Of a stretch of 44,592 nt of DNA, positions 1-44,592 are shown piece by piece. The notes beneath the pieces were generated by a model. The model worked only from the letters and a program-made list of their open reading frames with translations. It had not been told where the DNA came from and ran no database searches. The stretch is taken from sequence record MN158212.1; one strand, written 5' to 3'. Source of the DNA: Escherichia phage BEK1-1. Every line of letters starts with the position of its first letter. Position 1 is the first letter of the stretch. Made by a program: the position numbers and the translations under genes.

Positions 1-40
1 GCTGTAAACCAAGCATTTAGTGTTATAGTTTTCTAACAAG

Positions 41-68
41 AAAGCCCCGAAAGGGGCTTTATCTTTTA
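41..68. terminator. hairpin plus T-run downstream of ssb
   Basis: AAAGCCCC-GAAA-GGGGCTTT followed by ATCTTTTATC on the plus strand. Confidence 0.5.
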
Positions 69-494
69 TCAGAATGGGATGTCGTCCTCGAAGTTCTGTT
101 GCTGCTGAAGTTGCTGTTGCCGCTGAGGTTGCTGTTGCTGTTGCTGCGGCTGTTGCTGCTTCTGCGGTGCTGAATCACCGCGCTGACTAAACTCAAGTCG
201 CGGATTGTTCATGTTAATGGTTACGTAAGTCTTACCATCTTTATCCCTAACATCTACAGCCAGGCTTTCAGCGCTAACACTAACAACTTTACCTTCTTGA
301 AATGCATCATTGTACCAATCTAACATAGATTCTTTAGCGAATAAGACGGCACGATAATTTGTGTACTGTGATTGACCATCTTTATCTTTGTATCGCTCAC
401 TCAAATCAACTGCGAACATTTTCCAGTTACCATTAGCGTTTACGCCTTCTTTGGTGAATGGAGCGCGGCGAATGTGACCAGTAATTACGTGCAT
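69..494 (-). CDS. ssb: single-stranded DNA-binding protein
   Basis: 141 aa; OB-fold-like N-terminal part, Gln-rich linker, C-terminal acidic tip ...EDDIPF as in bacterial SSB (DDDIPF); RBS-like GAGAGA upstream. Confidence 0.85.
   Translation of the reverse strand: MHVITGHIRRAPFTKEGVNANGNWKMFAVDLSERYKDKDGQSQYTNYRAVLFAKESMLDWYNDAFQEGKVVSVSAESLAVDVRDKDGKTYVTINMNNPRLEFSQRGDSAPQKQQQPQQQQQQPQRQQQLQQQQNFEDDIPF
94..166 (-). repeat. imperfect CTG/TTG-rich (coding-strand CAG/CAA) simple repeat encoding the poly-Gln linker of SSB
   Basis: Direct reading: gctgttgctgttgctgcggctgttgctgcttctg; translates to QQQPQQQQQQPQRQQQLQQQQ. Confidence 0.8.
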
Positions 495-535
495 GTTTTT
501 ATCTCTCTATTGTTGGGGCCGAAGCATCTCTTAAA

Positions 536-1186
536 TTAGAATGTGTCGATTTGTCTTGATTCTACTTCAATCTTTTCTTCAGGACTACTTTTTTCTGCAA
601 CTTTCTTTGGTGTTGCTGGGTTGAAGCCATTCGCTGCATTTGCTTCAATCTCTGCCTTTCGCTCTATGATGTGGGGTTCGAAAACCTTCCATCCTGCTGC
701 ATCAAGTGACTGCTTAGCCTCCTTCCAGACATTGCGAAGCTCATCAAGAGTATTGCATTTCTCTAGCTCTCGCTTAAAGTCCTTAACACCTTTCGCTGCC
801 AGATTACCATCATCATCTGCCTGGCTAAGTCCTAACGCCGCTGTGATTCCGTAACGTCGAGCGTATGTTAAAGCTGAGCCGTAACCTTGTGCATCATTCT
901 TACTGATTGGTACGATCATCAAGAAGCTAACCCACTCTCCAGATTCAGCATGAAACAGTTTTGTCTCAACCTTCATGCGATTGGTTTGTTCATCATCAAG
1001 TACACTCTGGAACATAACAATCCCACACTCATCTAAACCAGGCTCAACGGCCGCCAAAACGTCTTCTAGGGTAGCGTACTTGTTCTTTAAGTGTGAGTTC
1101 TGCTTAGACTTTTCAGCCTTCGCAAATAGCGATTTGGCAGTGTGCAGCGCGTTTAAAATTGATTTGCATGATTCTGAAATTTGCAT
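536..1186 (-). CDS. ERF-family single-strand annealing protein (probable)
   Basis: Track ORF 536..1228; start moved to internal ATG (MQISESC...) preceded by GAGG, since the upstream codons overlap the promoter -10; motif GSALTYARRYGI; lies between ssb and the exonuclease. Confidence 0.5.
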   Translation of the reverse strand: MQISESCKSILNALHTAKSLFAKAEKSKQNSHLKNKYATLEDVLAAVEPGLDECGIVMFQSVLDDEQTNRMKVETKLFHAESGEWVSFLMIVPISKNDAQGYGSALTYARRYGITAALGLSQADDDGNLAAKGVKDFKRELEKCNTLDELRNVWKEAKQSLDAAGWKVFEPHIIERKAEIEANAANGFNPATPKKVAEKSSPEEKIEVESRQIDTF

Positions 1187-1262
1187 ATTTAACCTCGTTC
1201 GTCGTTGATGGGGGTAATCATACTCCACCTTTTAATTTTTTATTTAGCAATTTGTGCTATTT
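1187..1262 (-). promoter_or_regulatory. box promoter (AAATAGCACAAATTGCTAAA, 20 nt, TATGAT, leader ACCCCCATC...) upstream of the annealase gene
   Basis: Direct reading of the reverse complement; same architecture as the other copies. Confidence 0.5.
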
Positions 1263-2226
1263 AAATTTCTTTATACTTCCTCATATCCCACTCAGGAACA
1301 TCTAAGTCGATCTCTGTTGCGCCCATTGCATACCCTGGCCACACGTCATTCTCTTTACACTTCTTGTAAGTGGCAAGCGCCTCTAGATACATTCTGCGGC
1401 CAACCTTCAGTTGCTCTTCTGTAATATTGTAAAGCATTGGTAGGTAAGGCTCCTCTTTCTCGATTGCAAGTAGCCTTACTTTTGTTTTTCTTTTTTCATT
1501 AAAAGCCCTAACAAAAACATCGTGCTGTAGCGCCATTTTTGCAAGATAACCATGCTTGAATGCAAGCCTCCCAAACTCATGAGGTGATGCGCTGGCTGTC
1601 GTCTTCAGGTCGGTAATGCATACCATACCATCAACAACATCGACATGGTCAATTCGGATCTTAACGCCAACGCCAAGAATCTCACCGAAGATAGATAATT
1701 CCTTCTGCGCCGTCTCGCTATTAACGATTGCATTATATGCAGGAATATTGCAAAGAACCTCACGCATCGCGACAACTTTGTCATAGTCTGCTGCGCTAAC
1801 TAGCTCCTTGCCCTCTACAAGAGCCTGTGCGCTCTCCTGCTGCTCAATTAGCCATTTAACAGGCCAATCCTCACCAGATCGATACATCATCTCTACGAGC
1901 TCGCTATAACCCTTCCCGGAAGTGCCAGCCACGCCAACTTTTTTAAGTGCTGAAGCTAAACCTGCCTGGCTTGTAATTAAGCCTTCAATCGCGTCAAGGT
2001 CTGTAGCTCGAAGGTATTCTTTATCGAATACATCTTGCTCCAAAATCATCGTGTGGCTTAGTGTGCCGAACTTAAGCGCCTTGCTATCATTATTTCGCTG
2101 CTTAAATTTCCACTTCGCTGGTGATCCTTGGATAATCTCGACAAGTGAAGAGCCTGAGATGTGGTCAGTTTCAGCGTGGTAAGCCTCGTTGCTTAGTTCT
2201 TCTCGTGTGTAAACTCTGAAAGTCAT
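1261..2226 (-). CDS. PD-(D/E)XK family recombination exonuclease (YqaJ/RecE-like)
   Basis: 321 aa; ...IDHVDVVDGMVCITDLKTT... fits D...(D/E)xK; synteny with annealase and SSB. Confidence 0.55.
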   Translation of the reverse strand: MTFRVYTREELSNEAYHAETDHISGSSLVEIIQGSPAKWKFKQRNNDSKALKFGTLSHTMILEQDVFDKEYLRATDLDAIEGLITSQAGLASALKKVGVAGTSGKGYSELVEMMYRSGEDWPVKWLIEQQESAQALVEGKELVSAADYDKVVAMREVLCNIPAYNAIVNSETAQKELSIFGEILGVGVKIRIDHVDVVDGMVCITDLKTTASASPHEFGRLAFKHGYLAKMALQHDVFVRAFNEKRKTKVRLLAIEKEEPYLPMLYNITEEQLKVGRRMYLEALATYKKCKENDVWPGYAMGATEIDLDVPEWDMRKYKEI

Positions 2227-2420
2227 TTTATCTTAACCTCTACGTTTCTAAGTGATACATCTACAGGTATTTCACTGCATCCCATAATAGCTTTTGATAT
2301 GCCAGAGCATGTTGTTGTTATGTTTATCTCTCTTCCAGTTTCAAATTTTATCCTTATTCTTACCTCTGGATCTGATTCGTCGTTGTATGGTGACTTATTT
2401 ATGTCTATAAAAGCCTTCAT
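2223..2420 (-). CDS. hypothetical protein (65 aa)
   Basis: ORF overlapping the exonuclease start by 4 nt (coupled arrangement). Confidence 0.3.
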   Translation of the reverse strand: MKAFIDINKSPYNDESDPEVRIRIKFETGREINITTTCSGISKAIMGCSEIPVDVSLRNVEVKIK

Positions 2421-2424
2421 ATTT

Positions 2425-2823
2425 TTACTCCTTAACCTTAACTACTTTAACAGACTTCAAATCTTCTTCAGTGAAGTATCCGCTCAGTACATCCCTAGCT
2501 TCCTCTTTAGTCTCGAATCTGTCAGCCTCGCTCTTATTCGTGGTGTATCCAGCTGGGCCACCAAAATAGCAGTCGCCGAACAGTGCGTTGTTTTTCTCTT
2601 TGATAATGTAGTAGGTCATTTCTGCATCTCTCTGGTTGTTTGCTTTGGATGAGGTAACTATATATTCGCAAGTACAGCCAGTCCAATTGGTTTCGCCAAT
2701 CGTTGATTCAAACTTACGCGTGAATATTTGTAATTCTGTGTAGGCATTGGCACTAGTTACGTTTCTTGGCATCTCATCCCAGATATAGCTCAATGTAACC
2801 ATCGTGTATATCGTGTATATCAT
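2425..2823 (-). CDS. hypothetical protein (132 aa; start uncertain)
   Basis: First gene leftward of divergent control region A; no recognisable motif. Confidence 0.35.
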   Translation of the reverse strand: MIYTIYTMVTLSYIWDEMPRNVTSANAYTELQIFTRKFESTIGETNWTGCTCEYIVTSSKANNQRDAEMTYYIIKEKNNALFGDCYFGGPAGYTTNKSEADRFETKEEARDVLSGYFTEEDLKSVKVVKVKE

Positions 2824-2927
2824 TTATTGCTGATGGTGCATTGGTATAGCTGCCGTGCAATACTGTATAAATCCACATGATACTAAAATTATAACCGGAA
2901 CACTCCAGAACAGTAGTTACATGATAT

Positions 2928-2985
2928 ACACAGTAATATATATAATAATAATAATAATATTAAAAGGTTGATATATATAGATATT
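2928..2985. repeat. AT-rich element copy 1: ACACAGTA-(ATA)n-TAAAAGGTTGATATATATAGATATT
   Basis: Near-identical copy at about 29732..29797 with a different number of ATA units; core TATCAACCTTTTA (minus strand) fits the IHF consensus WATCAANNNNTTR. Confidence 0.7.
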
Positions 2986-3104
2986 TTAATGTAACTATTG
3001 CGTAAATTGGCGTAACAGAGCGTATATCATTTTTCGCGGATGGGATTGCATACATCGAGTTACATCGGTTACGTGTAACTGTGATTTGTGGTGAAATTGG
3101 CGAT

Positions 3105-3150
3105 AAATAGCACTAATTGCTAAAGACAACTGACTATCTTTAGGTATATT
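3105..3150 (+). promoter_or_regulatory. box promoter (AAATAGCACTAATTGCTAAA, 20 nt, TATATT) upstream of the Rha-like gene
   Basis: Direct reading. Confidence 0.5.
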
Positions 3151-3222
3151 TAGGCGCATGGCGGCAATGGTGTTGTCTGATCTACCGATTTTCGGTAGAC
3201 ATAAATAACTGGAGAGAATGAA

Positions 3223-3870
3223 ATGAACATTGAAGTGTGCAAAGAACAATCAAAAACCATGATGAGCACAAAGGAAATCGCAGAGTTAACCGGCAAACGT
3301 CATGATCACGTCGTTCGCGACACAAAGGAAATGATCAATGAATTGTTACATTATAACGATGCCCCAGATTTGGGTCATGATGATTATCAACTACTTACAG
3401 ACAATCGAGGCTATACATCTGAGATTTTACTCAACAAGGAACTAACCGAAACGCTAATCACTGGCTACAGTGTCGTACTTCGCCACAAAGTAATCCGCAG
3501 GCTTCATGAACTTGAGGCTTTAGTTAAAAAACAAGCGGAAGTAATCAGCCAGATGGTAAGCATTGATGAGCTTAAAGAGGTTCGAATGATGCTTGGTGTG
3601 GCTAATGCGCAGAATGCACACCTGAGCCAGCGCATTGTTGCAGAGCAAAGAATAAATGAGATCTTACTCATGGATAAGAGTACCGATGAAAAACTAGACA
3701 TGCTGGCTTGTGAGGCTCGCCAGTGTTGGGTTAGTCGATCTGATGAGATGGAGGAAAGATTTAAGTATGAAGCCCAATGCTTCGCCCTTAAAGAAAAGAA
3801 TGATGCGCTGACCGGATTGATTGAGAATAATCTCGGCATTGACATCAAGCTGCTGCTGGAAAAGAAATAG
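3223..3870 (+). CDS. Rha-family phage regulatory protein (antirepressor-like)
   Basis: N-terminal ...STKEIAELTGKRHDHVVRDTKEM... resembles the Rha signature; C-terminal half coiled-coil-like; RBS GGAGAG. Confidence 0.5.
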   Translation: MNIEVCKEQSKTMMSTKEIAELTGKRHDHVVRDTKEMINELLHYNDAPDLGHDDYQLLTDNRGYTSEILLNKELTETLITGYSVVLRHKVIRRLHELEALVKKQAEVISQMVSIDELKEVRMMLGVANAQNAHLSQRIVAEQRINEILLMDKSTDEKLDMLACEARQCWVSRSDEMEERFKYEAQCFALKEKNDALTGLIENNLGIDIKLLLEKK

Positions 3871-3910
3871 CACTAATTGCTAAACACTGATCGCAAGGAT
3901 GCGATACTAT
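3865..3910 (+). promoter_or_regulatory. box promoter (AAATAGCACTAATTGCTAAA, 20 nt, TACTAT, leader ACTCCATCGAAACGAAA) upstream of cor
   Basis: Direct reading; the box overlaps the stop codon TAG of the preceding gene. Confidence 0.55.
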
Positions 3911-3945
3911 TACTCCATCGAAACGAAATTACTAAGGAATACAAA

Positions 3946-4176
3946 ATGAATAACTTCATCAAATCAGCAATCATCGCAGCAGCAGTAATCATGGCAGTTG
4001 GTTGTTCTTCTGGTCCTCGTCCTGATGGTTGGTGTGCAACGTCCTCAAACGGGGTGTGCGTAGCTAAGTGGAAAGGCGGTGTAGTTGTTCCTGCTGGTGA
4101 AATTGACATTCGATACGATGGAATTAAAGGCTCCAGTGGCTCCGTTCGTGATTATGGCTCTAAGGAGTGGAATTAA
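3946..4176 (+). CDS. cor: Cor-like superinfection-exclusion outer-membrane lipoprotein
   Basis: Internal ATG of track ORF 3877..4176; [22 protein letters not shown] = signal peptide plus lipobox; about 76 aa; position next to the tail-tip genes as in T1/phi80-type phages. Confidence 0.65.
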
Positions 4177-5111
4177 TGGCCCAAGGTATATACATAGATC
4201 TTAATGATGGAAGGAATCCAATGACAATTACCGCAGGGATGCGAGCCTTGAACTTTGCTGGAAACTTCAACGTTTCTAGTGGTGGATTTAGTAAGACGTT
4301 CTCAATCCAGGGAAATGAAGGGGCCTCAAGGTTCCTTATCCCTAACAATGGCGCTTATTCATTCGAGCTTGATAGGGGTGTTGAAATTTATTACATAAAT
4401 GGATTTTCATCAACGGCGTCAAGCGGGACTATATCAATTGGTTATGAGAATGGTTATTCTGACCGTATAACTCAATTCTCTGGTACTGTTGTTGAGGTGC
4501 TAAGGGCATCGACTGGACAAGGTATTTATGTTGCGAATAGTACTGATTTTACTTCGATAACCACCACTGACAGGTTGTTGGTGTGCAAGTTTGCCCAGAG
4601 GATATCTTTCACCAACACATACACACTTCCAATTTATGGGATACCATTTGGAAAGTGGAGCAACCCAGGCGTTTCAGTTGAATACAACGGTAGCAACCAA
4701 CTGATATGTACAAACATAAATACTGAAGATACTGGTGACACACCAGGAAGTGTCACTATGGATTTGATTATCTTCCAGATGGTCGCTCCAACCCCTGGTC
4801 CTGGACTTAACATATTTAATTCAAATGGTGCTTGTACGCTATCGACCGTAACTAGGCCATTGGTTGTTTCTGGATTCATAAATCTATCAGGTAGCAACCA
4901 GTACATTGGCGAATCTTACTTCCCAATACTCAGATGTGGATTTAACACAAGGGCAATACGAGCATATAAGGAGTTAAGAAACAAAGGAATTGTAATGAGC
5001 AATGGGTATGTTAGATCTGGCACGGGCTCAAGGATTGTCAGATACGAGATAGGAAATAGGCCTGACGTAACAATATCAACGCCACTTCCTTACCTTCCTG
5101 ATATGTATTAA
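4176..5111 (+). CDS. hypothetical Gly/Ser/Thr/Asn-rich protein (311 aa), possible fibre-like or exclusion protein
   Basis: ATG overlaps the cor stop (TAATG) with AAGGAG RBS; no signal peptide; ends at a bidirectional terminator. Confidence 0.4.
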   Translation: MAQGIYIDLNDGRNPMTITAGMRALNFAGNFNVSSGGFSKTFSIQGNEGASRFLIPNNGAYSFELDRGVEIYYINGFSSTASSGTISIGYENGYSDRITQFSGTVVEVLRASTGQGIYVANSTDFTSITTTDRLLVCKFAQRISFTNTYTLPIYGIPFGKWSNPGVSVEYNGSNQLICTNINTEDTGDTPGSVTMDLIIFQMVAPTPGPGLNIFNSNGACTLSTVTRPLVVSGFINLSGSNQYIGESYFPILRCGFNTRAIRAYKELRNKGIVMSNGYVRSGTGSRIVRYEIGNRPDVTISTPLPYLPDMY

Positions 5112-5115
5112 ATAT

Positions 5116-5141
5116 AAAGCCCCTTTCGGGGCTTTTGTTTT
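5116..5141. terminator. bidirectional intrinsic terminator between convergent genes
   Basis: GCCCC-TTTC-GGGGC with T-runs on both strands. Confidence 0.7.
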
Positions 5142-8100
5142 AGAAAGTACCTACTACAACTCTCCCTCCTCCAGGCAAGTTAACCGTGATTCCGTTTCCG
5201 TTAATCTGTACCGTATTGTTTGTTCCGTTAAAGGCGAATTCACCACTGTTGGCGTACAGTTTGCCGCGAATCTCAGCGTTACCAGACTTATCAATCCTCC
5301 ATCCTGTGCTTCCTGCCACGTAGTTGCTGGACTGAATAAAGTCACCAATCTTCGCGTTAGTAATTGAGCCATCTCCGATTACTGCGCTTTGGATGATTAC
5401 GTTTCCGTTCTCTACAACGAAGGGTAGTTGCCATTGACCGGAGCCAGAACCAATGCCATTACTGATTGCGAATCTGTTTGCGTCAAAAATAAACTGACTG
5501 CGAACATTATCACCAGTGCCAACTAGCTCCATGCTCATGCCGGATGAATAAGTCTGACCATTGTATTTCAGGCCAAGACTAATTCCGTACTGTACACCAG
5601 TTGACGTGGCATTAGAGAAAGCGTCTAACTTCTGGTTTAGAGCCGCCTCGTTTTCGCCAAGTCTTGCTGATAGAGCCGTGTCTGCTGTAGTCCTTGCTTC
5701 TGTCTCTGTGGCTAATGCAGTCTTAACTTCAGTAATCGATGCTACAACTTCATCATCTATCTGCGCTTTAAGGGCCGTTAGAGCCTCTACGCGTGCCTGA
5801 GTTTCATCGGCTATGAGATTCACCGCCTGAACATATTCAGCCTTACGTTTGCCGTTCTCCTTAGTCATGCGACGAACATCAGTGTCATTAGCCAATGCGT
5901 TCTCAAGAATTGACTCTGCCTGATTCTGAATATCCTGATTCTTTTGAATCGCATTCTGCTCCAGGTATTTGAATCCTTCAGAACCCTCAATATCAACCTT
6001 GATGTAATCATTGATAATGTTAGCGTCGTCAGTACTCATGCCTCTAGCAAAATAAGACCAATCAGAGGTATTTCCGATTCTGTCAATCAATCTTGCGCGA
6101 TACCAGATGACCTTACCTGGCTGAATTGGCGTATGCCAGTACTCATAGGCTGGATAAGGTAGTAAAGTCAGCGAGCTTGCGTTATCTGGATTGTAAGTAC
6201 CATCGCCATTATCAGGAACCTGCTGAAGCTCAGTGTAAGCAGTATCACCAGAGCCTTCAGGGAAACCCCACTTAACACGAATGCCGAATACCTCATCTGT
6301 TGATGCCGTGATAACAGTAGGCGCAGATGGGCGACCAATCTTGCCAGTTAGCGATACCGTTACAATGTCAGACCAGGAAGACACGTTTTCAGTATCTGAT
6401 ACGCTGCGAACCCTAACGTCATAGATTCCTGCGTAAATACCTTCGATATCAACCTCTGTGCTAGCTGTTCTGGGTACGTTAATCCAGTTGCCATTCTCTT
6501 TTCTCCACTGAACATTGTAGGTTTTAGCGTATGGAGCTTTATCCCATCCGATAACCATCGTCTCAACCGACAAGCCCTGAACAACCTTGCTATAACTTGA
6601 CACGGTCAAGTTTTCTGGTGGCGACAATCTGTCAGGCTCTACGATTGAAGTCGGGCGGTCAACAATGTTTACGCCATAATCAATCTCGTCATACTTGTTA
6701 GGGTCGTACTCCACTGCTGTAATCGTATACTGGAATGAATCCGATCCATCAGAATCTGCTTTTTGAATCCCGGTCACAACATATTGCTGAAGAGCAAGAT
6801 TGTCCTTATCAATTGCGAACACAGTATCAGGTTGAGCTACAAAGCTAAAAGCAGTATTCAGGTTGATGGTTCTACCGTCTTCCGAAATGCTGGCAATAGT
6901 TCTCGCTTCAGGGCTTCCGTCGGGTTTGTTCAGAAGAATTCTGTCACCTGGAGCTGCGTCAACTTTAAACTGGGTAAAAACCTGCAATCCCTGAACTGAT
7001 TCAATACGACCGGAAAGGTTTAACTGATAGTTACTAGACCATGCCGCGTCATTAACCGCAATGACCTCTCCAATCATCGGAATCATGCCCTCCAACCCAG
7101 TGGTGAAGCTGATAGTTTCGCTTCTCAGGTTGGTTTTCAGGAGCCATCTGCCGCGTCTGTTTGCTTCACTTCTCCGCGTACATCCAATTGCCGTAAGGTC
7201 GACTGGATTAAATCCGAATCTGCGAGTAGCTTCCAGTTCAAATACCGGCTCAACATCCTGCTGATAGTTGTTCTCCACATCATCAAACTGAACGTTCGCC
7301 GTAGTGTAAAGGCTCTTATCACTGGCAAAGGTGCGACTGAACAATCCGTTTACAACGTTATCATTCGTGAAGATGTAAGATGGGTTGCGAGGCTTATCAA
7401 CCACTATACCAATCTTTTCGCCATCATAGAAAGTCAGGCCACGGAAGATTGAGCAGATATCACGAATTAGCGTGTAGGCCTCAACCTTATTCTGTACAAC
7501 CATATCGCACAGGTAGCGCGGCTCCATTCCACCTTTTCCATCAGGAACCATCTGGTCGCAGAATTGCGCAGCCTCGTAAAGACCCCACTTATCAATCTCC
7601 ACGCCCAACTCTCGTTGATCAAGGCCATAGCGACGGTTTGTCACTAAGTCATAAAGAACCCAAGCTGGGTTATTTGACCATGCCATTTTGAACAGTCCAT
7701 TCCATGTTCCGCTGTAAGTTCTTGCTTCCGGGTCGTAGTTGGTTGGGACCTGAATCAGCTTCCAGCGCTTCTTGATAGAGATTGTCGGTATTCCGTTAGG
7801 GAAAAGGTCAGATCCAAACTCAACATAAACCAGAGCCGTAAGCGGATAGCGGAATTTAGCGTCAATTACTTCCTGATAGGTTGTAATCTGCATCCCGTTA
7901 ACCAATGTGCTACTTGTTGAATCCGCTGTAATCTTTCGGATGCGAACCAATGCGCTATCAAATTCAGCCGGAAGGTTCACTCGAATGCTGCGGTCGTAAC
8001 CTGTAGTTGTCTTTCCGTTGGCAACTCCTCGAGTATATTCCTGATAAGCGCCACCATTAACAGAAAGATCAATCGCATACTCGCAGGTTGTTCCGTTCAG

Positions 8101-8511
8101 GTCTCCATTGCTTTCTTGCTTAACCAGTCTAGGCCAATATAGCTTTACACGAATCGCTGATAGCTGAGTATTGTTAACCGCAATGATGTACGGGGTATCG
8201 TTTTTGATTTCCCTGGAGACCTGAACCTCTGAGTTTGCACCATCAAGGCCAGAGATATAGTCCTGATACTGCGTTCCAGGGCGAAACTCAGCCCGAACAC
8301 CTTCGTAGTTGTAGCTACCATCCTGGTTTTGCACCGGAACGTCAGCAAGGTATAAATCCTTCATTGAGAAGTTAGGGTCAACCTCACCATCAGCAACCGC
8401 CAAAAGAACCTTAACCTTGTTAAGTGAAATAAGGTTGTCTTCCTGCTCCACTGGTTGATGCGGCTTCTGACTACCACCCTTAGCACCATAAATCTTAATA
8501 TCTTCAGCCAT
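5140..8511 (-). CDS. tail tip / host-specificity protein (lambda gpJ-like)
   Basis: Track ORF 5140..8550, about 1120 aa from internal ATG (MAEDIKIYGAKGG...) with GAGG RBS; size and position after the I/K/L/M homologues. Confidence 0.8.
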   Translation of the reverse strand: MAEDIKIYGAKGGSQKPHQPVEQEDNLISLNKVKVLLAVADGEVDPNFSMKDLYLADVPVQNQDGSYNYEGVRAEFRPGTQYQDYISGLDGANSEVQVSREIKNDTPYIIAVNNTQLSAIRVKLYWPRLVKQESNGDLNGTTCEYAIDLSVNGGAYQEYTRGVANGKTTTGYDRSIRVNLPAEFDSALVRIRKITADSTSSTLVNGMQITTYQEVIDAKFRYPLTALVYVEFGSDLFPNGIPTISIKKRWKLIQVPTNYDPEARTYSGTWNGLFKMAWSNNPAWVLYDLVTNRRYGLDQRELGVEIDKWGLYEAAQFCDQMVPDGKGGMEPRYLCDMVVQNKVEAYTLIRDICSIFRGLTFYDGEKIGIVVDKPRNPSYIFTNDNVVNGLFSRTFASDKSLYTTANVQFDDVENNYQQDVEPVFELEATRRFGFNPVDLTAIGCTRRSEANRRGRWLLKTNLRSETISFTTGLEGMIPMIGEVIAVNDAAWSSNYQLNLSGRIESVQGLQVFTQFKVDAAPGDRILLNKPDGSPEARTIASISEDGRTINLNTAFSFVAQPDTVFAIDKDNLALQQYVVTGIQKADSDGSDSFQYTITAVEYDPNKYDEIDYGVNIVDRPTSIVEPDRLSPPENLTVSSYSKVVQGLSVETMVIGWDKAPYAKTYNVQWRKENGNWINVPRTASTEVDIEGIYAGIYDVRVRSVSDTENVSSWSDIVTVSLTGKIGRPSAPTVITASTDEVFGIRVKWGFPEGSGDTAYTELQQVPDNGDGTYNPDNASSLTLLPYPAYEYWHTPIQPGKVIWYRARLIDRIGNTSDWSYFARGMSTDDANIINDYIKVDIEGSEGFKYLEQNAIQKNQDIQNQAESILENALANDTDVRRMTKENGKRKAEYVQAVNLIADETQARVEALTALKAQIDDEVVASITEVKTALATETEARTTADTALSARLGENEAALNQKLDAFSNATSTGVQYGISLGLKYNGQTYSSGMSMELVGTGDNVRSQFIFDANRFAISNGIGSGSGQWQLPFVVENGNVIIQSAVIGDGSITNAKIGDFIQSSNYVAGSTGWRIDKSGNAEIRGKLYANSGEFAFNGTNNTVQINGNGITVNLPGGGRVVVGTF

Positions 8512-8557
8512 ATCACAAAGCCTCATGTTTGTTTTGATCATTTGTGCCATTCTACAC

Positions 8558-8584
8558 TAAATAAAAAACCCGCACTAGGCGGGT
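8558..8584 (-). terminator. intrinsic terminator-like hairpin between the I-like and J-like genes
   Basis: Minus strand ACCCGC-CTAGT-GCGGGT followed by TTTTTTATTT. Confidence 0.5.
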
Positions 8585-8591
8585 ATGATAT

Positions 8592-9164
8592 TTAAGCATT
8601 GTCTTCGGCGTAGCTGCCTGCCGAAAATACCGAACCGCCAACCGTTCGATACCCATAAGGAAGACAAACTGGATATCCAGCAGCAACCGTGTTTACGGCT
8701 GAGCCAAATGCGTAAGAGGCCCTGTTACTTGTTTGGTTGCTCTGGGTCTTTAATCCAGTCGCTTGCGGCGAGAGTAATTGAGCAATACCGCCAGCAGCCA
8801 GAGAAACACCAGCACCAACAAGATAAATCTGCCCGGTAAAGATGCCAATCGTGATAAGAGCGGCGCCTAAAATAGTCTGAAACAAGCCGCCAGACTTACG
8901 ACCTAGTGGGATTGGCAAGATGCGTATCTCCTGAACGGCACTAAAATCAGCAATCCTATGCTCGTTCACATTTTTACCATCTACAAATACAGCGTATCTT
9001 GTGTTCTGACCGACATGGCTATTCATGAACTCCTTGAAAGCAGGAATCTGTGAGCAAAGCGCTCGCATAGCCTCTGGCACACTACTTACTGCCATTTGGT
9101 GAATCTTGCCAAACTTACGGCCTAGAGATAGGCCTAACTTAATATCAATCAGTTTCTGGGTCAT
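8592..9164 (-). CDS. tail assembly protein (lambda gpI-like)
   Basis: 190 aa; Gly/Ala-rich hydrophobic C-terminal half; position between K-like and J-like genes. Confidence 0.6.
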   Translation of the reverse strand: MTQKLIDIKLGLSLGRKFGKIHQMAVSSVPEAMRALCSQIPAFKEFMNSHVGQNTRYAVFVDGKNVNEHRIADFSAVQEIRILPIPLGRKSGGLFQTILGAALITIGIFTGQIYLVGAGVSLAAGGIAQLLSPQATGLKTQSNQTSNRASYAFGSAVNTVAAGYPVCLPYGYRTVGGSVFSAGSYAEDNA

Positions 9165-9903
9165 AAATTACATCCTCTGGTAAATCTGTGTGGCGAACGA
9201 TTCGAACTGTGCGCTCTCGCCAGTAATCGGAGTAGATATCAACGGAACTCATTTTACCATAAAGGTGATGAATGAACCTGTTGTTGCCAATGTAGATTCC
9301 TGCGTGGTTTGTCACCTCGCTTTGCACCTGCATCATAATCATCGAGCCAATAGGAATATCTGAAGTTTTTACCAGCTCAAATCCTTCCTTAATCCAGTTG
9401 TCGTCATAGATATTTTCATTGTACCGTTTCTCCCACCACGGGTAATTAACGCGGTAGTCATTCAGTTTGACGCCGCATTTCTTGTGAAATTCCATGACCA
9501 AGCCCCAGCAATCAAAGCTACCAAGACTCCACGGGCGCCCAATCAGTGGCATAGATGATGGCTCAAGAGTCCGCACATCTCCCTCTGGGATGCTTACAAT
9601 AACATAAGGAATCTCGCATTCATTGCAGCTACAGATATCCGCTGGGCTGGGTCTTGTTGTGGCTCCATCACCCGTATGGGAGTGAACTACGTAAACAATT
9701 GACTCATTGTCAGCTAAGCTAAATGCGATACCAGAATACTCATTTGAATCAAGGATAAACTCATTTTCCGGGTCCTTACTGGCGTTTGTGATTTTGTGAT
9801 ACTTCTGCGCCCTACCTTTCTGGGTAACAACCCCACAGCACTCATGCGGGTAAACTTCTTTTGCGTGCTGGAATATCTCAAGTTTAACTTTTGGTGTTAA
9901 CAT
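9145..9903 (-). CDS. tail assembly protein (lambda gpK-like; MPN/JAMM plus NlpC/P60 domains)
   Basis: HECCG...HSHTGDGATTRPSPAD (JAMM-like E...HxH...S..D) and FDCWGL...H (NlpC/P60-like Cys/His). Confidence 0.75.
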   Translation of the reverse strand: MLTPKVKLEIFQHAKEVYPHECCGVVTQKGRAQKYHKITNASKDPENEFILDSNEYSGIAFSLADNESIVYVVHSHTGDGATTRPSPADICSCNECEIPYVIVSIPEGDVRTLEPSSMPLIGRPWSLGSFDCWGLVMEFHKKCGVKLNDYRVNYPWWEKRYNENIYDDNWIKEGFELVKTSDIPIGSMIMMQVQSEVTNHAGIYIGNNRFIHHLYGKMSSVDIYSDYWRERTVRIVRHTDLPEDVIYDPETD

Positions 9904-9916
9904 TAATAAATCCTCT

Positions 9917-10672
9917 TTAACTCTGATTTGCTTTAGCCTGAAGGCTTGCTGCAGCGCAGCCGCCGAAATCTAACTGATTATTCTCACCAAATCTAAGTTT
10001 GCAACTGTTAACAGTTCCTGCACAGAAGTCTAATGAAGGATCCGCCACTGGCTCATCATCCTTATTAAAGTATCTATTTCCAGCATAAGTACACCCATTA
10101 CCGCTACGATACCAACCCCTTGAGGCGAAATAGCAAACAGACTGAACAAGTCTAGCAGGGATGTAAATGCCATCCATATCCATCGGGCTACTTAGTTCAA
10201 ACGAAGCCGTCTTGTAATCAACCTGCTTTGGTCGCTCAATGAAGTAAACGAATCTGCGATAGTCCCCATCAGCAATGCTTCCATCTTCATTGATGTTGTC
10301 TCGCGTAGTAATCCAGATAGTAACCTTAGCCTTAACCAATCCGTTGTATGTGCGAATCAATGCACTGATACGCTGGTCTACGTTTGATACTGTTAGCGTC
10401 ACTTTGTTGGCTTTGCCGTCAGATGTCATATTGATGCCAGAGATACCAAAAGGTCTAGGACCGTACTCTTCACCGCGAAATGTAATTGTCTTTTCTGGTA
10501 GTGGCTCGCCATTCATTTGGGCCAGCATGATTTCCTCTGGCGTGTATGAAATGTTCTCATTGTGGAAGTTGTAAACGAGACTTCCGAAGGAGGTTCCGTC
10601 AACCTGGATTAGTGTCACAATCTCGCCAGGGAAAAGGCTTTGCAACTGATTTTCAAACTTTGGACTTAGCAT
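9917..10672 (-). CDS. minor tail protein (lambda gpL-like)
   Basis: Track ORF 9917..10684 (non-ATG first codon); start moved to ATG (MLSPKF...) after GGAG; C-terminal Cys cluster C..C......C...C as in gpL. Confidence 0.7.
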   Translation of the reverse strand: MLSPKFENQLQSLFPGEIVTLIQVDGTSFGSLVYNFHNENISYTPEEIMLAQMNGEPLPEKTITFRGEEYGPRPFGISGINMTSDGKANKVTLTVSNVDQRISALIRTYNGLVKAKVTIWITTRDNINEDGSIADGDYRRFVYFIERPKQVDYKTASFELSSPMDMDGIYIPARLVQSVCYFASRGWYRSGNGCTYAGNRYFNKDDEPVADPSLDFCAGTVNSCKLRFGENNQLDFGGCAAASLQAKANQS

Positions 10673-10683
10673 ATATTTCTCCA

Positions 10684-10708
10684 ATAAAAAAGCCCCTCAC
10701 AGGGGCTT
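10684..10708 (-). terminator. terminator-like hairpin between the M-like and L-like genes
   Basis: Minus strand AAGCCCC-TGTGA-GGGGCTT followed by TTTTTTATT. Confidence 0.5.
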
Positions 10709-10711
10709 AGT

Positions 10712-11062
10712 TTAACGCATTGAACTAAATACTTCTACGAATTGCATGCTTACAGTTTGAATATCCTTGTTGAGCGGAGTTACGCTAATGCTATCCTGCT
10801 GGATAACAAACATGGATGTGTCACCTTGCGGCGTTGTCCAGAAGAAAGGGGTAATGATGTGGTTGAAGCAGAAATCCATCACATCTCGCCAGTCCTTGTT
10901 GGTGTAGGTCATCTGGTAGCTTCTAGTATTACTACGATACCCCCCCGTTCCCCGTTGGGAATAGCCATTACCAAAGCTAACAATTCGCACGTTGTTCGTA
11001 TTGCTGAATGATGCTGATCCATTTTGTATCTGAGTGCACCAGTTAAATGTATCAATAGCCAT
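10712..11062 (-). CDS. minor tail protein (lambda gpM-like)
   Basis: Start at internal ATG (MAIDTFNW...) after TAAGGA; position between tape measure and L-like gene. Confidence 0.55.
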   Translation of the reverse strand: MAIDTFNWCTQIQNGSASFSNTNNVRIVSFGNGYSQRGTGGYRSNTRSYQMTYTNKDWRDVMDFCFNHIITPFFWTTPQGDTSMFVIQQDSISVTPLNKDIQTVSMQFVEVFSSMR

Positions 11063-11092
11063 AAAAATCCTTAGGGGCCGAAGCCCCACTAA

Positions 11093-14074
11093 TTAGTTAA
11101 ATCCGCGCAGGTAAGCATAAGCACGGCCGCCTTGCTGGAAGGACTGAGCAATCTCTTCCGCTACGATAGCCTTGACGCCGCTCTGCAACGCTTTGGCTTG
11201 CTCTGGGTCGCTACCCACCCCTGAGTTTACGTTAACAGTAATGCCGCTAACATTAACATCAGTTCCACCAGAAACCAAACCTCCATTTGCATAACCAGAA
11301 GGACCACCAACAACACCGCCATTCGCATAACCCTTCATCAGCGCGTATAGGTTCTTAACACCAATTCGGCTTGTCGCTTCTTTTGTGAATACAAACTCGC
11401 CACGGTGTACCGTTCCTGCTGGTTGGTATTTCCCACCATTGCCGGTGTAACCACCATTAGCAAATCCACCACCAACCGCGGATGCGATAGAACCAATAGC
11501 GCCGCCAGTGCCTCCGAAGCTACTCAAGCTAGACTCGATAGCCTTGACAACAAGAAGCTGGGTTGCAATCTTTGCTATCTGCTTCAGGATGCTAACAGTA
11601 AACTCCCTGAAGTTTGTTTCTCCAGTCGTTACAAGGTTGGTAATCTGGTCGGTAATACCTTCGAAGACTGTTGTGGTTAAACTTCCAGCTATTGAAAATG
11701 CATCCGTCGCACTCTCAGCCCAATTGGTAAAGGATTGATTCACGCCAGCAAGCCAGTTTTCACGTAGCGCATCTTCCTGAGCATAAAAGTTACGTCTTGC
11801 CTCCAGTAGTTGCGTGAAATCAACGTCATCAAGTGCTCCTCCAGCATTAACCTGATTGGACTGAAGAGCTTGAATCTCTCTTGCCCTCTGCTGCTCACGA
11901 GAAGACAGGCCAGCCCCCAAATTAATATTGCTTGCCTCATTGTTAATCTGAAGAATCTTCTTGCGGTTATCTTCAGCTAACTTATTAGCTCGCTCCTGCA
12001 AAACAACCTGGTCACCTAGTTCAGCCTTCTGCCTTGCGAGTGCAAGAACTTTATCCTTTTCAATGAGAAGCCTTGCTTGCTCTTTGGTGATTGAGCCATC
12101 AAGTTGCCTCTGCTCAAGAATCCTGAACTTAGCCTCCTCCTGAAGGTACTGCTTGCGCTCATTACTTATTACTGCTCCAATATCCCTGTTTTCCTGAAGT
12201 ACCTTTAGTTGAGCCTGAAGTGCCAGCACGCCAGATTCGTAACAAATTGTAAGGTCTCTTTGCTCTTTAGCCCTACCATTTTCTTCTTTCCTACTCTTCT
12301 TGATCGCATCAAGTTCATCCTGAAGCGCCTTCTTCCTTTTTGCAAACTCCTCATCAGCACCTGACTGCTCATTGGAATTCTGATTTTCCCTGCGTGTAAC
12401 GTAACCAAGTTCTCCTTCTCTGATTCTGGCATCTCTCTCCCTGATAGACTTCTCTAGCTCAAGGTTTTGCTTCTTGGCGGCATCGATAATCTTCTGCTGA
12501 CTCTTGATTACATCATCACCGACACCATCAAGGCCTGGGATATTCTGCAATGCCTGAGTTGCACTAATTACAAACTCACCAATCAGCGCGTCACCTTGGT
12601 TAATGAAGACCTTAATCTGTTCAATTGTCCCGGCTATTACATCAACAAACAGGTTTAGCGCCCCAACCGTTCTGCGACTAATTGCATCCCATACATCAGA
12701 TATGTACTTCCTGAAGTCATTCCAGGCCAATTCAAGAGGAGTAAGCTGGGCTGCAATATCGTTAAGGTTTGCTTCCTGTGATTTGCTAAATATATCAATA
12801 GCAGCAGTTACGGCTTCAACCTCACCCCTAGTCTCTCTCAATCTTTCAATTGTTGTTAACTGCCCCTGTGTAAGGAAGTTAAACCTCTTGTCTAAATCAG
12901 CAAGTCCTTGAATTGGGTCGCTCGCAATCTGGTTATAGTAACCAGTAATTTCCTTTGCATCCTTACCTGTCAACTGCGCCCATCTGGCGGTAGATTTAGT
13001 AATCTTGTCAATCTGCGTCAGCGTAAGGTTCCCTTGCTCAATAAGGCTTGTTGCGATGCTAGTCACAAGTCCTCTGGTTGCACCAGTAGCATCAGAAACA
13101 GAGCTAACCAACTCTCTAACCTGCGAGATTGATGCGATTGTGGAGTTGTTTGAGAACGCAATGGCAGAATTTAATGCTCTGAATTCACTCTCTGCCTGGG
13201 CAGCACCGATACCTAGAGCAACAAGCGCGCCACCCAAAACCCCAACAGCAACATTGAATGGATTTAAGGCTGCAAGCGCGAATCTAAAGGTGTTACCAAT
13301 ACCTCCAAATGCATCCTTAATTTGTCCGCCTTGCTGAATTGCAATAAGCCAAATCGGAATGCCGCCAGCAAGTGATGTCCCAATATCTGTAATCTGCGCT
13401 GGCAATTGAGAGATTGCAGCCTTGTATTGACCTGCGCTTAATCCTGATTTCTGAAAAGCCTTACTCTGAGCAATTAGCTGGGTGTTTGCCTTCTGTGATG
13501 CATCGGCGATTCTGTCAATGATGGGTGCAGCCTGGGAGCTAACTCCAAGCTGGGCCGCTTGTAACTTTAGGTACTCCTCTCTCGTCAATGTCGCCGCCTG
13601 AGCCTGACGCTCAAGTGATGCGATAAATCTATCCGCTTCAGCCTTTGCTTTTGCTTTATCCTTTGCAGCCTGTGCTGCCGATCTCCCCTCTTCAGTTAGC
13701 GCCGCACGTGAACGAGCAAGTTTTGCGTTCTGCGTTTCAAGGGCTTCACCTAAGCGGAAAAACTCCTCATCAGGAACTAATCCAGCCGCGAAAGCCTTAT
13801 CAAGACCTACAGCAGCCTCTTGCAGCTTTCGGAACTTTGCCGCAGTTGGATCAATAGCTGTTTGCAATTTAGCTAAAGATGCTTGCTGTTCAGCCAGTGC
13901 GCGAGCGGTATCTCTAGCCTGGTTTTTAGCTACCTGTTCAGCGTTGACGAACTCACTAATACCGGAAGCAGCCTGCTGGTTTGCCTGTCTGAACTTTTGT
14001 AGGGATTGCGTTCCCCTGTCTACCTGCGAGACGTCTACGGCTAGTGTGATTCCGGCTAATTCATTTGTTGCCAT
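11093..14074 (-). CDS. tail tape measure protein
   Basis: 993 aa; long Ala/Gln/Glu/Lys-rich coiled-coil regions; Gly-rich C-terminus; follows the G/GT chaperone. Confidence 0.85.
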   Translation of the reverse strand: MATNELAGITLAVDVSQVDRGTQSLQKFRQANQQAASGISEFVNAEQVAKNQARDTARALAEQQASLAKLQTAIDPTAAKFRKLQEAAVGLDKAFAAGLVPDEEFFRLGEALETQNAKLARSRAALTEEGRSAAQAAKDKAKAKAEADRFIASLERQAQAATLTREEYLKLQAAQLGVSSQAAPIIDRIADASQKANTQLIAQSKAFQKSGLSAGQYKAAISQLPAQITDIGTSLAGGIPIWLIAIQQGGQIKDAFGGIGNTFRFALAALNPFNVAVGVLGGALVALGIGAAQAESEFRALNSAIAFSNNSTIASISQVRELVSSVSDATGATRGLVTSIATSLIEQGNLTLTQIDKITKSTARWAQLTGKDAKEITGYYNQIASDPIQGLADLDKRFNFLTQGQLTTIERLRETRGEVEAVTAAIDIFSKSQEANLNDIAAQLTPLELAWNDFRKYISDVWDAISRRTVGALNLFVDVIAGTIEQIKVFINQGDALIGEFVISATQALQNIPGLDGVGDDVIKSQQKIIDAAKKQNLELEKSIRERDARIREGELGYVTRRENQNSNEQSGADEEFAKRKKALQDELDAIKKSRKEENGRAKEQRDLTICYESGVLALQAQLKVLQENRDIGAVISNERKQYLQEEAKFRILEQRQLDGSITKEQARLLIEKDKVLALARQKAELGDQVVLQERANKLAEDNRKKILQINNEASNINLGAGLSSREQQRAREIQALQSNQVNAGGALDDVDFTQLLEARRNFYAQEDALRENWLAGVNQSFTNWAESATDAFSIAGSLTTTVFEGITDQITNLVTTGETNFREFTVSILKQIAKIATQLLVVKAIESSLSSFGGTGGAIGSIASAVGGGFANGGYTGNGGKYQPAGTVHRGEFVFTKEATSRIGVKNLYALMKGYANGGVVGGPSGYANGGLVSGGTDVNVSGITVNVNSGVGSDPEQAKALQSGVKAIVAEEIAQSFQQGGRAYAYLRGFN

Positions 14075-14089
14075 CTAAGCCTCCATAAT

Positions 14090-14120
14090 AGAAAACCCGC
14101 CGAAGCGGGTTATTTTTTTC
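14090..14120. terminator. hairpin plus T-run between the chaperone genes and tape measure
   Basis: ACCCGC-CGAA-GCGGGT followed by TTATTTTTTTC on the plus strand; weaker T-run on the minus strand. Confidence 0.45.
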
Positions 14121-14439
14121 TCAGGTTGTCCATCATCTCTAGAGCCTTAGCTTCAAGGATGCGTAAATCGCTGAGCACCAATTCTTCTTCAGAAACATTA
14201 TACACTCTAAAGAGGAAATTTAGCACGTTGTAATCAAGTCCTGTAGCTCCGTTAGCTCCTACTCGCCACTGTGTAGCCATTGAACAATAAATGTCCCACG
14301 CCTTCATCATGTTTTCGTCGAAGTGTAAAACTTCAGGCTCTTCATCTTCGTAATCAGAGCGGCGCATCCCAATAGCTTCCAGTTCGGCATCAGTTGGATC
14401 TGACTGGTACTGTAGATACACCGCTCGTTTTAGTTTTTT
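14110..14439 (-). CDS. -1 frameshift extension giving a G-T-like fusion chaperone
   Basis: The -1 frame is open from the slippery site A_AAA_AAC (about 14433..14439) to the stop at 14110; it matches track ORF 14110..14421. Confidence 0.5.
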   Translation of the reverse strand, partial: KKLKRAVYLQYQSDPTDAELEAIGMRRSDYEDEEPEVLHFDENMMKAWDIYCSMATQWRVGANGATGLDYNVLNFLFRVYNVSEEELVLSDLRILEAKALEMMDNLRKK

Positions 14440-14744
14440 ACTCGCTGACCAGCAAGCGCTTGCATATAAGCGGTAGTCAGTGCAACGGTTGACGCTGGGA
14501 ACAGGTCGCAGAACTCATTAACGTTATCCTCGTTGTATTCTTCTTCCAAATCCCAATCAGAGGCGATTGCCATAATCAATTCTTTAGTGCTCAAGTCTTC
14601 TTTCTGCAAAAGCTCCTGAAGCTCAGATGTTTTCTTATGCTTGACTGTAAAGATAACCTCTACATCCTGGTCGTTAGCCAGCTTGAATTTTACAGGCAAC
14701 TTAAAGTCAGGGAGTGCTGCCAGTGAAAGTTTGAACTTAGCCAT
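14430..14744 (-). CDS. tail assembly chaperone (lambda gpG-like)
   Basis: 104 aa, acidic; directly upstream of tape measure; ends ...GTA AAA AAC TAA with slippery heptamer A AAA AAC. Confidence 0.6.
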   Translation of the reverse strand: MAKFKLSLAALPDFKLPVKFKLANDQDVEVIFTVKHKKTSELQELLQKEDLSTKELIMAIASDWDLEEEYNEDNVNEFCDLFPASTVALTTAYMQALAGQRVKN

Positions 14745-14783
14745 CTTAGTTAATCCTCTTATTGTTTGTGAGTATGTATTCTA

Positions 14784-15032
14784 TTACTTAGTGTTTTCTT
14801 TTGCAATCTTAGCAGCCGAGTCCTTACAAACCTCTTTGCCGTATTTCATGATTTGGTCAACTTTGCCACCTACAAGTTCCTGACATGCTCGCTCAGCCTT
14901 AGCAAATTCAACAGTATATTTGTTTGCCTTGCTATTGGCATCAGCCTCGCCAGTTGGGTTAACAATCTGAACTACCGCATAAAAAGCAACCAGAACCGCA
15001 GTAAGTTTGATGATGTTTTTAACGTTATTCAT
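14784..15032 (-). CDS. small secreted or membrane-anchored protein (82 aa), moron candidate
   Basis: N-terminal hydrophobic segment MNNVKNIIKLTAVLVAFYAVVQIV; has its own box promoter; sits between major tail and chaperone genes. Confidence 0.45.
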   Translation of the reverse strand: MNNVKNIIKLTAVLVAFYAVVQIVNPTGEADANSKANKYTVEFAKAERACQELVGGKVDQIMKYGKEVCKDSAAKIAKENTK

Positions 15033-15065
15033 TTCTTTAGTCTCTCATTTCGTTTCGATGAGTTA

Positions 15066-15111
15066 ACTATACAGCAAAACTGAATAAGTGCTTTATCAAA
15101 AAGTGCTATGC
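15066..15111 (-). promoter_or_regulatory. box promoter (variant box, 20 nt, TATAGT, leader AACTCATCGAAACGAAA) upstream of the 82-aa gene
   Basis: Direct reading of the reverse complement. Confidence 0.5.
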
Positions 15112-15131
15112 AATAAAAAACCCTCCGAAGA
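15105..15131 (-). terminator. intrinsic terminator after the major tail protein gene
   Basis: Minus strand AAACCCTC-TTCGG-AGGGTTT followed by TTTTTATTGC. Confidence 0.7.
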
Positions 15132-15142
15132 GGGTTTGTGTT

Positions 15143-15799
15143 TTAAACTTCGGCCGCCACAGAAGACAGGCGACCACGAATTGATACTGCGATGGATACC
15201 GTTTCGATTTCGTTAACACCAATGGTAGGGGTGTCATTGAAAGCGATAGTACCGGACTGCAAACGCATTTCCTGAGCGCGAGGTACGAACAGACGAATTG
15301 CAACAACCTGGCCAGACTCATCGTACTTACGCAGAACCGGATAGACCGGGTTGGTGTACTCGTGAGCAAAGGTGAAGGTGTTTGTTACCGCAGATTTATA
15401 AGTCGGAATCTGCTGCTCGCGGTCATCGGACAAACACTGGAAGTTAACGAACTGCTGCTCACCGCCGTCAGTAGATACGTCCTGAACGCACGGAACTTCG
15501 AACCAGGAAGTAATCTTGACAACTTCACCAGTTAAACCAGTAGGGAACTTAGTGGTGTCGGAGGTATCAATACCTTCAACTGTTACCGAAGTGCCAGAAA
15601 CTTCAGTTACTCTCACCTGCTTGTCGCTAAGTAGGGTTGAGGTGGAGGCGGTAAACAGAAGGTAGTCACCCTTAGCCAGGTCAGATGCGCTAGATACGGT
15701 TAAAACTGGTTTATCTTTGTTAGAGATTGCAGTTACGGTAATTGGAGCTCCGCGAGTTCCTTCTACGAAGACCTGCGTGCCATTTGATAAATGAGCCAT
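15143..15799 (-). CDS. major tail protein (gpV-like)
   Basis: 218 aa, Thr/Ser/Val-rich; position before the chaperones; followed by a strong terminator. Confidence 0.65.
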   Translation of the reverse strand: MAHLSNGTQVFVEGTRGAPITVTAISNKDKPVLTVSSASDLAKGDYLLFTASTSTLLSDKQVRVTEVSGTSVTVEGIDTSDTTKFPTGLTGEVVKITSWFEVPCVQDVSTDGGEQQFVNFQCLSDDREQQIPTYKSAVTNTFTFAHEYTNPVYPVLRKYDESGQVVAIRLFVPRAQEMRLQSGTIAFNDTPTIGVNEIETVSIAVSIRGRLSSVAAEV

Positions 15800-15814
15800 G
15801 TATTTTTCCTTTTG

Positions 15815-16216
15815 TTAGTCTAGACGAACATAAAAATGAACAGGGATAAACCACCCAGACTTGGATTTGATAACCGGGTTAACAACTCCAGACTCGTAAA
15901 TGGTCCCACTGTCAAGCATTGTACCATCAACGATAGATTCTGCCAATTGATTAGCGATTTGTCTGGGCTTATCAATGCCAGTACCTGGACTGAAGAAGAC
16001 AGAAACCTGCACCATCCCTACATAGTATTTGCACTTCCTGCTCAGCCCGTATGTTACGGTGTCAACCTCGATGTAGTCATACTTTAGCCAGATAGAGCCA
16101 TCTGCTGGAGGAGTGAAAGCAACGTTTTCCCAGGATACTGGATATCTGACTGGGAAGATGCTCACCAGCAAATCATTAACATATTTCCTGGCAGCTATAG
16201 ACAATTCATAGTGCAC
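15815..16216 (-). CDS. tail terminator / tail completion protein (gpU-like, tentative)
   Basis: 133 aa; position immediately upstream of the major tail gene. Confidence 0.4.
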   Translation of the reverse strand: MHYELSIAARKYVNDLLVSIFPVRYPVSWENVAFTPPADGSIWLKYDYIEVDTVTYGLSRKCKYYVGMVQVSVFFSPGTGIDKPRQIANQLAESIVDGTMLDSGTIYESGVVNPVIKSKSGWFIPVHFYVRLD

Positions 16217-16694
16217 GTTTAGCCTCCTCTACTGCTTCCTGGAAGTATCGACCAAGCCGCATCTGAACAATCCTAATAATGCCGTTTGGCGCCTGACCCG
16301 AGCCGCCATACTCAAGGTGAATTGAGTAATCAAGCCTGTTTGTTATGTAAATGACCTTTGTTCCCTTTGCTCTGGCTACCGCCCTTGCCTGTCTTGCGAG
16401 TGCTCTTTTGGTCTCTGTTCCAAGTTTATCATAGTCAATTACTGACTGCTGAGCCGGGGAGTTTGCTGTTATTTGCCAGTTGGCTTTAAATCTACCAGTG
16501 TCAACTGGTGACTGATCTACCAGGCCATTAGCTGTCTTGATAATGGTTCCTGCAACAACCTCATCAACTCCAGATTCAACCTTATCTATCCATTCAGAAA
16601 TGGAGCGGCTAAATTCAATAACCCCGCCATTAGCCTTCGGTATAAAACTAGCCATAAGTAGCCACCCTACGAAGAATCGGTCTATAACCAACAA
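16206..16694 (-). CDS. head-tail joining protein (HK97 gp10-like, tentative)
   Basis: 162 aa; ...PVDTGRFKANW... resembles the gp10-type motif; position. Confidence 0.45.
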   Translation of the reverse strand: MLVIDRFFVGWLLMASFIPKANGGVIEFSRSISEWIDKVESGVDEVVAGTIIKTANGLVDQSPVDTGRFKANWQITANSPAQQSVIDYDKLGTETKRALARQARAVARAKGTKVIYITNRLDYSIHLEYGGSGQAPNGIIRIVQMRLGRYFQEAVEEAKRAL

Positions 16695-17019
16695 CTGTTC
16701 CGGTTGGCTTTACAGGGCGCGGATCAACAACAACAAAAGTATCACCATCTACTTTAATCTGATAGCCCTGCTTGATTTCAACCTGTGCCGTGAAGATTCC
16801 GCGCTTATCGCCAAACTGGATAAACTCGCCATCGATATCTCGCGTCTTGATTTCTCGCACCAAGCCTTTTAGCTGAAATGTTTGCGAAGGAACTTCAACT
16901 TCAACGCCGTTAACGATTTCAATATATCCATCACCAGTACTCATTTCATAAACGCCATTGGCATCACTAAAGAAGTTAATGCCAGAGCGAGTGATTGATT
17001 CGATTTCGTTGTAGTTCAT
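16648..17019 (-). CDS. head closure / head-tail adaptor protein (tentative)
   Basis: Start at internal ATG (MNYNEIES...) overlapping the upstream stop as ATGA; position. Confidence 0.4.
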   Translation of the reverse strand: MNYNEIESITRSGINFFSDANGVYEMSTGDGYIEIVNGVEVEVPSQTFQLKGLVREIKTRDIDGEFIQFGDKRGIFTAQVEIKQGYQIKVDGDTFVVVDPRPVKPTGTVVGYRPILRRVATYG

Positions 17020-17417
17020 CGGCAACCGCACCCGCCGCCACCAGCGGAAGTAATTAAACCGAAGCCGCCACCTTTCTTGCGGAGAAGCGCCTTGTACATA
17101 CGGCCCCATGAGGAAGATGACAAATCACCCTGTATTGCTGATTGGTTATCATAGGTGATAGAGAATTCACCGCTCAGTGCATAACTTGACATTCTACGAC
17201 TATACGTTTCAAGACCTTCATTCTCACCCTTAAATGCGCCATCAGCAAGCATCAGGTGTAGCGCATAAAGGCCGACAGCCTTGTCTTTGTCTGCACCAAA
17301 TTTGCTTTCACATACGTATAGGCGTGCCAAATCAATCCATACATTAATTGATTCGTCATCCACTGCCTTGAGCGCCGGAACAAGTGATCGCATAAACGCC
17401 AAAATTGCATCATTCAT
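17016..17417 (-). CDS. head-tail connector protein (tentative)
   Basis: Start at internal ATG (MNDAILAF...) after GGAG; Gly-rich C-terminus; position. Confidence 0.4.
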   Translation of the reverse strand: MNDAILAFMRSLVPALKAVDDESINVWIDLARLYVCESKFGADKDKAVGLYALHLMLADGAFKGENEGLETYSRRMSSYALSGEFSITYDNQSAIQGDLSSSSWGRMYKALLRKKGGGFGLITSAGGGGCGCR

Positions 17418-17458
17418 ATTAGCTCCATACAATAAAGGACGCCGAAGCGCCCTGTTTG

Positions 17459-17704
17459 TTATTTGTACTCGTTGCCAGTCTCAGCTTCGGAGATGGTTTT
17501 CGGTTCTTTGCGCTTTTTCTTGCTAACAATTTCTTGCGCGATTTGCTTGGTTGCTTTAGCGTCACCTTCAATAGTGAGTTTACCCTCTGCGATTAAACGC
17601 TTGAGTCCGTCGCAAATTACATCAACCTCGAAAGTGTCACCAGGCAAATATTTCTCACCCTTGTAAACGACAAGGCAAGCACCAGTGTGTTCTAAACGAA
17701 TCAT
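17459..17704 (-). CDS. hypothetical protein (81 aa)
   Basis: ORF between the capsid terminator and connector genes; Lys-rich C-terminus. Confidence 0.35.
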   Translation of the reverse strand: MIRLEHTGACLVVYKGEKYLPGDTFEVDVICDGLKRLIAEGKLTIEGDAKATKQIAQEIVSKKKRKEPKTISEAETGNEYK

Positions 17705-17766
17705 TTTTGTCTCCTTTGTTTATCTGATTGAGTGATTATAACCCAATAATTCCATTTGGTACAGAC

Positions 17767-17793
17767 GTAAAAAAAAGCCCTCCGAAGAGGGCC
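17767..17793 (-). terminator. intrinsic terminator after the major capsid gene
   Basis: Minus strand GCCCTC-TTCG-GAGGGC followed by TTTTTTTT. Confidence 0.75.
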
Positions 17794-17798
17794 ATTTA

Positions 17799-18743
17799 TT
17801 AGATTAAGGTAATACCTTTGATTACGGCCATCGTCAGAGGGCGATAAACGATCAAACCTGTAGCTTTTGATGTTACAGGGTACTTAAAGTGCAAGTCCTT
17901 AGGTTGTCCTGGAAGAACGTTGGTAGCTTCCGGAATCTCGATAGACATATTGAGTGGACTCTTCTCAAACGCCAGAGCAGCCTTACCACCTGCGCCATCG
18001 TAGTTGTCCAGGAACTGCAAGAAACGAATGGTCAAACCTGGGTTATTACGAGTGAACAGTTCACCGTAGCTCAAATTTGTCTGCGGAACCAGTTGCTGCA
18101 TAATTCGACGAGCAGAGGCCGGAAGCAGAATGTCAGTCACATGATGGAGGCCCTGTGTTGAAGTCTCAACTGCGTCAATCATCGCGGTGATATCATCAAT
18201 TGCGTTGTCCGGAATATTCCAACTTGGAGTTGCAACAACGTTGTTGATGTTCGGCTGGTCGAATACGCTCACGATGCCGTGCGGGGCGGAACCAGACCAC
18301 ACCAGTTTATCCAGCAGGTTGTCGTGCGCTTCGAAAGCCAGGGCTTGCTTGCGAGTCGACAGGGACTGACCAGTTGCGGCGCCAGCTTTAATTTCATCAA
18401 TAGAAATCAGGAATGCGTTACCGAAACGGAACACTTTGCCTTGTTTCTCGTTCATAAACGCATCAACCAGCGGCAAGTCGTCAGAGTAATCAGCGATAAT
18501 CTGAGCAATGCCAGCACCATCAAATTCTGGGTATTCGAAATACTTCGCGTGACCAGGAATTTCATTTGTTACAGGGAAGATATTAACAACTGAGTTTTCT
18601 GCGTATTCTTTTTCGTAAGCACGGTTCAGAGCAGCGGTAAGCTGGCTAACGGTCCAGATACCAGCGGCATCAGCTTTTTCTACGCCCATTTGCTCGAGGT
18701 GAGCAGTGATTTTTGCTTGTTCTGCGTCAAATTTAATGGCCAT
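17799..18743 (-). CDS. major capsid protein
   Basis: 314 aa; position after scaffold and decoration-like genes; flanked by terminators and a TATAAT-containing promoter. Confidence 0.65.
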   Translation of the reverse strand: MAIKFDAEQAKITAHLEQMGVEKADAAGIWTVSQLTAALNRAYEKEYAENSVVNIFPVTNEIPGHAKYFEYPEFDGAGIAQIIADYSDDLPLVDAFMNEKQGKVFRFGNAFLISIDEIKAGAATGQSLSTRKQALAFEAHDNLLDKLVWSGSAPHGIVSVFDQPNINNVVATPSWNIPDNAIDDITAMIDAVETSTQGLHHVTDILLPASARRIMQQLVPQTNLSYGELFTRNNPGLTIRFLQFLDNYDGAGGKAALAFEKSPLNMSIEIPEATNVLPGQPKDLHFKYPVTSKATGLIVYRPLTMAVIKGITLI

Positions 18744-18759
18744 TCTTTATTGTTCCTTT

Positions 18760-18800
18760 TCAGTTATGTGTCTACGGATTCATTATACACGAGTTTTTAA
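18760..18800 (-). promoter_or_regulatory. sigma70-like promoter (TTGCGT, 16 nt, TATAAT) in front of the capsid gene
   Basis: Reverse complement reads TTGCGTGGGTTAAAAACTCGTGTATAATG. Confidence 0.45.
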
Positions 18801-18813
18801 CCCACGCAATGGT

Positions 18814-18840
18814 GTAAAAAAACCTCCCGAAGGAGGCTTT
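18814..18840 (-). terminator. intrinsic terminator upstream of the capsid promoter
   Basis: Minus strand CCTCC-TTCG-GGAGG followed by TTTTTTT. Confidence 0.65.
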
Positions 18841-18854
18841 ATATATCTTAATTG

Positions 18855-19349
18855 TTAAGCTGCAGCAGTTGATTTTGCGGATTGAGTAAGCTGAACTTCA
18901 ACTAGTGCGCCATCAACGCTAAGGTCTTGCGGGTGTGTGCCAGTGTTTTTGATGTAACCACCCGCAAAAGTCCATCCAGTGTCAATCGTGCCTGAATCTT
19001 CAACCAATCCAGTGGTAGAAACTTTAACTGGTTGGCCAAACGTTGGTGCAGAAGTAAGTTTTGAGCGAACCCAGATTCTACCGTGAGTCATTACGTTAAC
19101 CGCTTCATTTACGCGAGCAGTTCCATCCGGGGTCTCATAATGAGAGCGAACAACCACACCGAGAGCATTACCCGCAGTGAGGCCGGTCGCTTCCACAAGC
19201 TTGTGGCCATCTACAGACTGAGCGGTTGTGAATTTAACAACAGTGCCAGCAGGAATTGGTGCTGCACCGCCAACCACACAAGCACCGTCGATGTTATAGA
19301 GCGAAGTATCAGAAATCATACCAGCCAGTGCTACGGAACGAATTGCCAT
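18855..19349 (-). CDS. head decoration-like protein (tentative)
   Basis: 164 aa, Gly/Thr/Val-rich; lies between scaffold and capsid genes, as lambda D does. Confidence 0.35.
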   Translation of the reverse strand: MAIRSVALAGMISDTSLYNIDGACVVGGAAPIPAGTVVKFTTAQSVDGHKLVEATGLTAGNALGVVVRSHYETPDGTARVNEAVNVMTHGRIWVRSKLTSAPTFGQPVKVSTTGLVEDSGTIDTGWTFAGGYIKNTGTHPQDLSVDGALVEVQLTQSAKSTAAA

Positions 19350-19361
19350 GTTTATAACTCC

Positions 19362-20447
19362 TTATTTCTTAATTTTAGCTAAACGAGCTCGTGGGTCTAA
19401 TTTCTTAGGCTCATCGGCGCTGTCAGATTTGTCGGAAGCGGTAGTCGCTTTACGTACTTCAGCCATTTTATCAGATTCTTTGGCAATGTCGAACGCTGCG
19501 TCGATGTACGCGTCAGACTTCTCGGAAACATCAAGGCCGGAGATTTCTTTAACGTAAGCCACTTTAATGCCTTTAGCATCCAGACCGTCAGCCTTAACAC
19601 CAGCTTCAGCAGCAACAGCAATCAGGGCGGCCAGGGCATCAGCGTCAGCTTTCGCTTTAGCAACGGCAGCTTCGATTTCAGCAGGCATTGCATCAACTTT
19701 AGCTTTCAGTGCATCGCGCTCAGCAATTGCAGTGTCAGCCTTTGCGTTCAGTGCTTCGATGTGAGAGGCGACTTCAGGGGCGACCTCAAATTCCTGTGCG
19801 CCGTCGAGTTTAATCTTAATCATTTCCTGTTTATCCTCTTTATTGATATCAACGTCAGTAGTATACGGGTTTTCCTGCTCACCGTCCATATTCAATTTGG
19901 CAATGCCTGCTCTACCTCGATATACCATTGCGATATGGTTCACTTTAATGTCACGCTGAATTGCGTCGAACTCCTGCCAACCCTCTGGCGCATCGAATTG
20001 ATCACCATCAGATTTAAGTACGTACTCACCAGTAATGGGGTCACCCCAGCCAGGGGTTTCGTCAAGAATTGCAGAGTAACCAACGGATAACTCTTTAGCG
20101 TTACCTGCCCTAGCTTCCTGAATGGCTTTGTTATCGTAAACAACAATTGGGGCAACTACCGAGCTACCTAATGGTTCAGCCTTGCCAGTAACGGAACCCA
20201 CCACTACATCTTTAGCATTCTCCGAGTTAACGAAAACATGTTCTAGAGTCATTGGTTTACCCTGGTAACTAGCGAGGGATTCATCCTTGAAGACTTCCTC
20301 GGCTGGGCGAAACTCTCGAACCGTTCGACCGTCTTCCATGTAGTAGACTTGCACGCCTAGGCGTGCGACTACTGGTGTGTCGACTAGAAATCCATTCTCG
20401 TCTATTGTCGCCTTGAACTTTGCGCTGTCATAGCGGATTTTACTCAT
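19362..20447 (-). CDS. prohead scaffolding / maturation protein (tentative)
   Basis: 361 aa; C-terminal third is Ala/Lys/Asp/Glu-rich coiled coil typical of scaffolds; position between Mu-F-like and capsid genes. Confidence 0.45.
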   Translation of the reverse strand: MSKIRYDSAKFKATIDENGFLVDTPVVARLGVQVYYMEDGRTVREFRPAEEVFKDESLASYQGKPMTLEHVFVNSENAKDVVVGSVTGKAEPLGSSVVAPIVVYDNKAIQEARAGNAKELSVGYSAILDETPGWGDPITGEYVLKSDGDQFDAPEGWQEFDAIQRDIKVNHIAMVYRGRAGIAKLNMDGEQENPYTTDVDINKEDKQEMIKIKLDGAQEFEVAPEVASHIEALNAKADTAIAERDALKAKVDAMPAEIEAAVAKAKADADALAALIAVAAEAGVKADGLDAKGIKVAYVKEISGLDVSEKSDAYIDAAFDIAKESDKMAEVRKATTASDKSDSADEPKKLDPRARLAKIKK

Positions 20448-20456
20448 CTAATTCTC

Positions 20457-21188
20457 CTATTGTGATTCCCAATCTGGAACCGACCAGCAACGACAGCCGT
20501 ATTCTTGGCCTGGAAATATATCGTTACCACCTAGTTTAAAGCTAAGGCCCTCTCTCGCTATATGCGATTGGCGCTCCCTATCATCCAGCATGCCATGCCA
20601 GATGTAACGGCTAACACCAGCATCCTCAAGTCTGCGTCTCATAAGTGTGGAATTCAGACTTGAAACAATCCCAGACGCGATGTTTGCCGTTCGCTTTCTG
20701 TATGTTTTGTACCTATCTGATAACTTAACGTAATCCCCATTCTGTATTGTTGCGGCCGTCTGCAAGAAATCATCTTTAATGTTATTCAGTAATTTAATCA
20801 CTGACTTATCCGTGGTGTAAATCCACTGATTAAGGTCATCATTATACCACGGCTCACCACCATTGATGCCGTTAACCTCAAGGTTCAGAACGCTAGGATT
20901 GGACCTTCCTCCGGTCTTTATTGCAAGCGCAAGAAATTGCGAGCTATTGTATCTGTATATCGCCGCCCCTATAGCCGGGATGGTTGATATAAATGACGCC
21001 ACCAATGCAGAAATTATCCCCTCAAGATATCCATCCTCCTCCCCTAGCTCCTCTGCAGTATCAATTCTAAGCCTTGTTGCTGACTCCTTCATTGCTGAAA
21101 TTAACTCAGTTACCGCAATGCTGAGATTGCGGTTAACCTGGCTCTCAATTGTCTGCGGATACTTCCAGCGGGTCGTTACTGGTTTCAC
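20457..21188 (-). CDS. minor head protein (Mu gpF / SPP1 gp7-like head morphogenesis)
   Basis: 243 aa; position immediately after portal; C-terminal ...WHGMLDDRERQSHIAREG...YGCRCW. Confidence 0.5.
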   Translation of the reverse strand: MKPVTTRWKYPQTIESQVNRNLSIAVTELISAMKESATRLRIDTAEELGEEDGYLEGIISALVASFISTIPAIGAAIYRYNSSQFLALAIKTGGRSNPSVLNLEVNGINGGEPWYNDDLNQWIYTTDKSVIKLLNNIKDDFLQTAATIQNGDYVKLSDRYKTYRKRTANIASGIVSSLNSTLMRRRLEDAGVSRYIWHGMLDDRERQSHIAREGLSFKLGGNDIFPGQEYGCRCWSVPDWESQ

Positions 21189-22413
21189 TAATCGTCACCT
21201 CTGTCTCTACTGAACCGTCACTAATCTTAACCTCTGGAGCGATTGCGCGCAATGTATCTCTCGCTTCGTCAATATCCATAGCGCCAGATGCAATTAGCGT
21301 CGCGATGCTGCTTACGTTCTTCTCCAGAATATCCGCTTTACCCTTGCTGGACTCTTGCGCTAAAGGATTAAACTCAACTGACCATTTGTCAACGTTAACA
21401 ATGAACGGAATCAGGAACCCGAGAATCGGCAGTAGTTCAGCGTTACGCTTGCGATCGACTAGCTTATGGAATGTCTCTAGCGCCGTATTCTGGCTGGATG
21501 ACACACCACCAACGTTCTTGTTCTTTAGGATGATTTCATGAATACCGCTCAGAGCAACGATTCTGTCAAACTTCTTATCCAGGAACGCATCAATCCCGCC
21601 AATATCAGAGTTCAGAACGCTGTATTCTTCAGACTCTGCATCAATGCCAATCGCCTGGCCAACGCCGCTATTGTTATCAACCTGTGCAAGTCGTAATCGA
21701 GCAGCGCCAAATCCCTCACTATCGTCACATAACTCAGCCAGTCCTTTCGCTTTCCATACCGCTTGCTGCTTGCGCTTCAGTAACTGCGTAGCAAGTCGTT
21801 CGCAGTTGGTGTAATCCTTAATTGAGTCAAGAATGTCACTGGAGAGAACGCTGCGGCCCCAGCCATCATTCTGCCGACGCATTGCGTTAGGTACTCGCTC
21901 ACCGTCAATGATGTGAATGCGACTGTAATGCACATCGTAGAACATATCTCTTTCGTTTGTGGTGATGCGATAGGTTAGCGGCTTACCAAAGCGCGCGTTG
22001 CGTGGGTTCTCCTCGCGAGTTTGTACTTTTACTTGCGTGCGGTCGTAAACGCGGACAGTTTCAAGTTCGGAACCCTCTCTGACCGGACTTGTTAGCGCCC
22101 TATTGTCCTTAACGATAGCGACAATTGCCGCCCCACCGAATAATCTAGCCCACGACCAGGCTTCATTGATGTGCTTTGTTAGTTCTAGATAGTCCCAGCG
22201 CGACCAGAATGCAGGCTCATCATCAATACCATCAATGTGGAATCCTGCCGCTAATGCTGTTTCCGGGATTGTATCAACGATTCGACGCACCAGCGCATTA
22301 TCCGCATAAAGCGAAGCCAGAATTGTAGGGGATTGGCTCTGCAAACTCCCGTAAATCTCACTACCATCACTGCCGCCTAGAAAGATACTGGCGTAGCTGT
22401 CTGTCTTAACCAT
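21145..22413 (-). CDS. portal protein
   Basis: Start at internal ATG (MVKTDSY...) after GGAG; about 422 aa; directly downstream of terminase large subunit. Confidence 0.75.
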   Translation of the reverse strand: MVKTDSYASIFLGGSDGSEIYGSLQSQSPTILASLYADNALVRRIVDTIPETALAAGFHIDGIDDEPAFWSRWDYLELTKHINEAWSWARLFGGAAIVAIVKDNRALTSPVREGSELETVRVYDRTQVKVQTREENPRNARFGKPLTYRITTNERDMFYDVHYSRIHIIDGERVPNAMRRQNDGWGRSVLSSDILDSIKDYTNCERLATQLLKRKQQAVWKAKGLAELCDDSEGFGAARLRLAQVDNNSGVGQAIGIDAESEEYSVLNSDIGGIDAFLDKKFDRIVALSGIHEIILKNKNVGGVSSSQNTALETFHKLVDRKRNAELLPILGFLIPFIVNVDKWSVEFNPLAQESSKGKADILEKNVSSIATLIASGAMDIDEARDTLRAIAPEVKISDGSVETEVTISETSNDPLEVSADN

Positions 22414-22429
22414 GTTTTTCTCCAATAGA

Positions 22430-22450
22430 AAAGCCCCATATAGGGGCTTA
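22430..22450 (-). terminator. hairpin with short T-run between terminase and portal genes (weak)
   Basis: Minus strand AAGCCCC-TATAT-GGGGCTT followed by TTCTATT. Confidence 0.3.
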
Positions 22451-22461
22451 GTTTATCACGG

Positions 22462-24027
22462 CTATTTAATTCCCGCTATGCGCATTAGTCGCGCTTTAGG
22501 ATCATCAGCAATGTTAAGCACCAGGTTTATTGCCATTGTCATGGTATCAATTTGGTCGTCGTGTTTGTGTGAGTCGTCAGCAGTAAAAGACGCAATCTCC
22601 GTAAGCAATCCATTTAGCCACGGCGCAGACTCCGGTAGAACCACGTTACCAGCCTTAATCTGCGGCAGGGCGCTCATCACCCTGGTTAGCTTGTCGCTAT
22701 CCGGAGCGTATGGCTCTATCGGTGTTCGCATAACCCTGCCAGCTGATTGAATCAGGCCGATACCAGAGGCTTTCTTCTCGATAATAATCTTTCGGAGGAT
22801 GCCATCCGACTGACTGGTTGCCCTTGATTTCTTCTCGAAGTCCAGTAATTCAGCCTCTAATTCTGGAGCCTCCCATTTACCCCTACGCTGGTCTATCAGG
22901 TAAATCTTAGCATCCTTATAGCCCCACAACTGAAGTACAGAGAAGTCACTATAACTCTTCGTGGTCATCGCAGTATCGCAAGTTATGAATCTATAATCGT
23001 ACTTGGCTGGAGGCCTGAATGTATCACTAAGACGCTGGAACCAGTCTACGTTAATCAGGTTGCCACCAAGTGCCACTGGTTCTTGTTGATACTGGCTGAG
23101 AAAAGTGTACGGGTCACTATCCCACATCGCAACCAGGTCGTTTACTGACTCCTTTTTTGGGAAGTAACTATAGTACTTTACGCCATCTCTCTCAATGCAC
23201 TCACTGCTTAAAACGTCTTCCGCAAACTGGTCTTTAATCCAGTCAGGTAGCGAGTCGATGTAATCCTCAGTAACTAGCGCTGGTATCTTAATCAAGTCAA
23301 AATCGATGCCCATCCCACCTTCCATCATGAACCATGTTGAGTCATTGACGTGCAAGCGCTGCTGTATAGAAATGATTGGTGTTGCCTTTCCTTTTACAGA
23401 GCTAGCGCGACGTGATCGAATTGTGTTCTTAAGCATTACGTGGTTGTTAGCTCGATAAACCGGAGAAAGCATATCTGCGGGCTTATCGAAATCATCTAAC
23501 AACACCGCACCACTGTAATTTTCAGTTATGTAGCCACCGCGAGCACCAGTAATCTGGCCTCCAGCCGCCTTTGATATTGACTCAAACCTAACCTTTCCGC
23601 TCTCATCAAGAACCTGAAGCTCATCATCCTTGCATGTGCCAAACTTGCAAGGCCAGAGTGATTGAAATTCTTGAGACTTGATAAGGTCACGTACGCGCTT
23701 CGAGTTACGCTTTACCAGTGAGTCTGCAAATGAGATGTTAAGGTTTCTAACCTTCTTCAGCTTAACCATTGAGTAGGCTGGAAAGTGTATCGATGCAATC
23801 TCTGTCTTGCCGCTACCAGGCGCTATATTGATAATAGTGTCCTTACGTTCTCCTGCGATAATCTCGTCAATGATTCTGCACAAGTACTTGTGATGCCAGT
23901 TAGGGATGTATCGCTCGCCTTGCGTGATCTGGAACCAACAACGAAGGAAACCCTCGAAGCTGTGTTCTGATATCGCCTTGACGGCCATCTTTTCCTGAAT
24001 GGTCATTTCTTCCCATACCAAAGACAT
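22462..24027 (-). CDS. terminase large subunit
   Basis: 521 aa; P-loop-like ...IAPGSGKT..., Walker-B-like ...VLLDDFDK..., acidic C-terminal nuclease-like region; position. Confidence 0.8.
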   Translation of the reverse strand: MSLVWEEMTIQEKMAVKAISEHSFEGFLRCWFQITQGERYIPNWHHKYLCRIIDEIIAGERKDTIINIAPGSGKTEIASIHFPAYSMVKLKKVRNLNISFADSLVKRNSKRVRDLIKSQEFQSLWPCKFGTCKDDELQVLDESGKVRFESISKAAGGQITGARGGYITENYSGAVLLDDFDKPADMLSPVYRANNHVMLKNTIRSRRASSVKGKATPIISIQQRLHVNDSTWFMMEGGMGIDFDLIKIPALVTEDYIDSLPDWIKDQFAEDVLSSECIERDGVKYYSYFPKKESVNDLVAMWDSDPYTFLSQYQQEPVALGGNLINVDWFQRLSDTFRPPAKYDYRFITCDTAMTTKSYSDFSVLQLWGYKDAKIYLIDQRRGKWEAPELEAELLDFEKKSRATSQSDGILRKIIIEKKASGIGLIQSAGRVMRTPIEPYAPDSDKLTRVMSALPQIKAGNVVLPESAPWLNGLLTEIASFTADDSHKHDDQIDTMTMAINLVLNIADDPKARLMRIAGIK

Positions 24028-24044
24028 GTTATACCCTCTTATTG

Positions 24045-24551
24045 TTATAGCTTACCAATCACAGACTCCAGCGCTTCCTTCATGCTATCAACGTCGTTAG
24101 CTGTGGAGTTATTGCTAATTGTAATCTCCTGCGGCTTATCAATCCCTAACTCTTTACCAACGATTGTGGAGCTGATGATGCCTGCAACGCCAAGCTGATA
24201 CTTCTGCTCATAAATTACGTTATCAATGAATTCCATCACATCAGAGTATCCAGCCTCAGTACGCCAGCGTGCGAATCTATTTATATTAACTCCCATGAAT
24301 AGCGCCAGCCCGGTTAATGTGAACACTCGCGGCTTGTGTACAAGGTTTTCACTAACAACGCCCTGGAAAGCCGCCGTCTCAATAGCTTTGATTGCCTCAC
24401 TCTCTGCCCATGAGAAGTATCGAACAGCGAAATCAAAAACTTCCTCGGGAGTGTACTTGCGGTTGATTGCCACCATGGCAATATCGCCATACTTCTTGTT
24501 GTATAGCGCCTTGAAATTTCCCTCACCCATTTTTAATGCTGCTTTGCTCAT
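24045..24551 (-). CDS. terminase small subunit (probable)
   Basis: 168 aa immediately upstream of the large subunit; ...FTLTGLALFMGVNINRFARW... resembles the helix-turn-helix DNA-binding region of small subunits. Confidence 0.6.
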   Translation of the reverse strand: MSKAALKMGEGNFKALYNKKYGDIAMVAINRKYTPEEVFDFAVRYFSWAESEAIKAIETAAFQGVVSENLVHKPRVFTLTGLALFMGVNINRFARWRTEAGYSDVMEFIDNVIYEQKYQLGVAGIISSTIVGKELGIDKPQEITISNNSTANDVDSMKEALESVIGKL

Positions 24552-24564
24552 AAATCCTCCTTTG

Positions 24565-24590
24565 TTGAGGTCAGATTATACCATATTACA
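24565..24590 (-). promoter_or_regulatory. TATAAT -10 element upstream of the small-terminase gene
   Basis: Reverse complement reads ...GTAATATGGTATAATCTGACC... just downstream of a terminator. Confidence 0.35.
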
Positions 24591-24593
24591 TAC

Positions 24594-24618
24594 GAAAAAA
24601 AGCCCTCAAGCGAGGGCT
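24594..24618 (-). terminator. intrinsic terminator between the early small gene and the terminase genes
   Basis: Minus strand GCCCTC-GCTT-GAGGGC followed by TTTTTTTCG. Confidence 0.7.
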
Positions 24619-24662
24619 AAAAACAACGAGAGAAACGAAACTTAACAGGGGTATAACACTTT

Positions 24663-24845
24663 TTACTTTCGCTCACGAACGTAAGCTACAAGGAATTTGT
24701 GAGTATCAGGGTCAGCGCCTGACATCTCTTTTACTTTCGCTACCGCATCCTCAGCGCTGATTGCGGCAACTGACGCGATATAATCTTGAGTACAATTCTT
24801 GCACAAGCGGCCCATTAAGCGAATGGACAACTTCACATCCCACAT
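24663..24845 (-). CDS. hypothetical protein (60 aa)
   Basis: AAGGAG RBS 7 nt before the ATG; begins 16 nt after the tRNA 3' end. Confidence 0.45.
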   Translation of the reverse strand: MWDVKLSIRLMGRLCKNCTQDYIASVAAISAEDAVAKVKEMSGADPDTHKFLVAYVRERK

Positions 24846-24860
24846 AATGAACTCCTTTAT

Positions 24861-24938
24861 TGGCGCTCCGCACTGGATTCGAACCAGTAACCTACGACTT
24901 AGAAGGTCGTTGCTACTATCCTATTGAGCTAGCAGAGC
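24861..24938 (-). tRNA. tRNA-Arg (anticodon UCU)
   Basis: Minus strand reads GCTCTGC...TAGCTCAATAGGATAG...ACGACCTTCTAAGTCGT...CTGGTTCGAATCCAG...GCGGAGC-G-CCA; acceptor stem pairs 7/7 (one G-U); anticodon loop CT-TCT-AA; T-loop GGTTCGAATCC. Confidence 0.85.
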
Positions 24939-25161
24939 CTTGAATGAGTCCCGGTTACGGCTCCGGGGCTGCCTGATACAGCCGATTAATCTGCCTATTT
25001 GCGCTAGGTCTTAATGCCGCATGCGCTACTTAATGAGCAGCGGACTTAGTAGTTGCGCTCCGTGCGCCGTTACCACTTGGTGGTCTCGTTTGTCTACGAA
25101 ATTAATATTAGATACTTCCACTCAGAGATGCAAGTCCTTTTTAACAATTGCGGTCTGACTG

Positions 25162-25416
25162 TTAGTTTTTTGAGCTTCTAATCCTTTGAAGCCTTTCGTA
25201 TGCAATCTCATCGAGCAGGCCACGACAAATCATCATATCCACCTTGCTGTTCTCGACGTGCTTGCATTTCTTGCATATTAGCTTCGTTTTGGAGCCATCC
25301 AAACAGTAAGCATCCTCGAACCATTTAATATCACGAAAGTAAACGTAATGATGCTTCTTGCAACCGTGCAAAATCTGCCTAAATGTTCTCATGCTGCCAC
25401 CATAAAGTAAGCCCAA
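25162..25416 (-). CDS. hypothetical Cys/His-rich small protein (possible zinc ribbon)
   Basis: HGCKKHH...C...CKKCKH...C pattern. Confidence 0.35.
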   Translation of the reverse strand: MGLLYGGSMRTFRQILHGCKKHHYVYFRDIKWFEDAYCLDGSKTKLICKKCKHVENSKVDMMICRGLLDEIAYERLQRIRSSKN

Positions 25417-25449
25417 GTAATCAGCCCCGCGATAAACCAGATAGTAAAT

Positions 25450-25689
25450 TCACTCATAAAGACTATTCCCATTCTCGTCATGACCGACACGACCCTTAAG
25501 ATATCCACTAGTCCAAACAAAGCGATCTCGACTAATGATTGTAAAAACCGGTTCCCACATCTTAGAAATCAACGTCGCAACATGCTTATCGTCCTTACGC
25601 TGCTTTGGCGATAGCTTGCTGTACTCTTCGTTCAACTTTGCGGCCTGACGTTTAACTGCGTTGAAGTGTGCTTCTGATAATCCGAACAT
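25450..25689 (-). CDS. hypothetical protein (79 aa)
   Basis: ORF in the early small-gene array. Confidence 0.35.
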   Translation of the reverse strand: MFGLSEAHFNAVKRQAAKLNEEYSKLSPKQRKDDKHVATLISKMWEPVFTIISRDRFVWTSGYLKGRVGHDENGNSLYE

Positions 25690-25886
25690 TATAATACTCC
25701 ACCAGCAAAGACGCAGCGAGACTCAAAGCCAATAACTGGTTTAGCTATAACGCAGCGAGAATGAAAACCCATGATTCCGTTAACAACTACTTTTCTTGAA
25801 TTGAAAACTAAACCCAAAGACTCATCGTAATTATTTTCTGCGATATGTGATTTAACTTTGGTCACTTCATTTGATTTGTTGTTCAT
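25689..25886 (-). CDS. hypothetical protein (65 aa)
   Basis: Start moved to internal ATG (MNNKSNEV...), because the track start codon lies inside the promoter -10 (GGCATATAATC). Confidence 0.4.
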   Translation of the reverse strand: MNNKSNEVTKVKSHIAENNYDESLGLVFNSRKVVVNGIMGFHSRCVIAKPVIGFESRCVFAGGVL

Positions 25887-25919
25887 TTGCTCTATCTCTC
25901 TCATTGTGCTGATGTGGTG

Positions 25920-25965
25920 ATTATATGCCATCCATGGCGACTGCGTTTAGCAATTCGTGCTATTT
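25920..25965 (-). promoter_or_regulatory. box promoter (AAATAGCACGAATTGCTAAA, 20 nt, TATAAT)
   Basis: Direct reading of the reverse complement. Confidence 0.55.
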
Positions 25966-26276
25966 ATAGAATGACTTAACAAAAGCCTCAGGTGTCACGC
26001 CTTGCTTGTACGGCTTGATTAAATCCTTAATGATGAACCAGTGGAAAGTCTTCATATCAAAGACCAGTCGTTCACATGCGATAACATATTCAGTGAAGAT
26101 CATTGTTTCTTCTCCCGTTCCATCCATATTTGCGCCAGCTCGTAGTAAGCCATGGCCTCTTCGCCAGTTTTGGCTTCGTCCTGCATTCGCTTACACCACT
26201 CTACTGGGCTTTCTTGTGCTTCCATGATGAATCACCTTACTTAAATTATCGTTCGTTAGAATGCGTTTTAGGCGCG

Positions 26277-26678
26277 TTAAATCTTGTTCAATTGCTCTAG
26301 GATTTCGTACGCCATCTCTCTGGCCTGCTCCTCGGTTAAGTGGATGGTGTGAACCTGCGGCTCGTCACGCATCCCGCAAGCCTGGGCAATGATGAATGTT
26401 GCGTAGCCGTCGAAATTGTTGACTTGAAGTTTCGGCTGTGATTGGTTGAATTTTGTTTCTTTAGCAGACAAATCCACCTTAACCTCTCTCCATTGCCAAA
26501 GTAGACCATTTAATGGAACTCGTTCCCCAACCTTAAACTTTGGTTCACCATTATCAGAAAGGCAATCGCTGGTGTCTTTGCTTACAATAAATTCGCCATC
26601 TTCAGATGCGAGGCCATATACCGTCTGACCAATAGGAACTGAATCAGTGTAACTTCCTGTGCAAGTAAACTTAGTCAT
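26277..26678 (-). CDS. hypothetical protein (133 aa)
   Basis: ORF with box promoter upstream. Confidence 0.4.
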   Translation of the reverse strand: MTKFTCTGSYTDSVPIGQTVYGLASEDGEFIVSKDTSDCLSDNGEPKFKVGERVPLNGLLWQWREVKVDLSAKETKFNQSQPKLQVNNFDGYATFIIAQACGMRDEPQVHTIHLTEEQAREMAYEILEQLNKI

Positions 26679-26699
26679 TGTTGTAACCTCATATCGTTT

Positions 26700-26755
26700 C
26701 GATGGGGTAACTATAACAAATTACCCCAATACAGTTTTAGCAATTCGTGCTATTT
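26700..26755 (-). promoter_or_regulatory. box promoter (AAATAGCACGAATTGCTAAA, 20 nt, TATAGT, leader ACCCCATCGAAACGA)
   Basis: Direct reading of the reverse complement. Confidence 0.55.
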
Positions 26756-26900
26756 AGCATTCTTTGACAACTTCACACCACTTAATAGTTCCCCCAAGAA
26801 CCCTCTGCTGATCAAATGTTTTATGAAACCCATCGTACACTCGAACATGCTTAACGCTATTGAACTTTCCTGTGTAGTATGTGTGAACGTAAATCATTTG

Positions 26901-27128
26901 TTAGTCGCCTTGTGCTGATATTTTTGAGAATGCTACCATTGCTTCACCAGACATTGATCTGATAAAAACTCTTCCGCCATTTTCTTTTACGTGCATATGC
27001 ACGCCAGTCTTCGGTGACTTAACTGTAAGGATTCCGCGTTCGTTTACTACAGCAATCAACTTCATGCCTCGTCGGAATCCAAAAATATTACAAGCTCTGT
27101 AGCTTGCAAAATCAACATTTAGAATCAT
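26901..27128 (-). CDS. hypothetical protein (75 aa)
   Basis: ORF; overlaps the next gene as ATGA. Confidence 0.35.
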   Translation of the reverse strand: MILNVDFASYRACNIFGFRRGMKLIAVVNERGILTVKSPKTGVHMHVKENGGRVFIRSMSGEAMVAFSKISAQGD

Positions 27129-27352
27129 TTCTTTGTAGCCTTATCCCAATTATTAAGGTATGCCGCATTGACGCTGAATGCCTCGTACTGACGTGATGAC
27201 TCGAAGTCGCTAACGTCGAACTGCTGGTTTTTGATTTGGCCGCGAACCTCATCCACCACACTGCGTTGGCCGTCGCAGCGTGTTGGCATGAATGAGTTCA
27301 TCATGGACTTCAGCTCTGCTGCTTGCTTGTCTGACAGGTTAATAGTAATCAT
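27125..27352 (-). CDS. hypothetical protein (75 aa)
   Basis: ORF with variant box promoter upstream. Confidence 0.35.
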   Translation of the reverse strand: MITINLSDKQAAELKSMMNSFMPTRCDGQRSVVDEVRGQIKNQQFDVSDFESSRQYEAFSVNAAYLNNWDKATKK

Positions 27353-27380
27353 TTTCTATCCTCTCGTTTGGTGTGAACTA

Positions 27381-27427
27381 ACTATAACAAAACCCGCCGT
27401 AGCTGGTTATGCAAAAGGTGCTATTTA
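27381..27427 (-). promoter_or_regulatory. box promoter, half-box variant (AAATAGCACCTTTTGCATAA, about 20 nt, TATAGT)
   Basis: Direct reading of the reverse complement. Confidence 0.4.
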
Positions 27428-27681
27428 CCAACCTGAATTGATTTAGACGATTCATGAATCATCTTCTGCCCGTAAAGCTCTTTAGCCTTCTGTAGTGACT
27501 CAATAGAGTCATTAAGATCAGTTAAGTAATCCTTGTGGCCACGCAATCCAGTACAAAGCATCTTCTTTAATGCGTGCTGAGTGGCCGGGTCAGATACGCC
27601 AAACGCATCAAGAACGCGATAAACATCTACTGTTGTTACCGTGCCATCAATGCCAATAATTTCTCGCTCGTACTTGCTCAT
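27421..27681 (-). CDS. hypothetical protein (86 aa)
   Basis: ORF with GAGGA RBS. Confidence 0.4.
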   Translation of the reverse strand: MSKYEREIIGIDGTVTTVDVYRVLDAFGVSDPATQHALKKMLCTGLRGHKDYLTDLNDSIESLQKAKELYGQKMIHESSKSIQVGK

Positions 27682-27873
27682 ATATCAATCCTCGTCACTG
27701 TGCCGCCATGCGTCTTAAGCATGAGGTTTGCGTATTTTTCGTCTACATAGTGCAGGAACATATCAATTCCCCTGCTGCTGAATTTATGTTCGTATATCGT
27801 CACTTAACTTACACTCGTGTGGTTGATGTGGGGATTATACCAGTCAGGATGAATCCCCTTTTAACAATTATTG

Positions 27874-28092
27874 CTATTTGATAACCCCGTACTTAACCGC
27901 GTTGGCGAGGGTAATATACTCCTTAGCCGTCAGCGTTGAGTGAAAGGTGAAGATTCCGGCCTGGATACCCTTAACCAGCGATTCAGTCTTGATCCCTGAA
28001 ATGTTGACGATCCCGAGACCGCCAACAGTGCGAAGAACCACTCCGGAAACCACACAAAACTCCACACCATTACTATTCGTATACACCTGCAT
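27874..28092 (-). CDS. hypothetical protein (about 72 aa)
   Basis: Start at internal ATG (MQVYTNSNG...) after AAGGAG. Confidence 0.4.
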   Translation of the reverse strand: MQVYTNSNGVEFCVVSGVVLRTVGGLGIVNISGIKTESLVKGIQAGIFTFHSTLTAKEYITLANAVKYGVIK

Positions 28093-28105
28093 TATAATTT
28101 CTCCT

Positions 28106-28363
28106 TCATTGCCTCTCCGCCTCTTCCGCCGCAAGGATTAATGCCGCCGCCAGCTTGCGTGCTTGCTCAGGACTGTATTGCATAATCGTCTGACAATCTC
28201 CGCATTCATCCGGGTCGAAATCCAGACATACAACGGGACCTCGATCTCTTTTTGTAATGCTTATCTCAGCTTGGTCTAAGTAAAGATCTTCAATACGAAC
28301 AGCTTCCATATTCATTTCCTCTTTGTTTTCGATTGGGTAATCATAGCTAACTACCCGATCCAT
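28106..28363 (-). CDS. hypothetical acidic protein (85 aa)
   Basis: ORF with box promoter immediately upstream. Confidence 0.4.
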   Translation of the reverse strand: MDRVVSYDYPIENKEEMNMEAVRIEDLYLDQAEISITKRDRGPVVCLDFDPDECGDCQTIMQYSPEQARKLAAALILAAEEAERQ

Positions 28364-28385
28364 TGTTTAGCAATTCGTGCTATTC
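28340..28385 (-). promoter_or_regulatory. box promoter (AATAGCACGAATTGCTAAA, 20 nt, TATGAT, leader ACCCAATCGAAAACA)
   Basis: Direct reading; the box overlaps the TAG stop of the upstream gene. Confidence 0.55.
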
Positions 28386-28904
28386 GCCGATAATAAGCGA
28401 TTTAGCTTTCCGGTAGAAATCGACAGCCCTCTCCACCTCTTCCTCATTGTACCGCAAGTGGTATGGTAGTCTACTAGCGTGCTCACCTTCGTAAGTTTTG
28501 AAGTTAGGTTGCCAGTACTCATCAATGATAGCTGGGTGGACGTAAATCTTATCCCCAATGAGGAAAACTAGATTCATTTCCTCTAGATCAGGGATTAGTT
28601 CGTCCTTAATGCGAGCTATGATATCAAGGCATCCTACGAACGGCTTAATCTTTCGAGCCTCCTCGTGTACAGACTTGACACCCACCACTCCCCTTCCGTT
28701 TCTTGCCATCTTCCTGATCAGCTTAATCAGAACTCCCAGCGCTTCATCTCTGTAGACTTCCGATGCATCAGGCTGGCCCCATAGGTGCTGAACATGCCGA
28801 TAACCGTTAGCATTGATTGCAACCCGCAGTGGCGGTAGCCCATCCTGGATAGCAATATTCATAATCTGCTCGTCCGTCAGTTTCTCTTCATCGAAATTAA
28901 ACAT
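28380..28904 (-). CDS. hypothetical protein (174 aa), short paralogue of the 527-aa P-loop protein
   Basis: N-terminus MFNFDEEKLTDEQIMNIAIQDGLPPLRVAINANGYR and C-terminus ...NGRGVVGVKSVHEEARKIKPF...LIGDKIYVHP align with the ends of ORF 31388..32971. Confidence 0.5.
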   Translation of the reverse strand: MFNFDEEKLTDEQIMNIAIQDGLPPLRVAINANGYRHVQHLWGQPDASEVYRDEALGVLIKLIRKMARNGRGVVGVKSVHEEARKIKPFVGCLDIIARIKDELIPDLEEMNLVFLIGDKIYVHPAIIDEYWQPNFKTYEGEHASRLPYHLRYNEEEVERAVDFYRKAKSLIIGE

Positions 28905-29452
28905 CAGTTAGTCTCCTTAATCATTTCATAGTAACGGGCCAGGGCAATGAGAGCGCCTTCTTTCTGCTCGCCTTGCAGGTCGATAACGTTAGGTGTGATC
29001 TTGAGTAACCGAGCCTTGAACCTTTCAATGATGGCGGCCTCCTTCTCTGCTTCCTGCTTCTTCTTCTCACGATTTCCAGTCCAGTGAGCGCCGTTCTCAA
29101 TATAGATTACCAGGTATTTATCAGCACCATCGCCGTCGAAATTACCCGGCCTGGTTTGCTCGCCTTCATCGTCAATCCAGATGAACTTGTAGCGCGCTCG
29201 CTTGTTGGCGTCTCGTAGTTCAGTCATTCGCGATACGGTATTGTAGATGTACGAGTTCTTGAGTTCAGGCATCGACCTGTCTGCCAGGTTTAGGATCTCG
29301 TCAGTCTCTTCGTCATACTCCATTTCGGGATATGGCTTGCCGCGAACAAGTTTGAATATCTGGCTTACCGGAACTTTGAACTCGCCGTTCTCAGACGCCA
29401 TTGCGTTACGGACCATCTCACGGATAACTTCGCCAAGTGTTAATTTCTGCAT
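28904..29452 (-). CDS. hypothetical protein (182 aa)
   Basis: First gene leftward of divergent control region B. Confidence 0.4.
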   Translation of the reverse strand: MQKLTLGEVIREMVRNAMASENGEFKVPVSQIFKLVRGKPYPEMEYDEETDEILNLADRSMPELKNSYIYNTVSRMTELRDANKRARYKFIWIDDEGEQTRPGNFDGDGADKYLVIYIENGAHWTGNREKKKQEAEKEAAIIERFKARLLKITPNVIDLQGEQKEGALIALARYYEMIKETN

Positions 29453-29731
29453 GTTGATACCTCGTTTCGTTTACTTCGTTTCAGTGATTGCCATCTTGCC
29501 ACTTGTTTACGTGTCGGTCAACGTATTTTTATGTCTATTTCATCGCGGATACGTTTTTCGGCCTCCAAGTTAGCGTCAGCACTGGTTGTAAACGTGCCGT
29601 ATCCCCTGTGTACAGTTTTGTAGGGTACTTTCCTATATATGTGCCTTTTTATTCCTACAATGTCATCCCATTCTGACAAGTGTCAGAATATCTGCACGGA
29701 ACATATCAACTATTGCCTCCGTGAGCGGTAT

Positions 29732-29797
29732 ACACAGTATACATATATATAATAATAATAATAATAATAAAGTAAAAGGTTGATATATATAGATATT
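29732..29797. repeat. AT-rich element copy 2: ACACAGTA-(ATA)n-TAAAAGGTTGATATATATAGATATT
   Basis: Near-identical to 2928..2985, with a longer ATA run. Confidence 0.7.
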
Positions 29798-29983
29798 ATA
29801 TTGTATATCGTGTGTATATCTCGCGTAAAAACGTAGGTTAGTGGTCACTAACTTTTGTGACGACACTGAGTATACGGAGGATACGCGTATATCGATGAGA
29901 ACCTTACCGATTGGTAAAAAATCAACTTGTATGGTAGTCCATCCATCTTTCATTCACTCACTCACCACTTTATTTTACTTTTC

Positions 29984-30069
29984 GCAACAATCAAAGACAT
30001 CATTGCATCTGAAGCAATATTGCTGTATATGCAATAATCATGTGAATCATTGCAATATCTGCAACAATC
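29984..30069. repeat. iteron-like cluster (GCAACAATC x2, ATCATTGCA x2, palindrome GCAATATTGC)
   Basis: Direct reading of gcaacaatcaaagacatcattgcatctgaagcaatattgctgtatatgcaataatcatgtgaatcattgcaatatctgcaacaatcc. Confidence 0.5.
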
Positions 30070-30085
30070 CATAAATCTGACGAAT

Positions 30086-30129
30086 GGCACTTTTTGCTAA
30101 AGACACTGGAGGTCATGGAGGATATAGTT
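30086..30129 (+). promoter_or_regulatory. box promoter, half-box variant (CACTTTTTGCTAAA, about 20 nt, TATAGT, leader AACTCATCAAAACGAGG)
   Basis: Direct reading. Confidence 0.45.
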
Positions 30130-30154
30130 AACTCATCAAAACGAGGAGATAGAA

Positions 30155-30334
30155 ATGAAGATTGATAAAGATGAACTTCGTAACGAATGCGCACTGATTG
30201 GGCTTAATGAAGATTACACGAAACTTGTGGTGCGCGGAAAGTTAGACATTGACTTGGCTAAGCAATTCCAGTCAGAAGATGAATTCATGTGCTGTGATGG
30301 GCTTGGCTGCGCAGAATGTTTACCATTTATTTGA
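30155..30334 (+). CDS. hypothetical Cys-rich small protein (59 aa)
   Basis: Below the track cutoff; GAGGAG RBS; C-terminal CCDGLGCAEC cluster. Confidence 0.4.
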   Translation: MKIDKDELRNECALIGLNEDYTKLVVRGKLDIDLAKQFQSEDEFMCCDGLGCAECLPFI

Positions 30335-30344
30335 GGATTGAGAC

Positions 30345-30584
30345 ATGAAAACTCGCTGTACCAATTGCATTACAAGTACCGGCAAGAAGGTATTAACTCC
30401 ATTCGTTAAAGGCTCTGTATACGACGCTGAGCCGCTAATCATTAACGGTAAGGCAATCCCGAACGAATGGTTGATTAATGGCGCTGAGAGACCGCACAAG
30501 CACGATTCTGGATGGATTGCTATCGCTGGCTGGAAGGTTGGGATGTTTATTCCTGGGATTGCAACTTTTGACGAGGTGAAGTGA
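30345..30584 (+). CDS. hypothetical protein (79 aa)
   Basis: ORF with RBS-like GAGG; second gene of the rightward early operon. Confidence 0.4.
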   Translation: MKTRCTNCITSTGKKVLTPFVKGSVYDAEPLIINGKAIPNEWLINGAERPHKHDSGWIAIAGWKVGMFIPGIATFDEVK

Positions 30585-30745
30585 TGCTGCTGCCATCTGA
30601 GATAAATTATTTCGATCTTGAAGTCATAAGCGCATACAGCTGGAAGGGTTGGCCTTGCGGGGACTGGTTTCGCGAAGACTTACTTGAGAGTCATGAAATT
30701 ATGCTCAAGGCCATAGAAAAAGCACGAAATAGCACTAATTGCTAA
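30584..30745 (+). CDS. hypothetical protein (53 aa)
   Basis: ATG overlaps the upstream stop (TGATG); 3' end AAT AGC ACT AAT TGC TAA coincides with the box. Confidence 0.35.
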   Translation: MLLPSEINYFDLEVISAYSWKGWPCGDWFREDLLESHEIMLKAIEKARNSTNC

Positions 30746-30772
30746 ACACTGATCGCAAGGATGCGGTATTAT
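30727..30772 (+). promoter_or_regulatory. box promoter (AAATAGCACTAATTGCTAAA, 20 nt, TATTAT)
   Basis: Box and spacer nearly identical to the cor promoter (CACTGATCGCAAGGATGCG). Confidence 0.5.
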
Positions 30773-30798
30773 CTTTACATCAAAACGGGAGATAAGAA

Positions 30799-30963
30799 AT
30801 GTTCGACAACTTTCATGACGCGATAGAAGAGGCATTGTACCGCGCGTCACTTGATGGGAAGATTTACGGTTTAGTTCAGAAGGTTGACAAGATTGTTGTG
30901 CGAATCGTGCGCAAATCAGTACCTAACAAATTCATGTGGACAACTAAGAGAGTAACAAAATGA
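30799..30963 (+). CDS. hypothetical protein (54 aa)
   Basis: GGGAG RBS; below the track cutoff. Confidence 0.35.
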   Translation: MFDNFHDAIEEALYRASLDGKIYGLVQKVDKIVVRIVRKSVPNKFMWTTKRVTK

Positions 30964-31313
30964 CCAATACGATTACCAAAAACTGGATCAGCAACGAAAA
31001 TGTACTCTATAAAGCTCGCGTTAAAGATGGAGTAGAGCAAATCAAGAAAGATGGAAAATGGATTAACCTTGAAGAGCGCGGCAAGTACATCAAGACAAAG
31101 ACAATTTACTGCACAAATGTTAATCATCGCTCATCCATTCGTAAATACTTCACTGAAGGGAAGAGGTATCAAGTAGATCTCCATGCTGGACTTGGTCAGT
31201 TCGCTGGATACATTTACGATAAAGAGGGCAGCGCATGGCAGGTATATCGTGACGAAGATGTTGGCTTTGTTACAGTTTGCGGCGACTACCGCTTTGAGGC
31301 TCAATACCGATAA
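30960..31313 (+). CDS. hypothetical protein (117 aa)
   Basis: ATGA overlap with the upstream gene. Confidence 0.4.
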   Translation: MTNTITKNWISNENVLYKARVKDGVEQIKKDGKWINLEERGKYIKTKTIYCTNVNHRSSIRKYFTEGKRYQVDLHAGLGQFAGYIYDKEGSAWQVYRDEDVGFVTVCGDYRFEAQYR

Positions 31314-31387
31314 TAAGCACAAATTGACAATGAATTATAAGCGGCCGTTGATATAATGGCCGCTCAGAAACAATACGGAGACAAGTA

Positions 31388-32971
31388 ATGTTCGATTTCA
31401 ACGAAGATAAACTATCTGTTGAACAGGTTATGGCAATTGCTGCCGCAGAAAACCTCCCGCCCCTGCGCGTCGCCATTAATGCTAATGGCTATCGCCAGTC
31501 CCAGTCATTCTGGAAAGCACCAGTCGAGATTGATGCAGCTAATGACAAGTATCCAGTAATCTCACTAGGTAATGACATTGATGTTGTTGGTAAGCTGTCA
31601 GCTAATATTGCCCGATCTGTTCAGTTCCCTGAGTCGTCAGCTTACATGCACTTCCTGGGGTGTATTTCCGCTGCAATGCTGGGTCGATTTACTGTTGAGT
31701 ATCACGGAACGCAGCAACCGACTTCGCTTTACGTCGTAACAAGCCAGCCACCATCCACTGGTAAATCAGCCATTAACTCGCTATCGATTGCTCCAATGAT
31801 TGCTGAGACTCAGCGACTAAATGAAGTTAGAAAGCGTGAGCGCAAGAAAATTATGGCAAAACTATCTGCATTATCGAAAGAGATGAAACAGGAAAAATCT
31901 CCGTCAGAGATGGCCTCTCTTTTTGAGGAGAAGGAGGAGTTGGAGGAAAAACTCGAGAAACTATGCGATATCGTTTTCCCAGTATCAGATACCACACCAG
32001 AAGGTCTGGCCCGAATCAACAACCGCCAGGGCAACTTTGCTGTAATCTCTGATGAGGCAACGAGTGTAAACTCACTACTTGGCATGACCTATGGTGACGG
32101 CTCAAAGAAAACGAACAGCGAACTGGTACTGAAGGCATGGGATGCTGGTAACGTATCTATCGCTCGCGCTAACGCTGAAAACAACATGAGTTTTGTTGCT
32201 ATGGGTTGCATCTCTGTAATTGCGCAGGATGAGACAATCAACGCTATCATGAACGCTGGCGCGCGTGGTATCGGTGTATCTGAGCGTTTCCTGCTTGTAC
32301 GTGAAAAGTCATTCCTTGGCGAGCGTGTATTCGTTGATGAAAATGGCGAATCGACTTATGAACCAATTGATGCCGGGTTGAAGGCTGATTACTTCCGTTT
32401 AGTTCACGAAATCATGAATGAGCAAGATGTAAAGTTGACGGTGAGCAACTCAGCGATGAAATATCTCAACCGTGCACGTCAGGAAATGGAGCCTCATCTT
32501 GCTGACGGCGGTAAGTATTCCCACACAATGTTGCGCGGCGCGCTGGGTAAGTTCGATAAACAGGCTATAAGGATTGCAGCCGTTCTTCACACAGTTCGCA
32601 ACTGGTTCAACCCTAACGGTGGGAGTCCACAGAAGTCCAGAGAAATCGAGCTCGACACCATGCAAGAGGCTGTGATTATGTTCCAGGAACTGAGTAAGAC
32701 TTATTTGTCATCTGCCAACGCTGCGGGTCACGCTGGCGACAATGCAGAGATGAATAAGCTGATTGATATCCTGATTAAGCAAGGCAAAAACGGGAAAGGA
32801 GTAGTAGGTATTCGTTCGCTATATGAAGCGGCTCGCAAGGTTAAGCCATTCGAGGCTCAGGCTGGAGTGATGACGAAGATTAAAGATCACCTGCTGCCAA
32901 TGCTTGATGAGAAAAACTATACGTGCCTGATTGGTGATAAGGTTTACATTAATCCGCGACTTCTGGGGTGA
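31388..32971 (+). CDS. P-loop NTPase-like protein (527 aa), long paralogue of ORF 28380..28904
   Basis: Walker-A-like ...TSQPPSTGKSAI..., Walker-B-like ...FAVISDEAT... about 100 aa later; N- and C-terminal about 45 and 65 aa match the 174-aa protein. Confidence 0.5.
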   Translation: MFDFNEDKLSVEQVMAIAAAENLPPLRVAINANGYRQSQSFWKAPVEIDAANDKYPVISLGNDIDVVGKLSANIARSVQFPESSAYMHFLGCISAAMLGRFTVEYHGTQQPTSLYVVTSQPPSTGKSAINSLSIAPMIAETQRLNEVRKRERKKIMAKLSALSKEMKQEKSPSEMASLFEEKEELEEKLEKLCDIVFPVSDTTPEGLARINNRQGNFAVISDEATSVNSLLGMTYGDGSKKTNSELVLKAWDAGNVSIARANAENNMSFVAMGCISVIAQDETINAIMNAGARGIGVSERFLLVREKSFLGERVFVDENGESTYEPIDAGLKADYFRLVHEIMNEQDVKLTVSNSAMKYLNRARQEMEPHLADGGKYSHTMLRGALGKFDKQAIRIAAVLHTVRNWFNPNGGSPQKSREIELDTMQEAVIMFQELSKTYLSSANAAGHAGDNAEMNKLIDILIKQGKNGKGVVGIRSLYEAARKVKPFEAQAGVMTKIKDHLLPMLDEKNYTCLIGDKVYINPRLLG

Positions 32972-32974
32972 TGA

Positions 32975-33310
32975 ATGTTCATTTTGGATTTATACCGCTT
33001 CTGTGAGTCGTATTCATACTTTACGCGTCAGCATTTGGCGCGATTCATCTACCAACATAAGGACTCCCAGAGATTCAGTAAAGCGGCGGGGTTATCTCAT
33101 AGAGAGTTTTGCAGCGCGGCTTCAAAGGAGTTTTGCGCAAAGATGTTAACTGCTGGATACATTGATGGTAAGTGTGGTGAGTTTGTTAGCAAGGGGAGTT
33201 TGAAAAGGCCATTTGATTTCAACTTCGAGGCGCTTGGCGGGTATCAGAGCAAGTACATAAAGGAGATGATGAATATAGGAACAATGACTGACGATGAGTT
33301 ATTTGGGTAA
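32975..33310 (+). CDS. hypothetical protein (111 aa)
   Basis: ORF directly after the P-loop gene; followed by a terminator. Confidence 0.4.
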   Translation: MFILDLYRFCESYSYFTRQHLARFIYQHKDSQRFSKAAGLSHREFCSAASKEFCAKMLTAGYIDGKCGEFVSKGSLKRPFDFNFEALGGYQSKYIKEMMNIGTMTDDELFG

Positions 33311-33315
33311 AAATA

Positions 33316-33338
33316 TAGCCTCCATTAGGAGGCTTTTT
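33316..33338. terminator. bidirectional intrinsic terminator between convergent genes
   Basis: AGCCTCC-ATTA-GGAGGCT followed by TTTTTTACG; A/T run on the other strand. Confidence 0.7.
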
Positions 33339-33714
33339 TACGCCTTAAGATTAAGGTCAGGAGAATCAGAACAAGCAACCCCATAGCTCCTGTTCCAACC
33401 CACGGAAGCGCTGATGATTCGTTATTGGTAATTTCAATCTTTTCGGCAGTGATTGTTGAGGCCTTAATCGAATTGTCGGCAGTCTTTTTTCCGCTCGAGC
33501 TATCCAGAGAGCCTACGCTAGAATCCTTAACGGAAGCATCGCTGGAGTTACTGGAGTCAACCCTGTTCGTTAACCCGACACCAACCTTATTGTTCTCTGC
33601 ACCAGCTTGAGCGCTAATCTCTGGCTTACTGCCAATTAAACCAGTCAGCGCAGATGTTGCTGAACATCCAGATAAAGCTACGCACATTACTAACGCTGCA
33701 ATCCGCTTAAGCAT
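33325..33714 (-). CDS. unimolecular spanin (u-spanin, T1 gp11-type)
   Basis: N-terminal lipoprotein signal with lipobox LSGC and C-terminal transmembrane helix plus RRKKAS; Ser-rich middle; overlaps the endolysin gene end. Confidence 0.65.
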   Translation of the reverse strand: MLKRIAALVMCVALSGCSATSALTGLIGSKPEISAQAGAENNKVGVGLTNRVDSSNSSDASVKDSSVGSLDSSSGKKTADNSIKASTITAEKIEITNNESSALPWVGTGAMGLLVLILLTLILRRKKAS

Positions 33715-34175
33715 AACTTAATCTCCTCATTCCTGCGGTTTACCAAGCCCTTAACCACAACCCTCTTGCCATTAACGGTGGCTTTATTCCACATCCCGAG
33801 AGCCTTGCAGCCCTGCTCAATCTTACCCTGGTTAATTAACTTAACGGCAGTGGATCTCCTCATTGCAGAGCCACCAACATTATAGCTAAAGCTGATTAAC
33901 GCAGCTCTTGTCTGCGGTGCTATGGGGTAGGTAACCGCATCCTGAACATACTTAGCATGAATCTGGATGTGCTTCTCCAGCAGATTGCGGCACTCCCTGT
34001 TGCTGTATGTTTTACCCCAGACCACATCTGGACCGGTAATACCTGAACAAACTGTAGGTATTCCGGCAATGTCCATGTACGGCTTGTTCTCCACGCCCTC
34101 AACGAGCTCAATAAGCGGCGCTGCGATGTATATTGCTGCAGCCGTAGCCGAGCTAATTAGCAGCTTCTGCTTCAT
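33690..34175 (-). CDS. SAR endolysin (T4-type lysozyme fold, GH24-like)
   Basis: N-terminal weakly hydrophobic segment LLISSATAAAIYIAAPLI followed by E-x8-D-x5-T (E..VENKPYMD.IAGIPT). Confidence 0.7.
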   Translation of the reverse strand: MKQKLLISSATAAAIYIAAPLIELVEGVENKPYMDIAGIPTVCSGITGPDVVWGKTYSNRECRNLLEKHIQIHAKYVQDAVTYPIAPQTRAALISFSYNVGGSAMRRSTAVKLINQGKIEQGCKALGMWNKATVNGKRVVVKGLVNRRNEEIKLCLSGLQR

Positions 34176-34391
34176 TTACTTGCTCCTTATATTGATTGCT
34201 GTTTTCAAGTCTCCCGATTCAAGAGCCCGCCTGATAGCTTGACTATCCTTATACTTCCAGTAAGCACCCCAAACTCCAAAAATGATTAGAGCGATAAGGC
34301 TGATTATTGCTATAGTCATTTGACCAGTTGCTGCGCCAGTTACCGCAGCACCTCCTGTTGATGCCGTAGCGGCGTTAATTACTTCCCTCAT
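34176..34391 (-). CDS. holin (pinholin-like, two hydrophobic segments)
   Basis: Start at internal ATG (MREVIN...) after GGTGGA; Gly/Ala-rich first segment then AIISLIALIIFGVWGAYW; immediately upstream of the endolysin. Confidence 0.55.
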   Translation of the reverse strand: MREVINAATASTGGAAVTGAATGQMTIAIISLIALIIFGVWGAYWKYKDSQAIRRALESGDLKTAINIRSK

Positions 34392-34467
34392 GTGATCCAC
34401 CTTTATGTATTTGTCAATGTTTAAGTTAATAAAAGAATGATACATTAGCACCGCTCGGAAAAGAAGC

Positions 34468-34495
34468 ATAAAAAAAGGGAGCCAAAAGGCTCCCC
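34468..34495 (-). terminator. intrinsic terminator upstream of the lysis cassette
   Basis: Minus strand GGGAGCC-TTTT-GGCTCCC followed by TTTTTTTATGC. Confidence 0.7.
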
Positions 34496-34521
34496 GCTTG
34501 TAACACTATGTTTTAGATACA

Positions 34522-34698
34522 CTAGTCAGCGATAATAAATTCAACTAACGAGCCATCAATCGGCGCTAAAATGTGCGTCATATCGTCGCCATAAATCTTG
34601 TAGTATCCATCGCCCTGGTACTCTGCGTTGTACGGCTGGTTAACTGTAAATGGCAGTGTCTTGGAATTGTTTTTGGTGCAATAAATCATTTTAGTCAT
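34522..34698 (-). CDS. hypothetical protein (58 aa)
   Basis: Below the track cutoff; RBS GAGGAAACACAAAATG; box promoter upstream. Confidence 0.35.
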   Translation of the reverse strand: MTKMIYCTKNNSKTLPFTVNQPYNAEYQGDGYYKIYGDDMTHILAPIDGSLVEFIIAD

Positions 34699-34739
34699 TT
34701 TGTGTTTCCTCGTTTAGTTTATCTCGTTTCGATGTGGTG

Positions 34740-34786
34740 ATTATGCCGCATTTCTACGGCATTAGTTAGGCAAAAAGTGCTATTTA
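34740..34786 (-). promoter_or_regulatory. box promoter, half-box variant (AAATAGCAC..., 20 nt, CATAAT, leader ACCACATCGAAACGAG)
   Basis: Direct reading of the reverse complement. Confidence 0.45.
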
Positions 34787-35265
34787 CCGTGCCTCTCTGT
34801 GAATTCTGGGTTACCCTCGTAAACTGACTTCGCATATGATACTGCTTCTTCTTTTGTGTAGAAGGTTTTGTAAACCCTGTTTTTATCAATCTGAATTTGA
34901 ACAAGCCACGGCTTTCCATCCCTTTTTATCTTATTTATGAAGTAAACACCTGTAACTCCTGATGTGTTATCCTTTCTCATAGCTGCATTCTTGCAGTTAA
35001 CCCATCTATCTACGCATCTCAAATTCTCTATCCGATTATCGTGCTTAACTCCATTAATGTGATCGATTTCCATACCTTTAGGGACTTCTCCGTTATGCAT
35101 TTCCCATATTACTCGATGGGCAAAAGTCATCTTTGAAAACAGTTTAGTCCTAACGTACCCCCTCAAATCAATATACCCAGCCTTAACTCCGTTATAAGAT
35201 GATACCCTGTGGTTCTTTCTGTACAAATCACCATTTGAATATTCGTAATAATCGTGCCAATTCAT
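34780..35265 (-). CDS. HNH homing endonuclease with AP2-like DNA-binding domain
   Basis: ...AHRVIWEMH...EIDHINGVKHDNRIENLR... (HNH) and ...SGVTGVYF...KPWLVQI...KTFYTKEEA... (AP2-like). Confidence 0.7.
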   Translation of the reverse strand: MNWHDYYEYSNGDLYRKNHRVSSYNGVKAGYIDLRGYVRTKLFSKMTFAHRVIWEMHNGEVPKGMEIDHINGVKHDNRIENLRCVDRWVNCKNAAMRKDNTSGVTGVYFINKIKRDGKPWLVQIQIDKNRVYKTFYTKEEAVSYAKSVYEGNPEFTERHGK

Positions 35266-35293
35266 TTCAATCTCCTCTCGTTTCTATAAAACA

Positions 35294-35339
35294 ATAATAG
35301 CCGCTTTCGCGGCTACTGTTTTAACAAAAGGTGCTATTA
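35294..35339 (-). promoter_or_regulatory. box promoter, variant, with hairpin TAGCCGC-GAAA-GCGGCTA inside the 20-nt spacer
   Basis: Direct reading; the hairpin may also terminate transcripts from the upstream phosphoesterase gene. Confidence 0.4.
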
Positions 35340-36491
35340 GTATTTGGATCCAGGGTTTGCGTCACGAAGCATTTCAACAGGAATGCTCACTCGACTAACT
35401 TCTCCATACTTCTTGTGATACGTAATAACGTTTGCACTACGCCCAGAGAAGTACCCGCCCTTGGATGAGTACTCATCTTTTGCAGCAAGTGTCTGGTGTT
35501 GCTCAATAATCATCAAGCTAGTTTCCTTAACCGCTCTGTGGTGCAGGTGGCCTAGGTGCGTGTATGCGAACTTGGATTTACCAAACATCTCACGATACTT
35601 AGCAATTATTGCTGATTCAACTCTGGAGAAGTTAGCGCAATGCCCGTGATGCATGGCAATCATAACGTCTCCAAATTCATATGCGTAGTAAGGGGAAACT
35701 TCGCGATTCACTTCAACTCGCTCATTTTCAATAAATACTTCATGAAACATCTCGCGCAACCATAATGAAGATACCGGGTTGTGATTTCCCTCACAAATCA
35801 ATAGCTTAACCTTTTTATGTTTAACCAGGCACATGCTTATGGCTGCCTTGATTAATTTAATCTGAGTCCGAATCATTCGGAATAATCTAGTATCAGCAGA
35901 AAGAATGTGACCACTCATTGGGGTTACAGCTTTCATTGAGTCGTAGTGAGCCTCATCCCCTAAAAAGTTAATTATGCATTCATCGCTGTTCGGGCTCATT
36001 GCCACGGCGCTGCTGAACCAGTCCAATGCTAATTTCTCAGCAATCTTGGTGTCATAATTGTCACCACCTTCCTCTGCGCAAGCAAGCATTCCAATGTGAT
36101 GGTCTGTGATGGTGTAGAGGTTGAGAATGTCAGAATTAGTTATCTCACCTGAGTGGTTAACAGCATCGTACTTAGGTAGCTCTTTCTTAAGCTCCTCAAC
36201 AACAATTTGCATCAGCTCTTGCTGTCGCTCCTTGTCAACTTCTGATTTAACCCACTGACCTTTAATCTCACCATCGGCACCAATTAAGCTAGACACACCT
36301 TTGACAGCGTAACCTTGAGGAATTAGGTTGCTTACATCACGGCCGTGCCCCTCACCCCGTTTTGCCAGCTTACTACGACGCAATTCAACGTTGCGAATGT
36401 TCATTCCGTACTTCTCTGCGATTGCCTTGTTGGTCATTCCATTCGCCAGCTCTTCGCGTAGTTGTTCGTTGGTGATTTTTGCAGTTGCCAT
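35337..36491 (-). CDS. calcineurin-like metallophosphoesterase with N-terminal helix-turn-helix domain
   Basis: N-terminal ...MTNKAIAEKYGMNIRNVELRR... (HTH-like); phosphoesterase-like motifs ...ITDHHIG..., ...GDEAH..., ...EGNHN..., ...MHHGH..., ...GHLHH... Confidence 0.55.
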   Translation of the reverse strand: MATAKITNEQLREELANGMTNKAIAEKYGMNIRNVELRRSKLAKRGEGHGRDVSNLIPQGYAVKGVSSLIGADGEIKGQWVKSEVDKERQQELMQIVVEELKKELPKYDAVNHSGEITNSDILNLYTITDHHIGMLACAEEGGDNYDTKIAEKLALDWFSSAVAMSPNSDECIINFLGDEAHYDSMKAVTPMSGHILSADTRLFRMIRTQIKLIKAAISMCLVKHKKVKLLICEGNHNPVSSLWLREMFHEVFIENERVEVNREVSPYYAYEFGDVMIAMHHGHCANFSRVESAIIAKYREMFGKSKFAYTHLGHLHHRAVKETSLMIIEQHQTLAAKDEYSSKGGYFSGRSANVITYHKKYGEVSRVSIPVEMLRDANPGSKY

Positions 36492-36574
36492 TATATAAGT
36501 TCCTTAATTCATTACGATAAAGTATAAGATAGTAAAGCTAAACAGTGGGGCTAATGCTACTAGTATCAGGCCCT

Positions 36575-36832
36575 TCATTCAACTTCTTTCAACCAGTAGT
36601 CAATCAAATCAGCACTAATTGCTAATTTCTGGTCAAGGTCAGTCATACAAAGGTCTCCGCATGCTGGGGAGTAGTAAATCTGAACCCACTTCCCGTCTTT
36701 AGTTTTTGCGTTCACATCCACATAATCTGGAGGAAACCAGTCAGAGATGGGTATCGCTCTAAACTTTGCACCACTTTGACCATATACTAAATCGTAATGA
36801 TCTGGCTGAAAATCTAAACCCAACATACTCAA
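36575..36832 (-). CDS. hypothetical protein (85 aa)
   Basis: ORF; ATGA-type overlap with the upstream gene. Confidence 0.35.
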   Translation of the reverse strand: MSMLGLDFQPDHYDLVYGQSGAKFRAIPISDWFPPDYVDVNAKTKDGKWVQIYYSPACGDLCMTDLDQKLAISADLIDYWLKEVE

Positions 36833-37077
36833 TCCTTAGGCTTCGTTATCTTAAACTTGAATCCCTCAGATTTAAGGAACTCGTTAACATCAATTCTAAC
36901 ACCCGGCTTAACTCTTACGTATTTTCTTGGGCGCTCATCCATATAAGAGAATTTACCATTGAAAACAACGCTGATGTCTTTTATATCAAAGAAGCGGGAT
37001 ATCTGCTTAATGTCATCCTGTAACCCCGCCTCACCACAATGTGCCCAAACTGCGGCGCGTCCGGTTTCAACTATCAT
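36829..37077 (-). CDS. hypothetical protein (82 aa)
   Basis: ORF in a translationally coupled chain. Confidence 0.35.
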   Translation of the reverse strand: MIVETGRAAVWAHCGEAGLQDDIKQISRFFDIKDISVVFNGKFSYMDERPRKYVRVKPGVRIDVNEFLKSEGFKFKITKPKD

Positions 37078-37198
37078 AATCCGTAAGCCATTTTCAGGTA
37101 TTCTTTAGCGCACATCCAACAATATTCTGAGTCTGTTTTAACTGCTTCATTTGCATATGTCTGTGCAATTTCGAACATCTCTTTGTCTACGATTTTCA

Positions 37199-37420
37199 TT
37201 ATTCAAAATCCTCTGGGCAATCTTTCTTCATTTCTGCAATGTCTGCAACCATACGGTCACGCCATGTTTCTACATCTGTGTTCAGGTAATCTTCTTCAAA
37301 GCTCATATCCAGGCAAAATGCTAAGTCCCAGGGGTTTTTGTTAAATCCAGACTTCTTTAGTTCCTCAACTGCCATTAGCTTAAAGACTTCCCATTGATTT
37401 TCAAATGTAAAGATTGCCAT
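37199..37420 (-). CDS. hypothetical acidic protein (73 aa)
   Basis: ORF in a translationally coupled chain. Confidence 0.35.
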   Translation of the reverse strand: MAIFTFENQWEVFKLMAVEELKKSGFNKNPWDLAFCLDMSFEEDYLNTDVETWRDRMVADIAEMKKDCPEDFE

Positions 37421-37662
37421 TATTCTGATACCTCATCAAATTTTTCGCCAAATGCGTTTTTAACAGTTTCCAGGTCATCTTTGTAAGTCGGGCTAACTTC
37501 GAAAGCATAACCCTCACCATCGTCAAGAACATAGCCATCAGGGGTGATTACCAATTCATACTCATAACCAGTTTTGCGTGATTCGTAGAATTTTCCAGTG
37601 TAGATAGTAGCCATTTTGTTTCTCTCTCTGTGTTTCGTTTCGATGGAGTAACTATACCCCAA
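37420..37662 (-). CDS. hypothetical protein (80 aa)
   Basis: ORF with box promoter upstream. Confidence 0.4.
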   Translation of the reverse strand: MGYSYSIETKHRERNKMATIYTGKFYESRKTGYEYELVITPDGYVLDDGEGYAFEVSPTYKDDLETVKNAFGEKFDEVSE

Positions 37663-37696
37663 TCTTTAAAATCGTCTTTAGCAATTCGTGCTATTT
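37651..37696 (-). promoter_or_regulatory. box promoter (AAATAGCACGAATTGCTAAA, 20 nt, TATAGT, leader ACTCCATCGAAACGAAA)
   Basis: Direct reading of the reverse complement. Confidence 0.55.
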
Positions 37697-38110
37697 TGAA
37701 ATCATTTCTTCAAATGCTGCCAGGAAGCCCTCTCTACCGTAGGCAACTCCAGCGAAACCTCCTGATTCTCTCACGCTTTTAAGGAAGGACTTCTGTTCGT
37801 CACTGACTGGACTAGCTTGAGTTTTTCCCGCCCTCTTTAGCTCTATGGCCCCAAAAGGGTACTTTCCTCTAAGTGATTCAGGTATCAGGAATAAGCAGTC
37901 CGAAACCCCCTTAAGCAATCCTTTGGCCTGGTCCTTCCTTGCTTGTCCAATGGTCTTCTTACCCTCATTCACGCAGTGGAAAAATACCATCTCTGGATAG
38001 TTATACTTAACCCAATCAGAGCAAAAGATTTGTTCGTCATCCTCTTTCGGGCATGACTTAACCGGGCCAGGGTAAAACTCAATGTAATCAACTTTGTCTG
38101 TAATGTTCAT
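37691..38110 (-). CDS. VRR-NUC domain nuclease
   Basis: ...GVSDCLFLIPE...GAIELKRAGKTQASPVSDEQKSFL...GGFAGVA fits the VRR-NUC PD-(D/E)XK pattern; coupled to the helicase gene. Confidence 0.6.
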   Translation of the reverse strand: MNITDKVDYIEFYPGPVKSCPKEDDEQIFCSDWVKYNYPEMVFFHCVNEGKKTIGQARKDQAKGLLKGVSDCLFLIPESLRGKYPFGAIELKRAGKTQASPVSDEQKSFLKSVRESGGFAGVAYGREGFLAAFEEMISK

Positions 38111-40101
38111 AACAATTCTCCAAAATTCTTAAAAGCTATTATATCATTTCCTTTGCCATTCTTGCGGTGTGTCACCTGGACTGGCGCACGAAACTTATCT
38201 GCGTTAGTCATAATCATTCTGGCATTCTTCAGTCTGCCAATTCGTGCTGCTTCAGCTCGATTTTCAATGTGAGCAAGGCAAAAGTTTTTCCAAAGCACAC
38301 TACAAACCCTGTGGTCAGATTCTGGATTGAAGAACTCCCAAGCATTAAACCGCTCTCCGTTGTGCGCCATGATATTGTACTTAACAACAATTCCCGTTTG
38401 GTTCTTACTTAAGCCAACCTGAAAATCATAAACACGAAGGTAATCACCACGTCGATACATTTTTCCAGTAAGATTGGCATTCGGGTCTTTAAGCATTTCT
38501 CCGCATTCACGACAAACTTTTGCTGCTATGTCATTTTTAGTTCCACAACCTTTCTTGATTACCGCCTTTGTTTGTTGGTCGGTAATATCATCACATGTCG
38601 TGAACTGGAAAAAGTGATCGCATCTAACACCATCAATCTTATTGCTACAGCGTCTAGCAAATGGCGAGTTCTCATATCCACATTTCGGACACTGGCGAAC
38701 CTCATCACCACCTTTTCTTGAGGATTTAAACTTCTCAGCCTGAATCTCCTCAATTATTGGGTCAAAGTAAAGCTCTGCCATGTCATCAAGCGCCCCGGCA
38801 AAGTCTAATACCAAGTGGTCCTCCTTCTTGAACCCAGCATCTATGTGCGCCTTTTTTAGTTTTCGCATGCCACGACCAAGAAGCTGAATCATTAAGGTTA
38901 TACTGCCAATCTTGCGTAGTATGACGCTAGTATCCCACAGTGGTTGGTTTACGCCCGTGGTTAGACATCCAATCTGAAAGATAATCTTGTACTTTCCAGT
39001 CTGGCAATCAGCAAGAATCTCCCTGCGCTTCTTCTCCCCCGTAGAATCAGTAATGATAGCGTAAGGGTATCCATCTGGGAGTGCCTCGGCGGCTTCATCA
39101 CAATGTAGTTTGCCAGCGCATGTTACCAATGCGGCATTGCGAGTCTCAAGTATTTTTACAACAAAACCCATTATCTTTTGAGTCATGGATTGGTTGTCGT
39201 GAATCTTTGCAGCCATTGCGTCCATTTCTTTCTTGCTGAAATCCTTCACGCCATCGCTTCCGTCTGGCGCAAACTCACTAAGGTCATAACCAAGGTCACC
39301 AACCTCGCCGTAAACAGTTGGTACCACGAATCCCAAATCAACAAGGTAATTTGTTGGAACCTGAATCACAGTTTTTCGCCAGAACCCACGGATGTTTGGA
39401 TTGCTAACGACGATATGGTCATTATTTCGATAAGGGCTACCAGTAAGGCCGAATATACGAAGCTCCCGCCCGTATTTTTCACGGCAGCGACGCTTCATCT
39501 CAGTGATTATTAACGTGTACTGCGCGCGACCAGTGCCAAGCAACCCTGTGTTTACGCCATCCTTAAAAACCATCTCGCCTTTCTTTGTGCTCATCTGCTC
39601 AAATGTTTCTTCATTCTCTTCGGCTTCCACGATATCCATGTGATCGACCATGTGGCATTCATCTATAGCTATAACGGCAGGAACATAGTCACCAAGCCCC
39701 TTAAACAAGCCGTTAGCTGCCGTGCCCTCACTAGCAACTATGGTTGGGTAGTAAACTGATTTAACGTTAAGTCCGGCGCAATAGACGCTGTTGCGGATGC
39801 CGAAATTACGAAGTTCTTCTGAGTTCTGGCTTATTATCTCTGACTGGCGAGAAAGAACCATGTAAGGCAACCCTAATTGCTCCATTCGCTTTCCAATCAT
39901 GGCGAGAATGATTGTCTTACCAGCAGATACTGAAAGGTCTGCGATAAATGGGGCCTCGTACTTCCCAATAGCCTTTCCGATAGCATCAAATGTAACGCAC
40001 TGGAACTCGTAAGGAGTTATCTCTCCAAACTGATAATCTTTCTGAATCTGTTTAATTCTTTCTTTATCAAAGTTTGCAACCTGCTTCTCGATAGGCAACA
40101 T
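38107..40101 (-). CDS. DExH-box (SF2) helicase with C-terminal Cys-rich zinc-ribbon region
   Basis: Motif I-like ...SVSAGKTIIL..., motif II ...IDECHMV...; C-terminal ...CPKCGYEN...C...C... cluster. Confidence 0.7.
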   Translation of the reverse strand: MLPIEKQVANFDKERIKQIQKDYQFGEITPYEFQCVTFDAIGKAIGKYEAPFIADLSVSAGKTIILAMIGKRMEQLGLPYMVLSRQSEIISQNSEELRNFGIRNSVYCAGLNVKSVYYPTIVASEGTAANGLFKGLGDYVPAVIAIDECHMVDHMDIVEAEENEETFEQMSTKKGEMVFKDGVNTGLLGTGRAQYTLIITEMKRRCREKYGRELRIFGLTGSPYRNNDHIVVSNPNIRGFWRKTVIQVPTNYLVDLGFVVPTVYGEVGDLGYDLSEFAPDGSDGVKDFSKKEMDAMAAKIHDNQSMTQKIMGFVVKILETRNAALVTCAGKLHCDEAAEALPDGYPYAIITDSTGEKKRREILADCQTGKYKIIFQIGCLTTGVNQPLWDTSVILRKIGSITLMIQLLGRGMRKLKKAHIDAGFKKEDHLVLDFAGALDDMAELYFDPIIEEIQAEKFKSSRKGGDEVRQCPKCGYENSPFARRCSNKIDGVRCDHFFQFTTCDDITDQQTKAVIKKGCGTKNDIAAKVCRECGEMLKDPNANLTGKMYRRGDYLRVYDFQVGLSKNQTGIVVKYNIMAHNGERFNAWEFFNPESDHRVCSVLWKNFCLAHIENRAEAARIGRLKNARMIMTNADKFRAPVQVTHRKNGKGNDIIAFKNFGELL

Positions 40102-40149
40102 ATCTGAATTCCTATAAAAATTGTCTTGTAGCGTTTAATTGAGTACAAT

Positions 40150-40191
40150 ATTACCATCAAATCATGATGACTTTTAACAAAAAATGCTATT
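40150..40191 (-). promoter_or_regulatory. box promoter, half-box variant, upstream of the helicase gene
   Basis: CAATAGCATTTTTTGTTAAA, 20 nt, AATATT on the reverse complement. Confidence 0.35.
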
Positions 40192-40202
40192 GAGGTAATA
40201 AG

Positions 40203-40688
40203 ATGAATGCAGTCGACAAGCGAACCATTAACGGTAATAACGGAACCATCCGCACTGAAGACAAAAAGCAACGGAAACGACCTTCAGGTTACTACGTTTT
40301 GAAAGATGAGGTAAGGGCGGGTTTACGTGCGCGGCTGGAAATTGTTCTTGATTTCTTCGGCACAAAGGCAAATATGGCAAAGCAATTAAAGGTAACACCA
40401 CAGGCTGTAGAGGAATGGTTTAAGCGCGGCATGATTTCTGCGCGCGGGGCTCAACTCTCACACAACTACTACAAGCGAACCGGGGAAGGCTTTCGCGCCA
40501 CATTCTGCCGACCAGATCTGCAATTCGACGGCAACGGCAAGCCTCTTACTCTACGTTGCAAAAAGCGTCACATGCTGCGTGTTGTTACTGAGGCTGAATT
40601 AGCCACCAAGCCAGAGTGTCGATCATGGCGCAAGATTAAGGAAGAGAATCGCAAAAAGCGAGAAGCAGAGAAAAATAGCACGAATTGA
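40203..40688 (+). CDS. putative HTH DNA-binding regulator (161 aa)
   Basis: ...FGTKANMAKQLKVTPQAVEEWFKRGMIS... resembles a Cro/CI-type helix-turn-helix; basic N- and C-termini. Confidence 0.45.
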   Translation: MNAVDKRTINGNNGTIRTEDKKQRKRPSGYYVLKDEVRAGLRARLEIVLDFFGTKANMAKQLKVTPQAVEEWFKRGMISARGAQLSHNYYKRTGEGFRATFCRPDLQFDGNGKPLTLRCKKRHMLRVVTEAELATKPECRSWRKIKEENRKKREAEKNSTN

Positions 40689-40725
40689 TAAACAATGGCG
40701 CTATGCATTGTGTATAGTGCCTTTA
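40673..40725 (+). promoter_or_regulatory. box promoter (AAATAGCACGAATTGATAAA, 20 nt, TATAGT) upstream of the second HNH gene
   Basis: The box overlaps the last codons (NSTN-stop) of the HTH gene. Confidence 0.5.
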
Positions 40726-40738
40726 TTGTTTATGGAGG

Positions 40739-41269
40739 GTGTATATGAAAGTTAATGATTTTGTTTATGTTGATGATGAATTTAAATTAAGATGGAAGAG
40801 TAGAGGTGTTGAATTCTTCAAAACAGAGAGGTCATCAAAGATCTGGAATAGTAGGTTTGCAAACAAGGAATGTGGATACATTAGGGATGACGGCTATCTT
40901 TCTTTTGAGTTCAATGGTCGAGCATACAGAAATCACAGGGTGATATGGGAAATTGTAACTGGTAATGAAATAGATGATAACATGGAGATTGACCATATAG
41001 ATCATAATACAACAAACAACAATACTGAAAACCTTAGACTTGTTGACAGGAAAGAGAATTGCAAAAACCAATCCATGATGCCCCATAACTCGAGTGGCTT
41101 CACAGGTGTTCACTGGTGGTCAGCAAGAAACAAATGGAGAGCCCGCATCGAATGTGATGGCAGAGTGAAAACAAAAACATTTGAAGACTTTAATGACGCC
41201 GTCGAGTGGAGAAAAGAAATGAACATAAATCTTGGCTTTCACAAGAATCATGGAGATAAGAAAAAATGA
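40739..41269 (+). CDS. HNH homing endonuclease with AP2-like domain (paralogue of 34780..35265)
   Basis: ...YRNHRVIWEI...EIDHIDHNTTNNNTENLR... and ...SGFTGVHW...KWRARIECDGRVKTKTFEDFNDAVEW... Confidence 0.7.
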   Translation: MYMKVNDFVYVDDEFKLRWKSRGVEFFKTERSSKIWNSRFANKECGYIRDDGYLSFEFNGRAYRNHRVIWEIVTGNEIDDNMEIDHIDHNTTNNNTENLRLVDRKENCKNQSMMPHNSSGFTGVHWWSARNKWRARIECDGRVKTKTFEDFNDAVEWRKEMNINLGFHKNHGDKKK

Positions 41270-42189
41270 AATTTTATGATAAGAAAGAGGTATTGCCAAG
41301 AATGATGGGGATGTGGAAGGATGCCCTCATAAACATTTGTGATGCGCCTGAGAGCTTCTTTAATGGCAAGCACCAGCCATGCCTATATTGTGGAGGTCGG
41401 GATCGGGCTAGATGGACTGATAACCTATCTATAAAAGGTGACGGCGGAAATATATGCAATCAGTGCGGAAACGACACTGGAATAGGGTTGATGATGAGGC
41501 TTACTGGAATGAACTACAATGAGGCCATAAATGTATTAGGTGACTGGCTCAACCTTATACCTACAGAGGCTATATCAAAAGCAAACAAAAGAGCTTCAAG
41601 AACATCACCATACAAAATGGGAGCACAGATCGACCACGAAAGATGCCTGGAGATAATGGAAAGAACTGAAAGAGTAGAATCAACCCCACTCAGCACATAT
41701 GAGGGTATCTATAGTGAGTTTGGTTTTGATGTTGGCAGGACAAAATCAGGCGAACTAATACACGCAATACCGTGTTTTATGGCTTATAGTGACGGCATAT
41801 CGGAAGAAATGTGCAATGTAATGTTTATCAATGAAGATGGAGATGTTAGTTATGCTGCAAAAGATTATACTCGCCAATCTGTCGCTGTTATTGGTGCCTT
41901 TAAAAGTGATGAGTACGCTTATCTGGTCGATAATCTCATTGACGGCTATCGTGTTCACATTGCTACTGGGAGCCGCTGTGTGCTTGTTTGCTACTCTAGT
42001 TACAACATGGAAATGGTTGCTTATGCGCTTAGAAACCACAAGCTGAGAGTGGCTTGTACTCGCCACGATTTTGATTTACTCGCCGTTGCTGATGATCGCA
42101 ATCTTGATGTGGTAATGCCAAATGATGATAATTTTTTCAAGTCAGGCATAAGAAAGCGAATATACAAAGCAAGCGAATTACTAGACTAA
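41266..42189 (+). CDS. putative DNA primase (N-terminal Zn-ribbon)
   Basis: ...CLYCGGRDRARW...CNQCGN... resembles the primase zinc-ribbon; lies next to the helicase block; ATGA overlap with the HNH gene. Confidence 0.5.
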   Translation: MKFYDKKEVLPRMMGMWKDALINICDAPESFFNGKHQPCLYCGGRDRARWTDNLSIKGDGGNICNQCGNDTGIGLMMRLTGMNYNEAINVLGDWLNLIPTEAISKANKRASRTSPYKMGAQIDHERCLEIMERTERVESTPLSTYEGIYSEFGFDVGRTKSGELIHAIPCFMAYSDGISEEMCNVMFINEDGDVSYAAKDYTRQSVAVIGAFKSDEYAYLVDNLIDGYRVHIATGSRCVLVCYSSYNMEMVAYALRNHKLRVACTRHDFDLLAVADDRNLDVVMPNDDNFFKSGIRKRIYKASELLD

Positions 42190-42211
42190 CCTCCTTCGGT
42201 AGGTTTTTTTA
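42188..42211 (+). terminator. intrinsic terminator after the primase gene
   Basis: AACCTCC-TTCG-GTAGGTT followed by TTTTTTT. Confidence 0.65.
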
Positions 42212-42276
42212 TGCCTGAAAGATGATACAATCCAATTTAGCAATTCTTGCTATTTTACAAATGGAGACTTTACACA

Positions 42277-44592
42277 ATGGCAATTTATGACTTAGGAACC
42301 GCCTCGCTGGCCGCAAATGGCGAGGTAACTGGCGTGGGGACAACATGGAAAGCACCTCTTACACTGATCAGGGTTGGTGCAACTATCATTTTTAAAACTA
42401 ACCCACTAAAAATTTACACCATCTCTGAAATCATCAGTGATACGCAGATTAATGTTTACAATCCTAATTCTGAAACAGTTCCGGCTGGTACGGGTTATGC
42501 GATTCTTGCGCACGATGGTATTACGGTTCAGGGTTTGGCTCAGGATGTTGCGGAGACACTTCGTTATTATCAGAGCAAGGAAACTAGCATTCAGAGCCTT
42601 CTTGATTTCATTGGTCAAGATTCTTTTGACTGGCCTAGATTCGAACAATTAGCAAAGCAGTCAGTAACAGGTGCTGCCGAGGCTTTAGCTAGCCAGATTG
42701 TCGCAGCAGAGAGCGCCGCTACTGCTGTTAGTGCAAGAAACATAACTACAGCCGCAAGAGATGCAACTATCGCGGCCATTGATAGCGCTGGGGACGCGGG
42801 TACTATGGTTGCTCTCGCCGGGATGGGAATTAGCGGAACAACGCCACTTCTAACATCGCTTGACTGGGATACATTTAATTTCAACTCTGGCTCTCGTTAC
42901 CTATGCCGGGTATCATCGATGACCAACGCCCCGGAGGTGATAACATCAACCTTCCCATCTGAGGCAGTTTGCATAATTGAAGTGAAATCAAACAGAGGGA
43001 TCAATGGTCAGAAAAACTTCCAGATTTCAGCAAACACGTCATCTGATAACCTGTACAGGGTCATTGACTTAAACCAGATTGTAACGGGCGGTGTGCGCTC
43101 CTATGTATCTAGGGAGGCTCTGTATGTTGCTTCTGGCTCTAATGCTGGTGGCGCAAGCGCAGAACGAGTAAGGGGGTTGCTTGATGTTTATTCAAAAAAT
43201 GAGACTTTTCAAAAATCATTGAATTTCTCTGACGTTGAAAATAAAGCCACAGCAAGAAATAATCTTGATGTTTACTCAAAGTTAGACATTAACTCAAGAG
43301 ATGGCTATTCAACTAATCTTGCGGAAGTTACTTCAGGGCTATCAAGCGGTATGGCAACTATATCTAAGTCCTTGGTTATCTCCGATGGGCTTTCGGTGCC
43401 TTCATTTGCTGAAATATCAGGCGATAAAAACTTTAGGGCTGGTTTTATTGGAGTTGATTATAGAAAGAACAAGACGATAAGGAAAAGTTCAAACTCTACA
43501 GTTACATTATCAAATCAGGATTCCAACGCAGGCAGTCAGGTTGTTGACGCAGTTCTTTACCAGGACCCAGCGTGGCCTTTTGCTTCTGTTTACCCGCAGA
43601 AGACAACAATAAAAAATCTAACAATTGAGGGTAACTCGGCTGCAAGCAAGAATCAGGCAGCGATTTACATCCTACAGGCAGGCGTTGCTGAAATTGATGG
43701 CGTAGATACTATTAACTGTAAGTATTCAGTGTGGTCAAAGGATATTTTTCAGACGCGCATTAATCGCGTTTTCTCTAACGACGGAAAGATAAGGCTGGAT
43801 AACGGAACATCAGTTGTGATTTCTAACTGCGGGCTTGCATCATCAGACACGGAGAGAACTGGAGCCTTTGACCTTACCGGAATGAAGTACTCAACAATGA
43901 TTAGCTGCACTTCAGACCACACGACAAATACCGCTTATTCAATCAATGCGTGTGAGGGTTTAAGCATGATTTCATGTGGGTGTGAAGCATCAGGAACAAC
44001 TACACCAAATTCAGGAACGGCGATTGCATTTAGGGATAACAATAGGAATATCTTTGTTAGTGGATTCTCATGCTTACCTGTACCAGATCAAGGGCCTGCA
44101 TTGGTTAGCTTCGGATCTAACAATGATATCAACCTTACTAACTTTCAAGTCATACCAGGAATAAACTACTCATCTGACTTCTATATTGCTGGCCCTGGAA
44201 ACAACATCGTTATCAATGGCGGTCGTTTTGGGCGTTCTGGCGGCTTGATGCCTGTTGTGACAGCTAGTGGAAGCGCAATTGGATCAAGGATTACATACAA
44301 CGCATCAAACGGCGTAACTTATGATTACGTAGTTTCCGCGCCTGGAGTTGTAAATCCAGTGCCGAGAAAAAGCGCAATAACTTCTATTCTAGTAAATGCT
44401 GAAGGTAATGTGATTAGAGGGTCCGGGGCTTCATGCGTGAGAGAGGCTAATGGAACGTACCTTGTAACTCTTGATTATTCAAATGGAATTACTGGCGCAT
44501 CAGTTGATTTGTATGGTTACATTGGTTTATCTTCATTTGTGTTTGTTGATAACAACAAGATTAGGGTTAGCGTAACAAATACAGGAGGAACA
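42277..44592 (+). CDS. tail fibre / tailspike-like protein, 3'-truncated by the window end
   Basis: Frame checked open over 42277..43200 and 43201..44592 by manual translation (at least 772 codons); N-terminus MAIYDLGTASLAANGEVTGVGTTW...; C-terminal part Gly/Ser/Asn/Thr-rich with repetitive short beta-strand-like segments. Confidence 0.5.
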   Translation, partial: MAIYDLGTASLAANGEVTGVGTTWKAPLTLIRVGATIIFKTNPLKIYTISEIISDTQINVYNPNSETVPAGTGYAILAHDGITVQGLAQDVAETLRYYQSKETSIQSLLDFIGQDSFDWPRFEQLAKQSVTGAAEALASQIVAAESAATAVSARNITTAARDATIAAIDSAGDAGTMVALAGMGISGTTPLLTSLDWDTFNFNSGSRYLCRVSSMTNAPEVITSTFPSEAVCIIEVKSNRGINGQKNFQISANTSSDNLYRVIDLNQIVTGGVRSYVSREALYVASGSNAGGASAERVRGLLDVYSKNETFQKSLNFSDVENKATARNNLDVYSKLDINSRDGYSTNLAEVTSGLSSGMATISKSLVISDGLSVPSFAEISGDKNFRAGFIGVDYRKNKTIRKSSNSTVTLSNQDSNAGSQVVDAVLYQDPAWPFASVYPQKTTIKNLTIEGNSAASKNQAAIYILQAGVAEIDGVDTINCKYSVWSKDIFQTRINRVFSNDGKIRLDNGTSVVISNCGLASSDTERTGAFDLTGMKYSTMISCTSDHTTNTAYSINACEGLSMISCGCEASGTTTPNSGTAIAFRDNNRNIFVSGFSCLPVPDQGPALVSFGSNNDINLTNFQVIPGINYSSDFYIAGPGNNIVINGGRFGRSGGLMPVVTASGSAIGSRITYNASNGVTYDYVVSAPGVVNPVPRKSAITSILVNAEGNVIRGSGASCVREANGTYLVTLDYSNGITGASVDLYGYIGLSSFVFVDNNKIRVSVTNTGGT

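Follow-up and report, generated by a model that had tools for sequence, protein, structure and literature searches.

In the window, meaning the whole 44,592-nucleotide stretch of Escherichia phage BEK1-1 (record MN158212.1) analysed here, the 20-base repeat AAATAGCACnAATTGCTAAA is probably to be understood as the upstream element of a sigma-70 promoter that lacks a -35 hexamer and is served by a Cro-fold activator, with the overlap between this box and upstream stop codons arising from genome packing and the box-encoded protein tails as by-products. The box occurs in 16 copies, each with a -10-like hexamer exactly 20 nt later, and 16 of 16 sites lie on the same strand as the downstream gene, at a box-to-start-codon distance of 70-91 nt (median 76; the exception is box 3105, with 118 nt). 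Ten occurrences of AAATAGCAC in the window compare with 0.53 expected, and 11 occurrences of the box 20-mer at up to three mismatches with 0 expected. A position matrix finds 16-18 box sites in the window; when box and -10 are scored together, 16 window sites reach at least 21.7, the shuffle maximum being 14.7. Because window and T1 sites alone went into this combined matrix, the Webervirus-like Klebsiella phage and Hanrivervirus serve as independent tests. The positions G6, C7, A8, G15 and A19 are invariant in 71 of 71 boxes from the window, T1 and these two lineages. The sites in the window are given below, except for the focal box, which follows with the regulator gene.

1243..1262, minus strand: box; positions 1-2 overlapped by TAA 1263-1261 of the exonuclease gene 1261-2226; -10 TATGAT 1222-1217
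3105..3124, plus strand: box with full consensus in a divergent intergenic region, without upstream gene; -10 TATATT 3145-3150
3865..3884, plus strand: box; TAG 3868-3870 stops the Rha-like gene 3223-3870; -10 TACTAT 3905-3910
15092..15111, minus strand: box in the tail-gene cluster; upstream gene 15143-15799 ends 31 nt earlier; -10 TATAGT 15071-15066
25946..25965, minus strand: box; TAG stops ORF 25960-26127; -10 TATAAT
26736..26755, minus strand: box; positions 1-2 overlapped by TAA of ORF 26754-26897; -10 TATAGT
27407..27426, minus strand: box; TAG stops ORF 27421-27681
27860..27879, minus strand: box; TAG stops ORF 27874-28134
28366..28385, minus strand: box; TAG 28382-28380 stops ORF 28380-28904; -10 TATGAT 28345-28340
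30082..30101, plus strand: degenerate box (GAATGGCAC...); 21-nt spacer to TATAGT; upstream ORF ends 8 nt before
30727..30746, plus strand: box; encodes N-S-T-N-C and TAA (positions 17-19) of ORF 30581-30745; -10 TATTAT 30767-30772
31312..31331, plus strand: degenerate box (AATAAGCAC...), promoter element of a 527-aa helicase-like gene; overlapped by TAA 31311-31313 of ORF 30960-31313
34766..34785, minus strand: box; TAG stops ORF 34780-35265, likely an HNH homing endonuclease
35320..35339, minus strand: box; positions 1-3 (TAA) stop ORF 35337-36491; -10 TATTAT
37677..37696, minus strand: box; TAG stops the VRR-NUC gene 37691-38110
40173..40192, minus strand: degenerate box CAATAGCATTTTTTGTTAAA, part of the helicase promoter; -10 AATATT 40152-40147
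42236..42255, minus strand: orphan box without -10 at +20, antisense between the primase and tail-fibre genes

The element itself is not new. The source genome is T1-like (Drexlerviridae, Braunvirinae, Veterinaerplatzvirus), with 93% identity to Veterinaerplatzvirus records, and judged by its consensus the box represents, in this phage, the direct repeat aaATAGCACnnnTTGnTAAAA that is found throughout the Drexlerviridae. The direct repeat of T1 reportedly goes back to Roberts et al. 2004. All the traits by which the published T1-like repeat is recognised (the consensus aaATAGCACnnnTTGnTAAAA; 16-21 copies per genome, oriented with transcription at ~76 nt to the start codon; a Drexlerviridae genome) were found for the window box, the central-triplet subgroups GAA, TTT and TAA/AAA occur in both, and there is no difference in the element as such. 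The cassette at 26736..26755 has counterparts at ~83% identity in hundreds of T1-like phages, those of Klebsiella and Citrobacter among them. The excerpted text of PMC4319613 describes the same repeat in Stevie and T1, and that of PMC11447400 the same 21-22-nt direct repeat in TLS, T1, Rtp and Rogue1, ~76 nt 5' of start codons; in these excerpts the repeats are termed 'intergenic' and their function unknown, an open question as of 2024. The exact 20-nt spacing from box to -10 and the systematic embedding of upstream stops are absent from the repeat descriptions in the same excerpts (PMC4319613, PMC11447400). A literature search with the exact motif string gave only unrelated papers among the matches listed. 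An exact-pattern scan of IMG/VR returned mostly single matches, probably due to chance, with T1-like contigs as the multi-hit loci; the cross-lineage counts used here were taken from complete phage records and not from IMG/VR.

Each cassette of ~75-80 nt comprises the 20-nt box, a variable 20-nt spacer (often a hairpin), a -10-like hexamer (TATAAT, TATAGT or TATGAT) and a 3' part made of a conserved ...CCCATCGAAACGAG leader, Shine-Dalgarno sequence and start codon. The hexamer stands exactly 20 nt after the box at 15/18 sites in the window, 15/20 in T1, 13/14 in the Webervirus-like phage and 12/19 in Hanrivervirus, whereas every other offset places such a hexamer in at most four boxes; Vibrio phage Vc1 shows the same layout. 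This fixed distance suggests that the box is the upstream half of a promoter. The sequence-only reading is supported in its view of the box as a regulatory element at gene junctions. No -35 hexamer was found in the box cassettes at a usable distance (16-18 bp from the -10): TTGCTA, considered for the part, lies 22 bp from the hexamer, which is too far. Four cassettes reach 9/12 in a consensus scan, three via a weak TAAACA and one (30082) via AAGACA. Canonical sigma-70 promoters are not enriched in the window (39 found, 40.4 expected), and TLS has only three according to the excerpted text of PMC11447400. A literature search for a T1-like transcriptome or mapped transcription starts found none.

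Assuming that transcription starts ~7 nt after the hexamer, the box would lie at about -52 to -33 and its quasi-dyad TAGCA-N5-TGCTA, with half-sites 10 bp apart, would be centred near -42, both positions being counted from the -10 assignment alone. Because a usable -35 is missing and the dyad would be centred near -42, the box is most likely the putative site of a dimeric helix-turn-helix activator that replaces the -35 contact, as in promoters of the class II type. Two further sigma factors were considered and rejected. For sigma-54, TAGCAC...TTGC is similar to TGGCAC-N5-TTGC, yet it lacks the GG, its spacing falls 2 nt short and the -10 that comes next is of the sigma-70 type; for sigma-32, a CCCCAT in the leader comes without matching -35 and is present in a subset only. 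A point against the activator model is that, with a phage protein required at almost every early-region promoter, immediate-early expression would have to proceed from very few canonical ones, which is plausible.

The best candidate for such a protein is encoded by the gene that runs into the focal box.

40121..40149, plus strand: TTGTCT-17-TACAAT, promoter of the sigma-70 type for the regulator gene; its counterpart in TLS is P57
40203..40688, plus strand: regulator gene of the T1-gp23 family, Cro-fold helix-turn-helix (phrog_2856, E=1.4e-83); its variable C-terminal tail enters the box
40673..40692, plus strand: focal box AAATAGCACGAATTGATAAA (TTGATA variant); supplies the regulator gene with its last residues K-N-S-T-N and its TGA stop (40686-40688)
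40697..40721, plus strand: spacer hairpin of 11 pairs that holds the -10 hexamer, then TTTATTGTTT; dG -16 kcal/mol, z -2.56
40713..40718, plus strand: -10-like hexamer TATAGT, exactly 20 nt past the focal box
40745: start ATG of the HNH gene downstream of the focal box

The ORF 40203-40688 protein is singled out as likely activator because it is family-wide, has a canonical sigma-70 promoter of its own (one of few) and carries a box in its own leader. Conservation extends to every lineage examined, including T1, the Webervirus-like phage, Hanrivervirus and Vibrio phage Vc1. Profile matches to P22_Cro and YdaS fall below the Pfam cut-off, and a sequence search of solved structures with the regulator found none; the AF2 model (pLDDT 88.7) has a Cro-like core matching Xfaso-1 Cro and N15 Cro, with weak E-values in the fold search (0.03-0.6) and consistent Cro matches. 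The regulator's promoter is near-consensus at the same position in the Webervirus-like phage and Hanrivervirus, the stretch 5' of the gene containing TATAAT in these two and T1, and TTGTCT-17-TACAAT in Braunvirinae relatives. An inverted box is located just 5' of the regulator start codon in all lineages compared (AugustePiccard is outside this comparison), and box 40173..40192 on the minus strand sits within the 5' leader of the divergent regulator gene. Since regulator and box both occur throughout the family without variation, their co-occurrence tells nothing about a link between them.

The starting point for the analysis of stop codons was the claim that several boxes overlap the end of the preceding gene, and all five cases then cited (ORFs 40203-40688, 30584-30745, 3223-3870 and 28380-28904, and the exonuclease gene) are correct. 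A stop codon of a co-directional upstream gene is held or touched by 13 of the 16 boxes, compared to 9.35% of random 20-nt windows (binomial P = 1.8e-11). The exceptions are boxes 3105 and 40173, without co-directional upstream gene, and box 15092. At the last of these, ORF 15106-15369 does end in the box but was not counted, being a shadow ORF within the major tail gene, which itself ends 31 nt upstream. In the window, the in-box stop is TAG at box positions 4-6 in 7/13 cases and TAA or TGA in the rest, and TAG ends 7/13 box-junction genes against 8/67 other genes (Fisher P = 0.002). Across the four lineages (window, T1, Webervirus-like Klebsiella phage, Hanrivervirus) 50/71 boxes show the overlap, with a stop-frame use of 37:5:8 in favour of frame 1; this speaks against packing as the sole cause, from which all three frames should be used about equally often.

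The box contains TAG at positions 4-6 in frame 1 and TAA at 17-19 in frame 2 (TGA at 14-16 in the TTGATA variant), and with its leading AA it makes up a TAA in frame 3. Given the tight packing of a headful-limited genome, genes would then end at whichever of these stops they meet first. Because of this built-in TAG and TAA, and of tight genome packing, the stop-in-box pattern is best explained by packing against a motif with stops in two frames. The strong selection for keeping the box at junctions that the sequence-only reading implied is largely what such tight packing would produce with a promoter element of any kind. That reading's notion of a dual constraint holds in one direction: the box dictates the C-terminal residues of genes entering it, but there is no sign that coding constrains the box. 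The boxes without upstream gene (3105, 40173 and T1 36442) retain the same core.

The residues thus imposed are mostly a final K or E before TAG, with deeper overlaps giving NSTN or NSTNC. ORF 40203-40688 ends in ...E K N S T N TGA and ORF 30581/30584-30745 in ...N S T N C TAA; window ORF 30581 and T1 gp66 both end in NSTNC without detectable similarity to one another. Many regulator orthologues end in -STNC, -STNS, -STDC or -STN. The idea that the overlap is a conserved, selected protein feature did not survive comparison of orthologous regulator ends, which differ widely at the very junction cited. The regulator of 12397V stops 5 nt before the box, that of the Webervirus-like phage at the box TAG and that of Hanrivervirus at TAA 17-19; in AugustePiccard and T1 the gene has no box at its end and a terminator instead. 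The window regulator owes its tail to a 7-nt deletion, by which its reading frame was shifted so as to continue into the box. Because they turn up in proteins that are not related, and because orthologues lose or alter them, the box-encoded tails (K, E, NSTN or NSTNC, each followed by the stop) are, as far as sequence comparison tells, by-products and not conserved protein features. For annotation this means that gene ends in these phages are set by the box, and that short tails such as NSTNC are not to be taken for conserved protein motifs.

The spacers add a structural component to the cassettes, in that 12/16 spacer/-10 regions fold better than the shuffle mean, 10 with z <= -1.37 and 4 with z < -4. 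The spacer hairpin of box 35320 (AGCCGCgaaaGCGGCT plus T-run) is terminator-like and overlaps the -10 TATTAT, and that at 40697..40721 looks like a terminator of the regulator transcript. In T1 and TLS, some spacers are annotated as rho-independent terminators, so the cassette may do more than initiation.

Compatible with the promoter reading, and to our judgement possible though on the whole unlikely, is the proposal that the cassettes serve as portable modules at gene junctions, each uniting a stop, the activator site, a hairpin or terminator, the -10 and the leader, and that genes are inserted, deleted and swapped by recombination between them; the in-box stops would then be an adaptation that guarantees termination of any gene landing upstream. 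Such modules would be analogous to the PeSL promoter-terminator cassettes of T4-like phages, which provide a precedent (PMC2839356, PMC4122927). Of the BLAST homology breakpoints against three relatives, 29/106 fall within cassettes +/-5 nt, which make up 3.8% of the window; breakpoints cluster at gene boundaries in all phages, however, and with nothing else conserved between the variable genes than the boxes, alignments would end there anyway. A breakpoint occurs at 8/14 box junctions against 11/67 box-less junctions (T145P1), a comparison confounded by the box-less junctions lying mostly in the conserved structural region. At box 34766, homology to three relatives breaks off at 34786/34787, only 1-2 nt outside the box; HNH genes directly adjoin boxes, the cassettes 3865 and 30727 share 39 identical nt between unrelated flanks, and spacer hairpins are enriched (mean z about -1.8). 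Stops are, on the other side, supplied by the box in only two of three frames. A combined reading, which we put forward as speculative and rather unlikely, treats the cassettes as 'gene sockets', with one Cro-fold activator and ~16 promoters lacking a -35, that both express and exchange accessory genes. Every cassette would in addition close off the gene before it, through stops within the activator site and a hairpin or terminator around the -10. Were it true, a gene recombined between two cassettes would be automatically terminated, insulated and expressed, and the strong preference for frame 1 (box TAG) would be a trace of modular exchange.

It appears rather unlikely that the box is recognised by host machinery with no phage protein involved, as a UP-like element bound by RNA polymerase alpha or through some abundant host factor that binds there. 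Box promoters would in that case be the true early promoters, consistent with the boxes preceding most small early-region genes, which are expected to be expressed before any phage protein exists, and with the constancy of the box from E. coli phages to those of Klebsiella, Citrobacter and Vibrio, as for a conserved host target. The box arms YAG.A / T.CTR may resemble the Lrp consensus. The TLS authors, in the excerpted text, suggest a UP element or enhancer site (PMC11447400). The position of the box would suit a UP element (about -40 to -60), but the invariant positions contain G/C (GCA, G15), whereas UP elements are A/T-rich and without specific G/C positions; moreover, the 10-bp separation of the half-sites in the dyad suits a helix-turn-helix dimer, and the universally conserved Cro-fold regulator has an autoregulation-type layout.

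Improbable, in our assessment, is a negative role of the box as operator or L5-like 'stoperator', for example in shutting off early genes late in infection. Orientation with transcription and intergenic spread are like those of the L5 stoperators, as the excerpts have it (PMC4319613, PMC11447400). An orphan box without -10 lies between the primase and tail-fibre genes at the same place in T1 as in the window (42236..42255), and box 40173 in the regulator's leader would repress that gene. The rigid 20-nt spacing to the -10 in divergent lineages, across a non-conserved spacer, is nonetheless the property of a promoter and not of a roadblock, and it sets the box apart from an L5-type stoperator, the promoter-independent repressor site of a temperate phage. 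Repression at promoters without a -35 presupposes an activator, and T1-like phages are virulent by the excerpted account of PMC11447400. Highly improbable, and already largely refuted by the sequences, is an action in RNA, through a UAGCA-loop-UGCUA hairpin at the 3' end of the upstream message (translation termination, read-through, stability): the box is always on the sense strand, often with a stop codon, and the C16/T16 alternation preserves G-C or G-U pairing, but none of the five putative pairs shows a compensatory change in 71 boxes, one-sided changes break pairing, the box matches no Rfam family (one tRNA is the only Rfam match), boxes without upstream gene (3105, 40173) retain the consensus and the fixed -10 spacing is left unexplained, so that the box would be a DNA site.

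The promoter reading has importance for a classic but poorly understood group of phages. The rigid -10 distance in distant genera, the missing -35 and the layout around a Cro-fold protein together turn 'function unknown' into a concrete, testable model. The overlap of stop and box is an ordinary and modest consequence of tight packing; the promoter model that can be tested is the useful product.

Among known systems, the PeSL cassettes of T4-like phages are likewise short composites of promoter and stem-loop, repeated between small variable genes (PMC2839356, PMC4122927). The PeSL coincide with the endpoints of insertion, deletion and replacement between related phages; the box cassettes may do so too, breakpoint statistics that are confounded by gene-boundary and conservation effects suggesting a role in recombination. 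Unlike the box cassettes, PeSL contain ordinary sigma-70 early promoters with a -35, and the sequences are unrelated. The stoperators of L5 share with the box an asymmetric short repeat in many copies, placed in short intergenic gaps and oriented with transcription, but they are repressor sites of a temperate phage without fixed relation to a -10, whereas the box belongs to a virulent family.

The closest mechanistic analogies exist with class II activator-dependent sigma-70 promoters, to which those dependent on the C-proteins of restriction-modification systems belong. Lambda cI bound at OR2 is a class II activator of PRM with its site centred near -42, and the Mor/C-dependent promoters of phage Mu have a dyad near -43.5 and no -35. 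Like these, the box promoters combine a good -10 with the lack of a usable -35, and a ~15-bp dyad that would lie near -42 with what is presumed to be a small dimeric helix-turn-helix protein. The candidate regulator has the Cro/cI fold, yet its sequence does not detectably place it in the Mor/C or the cI family. The box differs from the class II examples in being asymmetric, with flanking A-runs on one strand, and in its reuse ~16 times per genome as what appears to be a general early/middle promoter.

Most upstream genes end in or at a repeated box, and the box is probably part of a promoter. The genome in the window is nearly complete and belongs to a T1-like siphophage of E. coli; over 6.6 kb it shares ~93% identity with the vB_EcoS-12210I/12397V group (Drexlerviridae, Braunvirinae, Veterinaerplatzvirus). 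The focal box, AAATAGCACGAATTGATAAA at 40673-40692 (+), is one copy of a 20-nt repeat placed at gene junctions. The 9-mer AAATAGCAC occurs 10 times in the window against 0.53 expected, and the 20-mer with at most three mismatches 11 times against 0 expected, the strand always being that of the downstream gene. A position matrix composed of the box and a hexamer 20 nt downstream returned 16 window sites with scores of 21.7 or more; the top score of five shuffled windows was 14.7. The window's element belongs to an already-known T1-like repeat family. Stevie is reported to have 16 copies of VWATAGCAYKWWTTGYTAAAAV and T1 20 comparable ones, oriented with transcription and of a role stated as unknown (PMC4319613). 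The 2024 re-annotation of TLS gives 21 copies of aaATAGCACnnnTTGnTAAAA ~76 nt 5' of start codons and reports the repeat in T1, Rtp and Rogue1 too; it counts no more than three promoters of sigma-70 consensus in TLS, guesses at a stoperator, an enhancer site or an UP element, and lists the function among the field's open questions (PMC11447400). In the sections consulted, both papers term the repeats intergenic and neither mentions a -10 at fixed spacing or embedded stops (PMC4319613, PMC11447400).

The sequence-only reading had placed the ends of several upstream genes within or against the box, and reading of the sequence bears this out for each gene named:

40203-40688 (+), regulator gene: ends ...K N S T N, TGA within the focal box
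30581-30745, ORF: ends ...N S T N C, stop is the box TAA at positions 17-19
3223-3870 and 28380-28904, two ORFs: stop is the box TAG at positions 4-6
exonuclease gene: TAA overlaps box positions 1-2

The stop of a co-directional upstream gene lies in or touches the box at 13 of the 16 window sites, compared to a chance rate of 9.35% for a random 20-nt window to contain a stop, with ORFs of 30 aa or more considered (P = 1.8e-11). Of the three exceptions, boxes 3105 and 40173 lie in divergent regions and lack an upstream gene; the ORF that runs into box 15092 was excluded from the count as a shadow frame within the major tail gene. TAG serves as stop in 7/13 box-junction genes versus 8/67 other genes (P = 0.002), and this excess implies that the box supplies the stop. 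When sites were collected with a box-only matrix built from the window and T1, the pattern was confirmed and found to extend across the whole family; the annotated T1 genes ending in or on a box are ST76, 72, 71, 69, 66, 65, 62, 21, 19, 16, 6 and 4.

Stop codons of upstream genes relative to the box.
Window, TAG at box positions 4-6: 7 sites
Window, TAA at box positions 0-2: 3 sites
Window, TAA at box positions 1-3: 1 site
Window, TAA at box positions 17-19: 1 site
Window, TGA at box positions 14-16: 1 site
Box-only matrix, upstream ORF stop in or on the box, window: 13/18
Box-only matrix, T1: 13/20
Box-only matrix, Webervirus-like Klebsiella phage: 11/14
Box-only matrix, Hanrivervirus: 13/19
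Box-only matrix, four-lineage total: 50/71, 29 of them at TAG

The further proposal, that this dual use is under strong selection, is not supported by comparison of the orthologous regulator ends: the overlap is labile at the very junction cited. In 12397V (93% identical) the regulator gene has its own TAA 5 nt 5' of the box, the TTGATA variant being retained; in AugustePiccard and T1 the junction contains a terminator only, the box being absent; in the Webervirus-like phage the stop is the box TAG, right behind the conserved core (...MLRVVR); and in Hanrivervirus it is the TAA at 17-19. The tail of the window's regulator arose from a 7-nt deletion that shifted the frame past the ancestral TAA into the box, and T145P1 reached the same outcome through a 13-nt deletion. 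Among 37 aligned regulator homologues, many lineages end in -STNC, -STNS, -STDC, -STN or -STI, behind linkers of very different lengths. Elsewhere, the TAG class takes its last codon, mostly K or E, from box positions 1-3, and deeper overlaps yield NSTN or NSTNC ends. The NSTNC end is common to the window's ORF 30581 and T1 gp66, which have no detectable similarity otherwise, and it also terminates the Dcm-like methyltransferase of AugustePiccard and, from sequence and annotation, a Stevie CDS annotated as Stp-like. Labile ends and frameshifted tails thus identify the tails as by-products of meeting a motif with stops in two frames. Of the mutual constraint suggested earlier, one half stands, in that the box fixes protein C-termini; the other finds no support, since the core is unchanged in boxes that have no gene upstream, with no sign of coding needs shaping the box. 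The overlap is therefore understood mainly as a by-product of packing and not as a conserved dual-coding device. Both frame-2 overlaps of T145P1, 37775 (-) and 27501 (-), have T4 changed to C, giving AAACAGCAC. For the overlapping gene this is a synonymous substitution (AAT to AAC), but the box core loses its TAG and the box is weakened, which may hint at a conflict between coding and box uses (n = 2).

Behind the box follow, in order, 20 nt of non-conserved sequence, a -10-like hexamer (TATAAT, TATAGT, TATGAT or TATTAT), a conserved stretch near TACCCCATCGAAACGAG, the Shine-Dalgarno sequence and the start codon, the distance from first box base to start codon being 70-91 nt (118 nt at box 3105). 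A hexamer, called at ≥4/6 matches with A2 and T6 included, starts exactly 20 nt past the box in 15/18 window, 15/20 T1, 13/14 Webervirus-like and 12/19 Hanrivervirus boxes, and at any other offset in at most four boxes; Vibrio phage Vc1 has the same layout. TTGCTA was ruled out as a -35 element, 22 bp from the hexamer being too far. The early region holds 39 consensus sigma-70 promoters against 40.4 expected, hence no enrichment. If transcription started ~7 nt past the hexamer, the box would occupy about -52 to -33, and the centre of its quasi-dyad (TAGCA-N5-TGCTA, half-sites spaced by 10 bp) would fall near -42. G6, C7, A8, G15 and A19 are invariant in 71/71 boxes, and changes at the five 'pairs' that the dyad could form are all one-sided, a pattern that fits a protein-DNA site; the one-sided changes, together with the lack of an Rfam match at the box, oppose an RNA helix. 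In the same 71 boxes a GAA centre goes with C16 (16/20) and a TTT centre with T16 (21/32), correlated subtypes that may reflect two promoter classes.

The gene with the flagged end is itself that of a candidate box-binding regulator. ORF 40203-40688 is homologous to gp23 of T1, which carries the annotation 'transcriptional regulator'; it matches phrog_2856 (E = 1.4e-83) and, below threshold, P22_Cro and YdaS. Homologues occur almost solely on T1-like-looking contigs of about 45-53 kb, and the protein is present in T1, the Webervirus-like phage, Hanrivervirus and Vc1. The AlphaFold model (37 sequences, pLDDT 88.7) has a helical core, residues 35-93, matching the all-alpha Cro of Xfaso-1 and N15 (TM to target ~0.7). 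Upstream of the gene, at a position corresponding to P57 of TLS, the Webervirus-like phage, Hanrivervirus and T1 have TATAAT, and Braunvirinae relatives the window's TTGTCT-17-TACAAT; an inverted box of the divergent helicase promoter lies just 5' of the regulator start in every lineage whose start-proximal sequence was compared, which covers all but AugustePiccard. This layout is that of an autoregulated activator and makes the protein a candidate box reader on circumstantial grounds. Box and regulator are both universal and invariant in the family, so co-variation is of no use as a test. At 40144-40152 the regulator -10 TACAAT (+) and the helicase box-promoter -10 AATATT (-) overlap face to face, hence the two promoters should compete. 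The more useful product of the analysis is a testable model in which the promoter lacks a -35, an activator site lies at ~-42 and a specific protein is the candidate regulator; it bears on the function that T1 specialists list among their open questions.

Further sites were noticed. Between the genes for primase and lateral tail fibre lies, in antisense orientation, an orphan box of full consensus, 42236-42255 (-), with no -10 at +20 and a terminator-like hairpin behind it; its counterpart in T1 occupies the same position, 34900-34919 (+). This orphan may serve for binding alone, as roadblock or decoy. The box promoter at 15092-15111 (-), which separates the major tail protein gene from the one that follows it in the tail cluster, is conserved in two relatives, T145P1 and AugustePiccard, and has degenerated in 12397V; within the late region it would act as an internal promoter. 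TTGCA/GCAAT palindromes (GCAATATTGC, ATTGCAAT) cluster at 30000-30075, a divergent region just 5' of the degenerate box 30082, and may mark a further regulatory site or a region resembling an origin. A tRNA-Arg (anticodon TCT), found in other T1-like phages too, lies at 24861-24938 (-), and a short (AAT)n run at ~2943-2960, in the 400-nt AT-rich divergent region between recombination operon and Rha-like gene.

The spacers add to the density of the junctions. In twelve of the 16 spacer/-10 regions the fold is better than the shuffle mean (z ≤ -1.37 in ten, below -4 in four), and three spacers resemble intrinsic terminators with the T-run over the -10; terminators are annotated at exactly these positions in T1 and TLS. 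One junction can thus hold stop codon, box, hairpin or terminator, and -10 in ~60 nt. Orthologous spacer hairpins, AGCCGCgaaaGCGGCT (window 35296-35317, (-)) and ACCCGCgaaaGCGGGT (T1 41975-41996), differ by a compensatory swap; the T1 region is annotated as a rho-independent terminator, its T-run overlapping the next promoter's -10 TATTAT.

Packing alone predicts roughly equal thirds among reading frames and does not account for the 37:5:8 distribution of stops over frames 1 (positions 1, 4, 10), 2 and 3 in the four lineages (chi-square P = 7e-9, with orthologous junctions counted as if independent, hence a lower real significance). Modular exchange of cassettes, each running from box to start codon, could have produced the bias, as rival or complement to packing. 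Cassettes contain 29 of 106 homology breakpoints against three relatives, far above expectation at 3.8% coverage, and HNH genes adjoin boxes, but the breakpoint statistic is confounded by gene-boundary and conservation effects, for which reason we regard exchange as a rather unlikely source. Also in its favour, two cassettes 27 kb apart have 39 identical nt in common, 3865-3903 and 30727-30765 (+), comprising box and spacer hairpin ATCGCAaggaTGCG and flanked by unrelated sequence, an identity that suggests cassette duplication or gene conversion. Two HNH homing endonuclease-like genes, 34780-35265 (-) and 40739-41269 (+), lie directly against boxes; homology to relatives stops at 34786/34787 and 40738-40749, and these mobile genes therefore appear inserted at cassette edges. 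Packing is retained as the main reading of the overlap, and as regards exchange, the T1-like box cassettes recall the PeSL promoter-terminator cassettes of T4-like phages (PMC2839356, PMC4122927).

Follow-up and report, generated by a model that had tools for sequence, protein, structure and literature searches.

The DNA analyzed here (44,592 nt of Escherichia phage BEK1-1, record MN158212.1, hereafter the window) is the complete, circularly permuted genome of a T1-like phage of the Drexlerviridae (Braunvirinae). A reading frame that starts with an ATG at 42277 stays open for 772 codons up to the window end, in keeping with the more than 770 codons of the original prediction. When the ends are joined, the frame wraps over the junction and gains 11 codons and a TAA stop at positions 34-36 (last codons plus stop, 1..36, plus strand), giving a full protein of 783 aa. 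The joined C terminus (VTNTGGT followed by AVNQAFSVIVF and the stop) agrees with that of the 789-aa homologue of vB_EcoS-12210I, and for this reason we take the window to be a whole circularly permuted genome. Positions 42277..44592 joined to 1..36 encode a lateral tail fiber/tailspike of a T1-like Braunvirinae phage, as had been proposed. The protein falls into PHROG tail-fiber families (phrog_24092 at 8e-150) and its closest relative is a Veterinaerplatzvirus fiber (94% identity), while a Pfam search of the protein returned nothing, even at E ≤ 1. Closure of the frame shortly past the window with no fiber-like domain would have spoken against this identification; it does end 11 codons past the window, yet the fiber-like domain is present. 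A ~124-kDa tail fiber protein, the product of either of two fiber genes, is known by mass spectrometry in related JK06-like phages (PMC4070988).

The fiber gene ends a string headed by a Cro-like single-HTH regulator (40203..40688, plus strand; phrog_2856, "transcriptional regulator"), a homologue of T1 gp23 and Rtp52. The regulator is followed by an inserted HNH endonuclease gene (40739-41269, plus strand), which is absent from 12210I and is driven by a copy of the repeat described below, and by a DNA primase (41266..42189, plus strand; phrog_510, 7.5e-96; Pfam Zn_Ribbon_Prim) that is syntenic with T1 gp24 and Rtp51 and lies directly upstream of the fiber gene. A strong hairpin terminator (38..65, assigned to neither strand; -14.7 kcal/mol, z -3.96) separates the convergent fiber and recombination genes. 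In the annotated T1, Rtp, ACG-M12, and 12210I records, too, the fiber gene follows the regulator and primase, lies on the strand opposite the tail genes, and converges with the recombination genes; the equivalents in this family-wide placement are T1 gp23-24-26 and Rtp rtp52-51-50. The gene had been described as far from the tail block, but across the window junction ~5.1 kb separate its stop (position 36) from the 3′ end (5140) of the convergent J-like gene. The separation on the circle is about 5 kb rather than about 34 kb, and the apparent distance is an artifact of the position at which the circle was opened. The position is the family norm and no oddity of phage BEK1-1, and a hypervariable lateral tail fiber locus beside primase/helicase genes is known from the BASEL description (PMC8594841). 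The tailspike gene itself is ordinary, because both the regulator-primase-fiber synteny and the hypervariable C terminus have already been published.

The N-terminal part of the fiber, aa 1-128 (42277..42660, plus strand), is a conserved anchor domain with 81% identity to Rtp50 and 44% to T1 gp26. It is matched by tblastn (to aa ~128) in 907 phage records, with ~900 Drexlerviridae fiber genes, and aa 1-181 match the PDB "Depolymerase" entries 7VYV, 7VZ3, and 7LZJ (E about 1e-32). The attachment domain first suggested for the N-terminal 150 aa corresponds to this conserved region of ~125-180 aa, which is recognizable as an attachment-type domain, with aa 1-128 as the predicted anchor to the virion. 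An Ala-rich helical neck and then a middle domain follow (aa 129-344; 42661..43308, plus strand). This stretch is common only to ACG-M12-type fibers (aa 1-358 are 71% identical to ACG-M12 gp31) and is missing in P0001, a T1-like fiber with the same C-terminal module. That module, a tailspike receptor-binding module made of a right-handed beta-helix and a C-terminal beta domain (aa 345-772; 43309..44592 and on into 1-36, plus strand), shares 50-56% identity over aa ~345-783 with uncharacterized tailspikes that have either PF09008, the P22 head-binding domain, or PF18668, and its relatives include the phi92-like PaulScherrer lateral tail fiber. An AF2 model of aa 331-772 as a monomer (pLDDT 82.6) has all-beta secondary structure. 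Foldseek returned 18 PDB matches at E ≤ 0.001, nearly all of them tailspikes or depolymerases, and the top matches are tailspikes 6eu4, 6c72, 2vbe, and 6w4q (probability 1.00, TM 0.4-0.54). The predicted fold of aa ~345-783 is a right-handed parallel beta-helix, the beta-helix that the original prediction had proposed looking for.

The mosaic joints are clear, and we interpret aa ~345-783 as a tailspike module gained by horizontal exchange, shared with P22-like and phi92-like spikes; the swappable host-range module that had been suggested is thereby borne out. The most likely target of the module is a surface polysaccharide, for instance O-antigen, which the module would recognize and probably cleave or modify. 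The family alignment contains invariant D, E, and C residues. The description of the remainder as Gly/Ser/Asn-rich and repetitive stands in part: aa 151-783 contain moderately high proportions of Ser (12.6%), Gly (9.3%), and Asn (8.8%), but BLAST self-comparison of the fiber found no internal repeat. By eye, a short motif of the form R..L(L)DVYSK occurs twice at about aa 297-335.

Upstream of the fiber gene, the primase stop (42187-42189) is overlapped by an intrinsic terminator (42188..42210, plus strand) composed of a hairpin and seven T, so the frame does begin right after a primase terminator, as described originally. The hairpin is weak in BEK1-1 (-5.4 kcal/mol, z -0.9) because one stem base differs from relatives, which have a perfect CCTCC/GGAGG stem in the same place. 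Just beyond lies an extended -10 promoter of the sigma-70 type, TGaTACAAT (42223..42231, hexamer 42226-42231, plus strand), with no box upstream, and a Shine-Dalgarno sequence, GGAG (42263..42266, plus strand), is found 10 nt before the ATG. The TGnTAnnnT element is present ≤75 nt before the fiber ATG in 62 of 72 distinct related intergenic regions, and the remaining 10 have a TTGCAT-N17-CATAAT promoter instead. The fiber gene has its own activator-independent sigma-70 promoter immediately past the primase terminator. Between this promoter and the gene is a complete box, TTTAGCAATTCTTGCTATTT (42236-42255), which ends 21 nt before the ATG, close to the distance given at first. It is an inverted, marbox-like element on the minus strand (AAATA-GCAAGAATTGCTAAA) and a putative operator. 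Because it starts 4 nt after the extended -10, it covers about -2 to +18 relative to a start point taken as 7 nt after the -10 hexamer.

The box is one copy of a family-wide 21-nt repeat of T1-like phages, ATAGCACnnnTTGnTAAA, which reads ATA-GCAC(T/G)AATTGCTAAA along the gene direction. With ≤3 mismatches allowed, the window contains 11 copies, where shuffled sequences predict 0.01. The repeat recurs at about 15 further sites of the genome, where it occupies -47..-33 (a register based on a start point placed 7 nt past the -10) before a -10 hexamer without a -35. Normal copies include 40673..40692 (plus strand, co-oriented with the HNH gene that it drives; N20 then TATAGT), 37677..37696 (minus strand; AAATAGCACGAATTGCTAAA, N20, TATAGT, then tactccATCGAAACGA), and 25946..25965 (minus strand; N20 then TATAAT), with further ones at 1243, 3105, 3865, 26736, 27860, 28366, and 30727 and variants at 15092, 30087, 34765, and 35319. 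Another variant, ATAGCATTTTTTGTTAAA (40173..40190, minus strand), is placed to drive the helicase gene, and ACG-M12 and T1 have equivalent boxes before their helicase genes.

The asymmetric 19-mer consensus of the marbox is reportedly AYnGCACnnWnnRYYAAAY, and the 19-mer pattern occurs 14 times in the window against 1.07 expected. Compared with the consensus 15-mer, GCACTAATTGCTAAA (PMC5684230), three window copies match at 15/15 positions and most others at 14/15, and a matrix built from 80 box copies agrees with every specified marbox position. The register also agrees: in the Rob-micF complex, GCAC occupies -47..-44, with -33 as the last position of the B site (PMC9178005), which equals the box plus N20 plus the -10. 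Class II marbox sites are in forward orientation and overlap the -35 position of promoters that have no -35 hexamer (PMC10268841), and about 15 of the promoter copies here share this geometry (forward, -47..-33, no -35). Judged by sequence, then, the T1-family repeat is an exact match to the MarA/SoxS/Rob binding site, both in its letters and in its promoter register, and the boxes would act as class II activator sites at about 15 promoters. Since the repeat has the layout of a class II activator site and the sequence of the consensus marbox, the factor that binds it is most likely a host MarA/SoxS/Rob-type monomer. A Pfam search of 28 window ORFs, all nonstructural and of about 80 aa or more, found no AraC/MarA-like phage protein.

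Several observations count against a host factor. Unstressed cells contain little MarA or SoxS, and most of their Rob is sequestered; it would be surprising for a virulent phage to rely on these proteins, and we know of no reports of host factors that document phage dependence on MarA/SoxS/Rob. Box position 3 (A in 77 of 80 copies) is more strictly conserved than the host consensus demands, so a dedicated factor of the phage may be at work. The phage does have a conserved HTH regulator of its own, whose gene lies two genes before that of the fiber. We considered the Cro-like regulator as a MarA mimic and rejected it: it has a single HTH, and structure prediction followed by fold search gave no AraC-, MarA-, or Rob-like match. 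Its AF2 model (pLDDT 87.9) has all-alpha Cro proteins (3bd1, 6on0) as best PDB folds, consistent with weak Pfam matches to P22_Cro and YdaS at aa 48-80.

The box may nevertheless be bound by a phage protein, either this regulator (40203-40688) or an unrecognized small ORF product, rather than by host MarA/SoxS/Rob; such a protein would turn on the promoters that have a box while repressing its own and damping that of the fiber gene, and the marbox match would then be coincidence or mimicry. The regulator is conserved at the head of the regulator-primase-fiber string in every family member, and its sigma-70 promoter (TTGTCT-17-TACAAT, 40121-40149) overlaps the opposite-strand helicase promoter, whose inferred -10, set by the box at 40173..40190, coincides in part with its own. 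These overlapping promoters look like a classic phage-encoded switch with autoregulation. The symmetry of the box can be read both ways. A partial palindrome (TAGCA-N5-TGCTA) is present in 39 of 80 copies, but the box is not consistently palindromic: G4 is found in 80/80 copies and its symmetric partner C14 in only 51/80, whereas a single Cro-type HTH normally binds symmetric operators. A 15/15 marbox match in a base-pair-exact class II register is also hard to obtain by chance. We consider a phage-encoded factor unlikely, though of all the alternatives to a host activator it is the most probable.

The fiber copy departs from the other boxes in orientation and place. It matches 18/19 positions of the AYNGCACNNWNNRYYAAAY pattern, and in BEK1-1 it has GCAA instead of GCAC, the sole such case among 40, for which reason this particular copy may bind poorly. 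Of 72 distinct lineages, 40 have a box at this site and in this orientation, and it is inverted in all five complete genomes compared; positions 2-6, 11-13, and 15-17, which comprise all 11 specificity positions, are invariant in the 40 copies. It had been argued originally that the box leaves no room for the usual spacer, -10, and leader, and indeed no -10 hexamer lies 20 nt beyond it on either strand, and the arrangement is neither of the activating ones, class I or class II. From its position over the start point (about -2..+18), the fiber copy could not activate. The gap between the fiber -10 and the box is 4, 5, or 10 nt across lineages; because these gaps are out of helical phase, steric blocking fits better than a stereospecific contact. 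The fiber copy would act as an operator, at which the factor that activates other phage promoters would occlude or damp the fiber promoter. A repressor-type operator, one of the two roles raised for the box at the outset, is plausible in that position and conservation fit it.

The other role raised at the outset was part of a minus-direction promoter, which would here produce an RNA antisense to the primase 3′ end. The minus-strand orientation of the fiber box is indeed the forward one seen at genuine promoters, but 20 nt farther on the sequence is GGCATA (TACCTG in T1 and TGCGCA in another lineage), in each case without the A2 and T6 of a -10, a promoter scan found nothing there, and no minus-strand gene lies downstream. 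With a -10 lacking on that strand in every lineage, we reject a minus-strand promoter, which we regard as hardly credible.

Nor does a role in RNA explain the conservation well. The predicted start is inside the box, so the fiber transcript would begin with the palindromic core, and a 5′-terminal hairpin (UAGCA-loop-UGCUA; -4.2 kcal/mol) could affect mRNA stability or translation. The fold is no better than shuffled sequence (z -0.89), however, and a GTTAA variant in 11 of 40 copies breaks the central pair without compensation while the DNA specificity positions are invariant. We consider this explanation very improbable.

A box with no regulatory role (a leftover of promoter duplication, a decoy, or a homology block that aids recombination at the module border) is easier to imagine, as 32 of 72 lineages, including Webervirus-like ones, lack the fiber box and yet keep the promoter. 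The box adjoins a recombination-prone gene, and repeated promoter boxes are plausible recombination joints. Against this, it persists across subfamilies whose flanks cannot be aligned, its distance to the -10 is restricted, and its 11 specificity positions do not vary in any of the 40 copies; the conserved 5′ 380 nt of the fiber gene already offer far more homology for recombination. Absence of function is improbable on these grounds, if less so than a function in the RNA.

Returning to the host factor, we give an even chance to the combination of a marbox-type host activator at the box promoters with the inverted fiber copy as operator in the tailspike gene. What counts against it, besides the scarcity of the activators, is that damping one structural gene with the activator of other structural genes has no obvious rationale. 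The broader proposal, that T1-like phages rely on class II marbox promoters and host Rob/MarA/SoxS/RamA for most of their transcription and that the inverted fiber copy represses or damps, is more tentative, and we would place it somewhat short of even. If true, a virulent phage would use host stress activators as a promoter-specificity factor, phage gene expression and the dosage of the host-range fiber would be tied to host stress and bile signals, and the tail fiber promoter would be the one place where a marbox-like site is wired negatively. It would also answer a published question. In a 2024 account of phage TLS, the function of the 21-nt repeat was left unanswered, with a stoperator, enhancer, or UP element proposed, and the repeats were said to run in the direction of transcription (PMC11447400). 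A literature search for the box sequence found just this description of the TLS repeat, without a functional link, and a search of mostly nonsubscription literature did not find a marbox link to T1-like phages or Drexlerviridae, although an earlier mention is possible. The marbox identity of the T1-family repeat, which appears from sequence comparison, would be the new part of this analysis. The gene is one more exchangeable tailspike of the kind that determines the primary host range of T1-like phages, of use in predicting and engineering host range but without novelty; what the analysis adds is the box, whose match to the MarA/SoxS/Rob site makes the question of the repeat directly testable with mutants and purified proteins.

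The BEK1-1 fiber has close counterparts among known systems. The Drexlerviridae lateral tail fibers (T1 gp26 FibA, Rtp rtp50, and ACG-M12 gp31) share its locus, strand, and N-terminal ~125 aa, and their C termini are unrelated and exchangeable, as here; the BEK1-1 allele differs in that a neck and middle domain of the ACG-M12 type are combined with a P22-like/phi92-like tailspike module. The Drexlerviridae-type depolymerase of 7VYV, 7VZ3, and 7LZJ has the N-terminal domain and overall tailspike architecture in common with the fiber, but the receptor-binding module differs, because there is no detectable sequence similarity past aa ~181. Beta-helix tailspikes of the P22, Sf6, HK620, and CBA120 types share the fold of aa ~345-783, whereas the fiber module is only 8-14% identical to the solved structures and is joined to a siphovirus anchor domain.

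The box likewise has known relatives. The 21-nt direct repeat described in TLS, aaATAGCACnnnTTGnTAAAA (PMC11447400), equals the BEK1-1 box in consensus, intergenic site, and gene co-orientation, but that account contains neither the inverted fiber copy nor the marbox match. Class II marbox promoters such as micF, which MarA/SoxS/Rob/RamA activate in E. coli and Salmonella, have the sequence and register of the phage boxes, which differ in lying on a virulent genome at about 15-20 near-consensus copies per 45 kb, and the fiber copy departs from both the class I and the class II arrangement in being inverted and downstream of the -10. Its nearest parallel may be negative regulation in the host: MarA is said to repress purA, hdeA, and rob via backward marboxes that overlap the core promoter. 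The sites in those three promoters reportedly overlap the -35 region or the spacer, whereas the fiber box lies over +1 to +18.

Copies of the 20-bp box that lies upstream of the Escherichia phage BEK1-1 lateral tail fibre gene (TTTAGCAATTCTTGCTATTT, 42236-42255; 21 nt from box end to ATG) occur 11 times in the window with at most three mismatches, against 0.01 expected by chance. Read in the direction of the downstream gene, ten of these follow AAATAGCAC(G/T/A)AATTGCTAAA with a TATAAT-like hexamer exactly 20 nt beyond the box, and most of the ten also have a conserved leader (taccccATCGAAACGA) before the ribosome-binding site and start codon. A looser pattern recovers 23 boxes (15 with TAnnnT at N19-21) and similar counts in ACG-M12, 12210I, Rtp, and T1. 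Each of these four genomes and BEK1-1 carries roughly 15 to 20 promoters of one design: a consensus marbox (ATAGCACnnnTTGnTAAA), 20 nt, and a TATAAT-like hexamer, with no -35. In the window, the box pattern places them at 1243, 3105, 3865, 15092, 25946, 26736, 27860, 28366, 30087, 30727, 34765, 35319, 37677, 40173, and 40673. Many are followed, about 12 to 25 nt past the -10, by a conserved initial transcribed sequence, (t)accccATCGAAACGA (e.g., 37630-37645, minus strand; shared with Rtp, ACG-M12, and T1), which could be start-site context, a leader element, or a processing site. The box is the published "21 nt direct repeat" aaATAGCACnnnTTGnTAAAA, described by German, Kropinski and colleagues in TLS, T1, Rtp, and Rogue1, and its function is listed there as an open question for T1-like phages (PMC11447400).

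We found that the box is a consensus marbox, given as 5'-gcactaattgctaaa-3' in the methods of a MarA regulon paper (PMC5684230). The window copies at 3110, 3870, and 30732 match this consensus at 15/15 positions, and most others match at 14/15. The classical degenerate marbox of Martin et al. 1999 is reportedly AYNGCACNNWNNRYYAAAY, which with at most one mismatch occurs 14 times versus 1.07 expected. A frequency matrix built from 80 promoter-linked copies in the five complete genomes agrees with every specified marbox position and is asymmetric: G4 is invariant, while its would-be symmetric partner C is present in just 51/80, and only 39/80 copies contain a perfect 5-bp palindrome. Such asymmetry suits a monomer with two helix-turn-helix motifs rather than a symmetric dimer. 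In the cryo-EM complex of Rob at the class II micF promoter, GCAC lies at -47 to -44 and the B site ends at -33 (PMC9178005), a register that is exactly box, 20 nt, and hexamer at -12 to -7. Class II marbox promoters are defined by a forward site that overlaps position -35, with no hexamer of the -35 type (PMC10268841); the phage box promoters share this MarA/SoxS/Rob geometry. A separate near-consensus marbox, GCACTAATTGCTAAT at 36612-36626 (+), lies within a coding region, antisense to the gene and with no -10 after it; it is kept in four phages (the window, ACG-M12 37851-37865, Rtp 39125-39139, and 12210I 36039-36053) and could reflect coding constraint or an internal binding site.

The box-binding factor would most probably be a host protein of the MarA/SoxS/Rob type. 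Binding by a phage-encoded protein instead is a serious rival, given that the regulator gene at 40203-40688 (+) is conserved and well placed. Its product is modelled as a single all-alpha Cro-like helix-turn-helix domain whose best fold matches are the Xfaso-1 and N15 Cro proteins, with no MarA- or Rob-like fold among the matches, and no AraC-type domain was detected in the 28 window ORFs scanned. We found no link between the marbox and T1-like phages in the literature searched, which covered subscription journals in part, so that an earlier mention is possible. The identity of the box with the consensus marbox is the sole result here that might surprise a specialist, and it makes the stated open question testable.

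Unlike the other copies, the fibre box points away from its gene. The original prediction considered it either a repressor-type operator or part of a minus-direction promoter; the latter was rejected, as no -10 hexamer lies at N20 from the box on either strand and the minus strand reads GGCATA there. An extended -10, TGaTACAAT (42223-42231), instead sits directly after the primase terminator and just upstream of the box, from which 4 nt separate it. With transcription assumed to begin 7 nt past the hexamer, the box spans about -2 to +18. The inverted copy is present in all five complete genomes, including T1, whose fibre promoter is TTGCAA-N17-TAAAAT. In a set of 72 distinct intergenic regions between primase and fibre genes (the window's own and 71 taken from IMG/VR contigs), TGnTAnnnT occurs near the ATG in 62 and TTGCAT-N17-CATAAT in the remaining 10. 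The inverted box is found in 40 of the 72, ending 15 to 25 nt from the ATG and separated from the -10 by 4 nt (15 regions), 5 nt (14 regions), or 10 nt (10 regions). Across these 40 copies, no variation occurs at positions 2-6, 11-13, and 15-17, and the only free position is the last A of the B site, nearest the -10 (A 15, G 13, T 12), which is A in 76/80 promoter copies. Since these positions stay fixed between subfamilies whose flanks are too diverged to align, the inverted site appears to be under selection as a predicted protein-binding site, in a place where activation would be impossible. The invariant specificity positions make it unlikely that the box is only a relic or a recombination site. 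The case for an RNA hairpin is weak (fold z, -0.89), and GTTAA variants break the stem with no compensating change. The BEK1-1 box itself reads GCAA (42247, box position 7), the sole exception to GCAC among 40 distinct homologous copies, which may represent a recent weakening of the site. Judged from sequence comparison, the operator reading is plausible: the box exists as predicted, is conserved, and lies where an operator might; repression is a proposal.

We propose that the fibre gene would be driven by its own activator-independent promoter and that the factor that binds the other boxes would, on the inverted box, straddle the start point and hinder RNA polymerase. Gaps of 4 to 5 nt and of 10 nt place the site on opposite helix faces, and so seem easier to explain by steric hindrance than by a contact confined to one face. 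The same gene string offers a parallel: the regulator gene's sigma-70 promoter (TTGTCT-17-TACAAT, 40121-40149; -10 at 40144-40149) overlaps, -10 upon -10, the predicted promoter of the divergent helicase gene, formed by a box variant on the other strand (40173-40190; putative -10 at about 40148-40153). This overlap looks like a mutually exclusive early-to-middle switch, and at both the fibre and regulator/helicase sites box occupancy would oppose a box-independent promoter. The model is weakest on which factor binds and in which direction it acts.

The fibre frame and its box were confirmed as predicted: the frame opens at ATG 42277 and runs 772 codons to the window end. Joining the end to the start (44592|1) adds 11 codons and a TAA at 34-36 (gene 3' end, 1-36), giving a full-length protein of 783 aa. 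Since the C-terminus across the junction, ...VTNTGGT|AVNQAFSVIVF*, agrees with that of the 789-aa homologue of Escherichia phage vB_EcoS-12210I, the window is, on this evidence, a complete, circularly permuted genome cut within the fibre gene rather than a fragment, so features close to either end need to be interpreted with the two ends joined. The fibre gene is followed by a strong hairpin terminator (38-65; -14.7 kcal/mol, z -3.96). In the stem of the primase terminator (42188-42210), one base is T where all close relatives have G (CGGTAGG here, CGGGAGG there); this weakens the hairpin, so primase-to-fibre read-through in BEK1-1 may exceed that of its relatives.

The fibre protein is a mosaic, and the original prediction read it correctly, with an attachment domain at the N-terminus and a swappable module for receptor binding after it. 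The phages nearest to BEK1-1 belong to Veterinaerplatzvirus (Drexlerviridae, Braunvirinae), with 94% identity across the fibre gene in both nucleotide and protein sequence, and the protein falls in PHROGs tail-fibre families (phrog_24092, 8e-150); a Pfam search returned no match. Residues 1-128, which begin fibre genes in 907 phage records, share 81% identity with Rtp rtp50 and 44% with T1 gp26, and residues 1-181 align with the solved "Depolymerase" chains 7VYV/7VZ3/7LZJ (E about 1e-32). Residues 1-358 are 71% identical to ACG-M12 gp31, and residues ~345-780 are 50 to 56% identical to uncharacterised tailspikes that carry a P22 head-binding domain (PF09008, ~40-kb contigs) or PF18668, among them the lateral tail fibre of the phi92-like phage PaulScherrer. 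One T1-like fibre, P0001, lacks residues 129-310 and has a diverged anchor fused straight to this C-terminal module. An AlphaFold2 model of residues 331-772 is all-beta (pLDDT 82.6), with tailspikes as top PDB matches (Acinetobacter AS12 gp42, Fri1 gp49, Sf6, and CBA120 TSP2) and those of HK620 and P22 lower down the list. The predicted short repetitive segments come down to a motif, ...R..L.DVYSK, present twice near the module joint, with no other internal repeat detectable in the protein.

The 34-kb gap that seemed to set the fibre gene far from the tail block is an artefact of the record's cut point: once the map is closed into a circle, about 5.1 kb separates the fibre stop from the 3' end of the J-like gene (the latter at 5140-8550). 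Genes for a Rha-family regulatory protein (PF09669; 3223-3870, +) and a DUF6453 protein (4167-5111, +) are located between the recombination genes and the J-like gene, each preceded by a 15/15 consensus marbox promoter; the DUF6453 protein corresponds to rtp44 of Rtp and belongs to the receptor-binding-protein locus adjoining the J-like gene. An HNH endonuclease gene with its own marbox-type promoter (40739-41269; 40673-41269 with promoter) has been inserted between the genes for the regulator and the primase, and 12210I, the closest relative, lacks it. Insertion with a resident-type promoter is typical of mobile homing endonucleases. A second HNH gene (34780-35265; 34780-35337 with promoter) likewise has its own marbox-type promoter, and a tRNA-Arg(tct) gene (24861-24938, -) is also present in 12210I and ACG-M12.

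The gene-level reading of the fibre is correct but already known: RefSeq annotates Rtp rtp50 as a putative beta-helix tail fiber whose likeness to T1 gp26 is confined to the N-terminal region, and the BASEL paper describes this very locus, with recombination genes on one side, primase/helicase genes on the other, and conservation of the 5' end alone (PMC8594841). Throughout the family the usual order is regulator-primase-fibre, running on the opposite strand from the tail genes; it recurs in T1 (gp23-gp24-gp26), Rtp (rtp52-rtp51-rtp50), and ACG-M12 (gp29-gp30-gp31).
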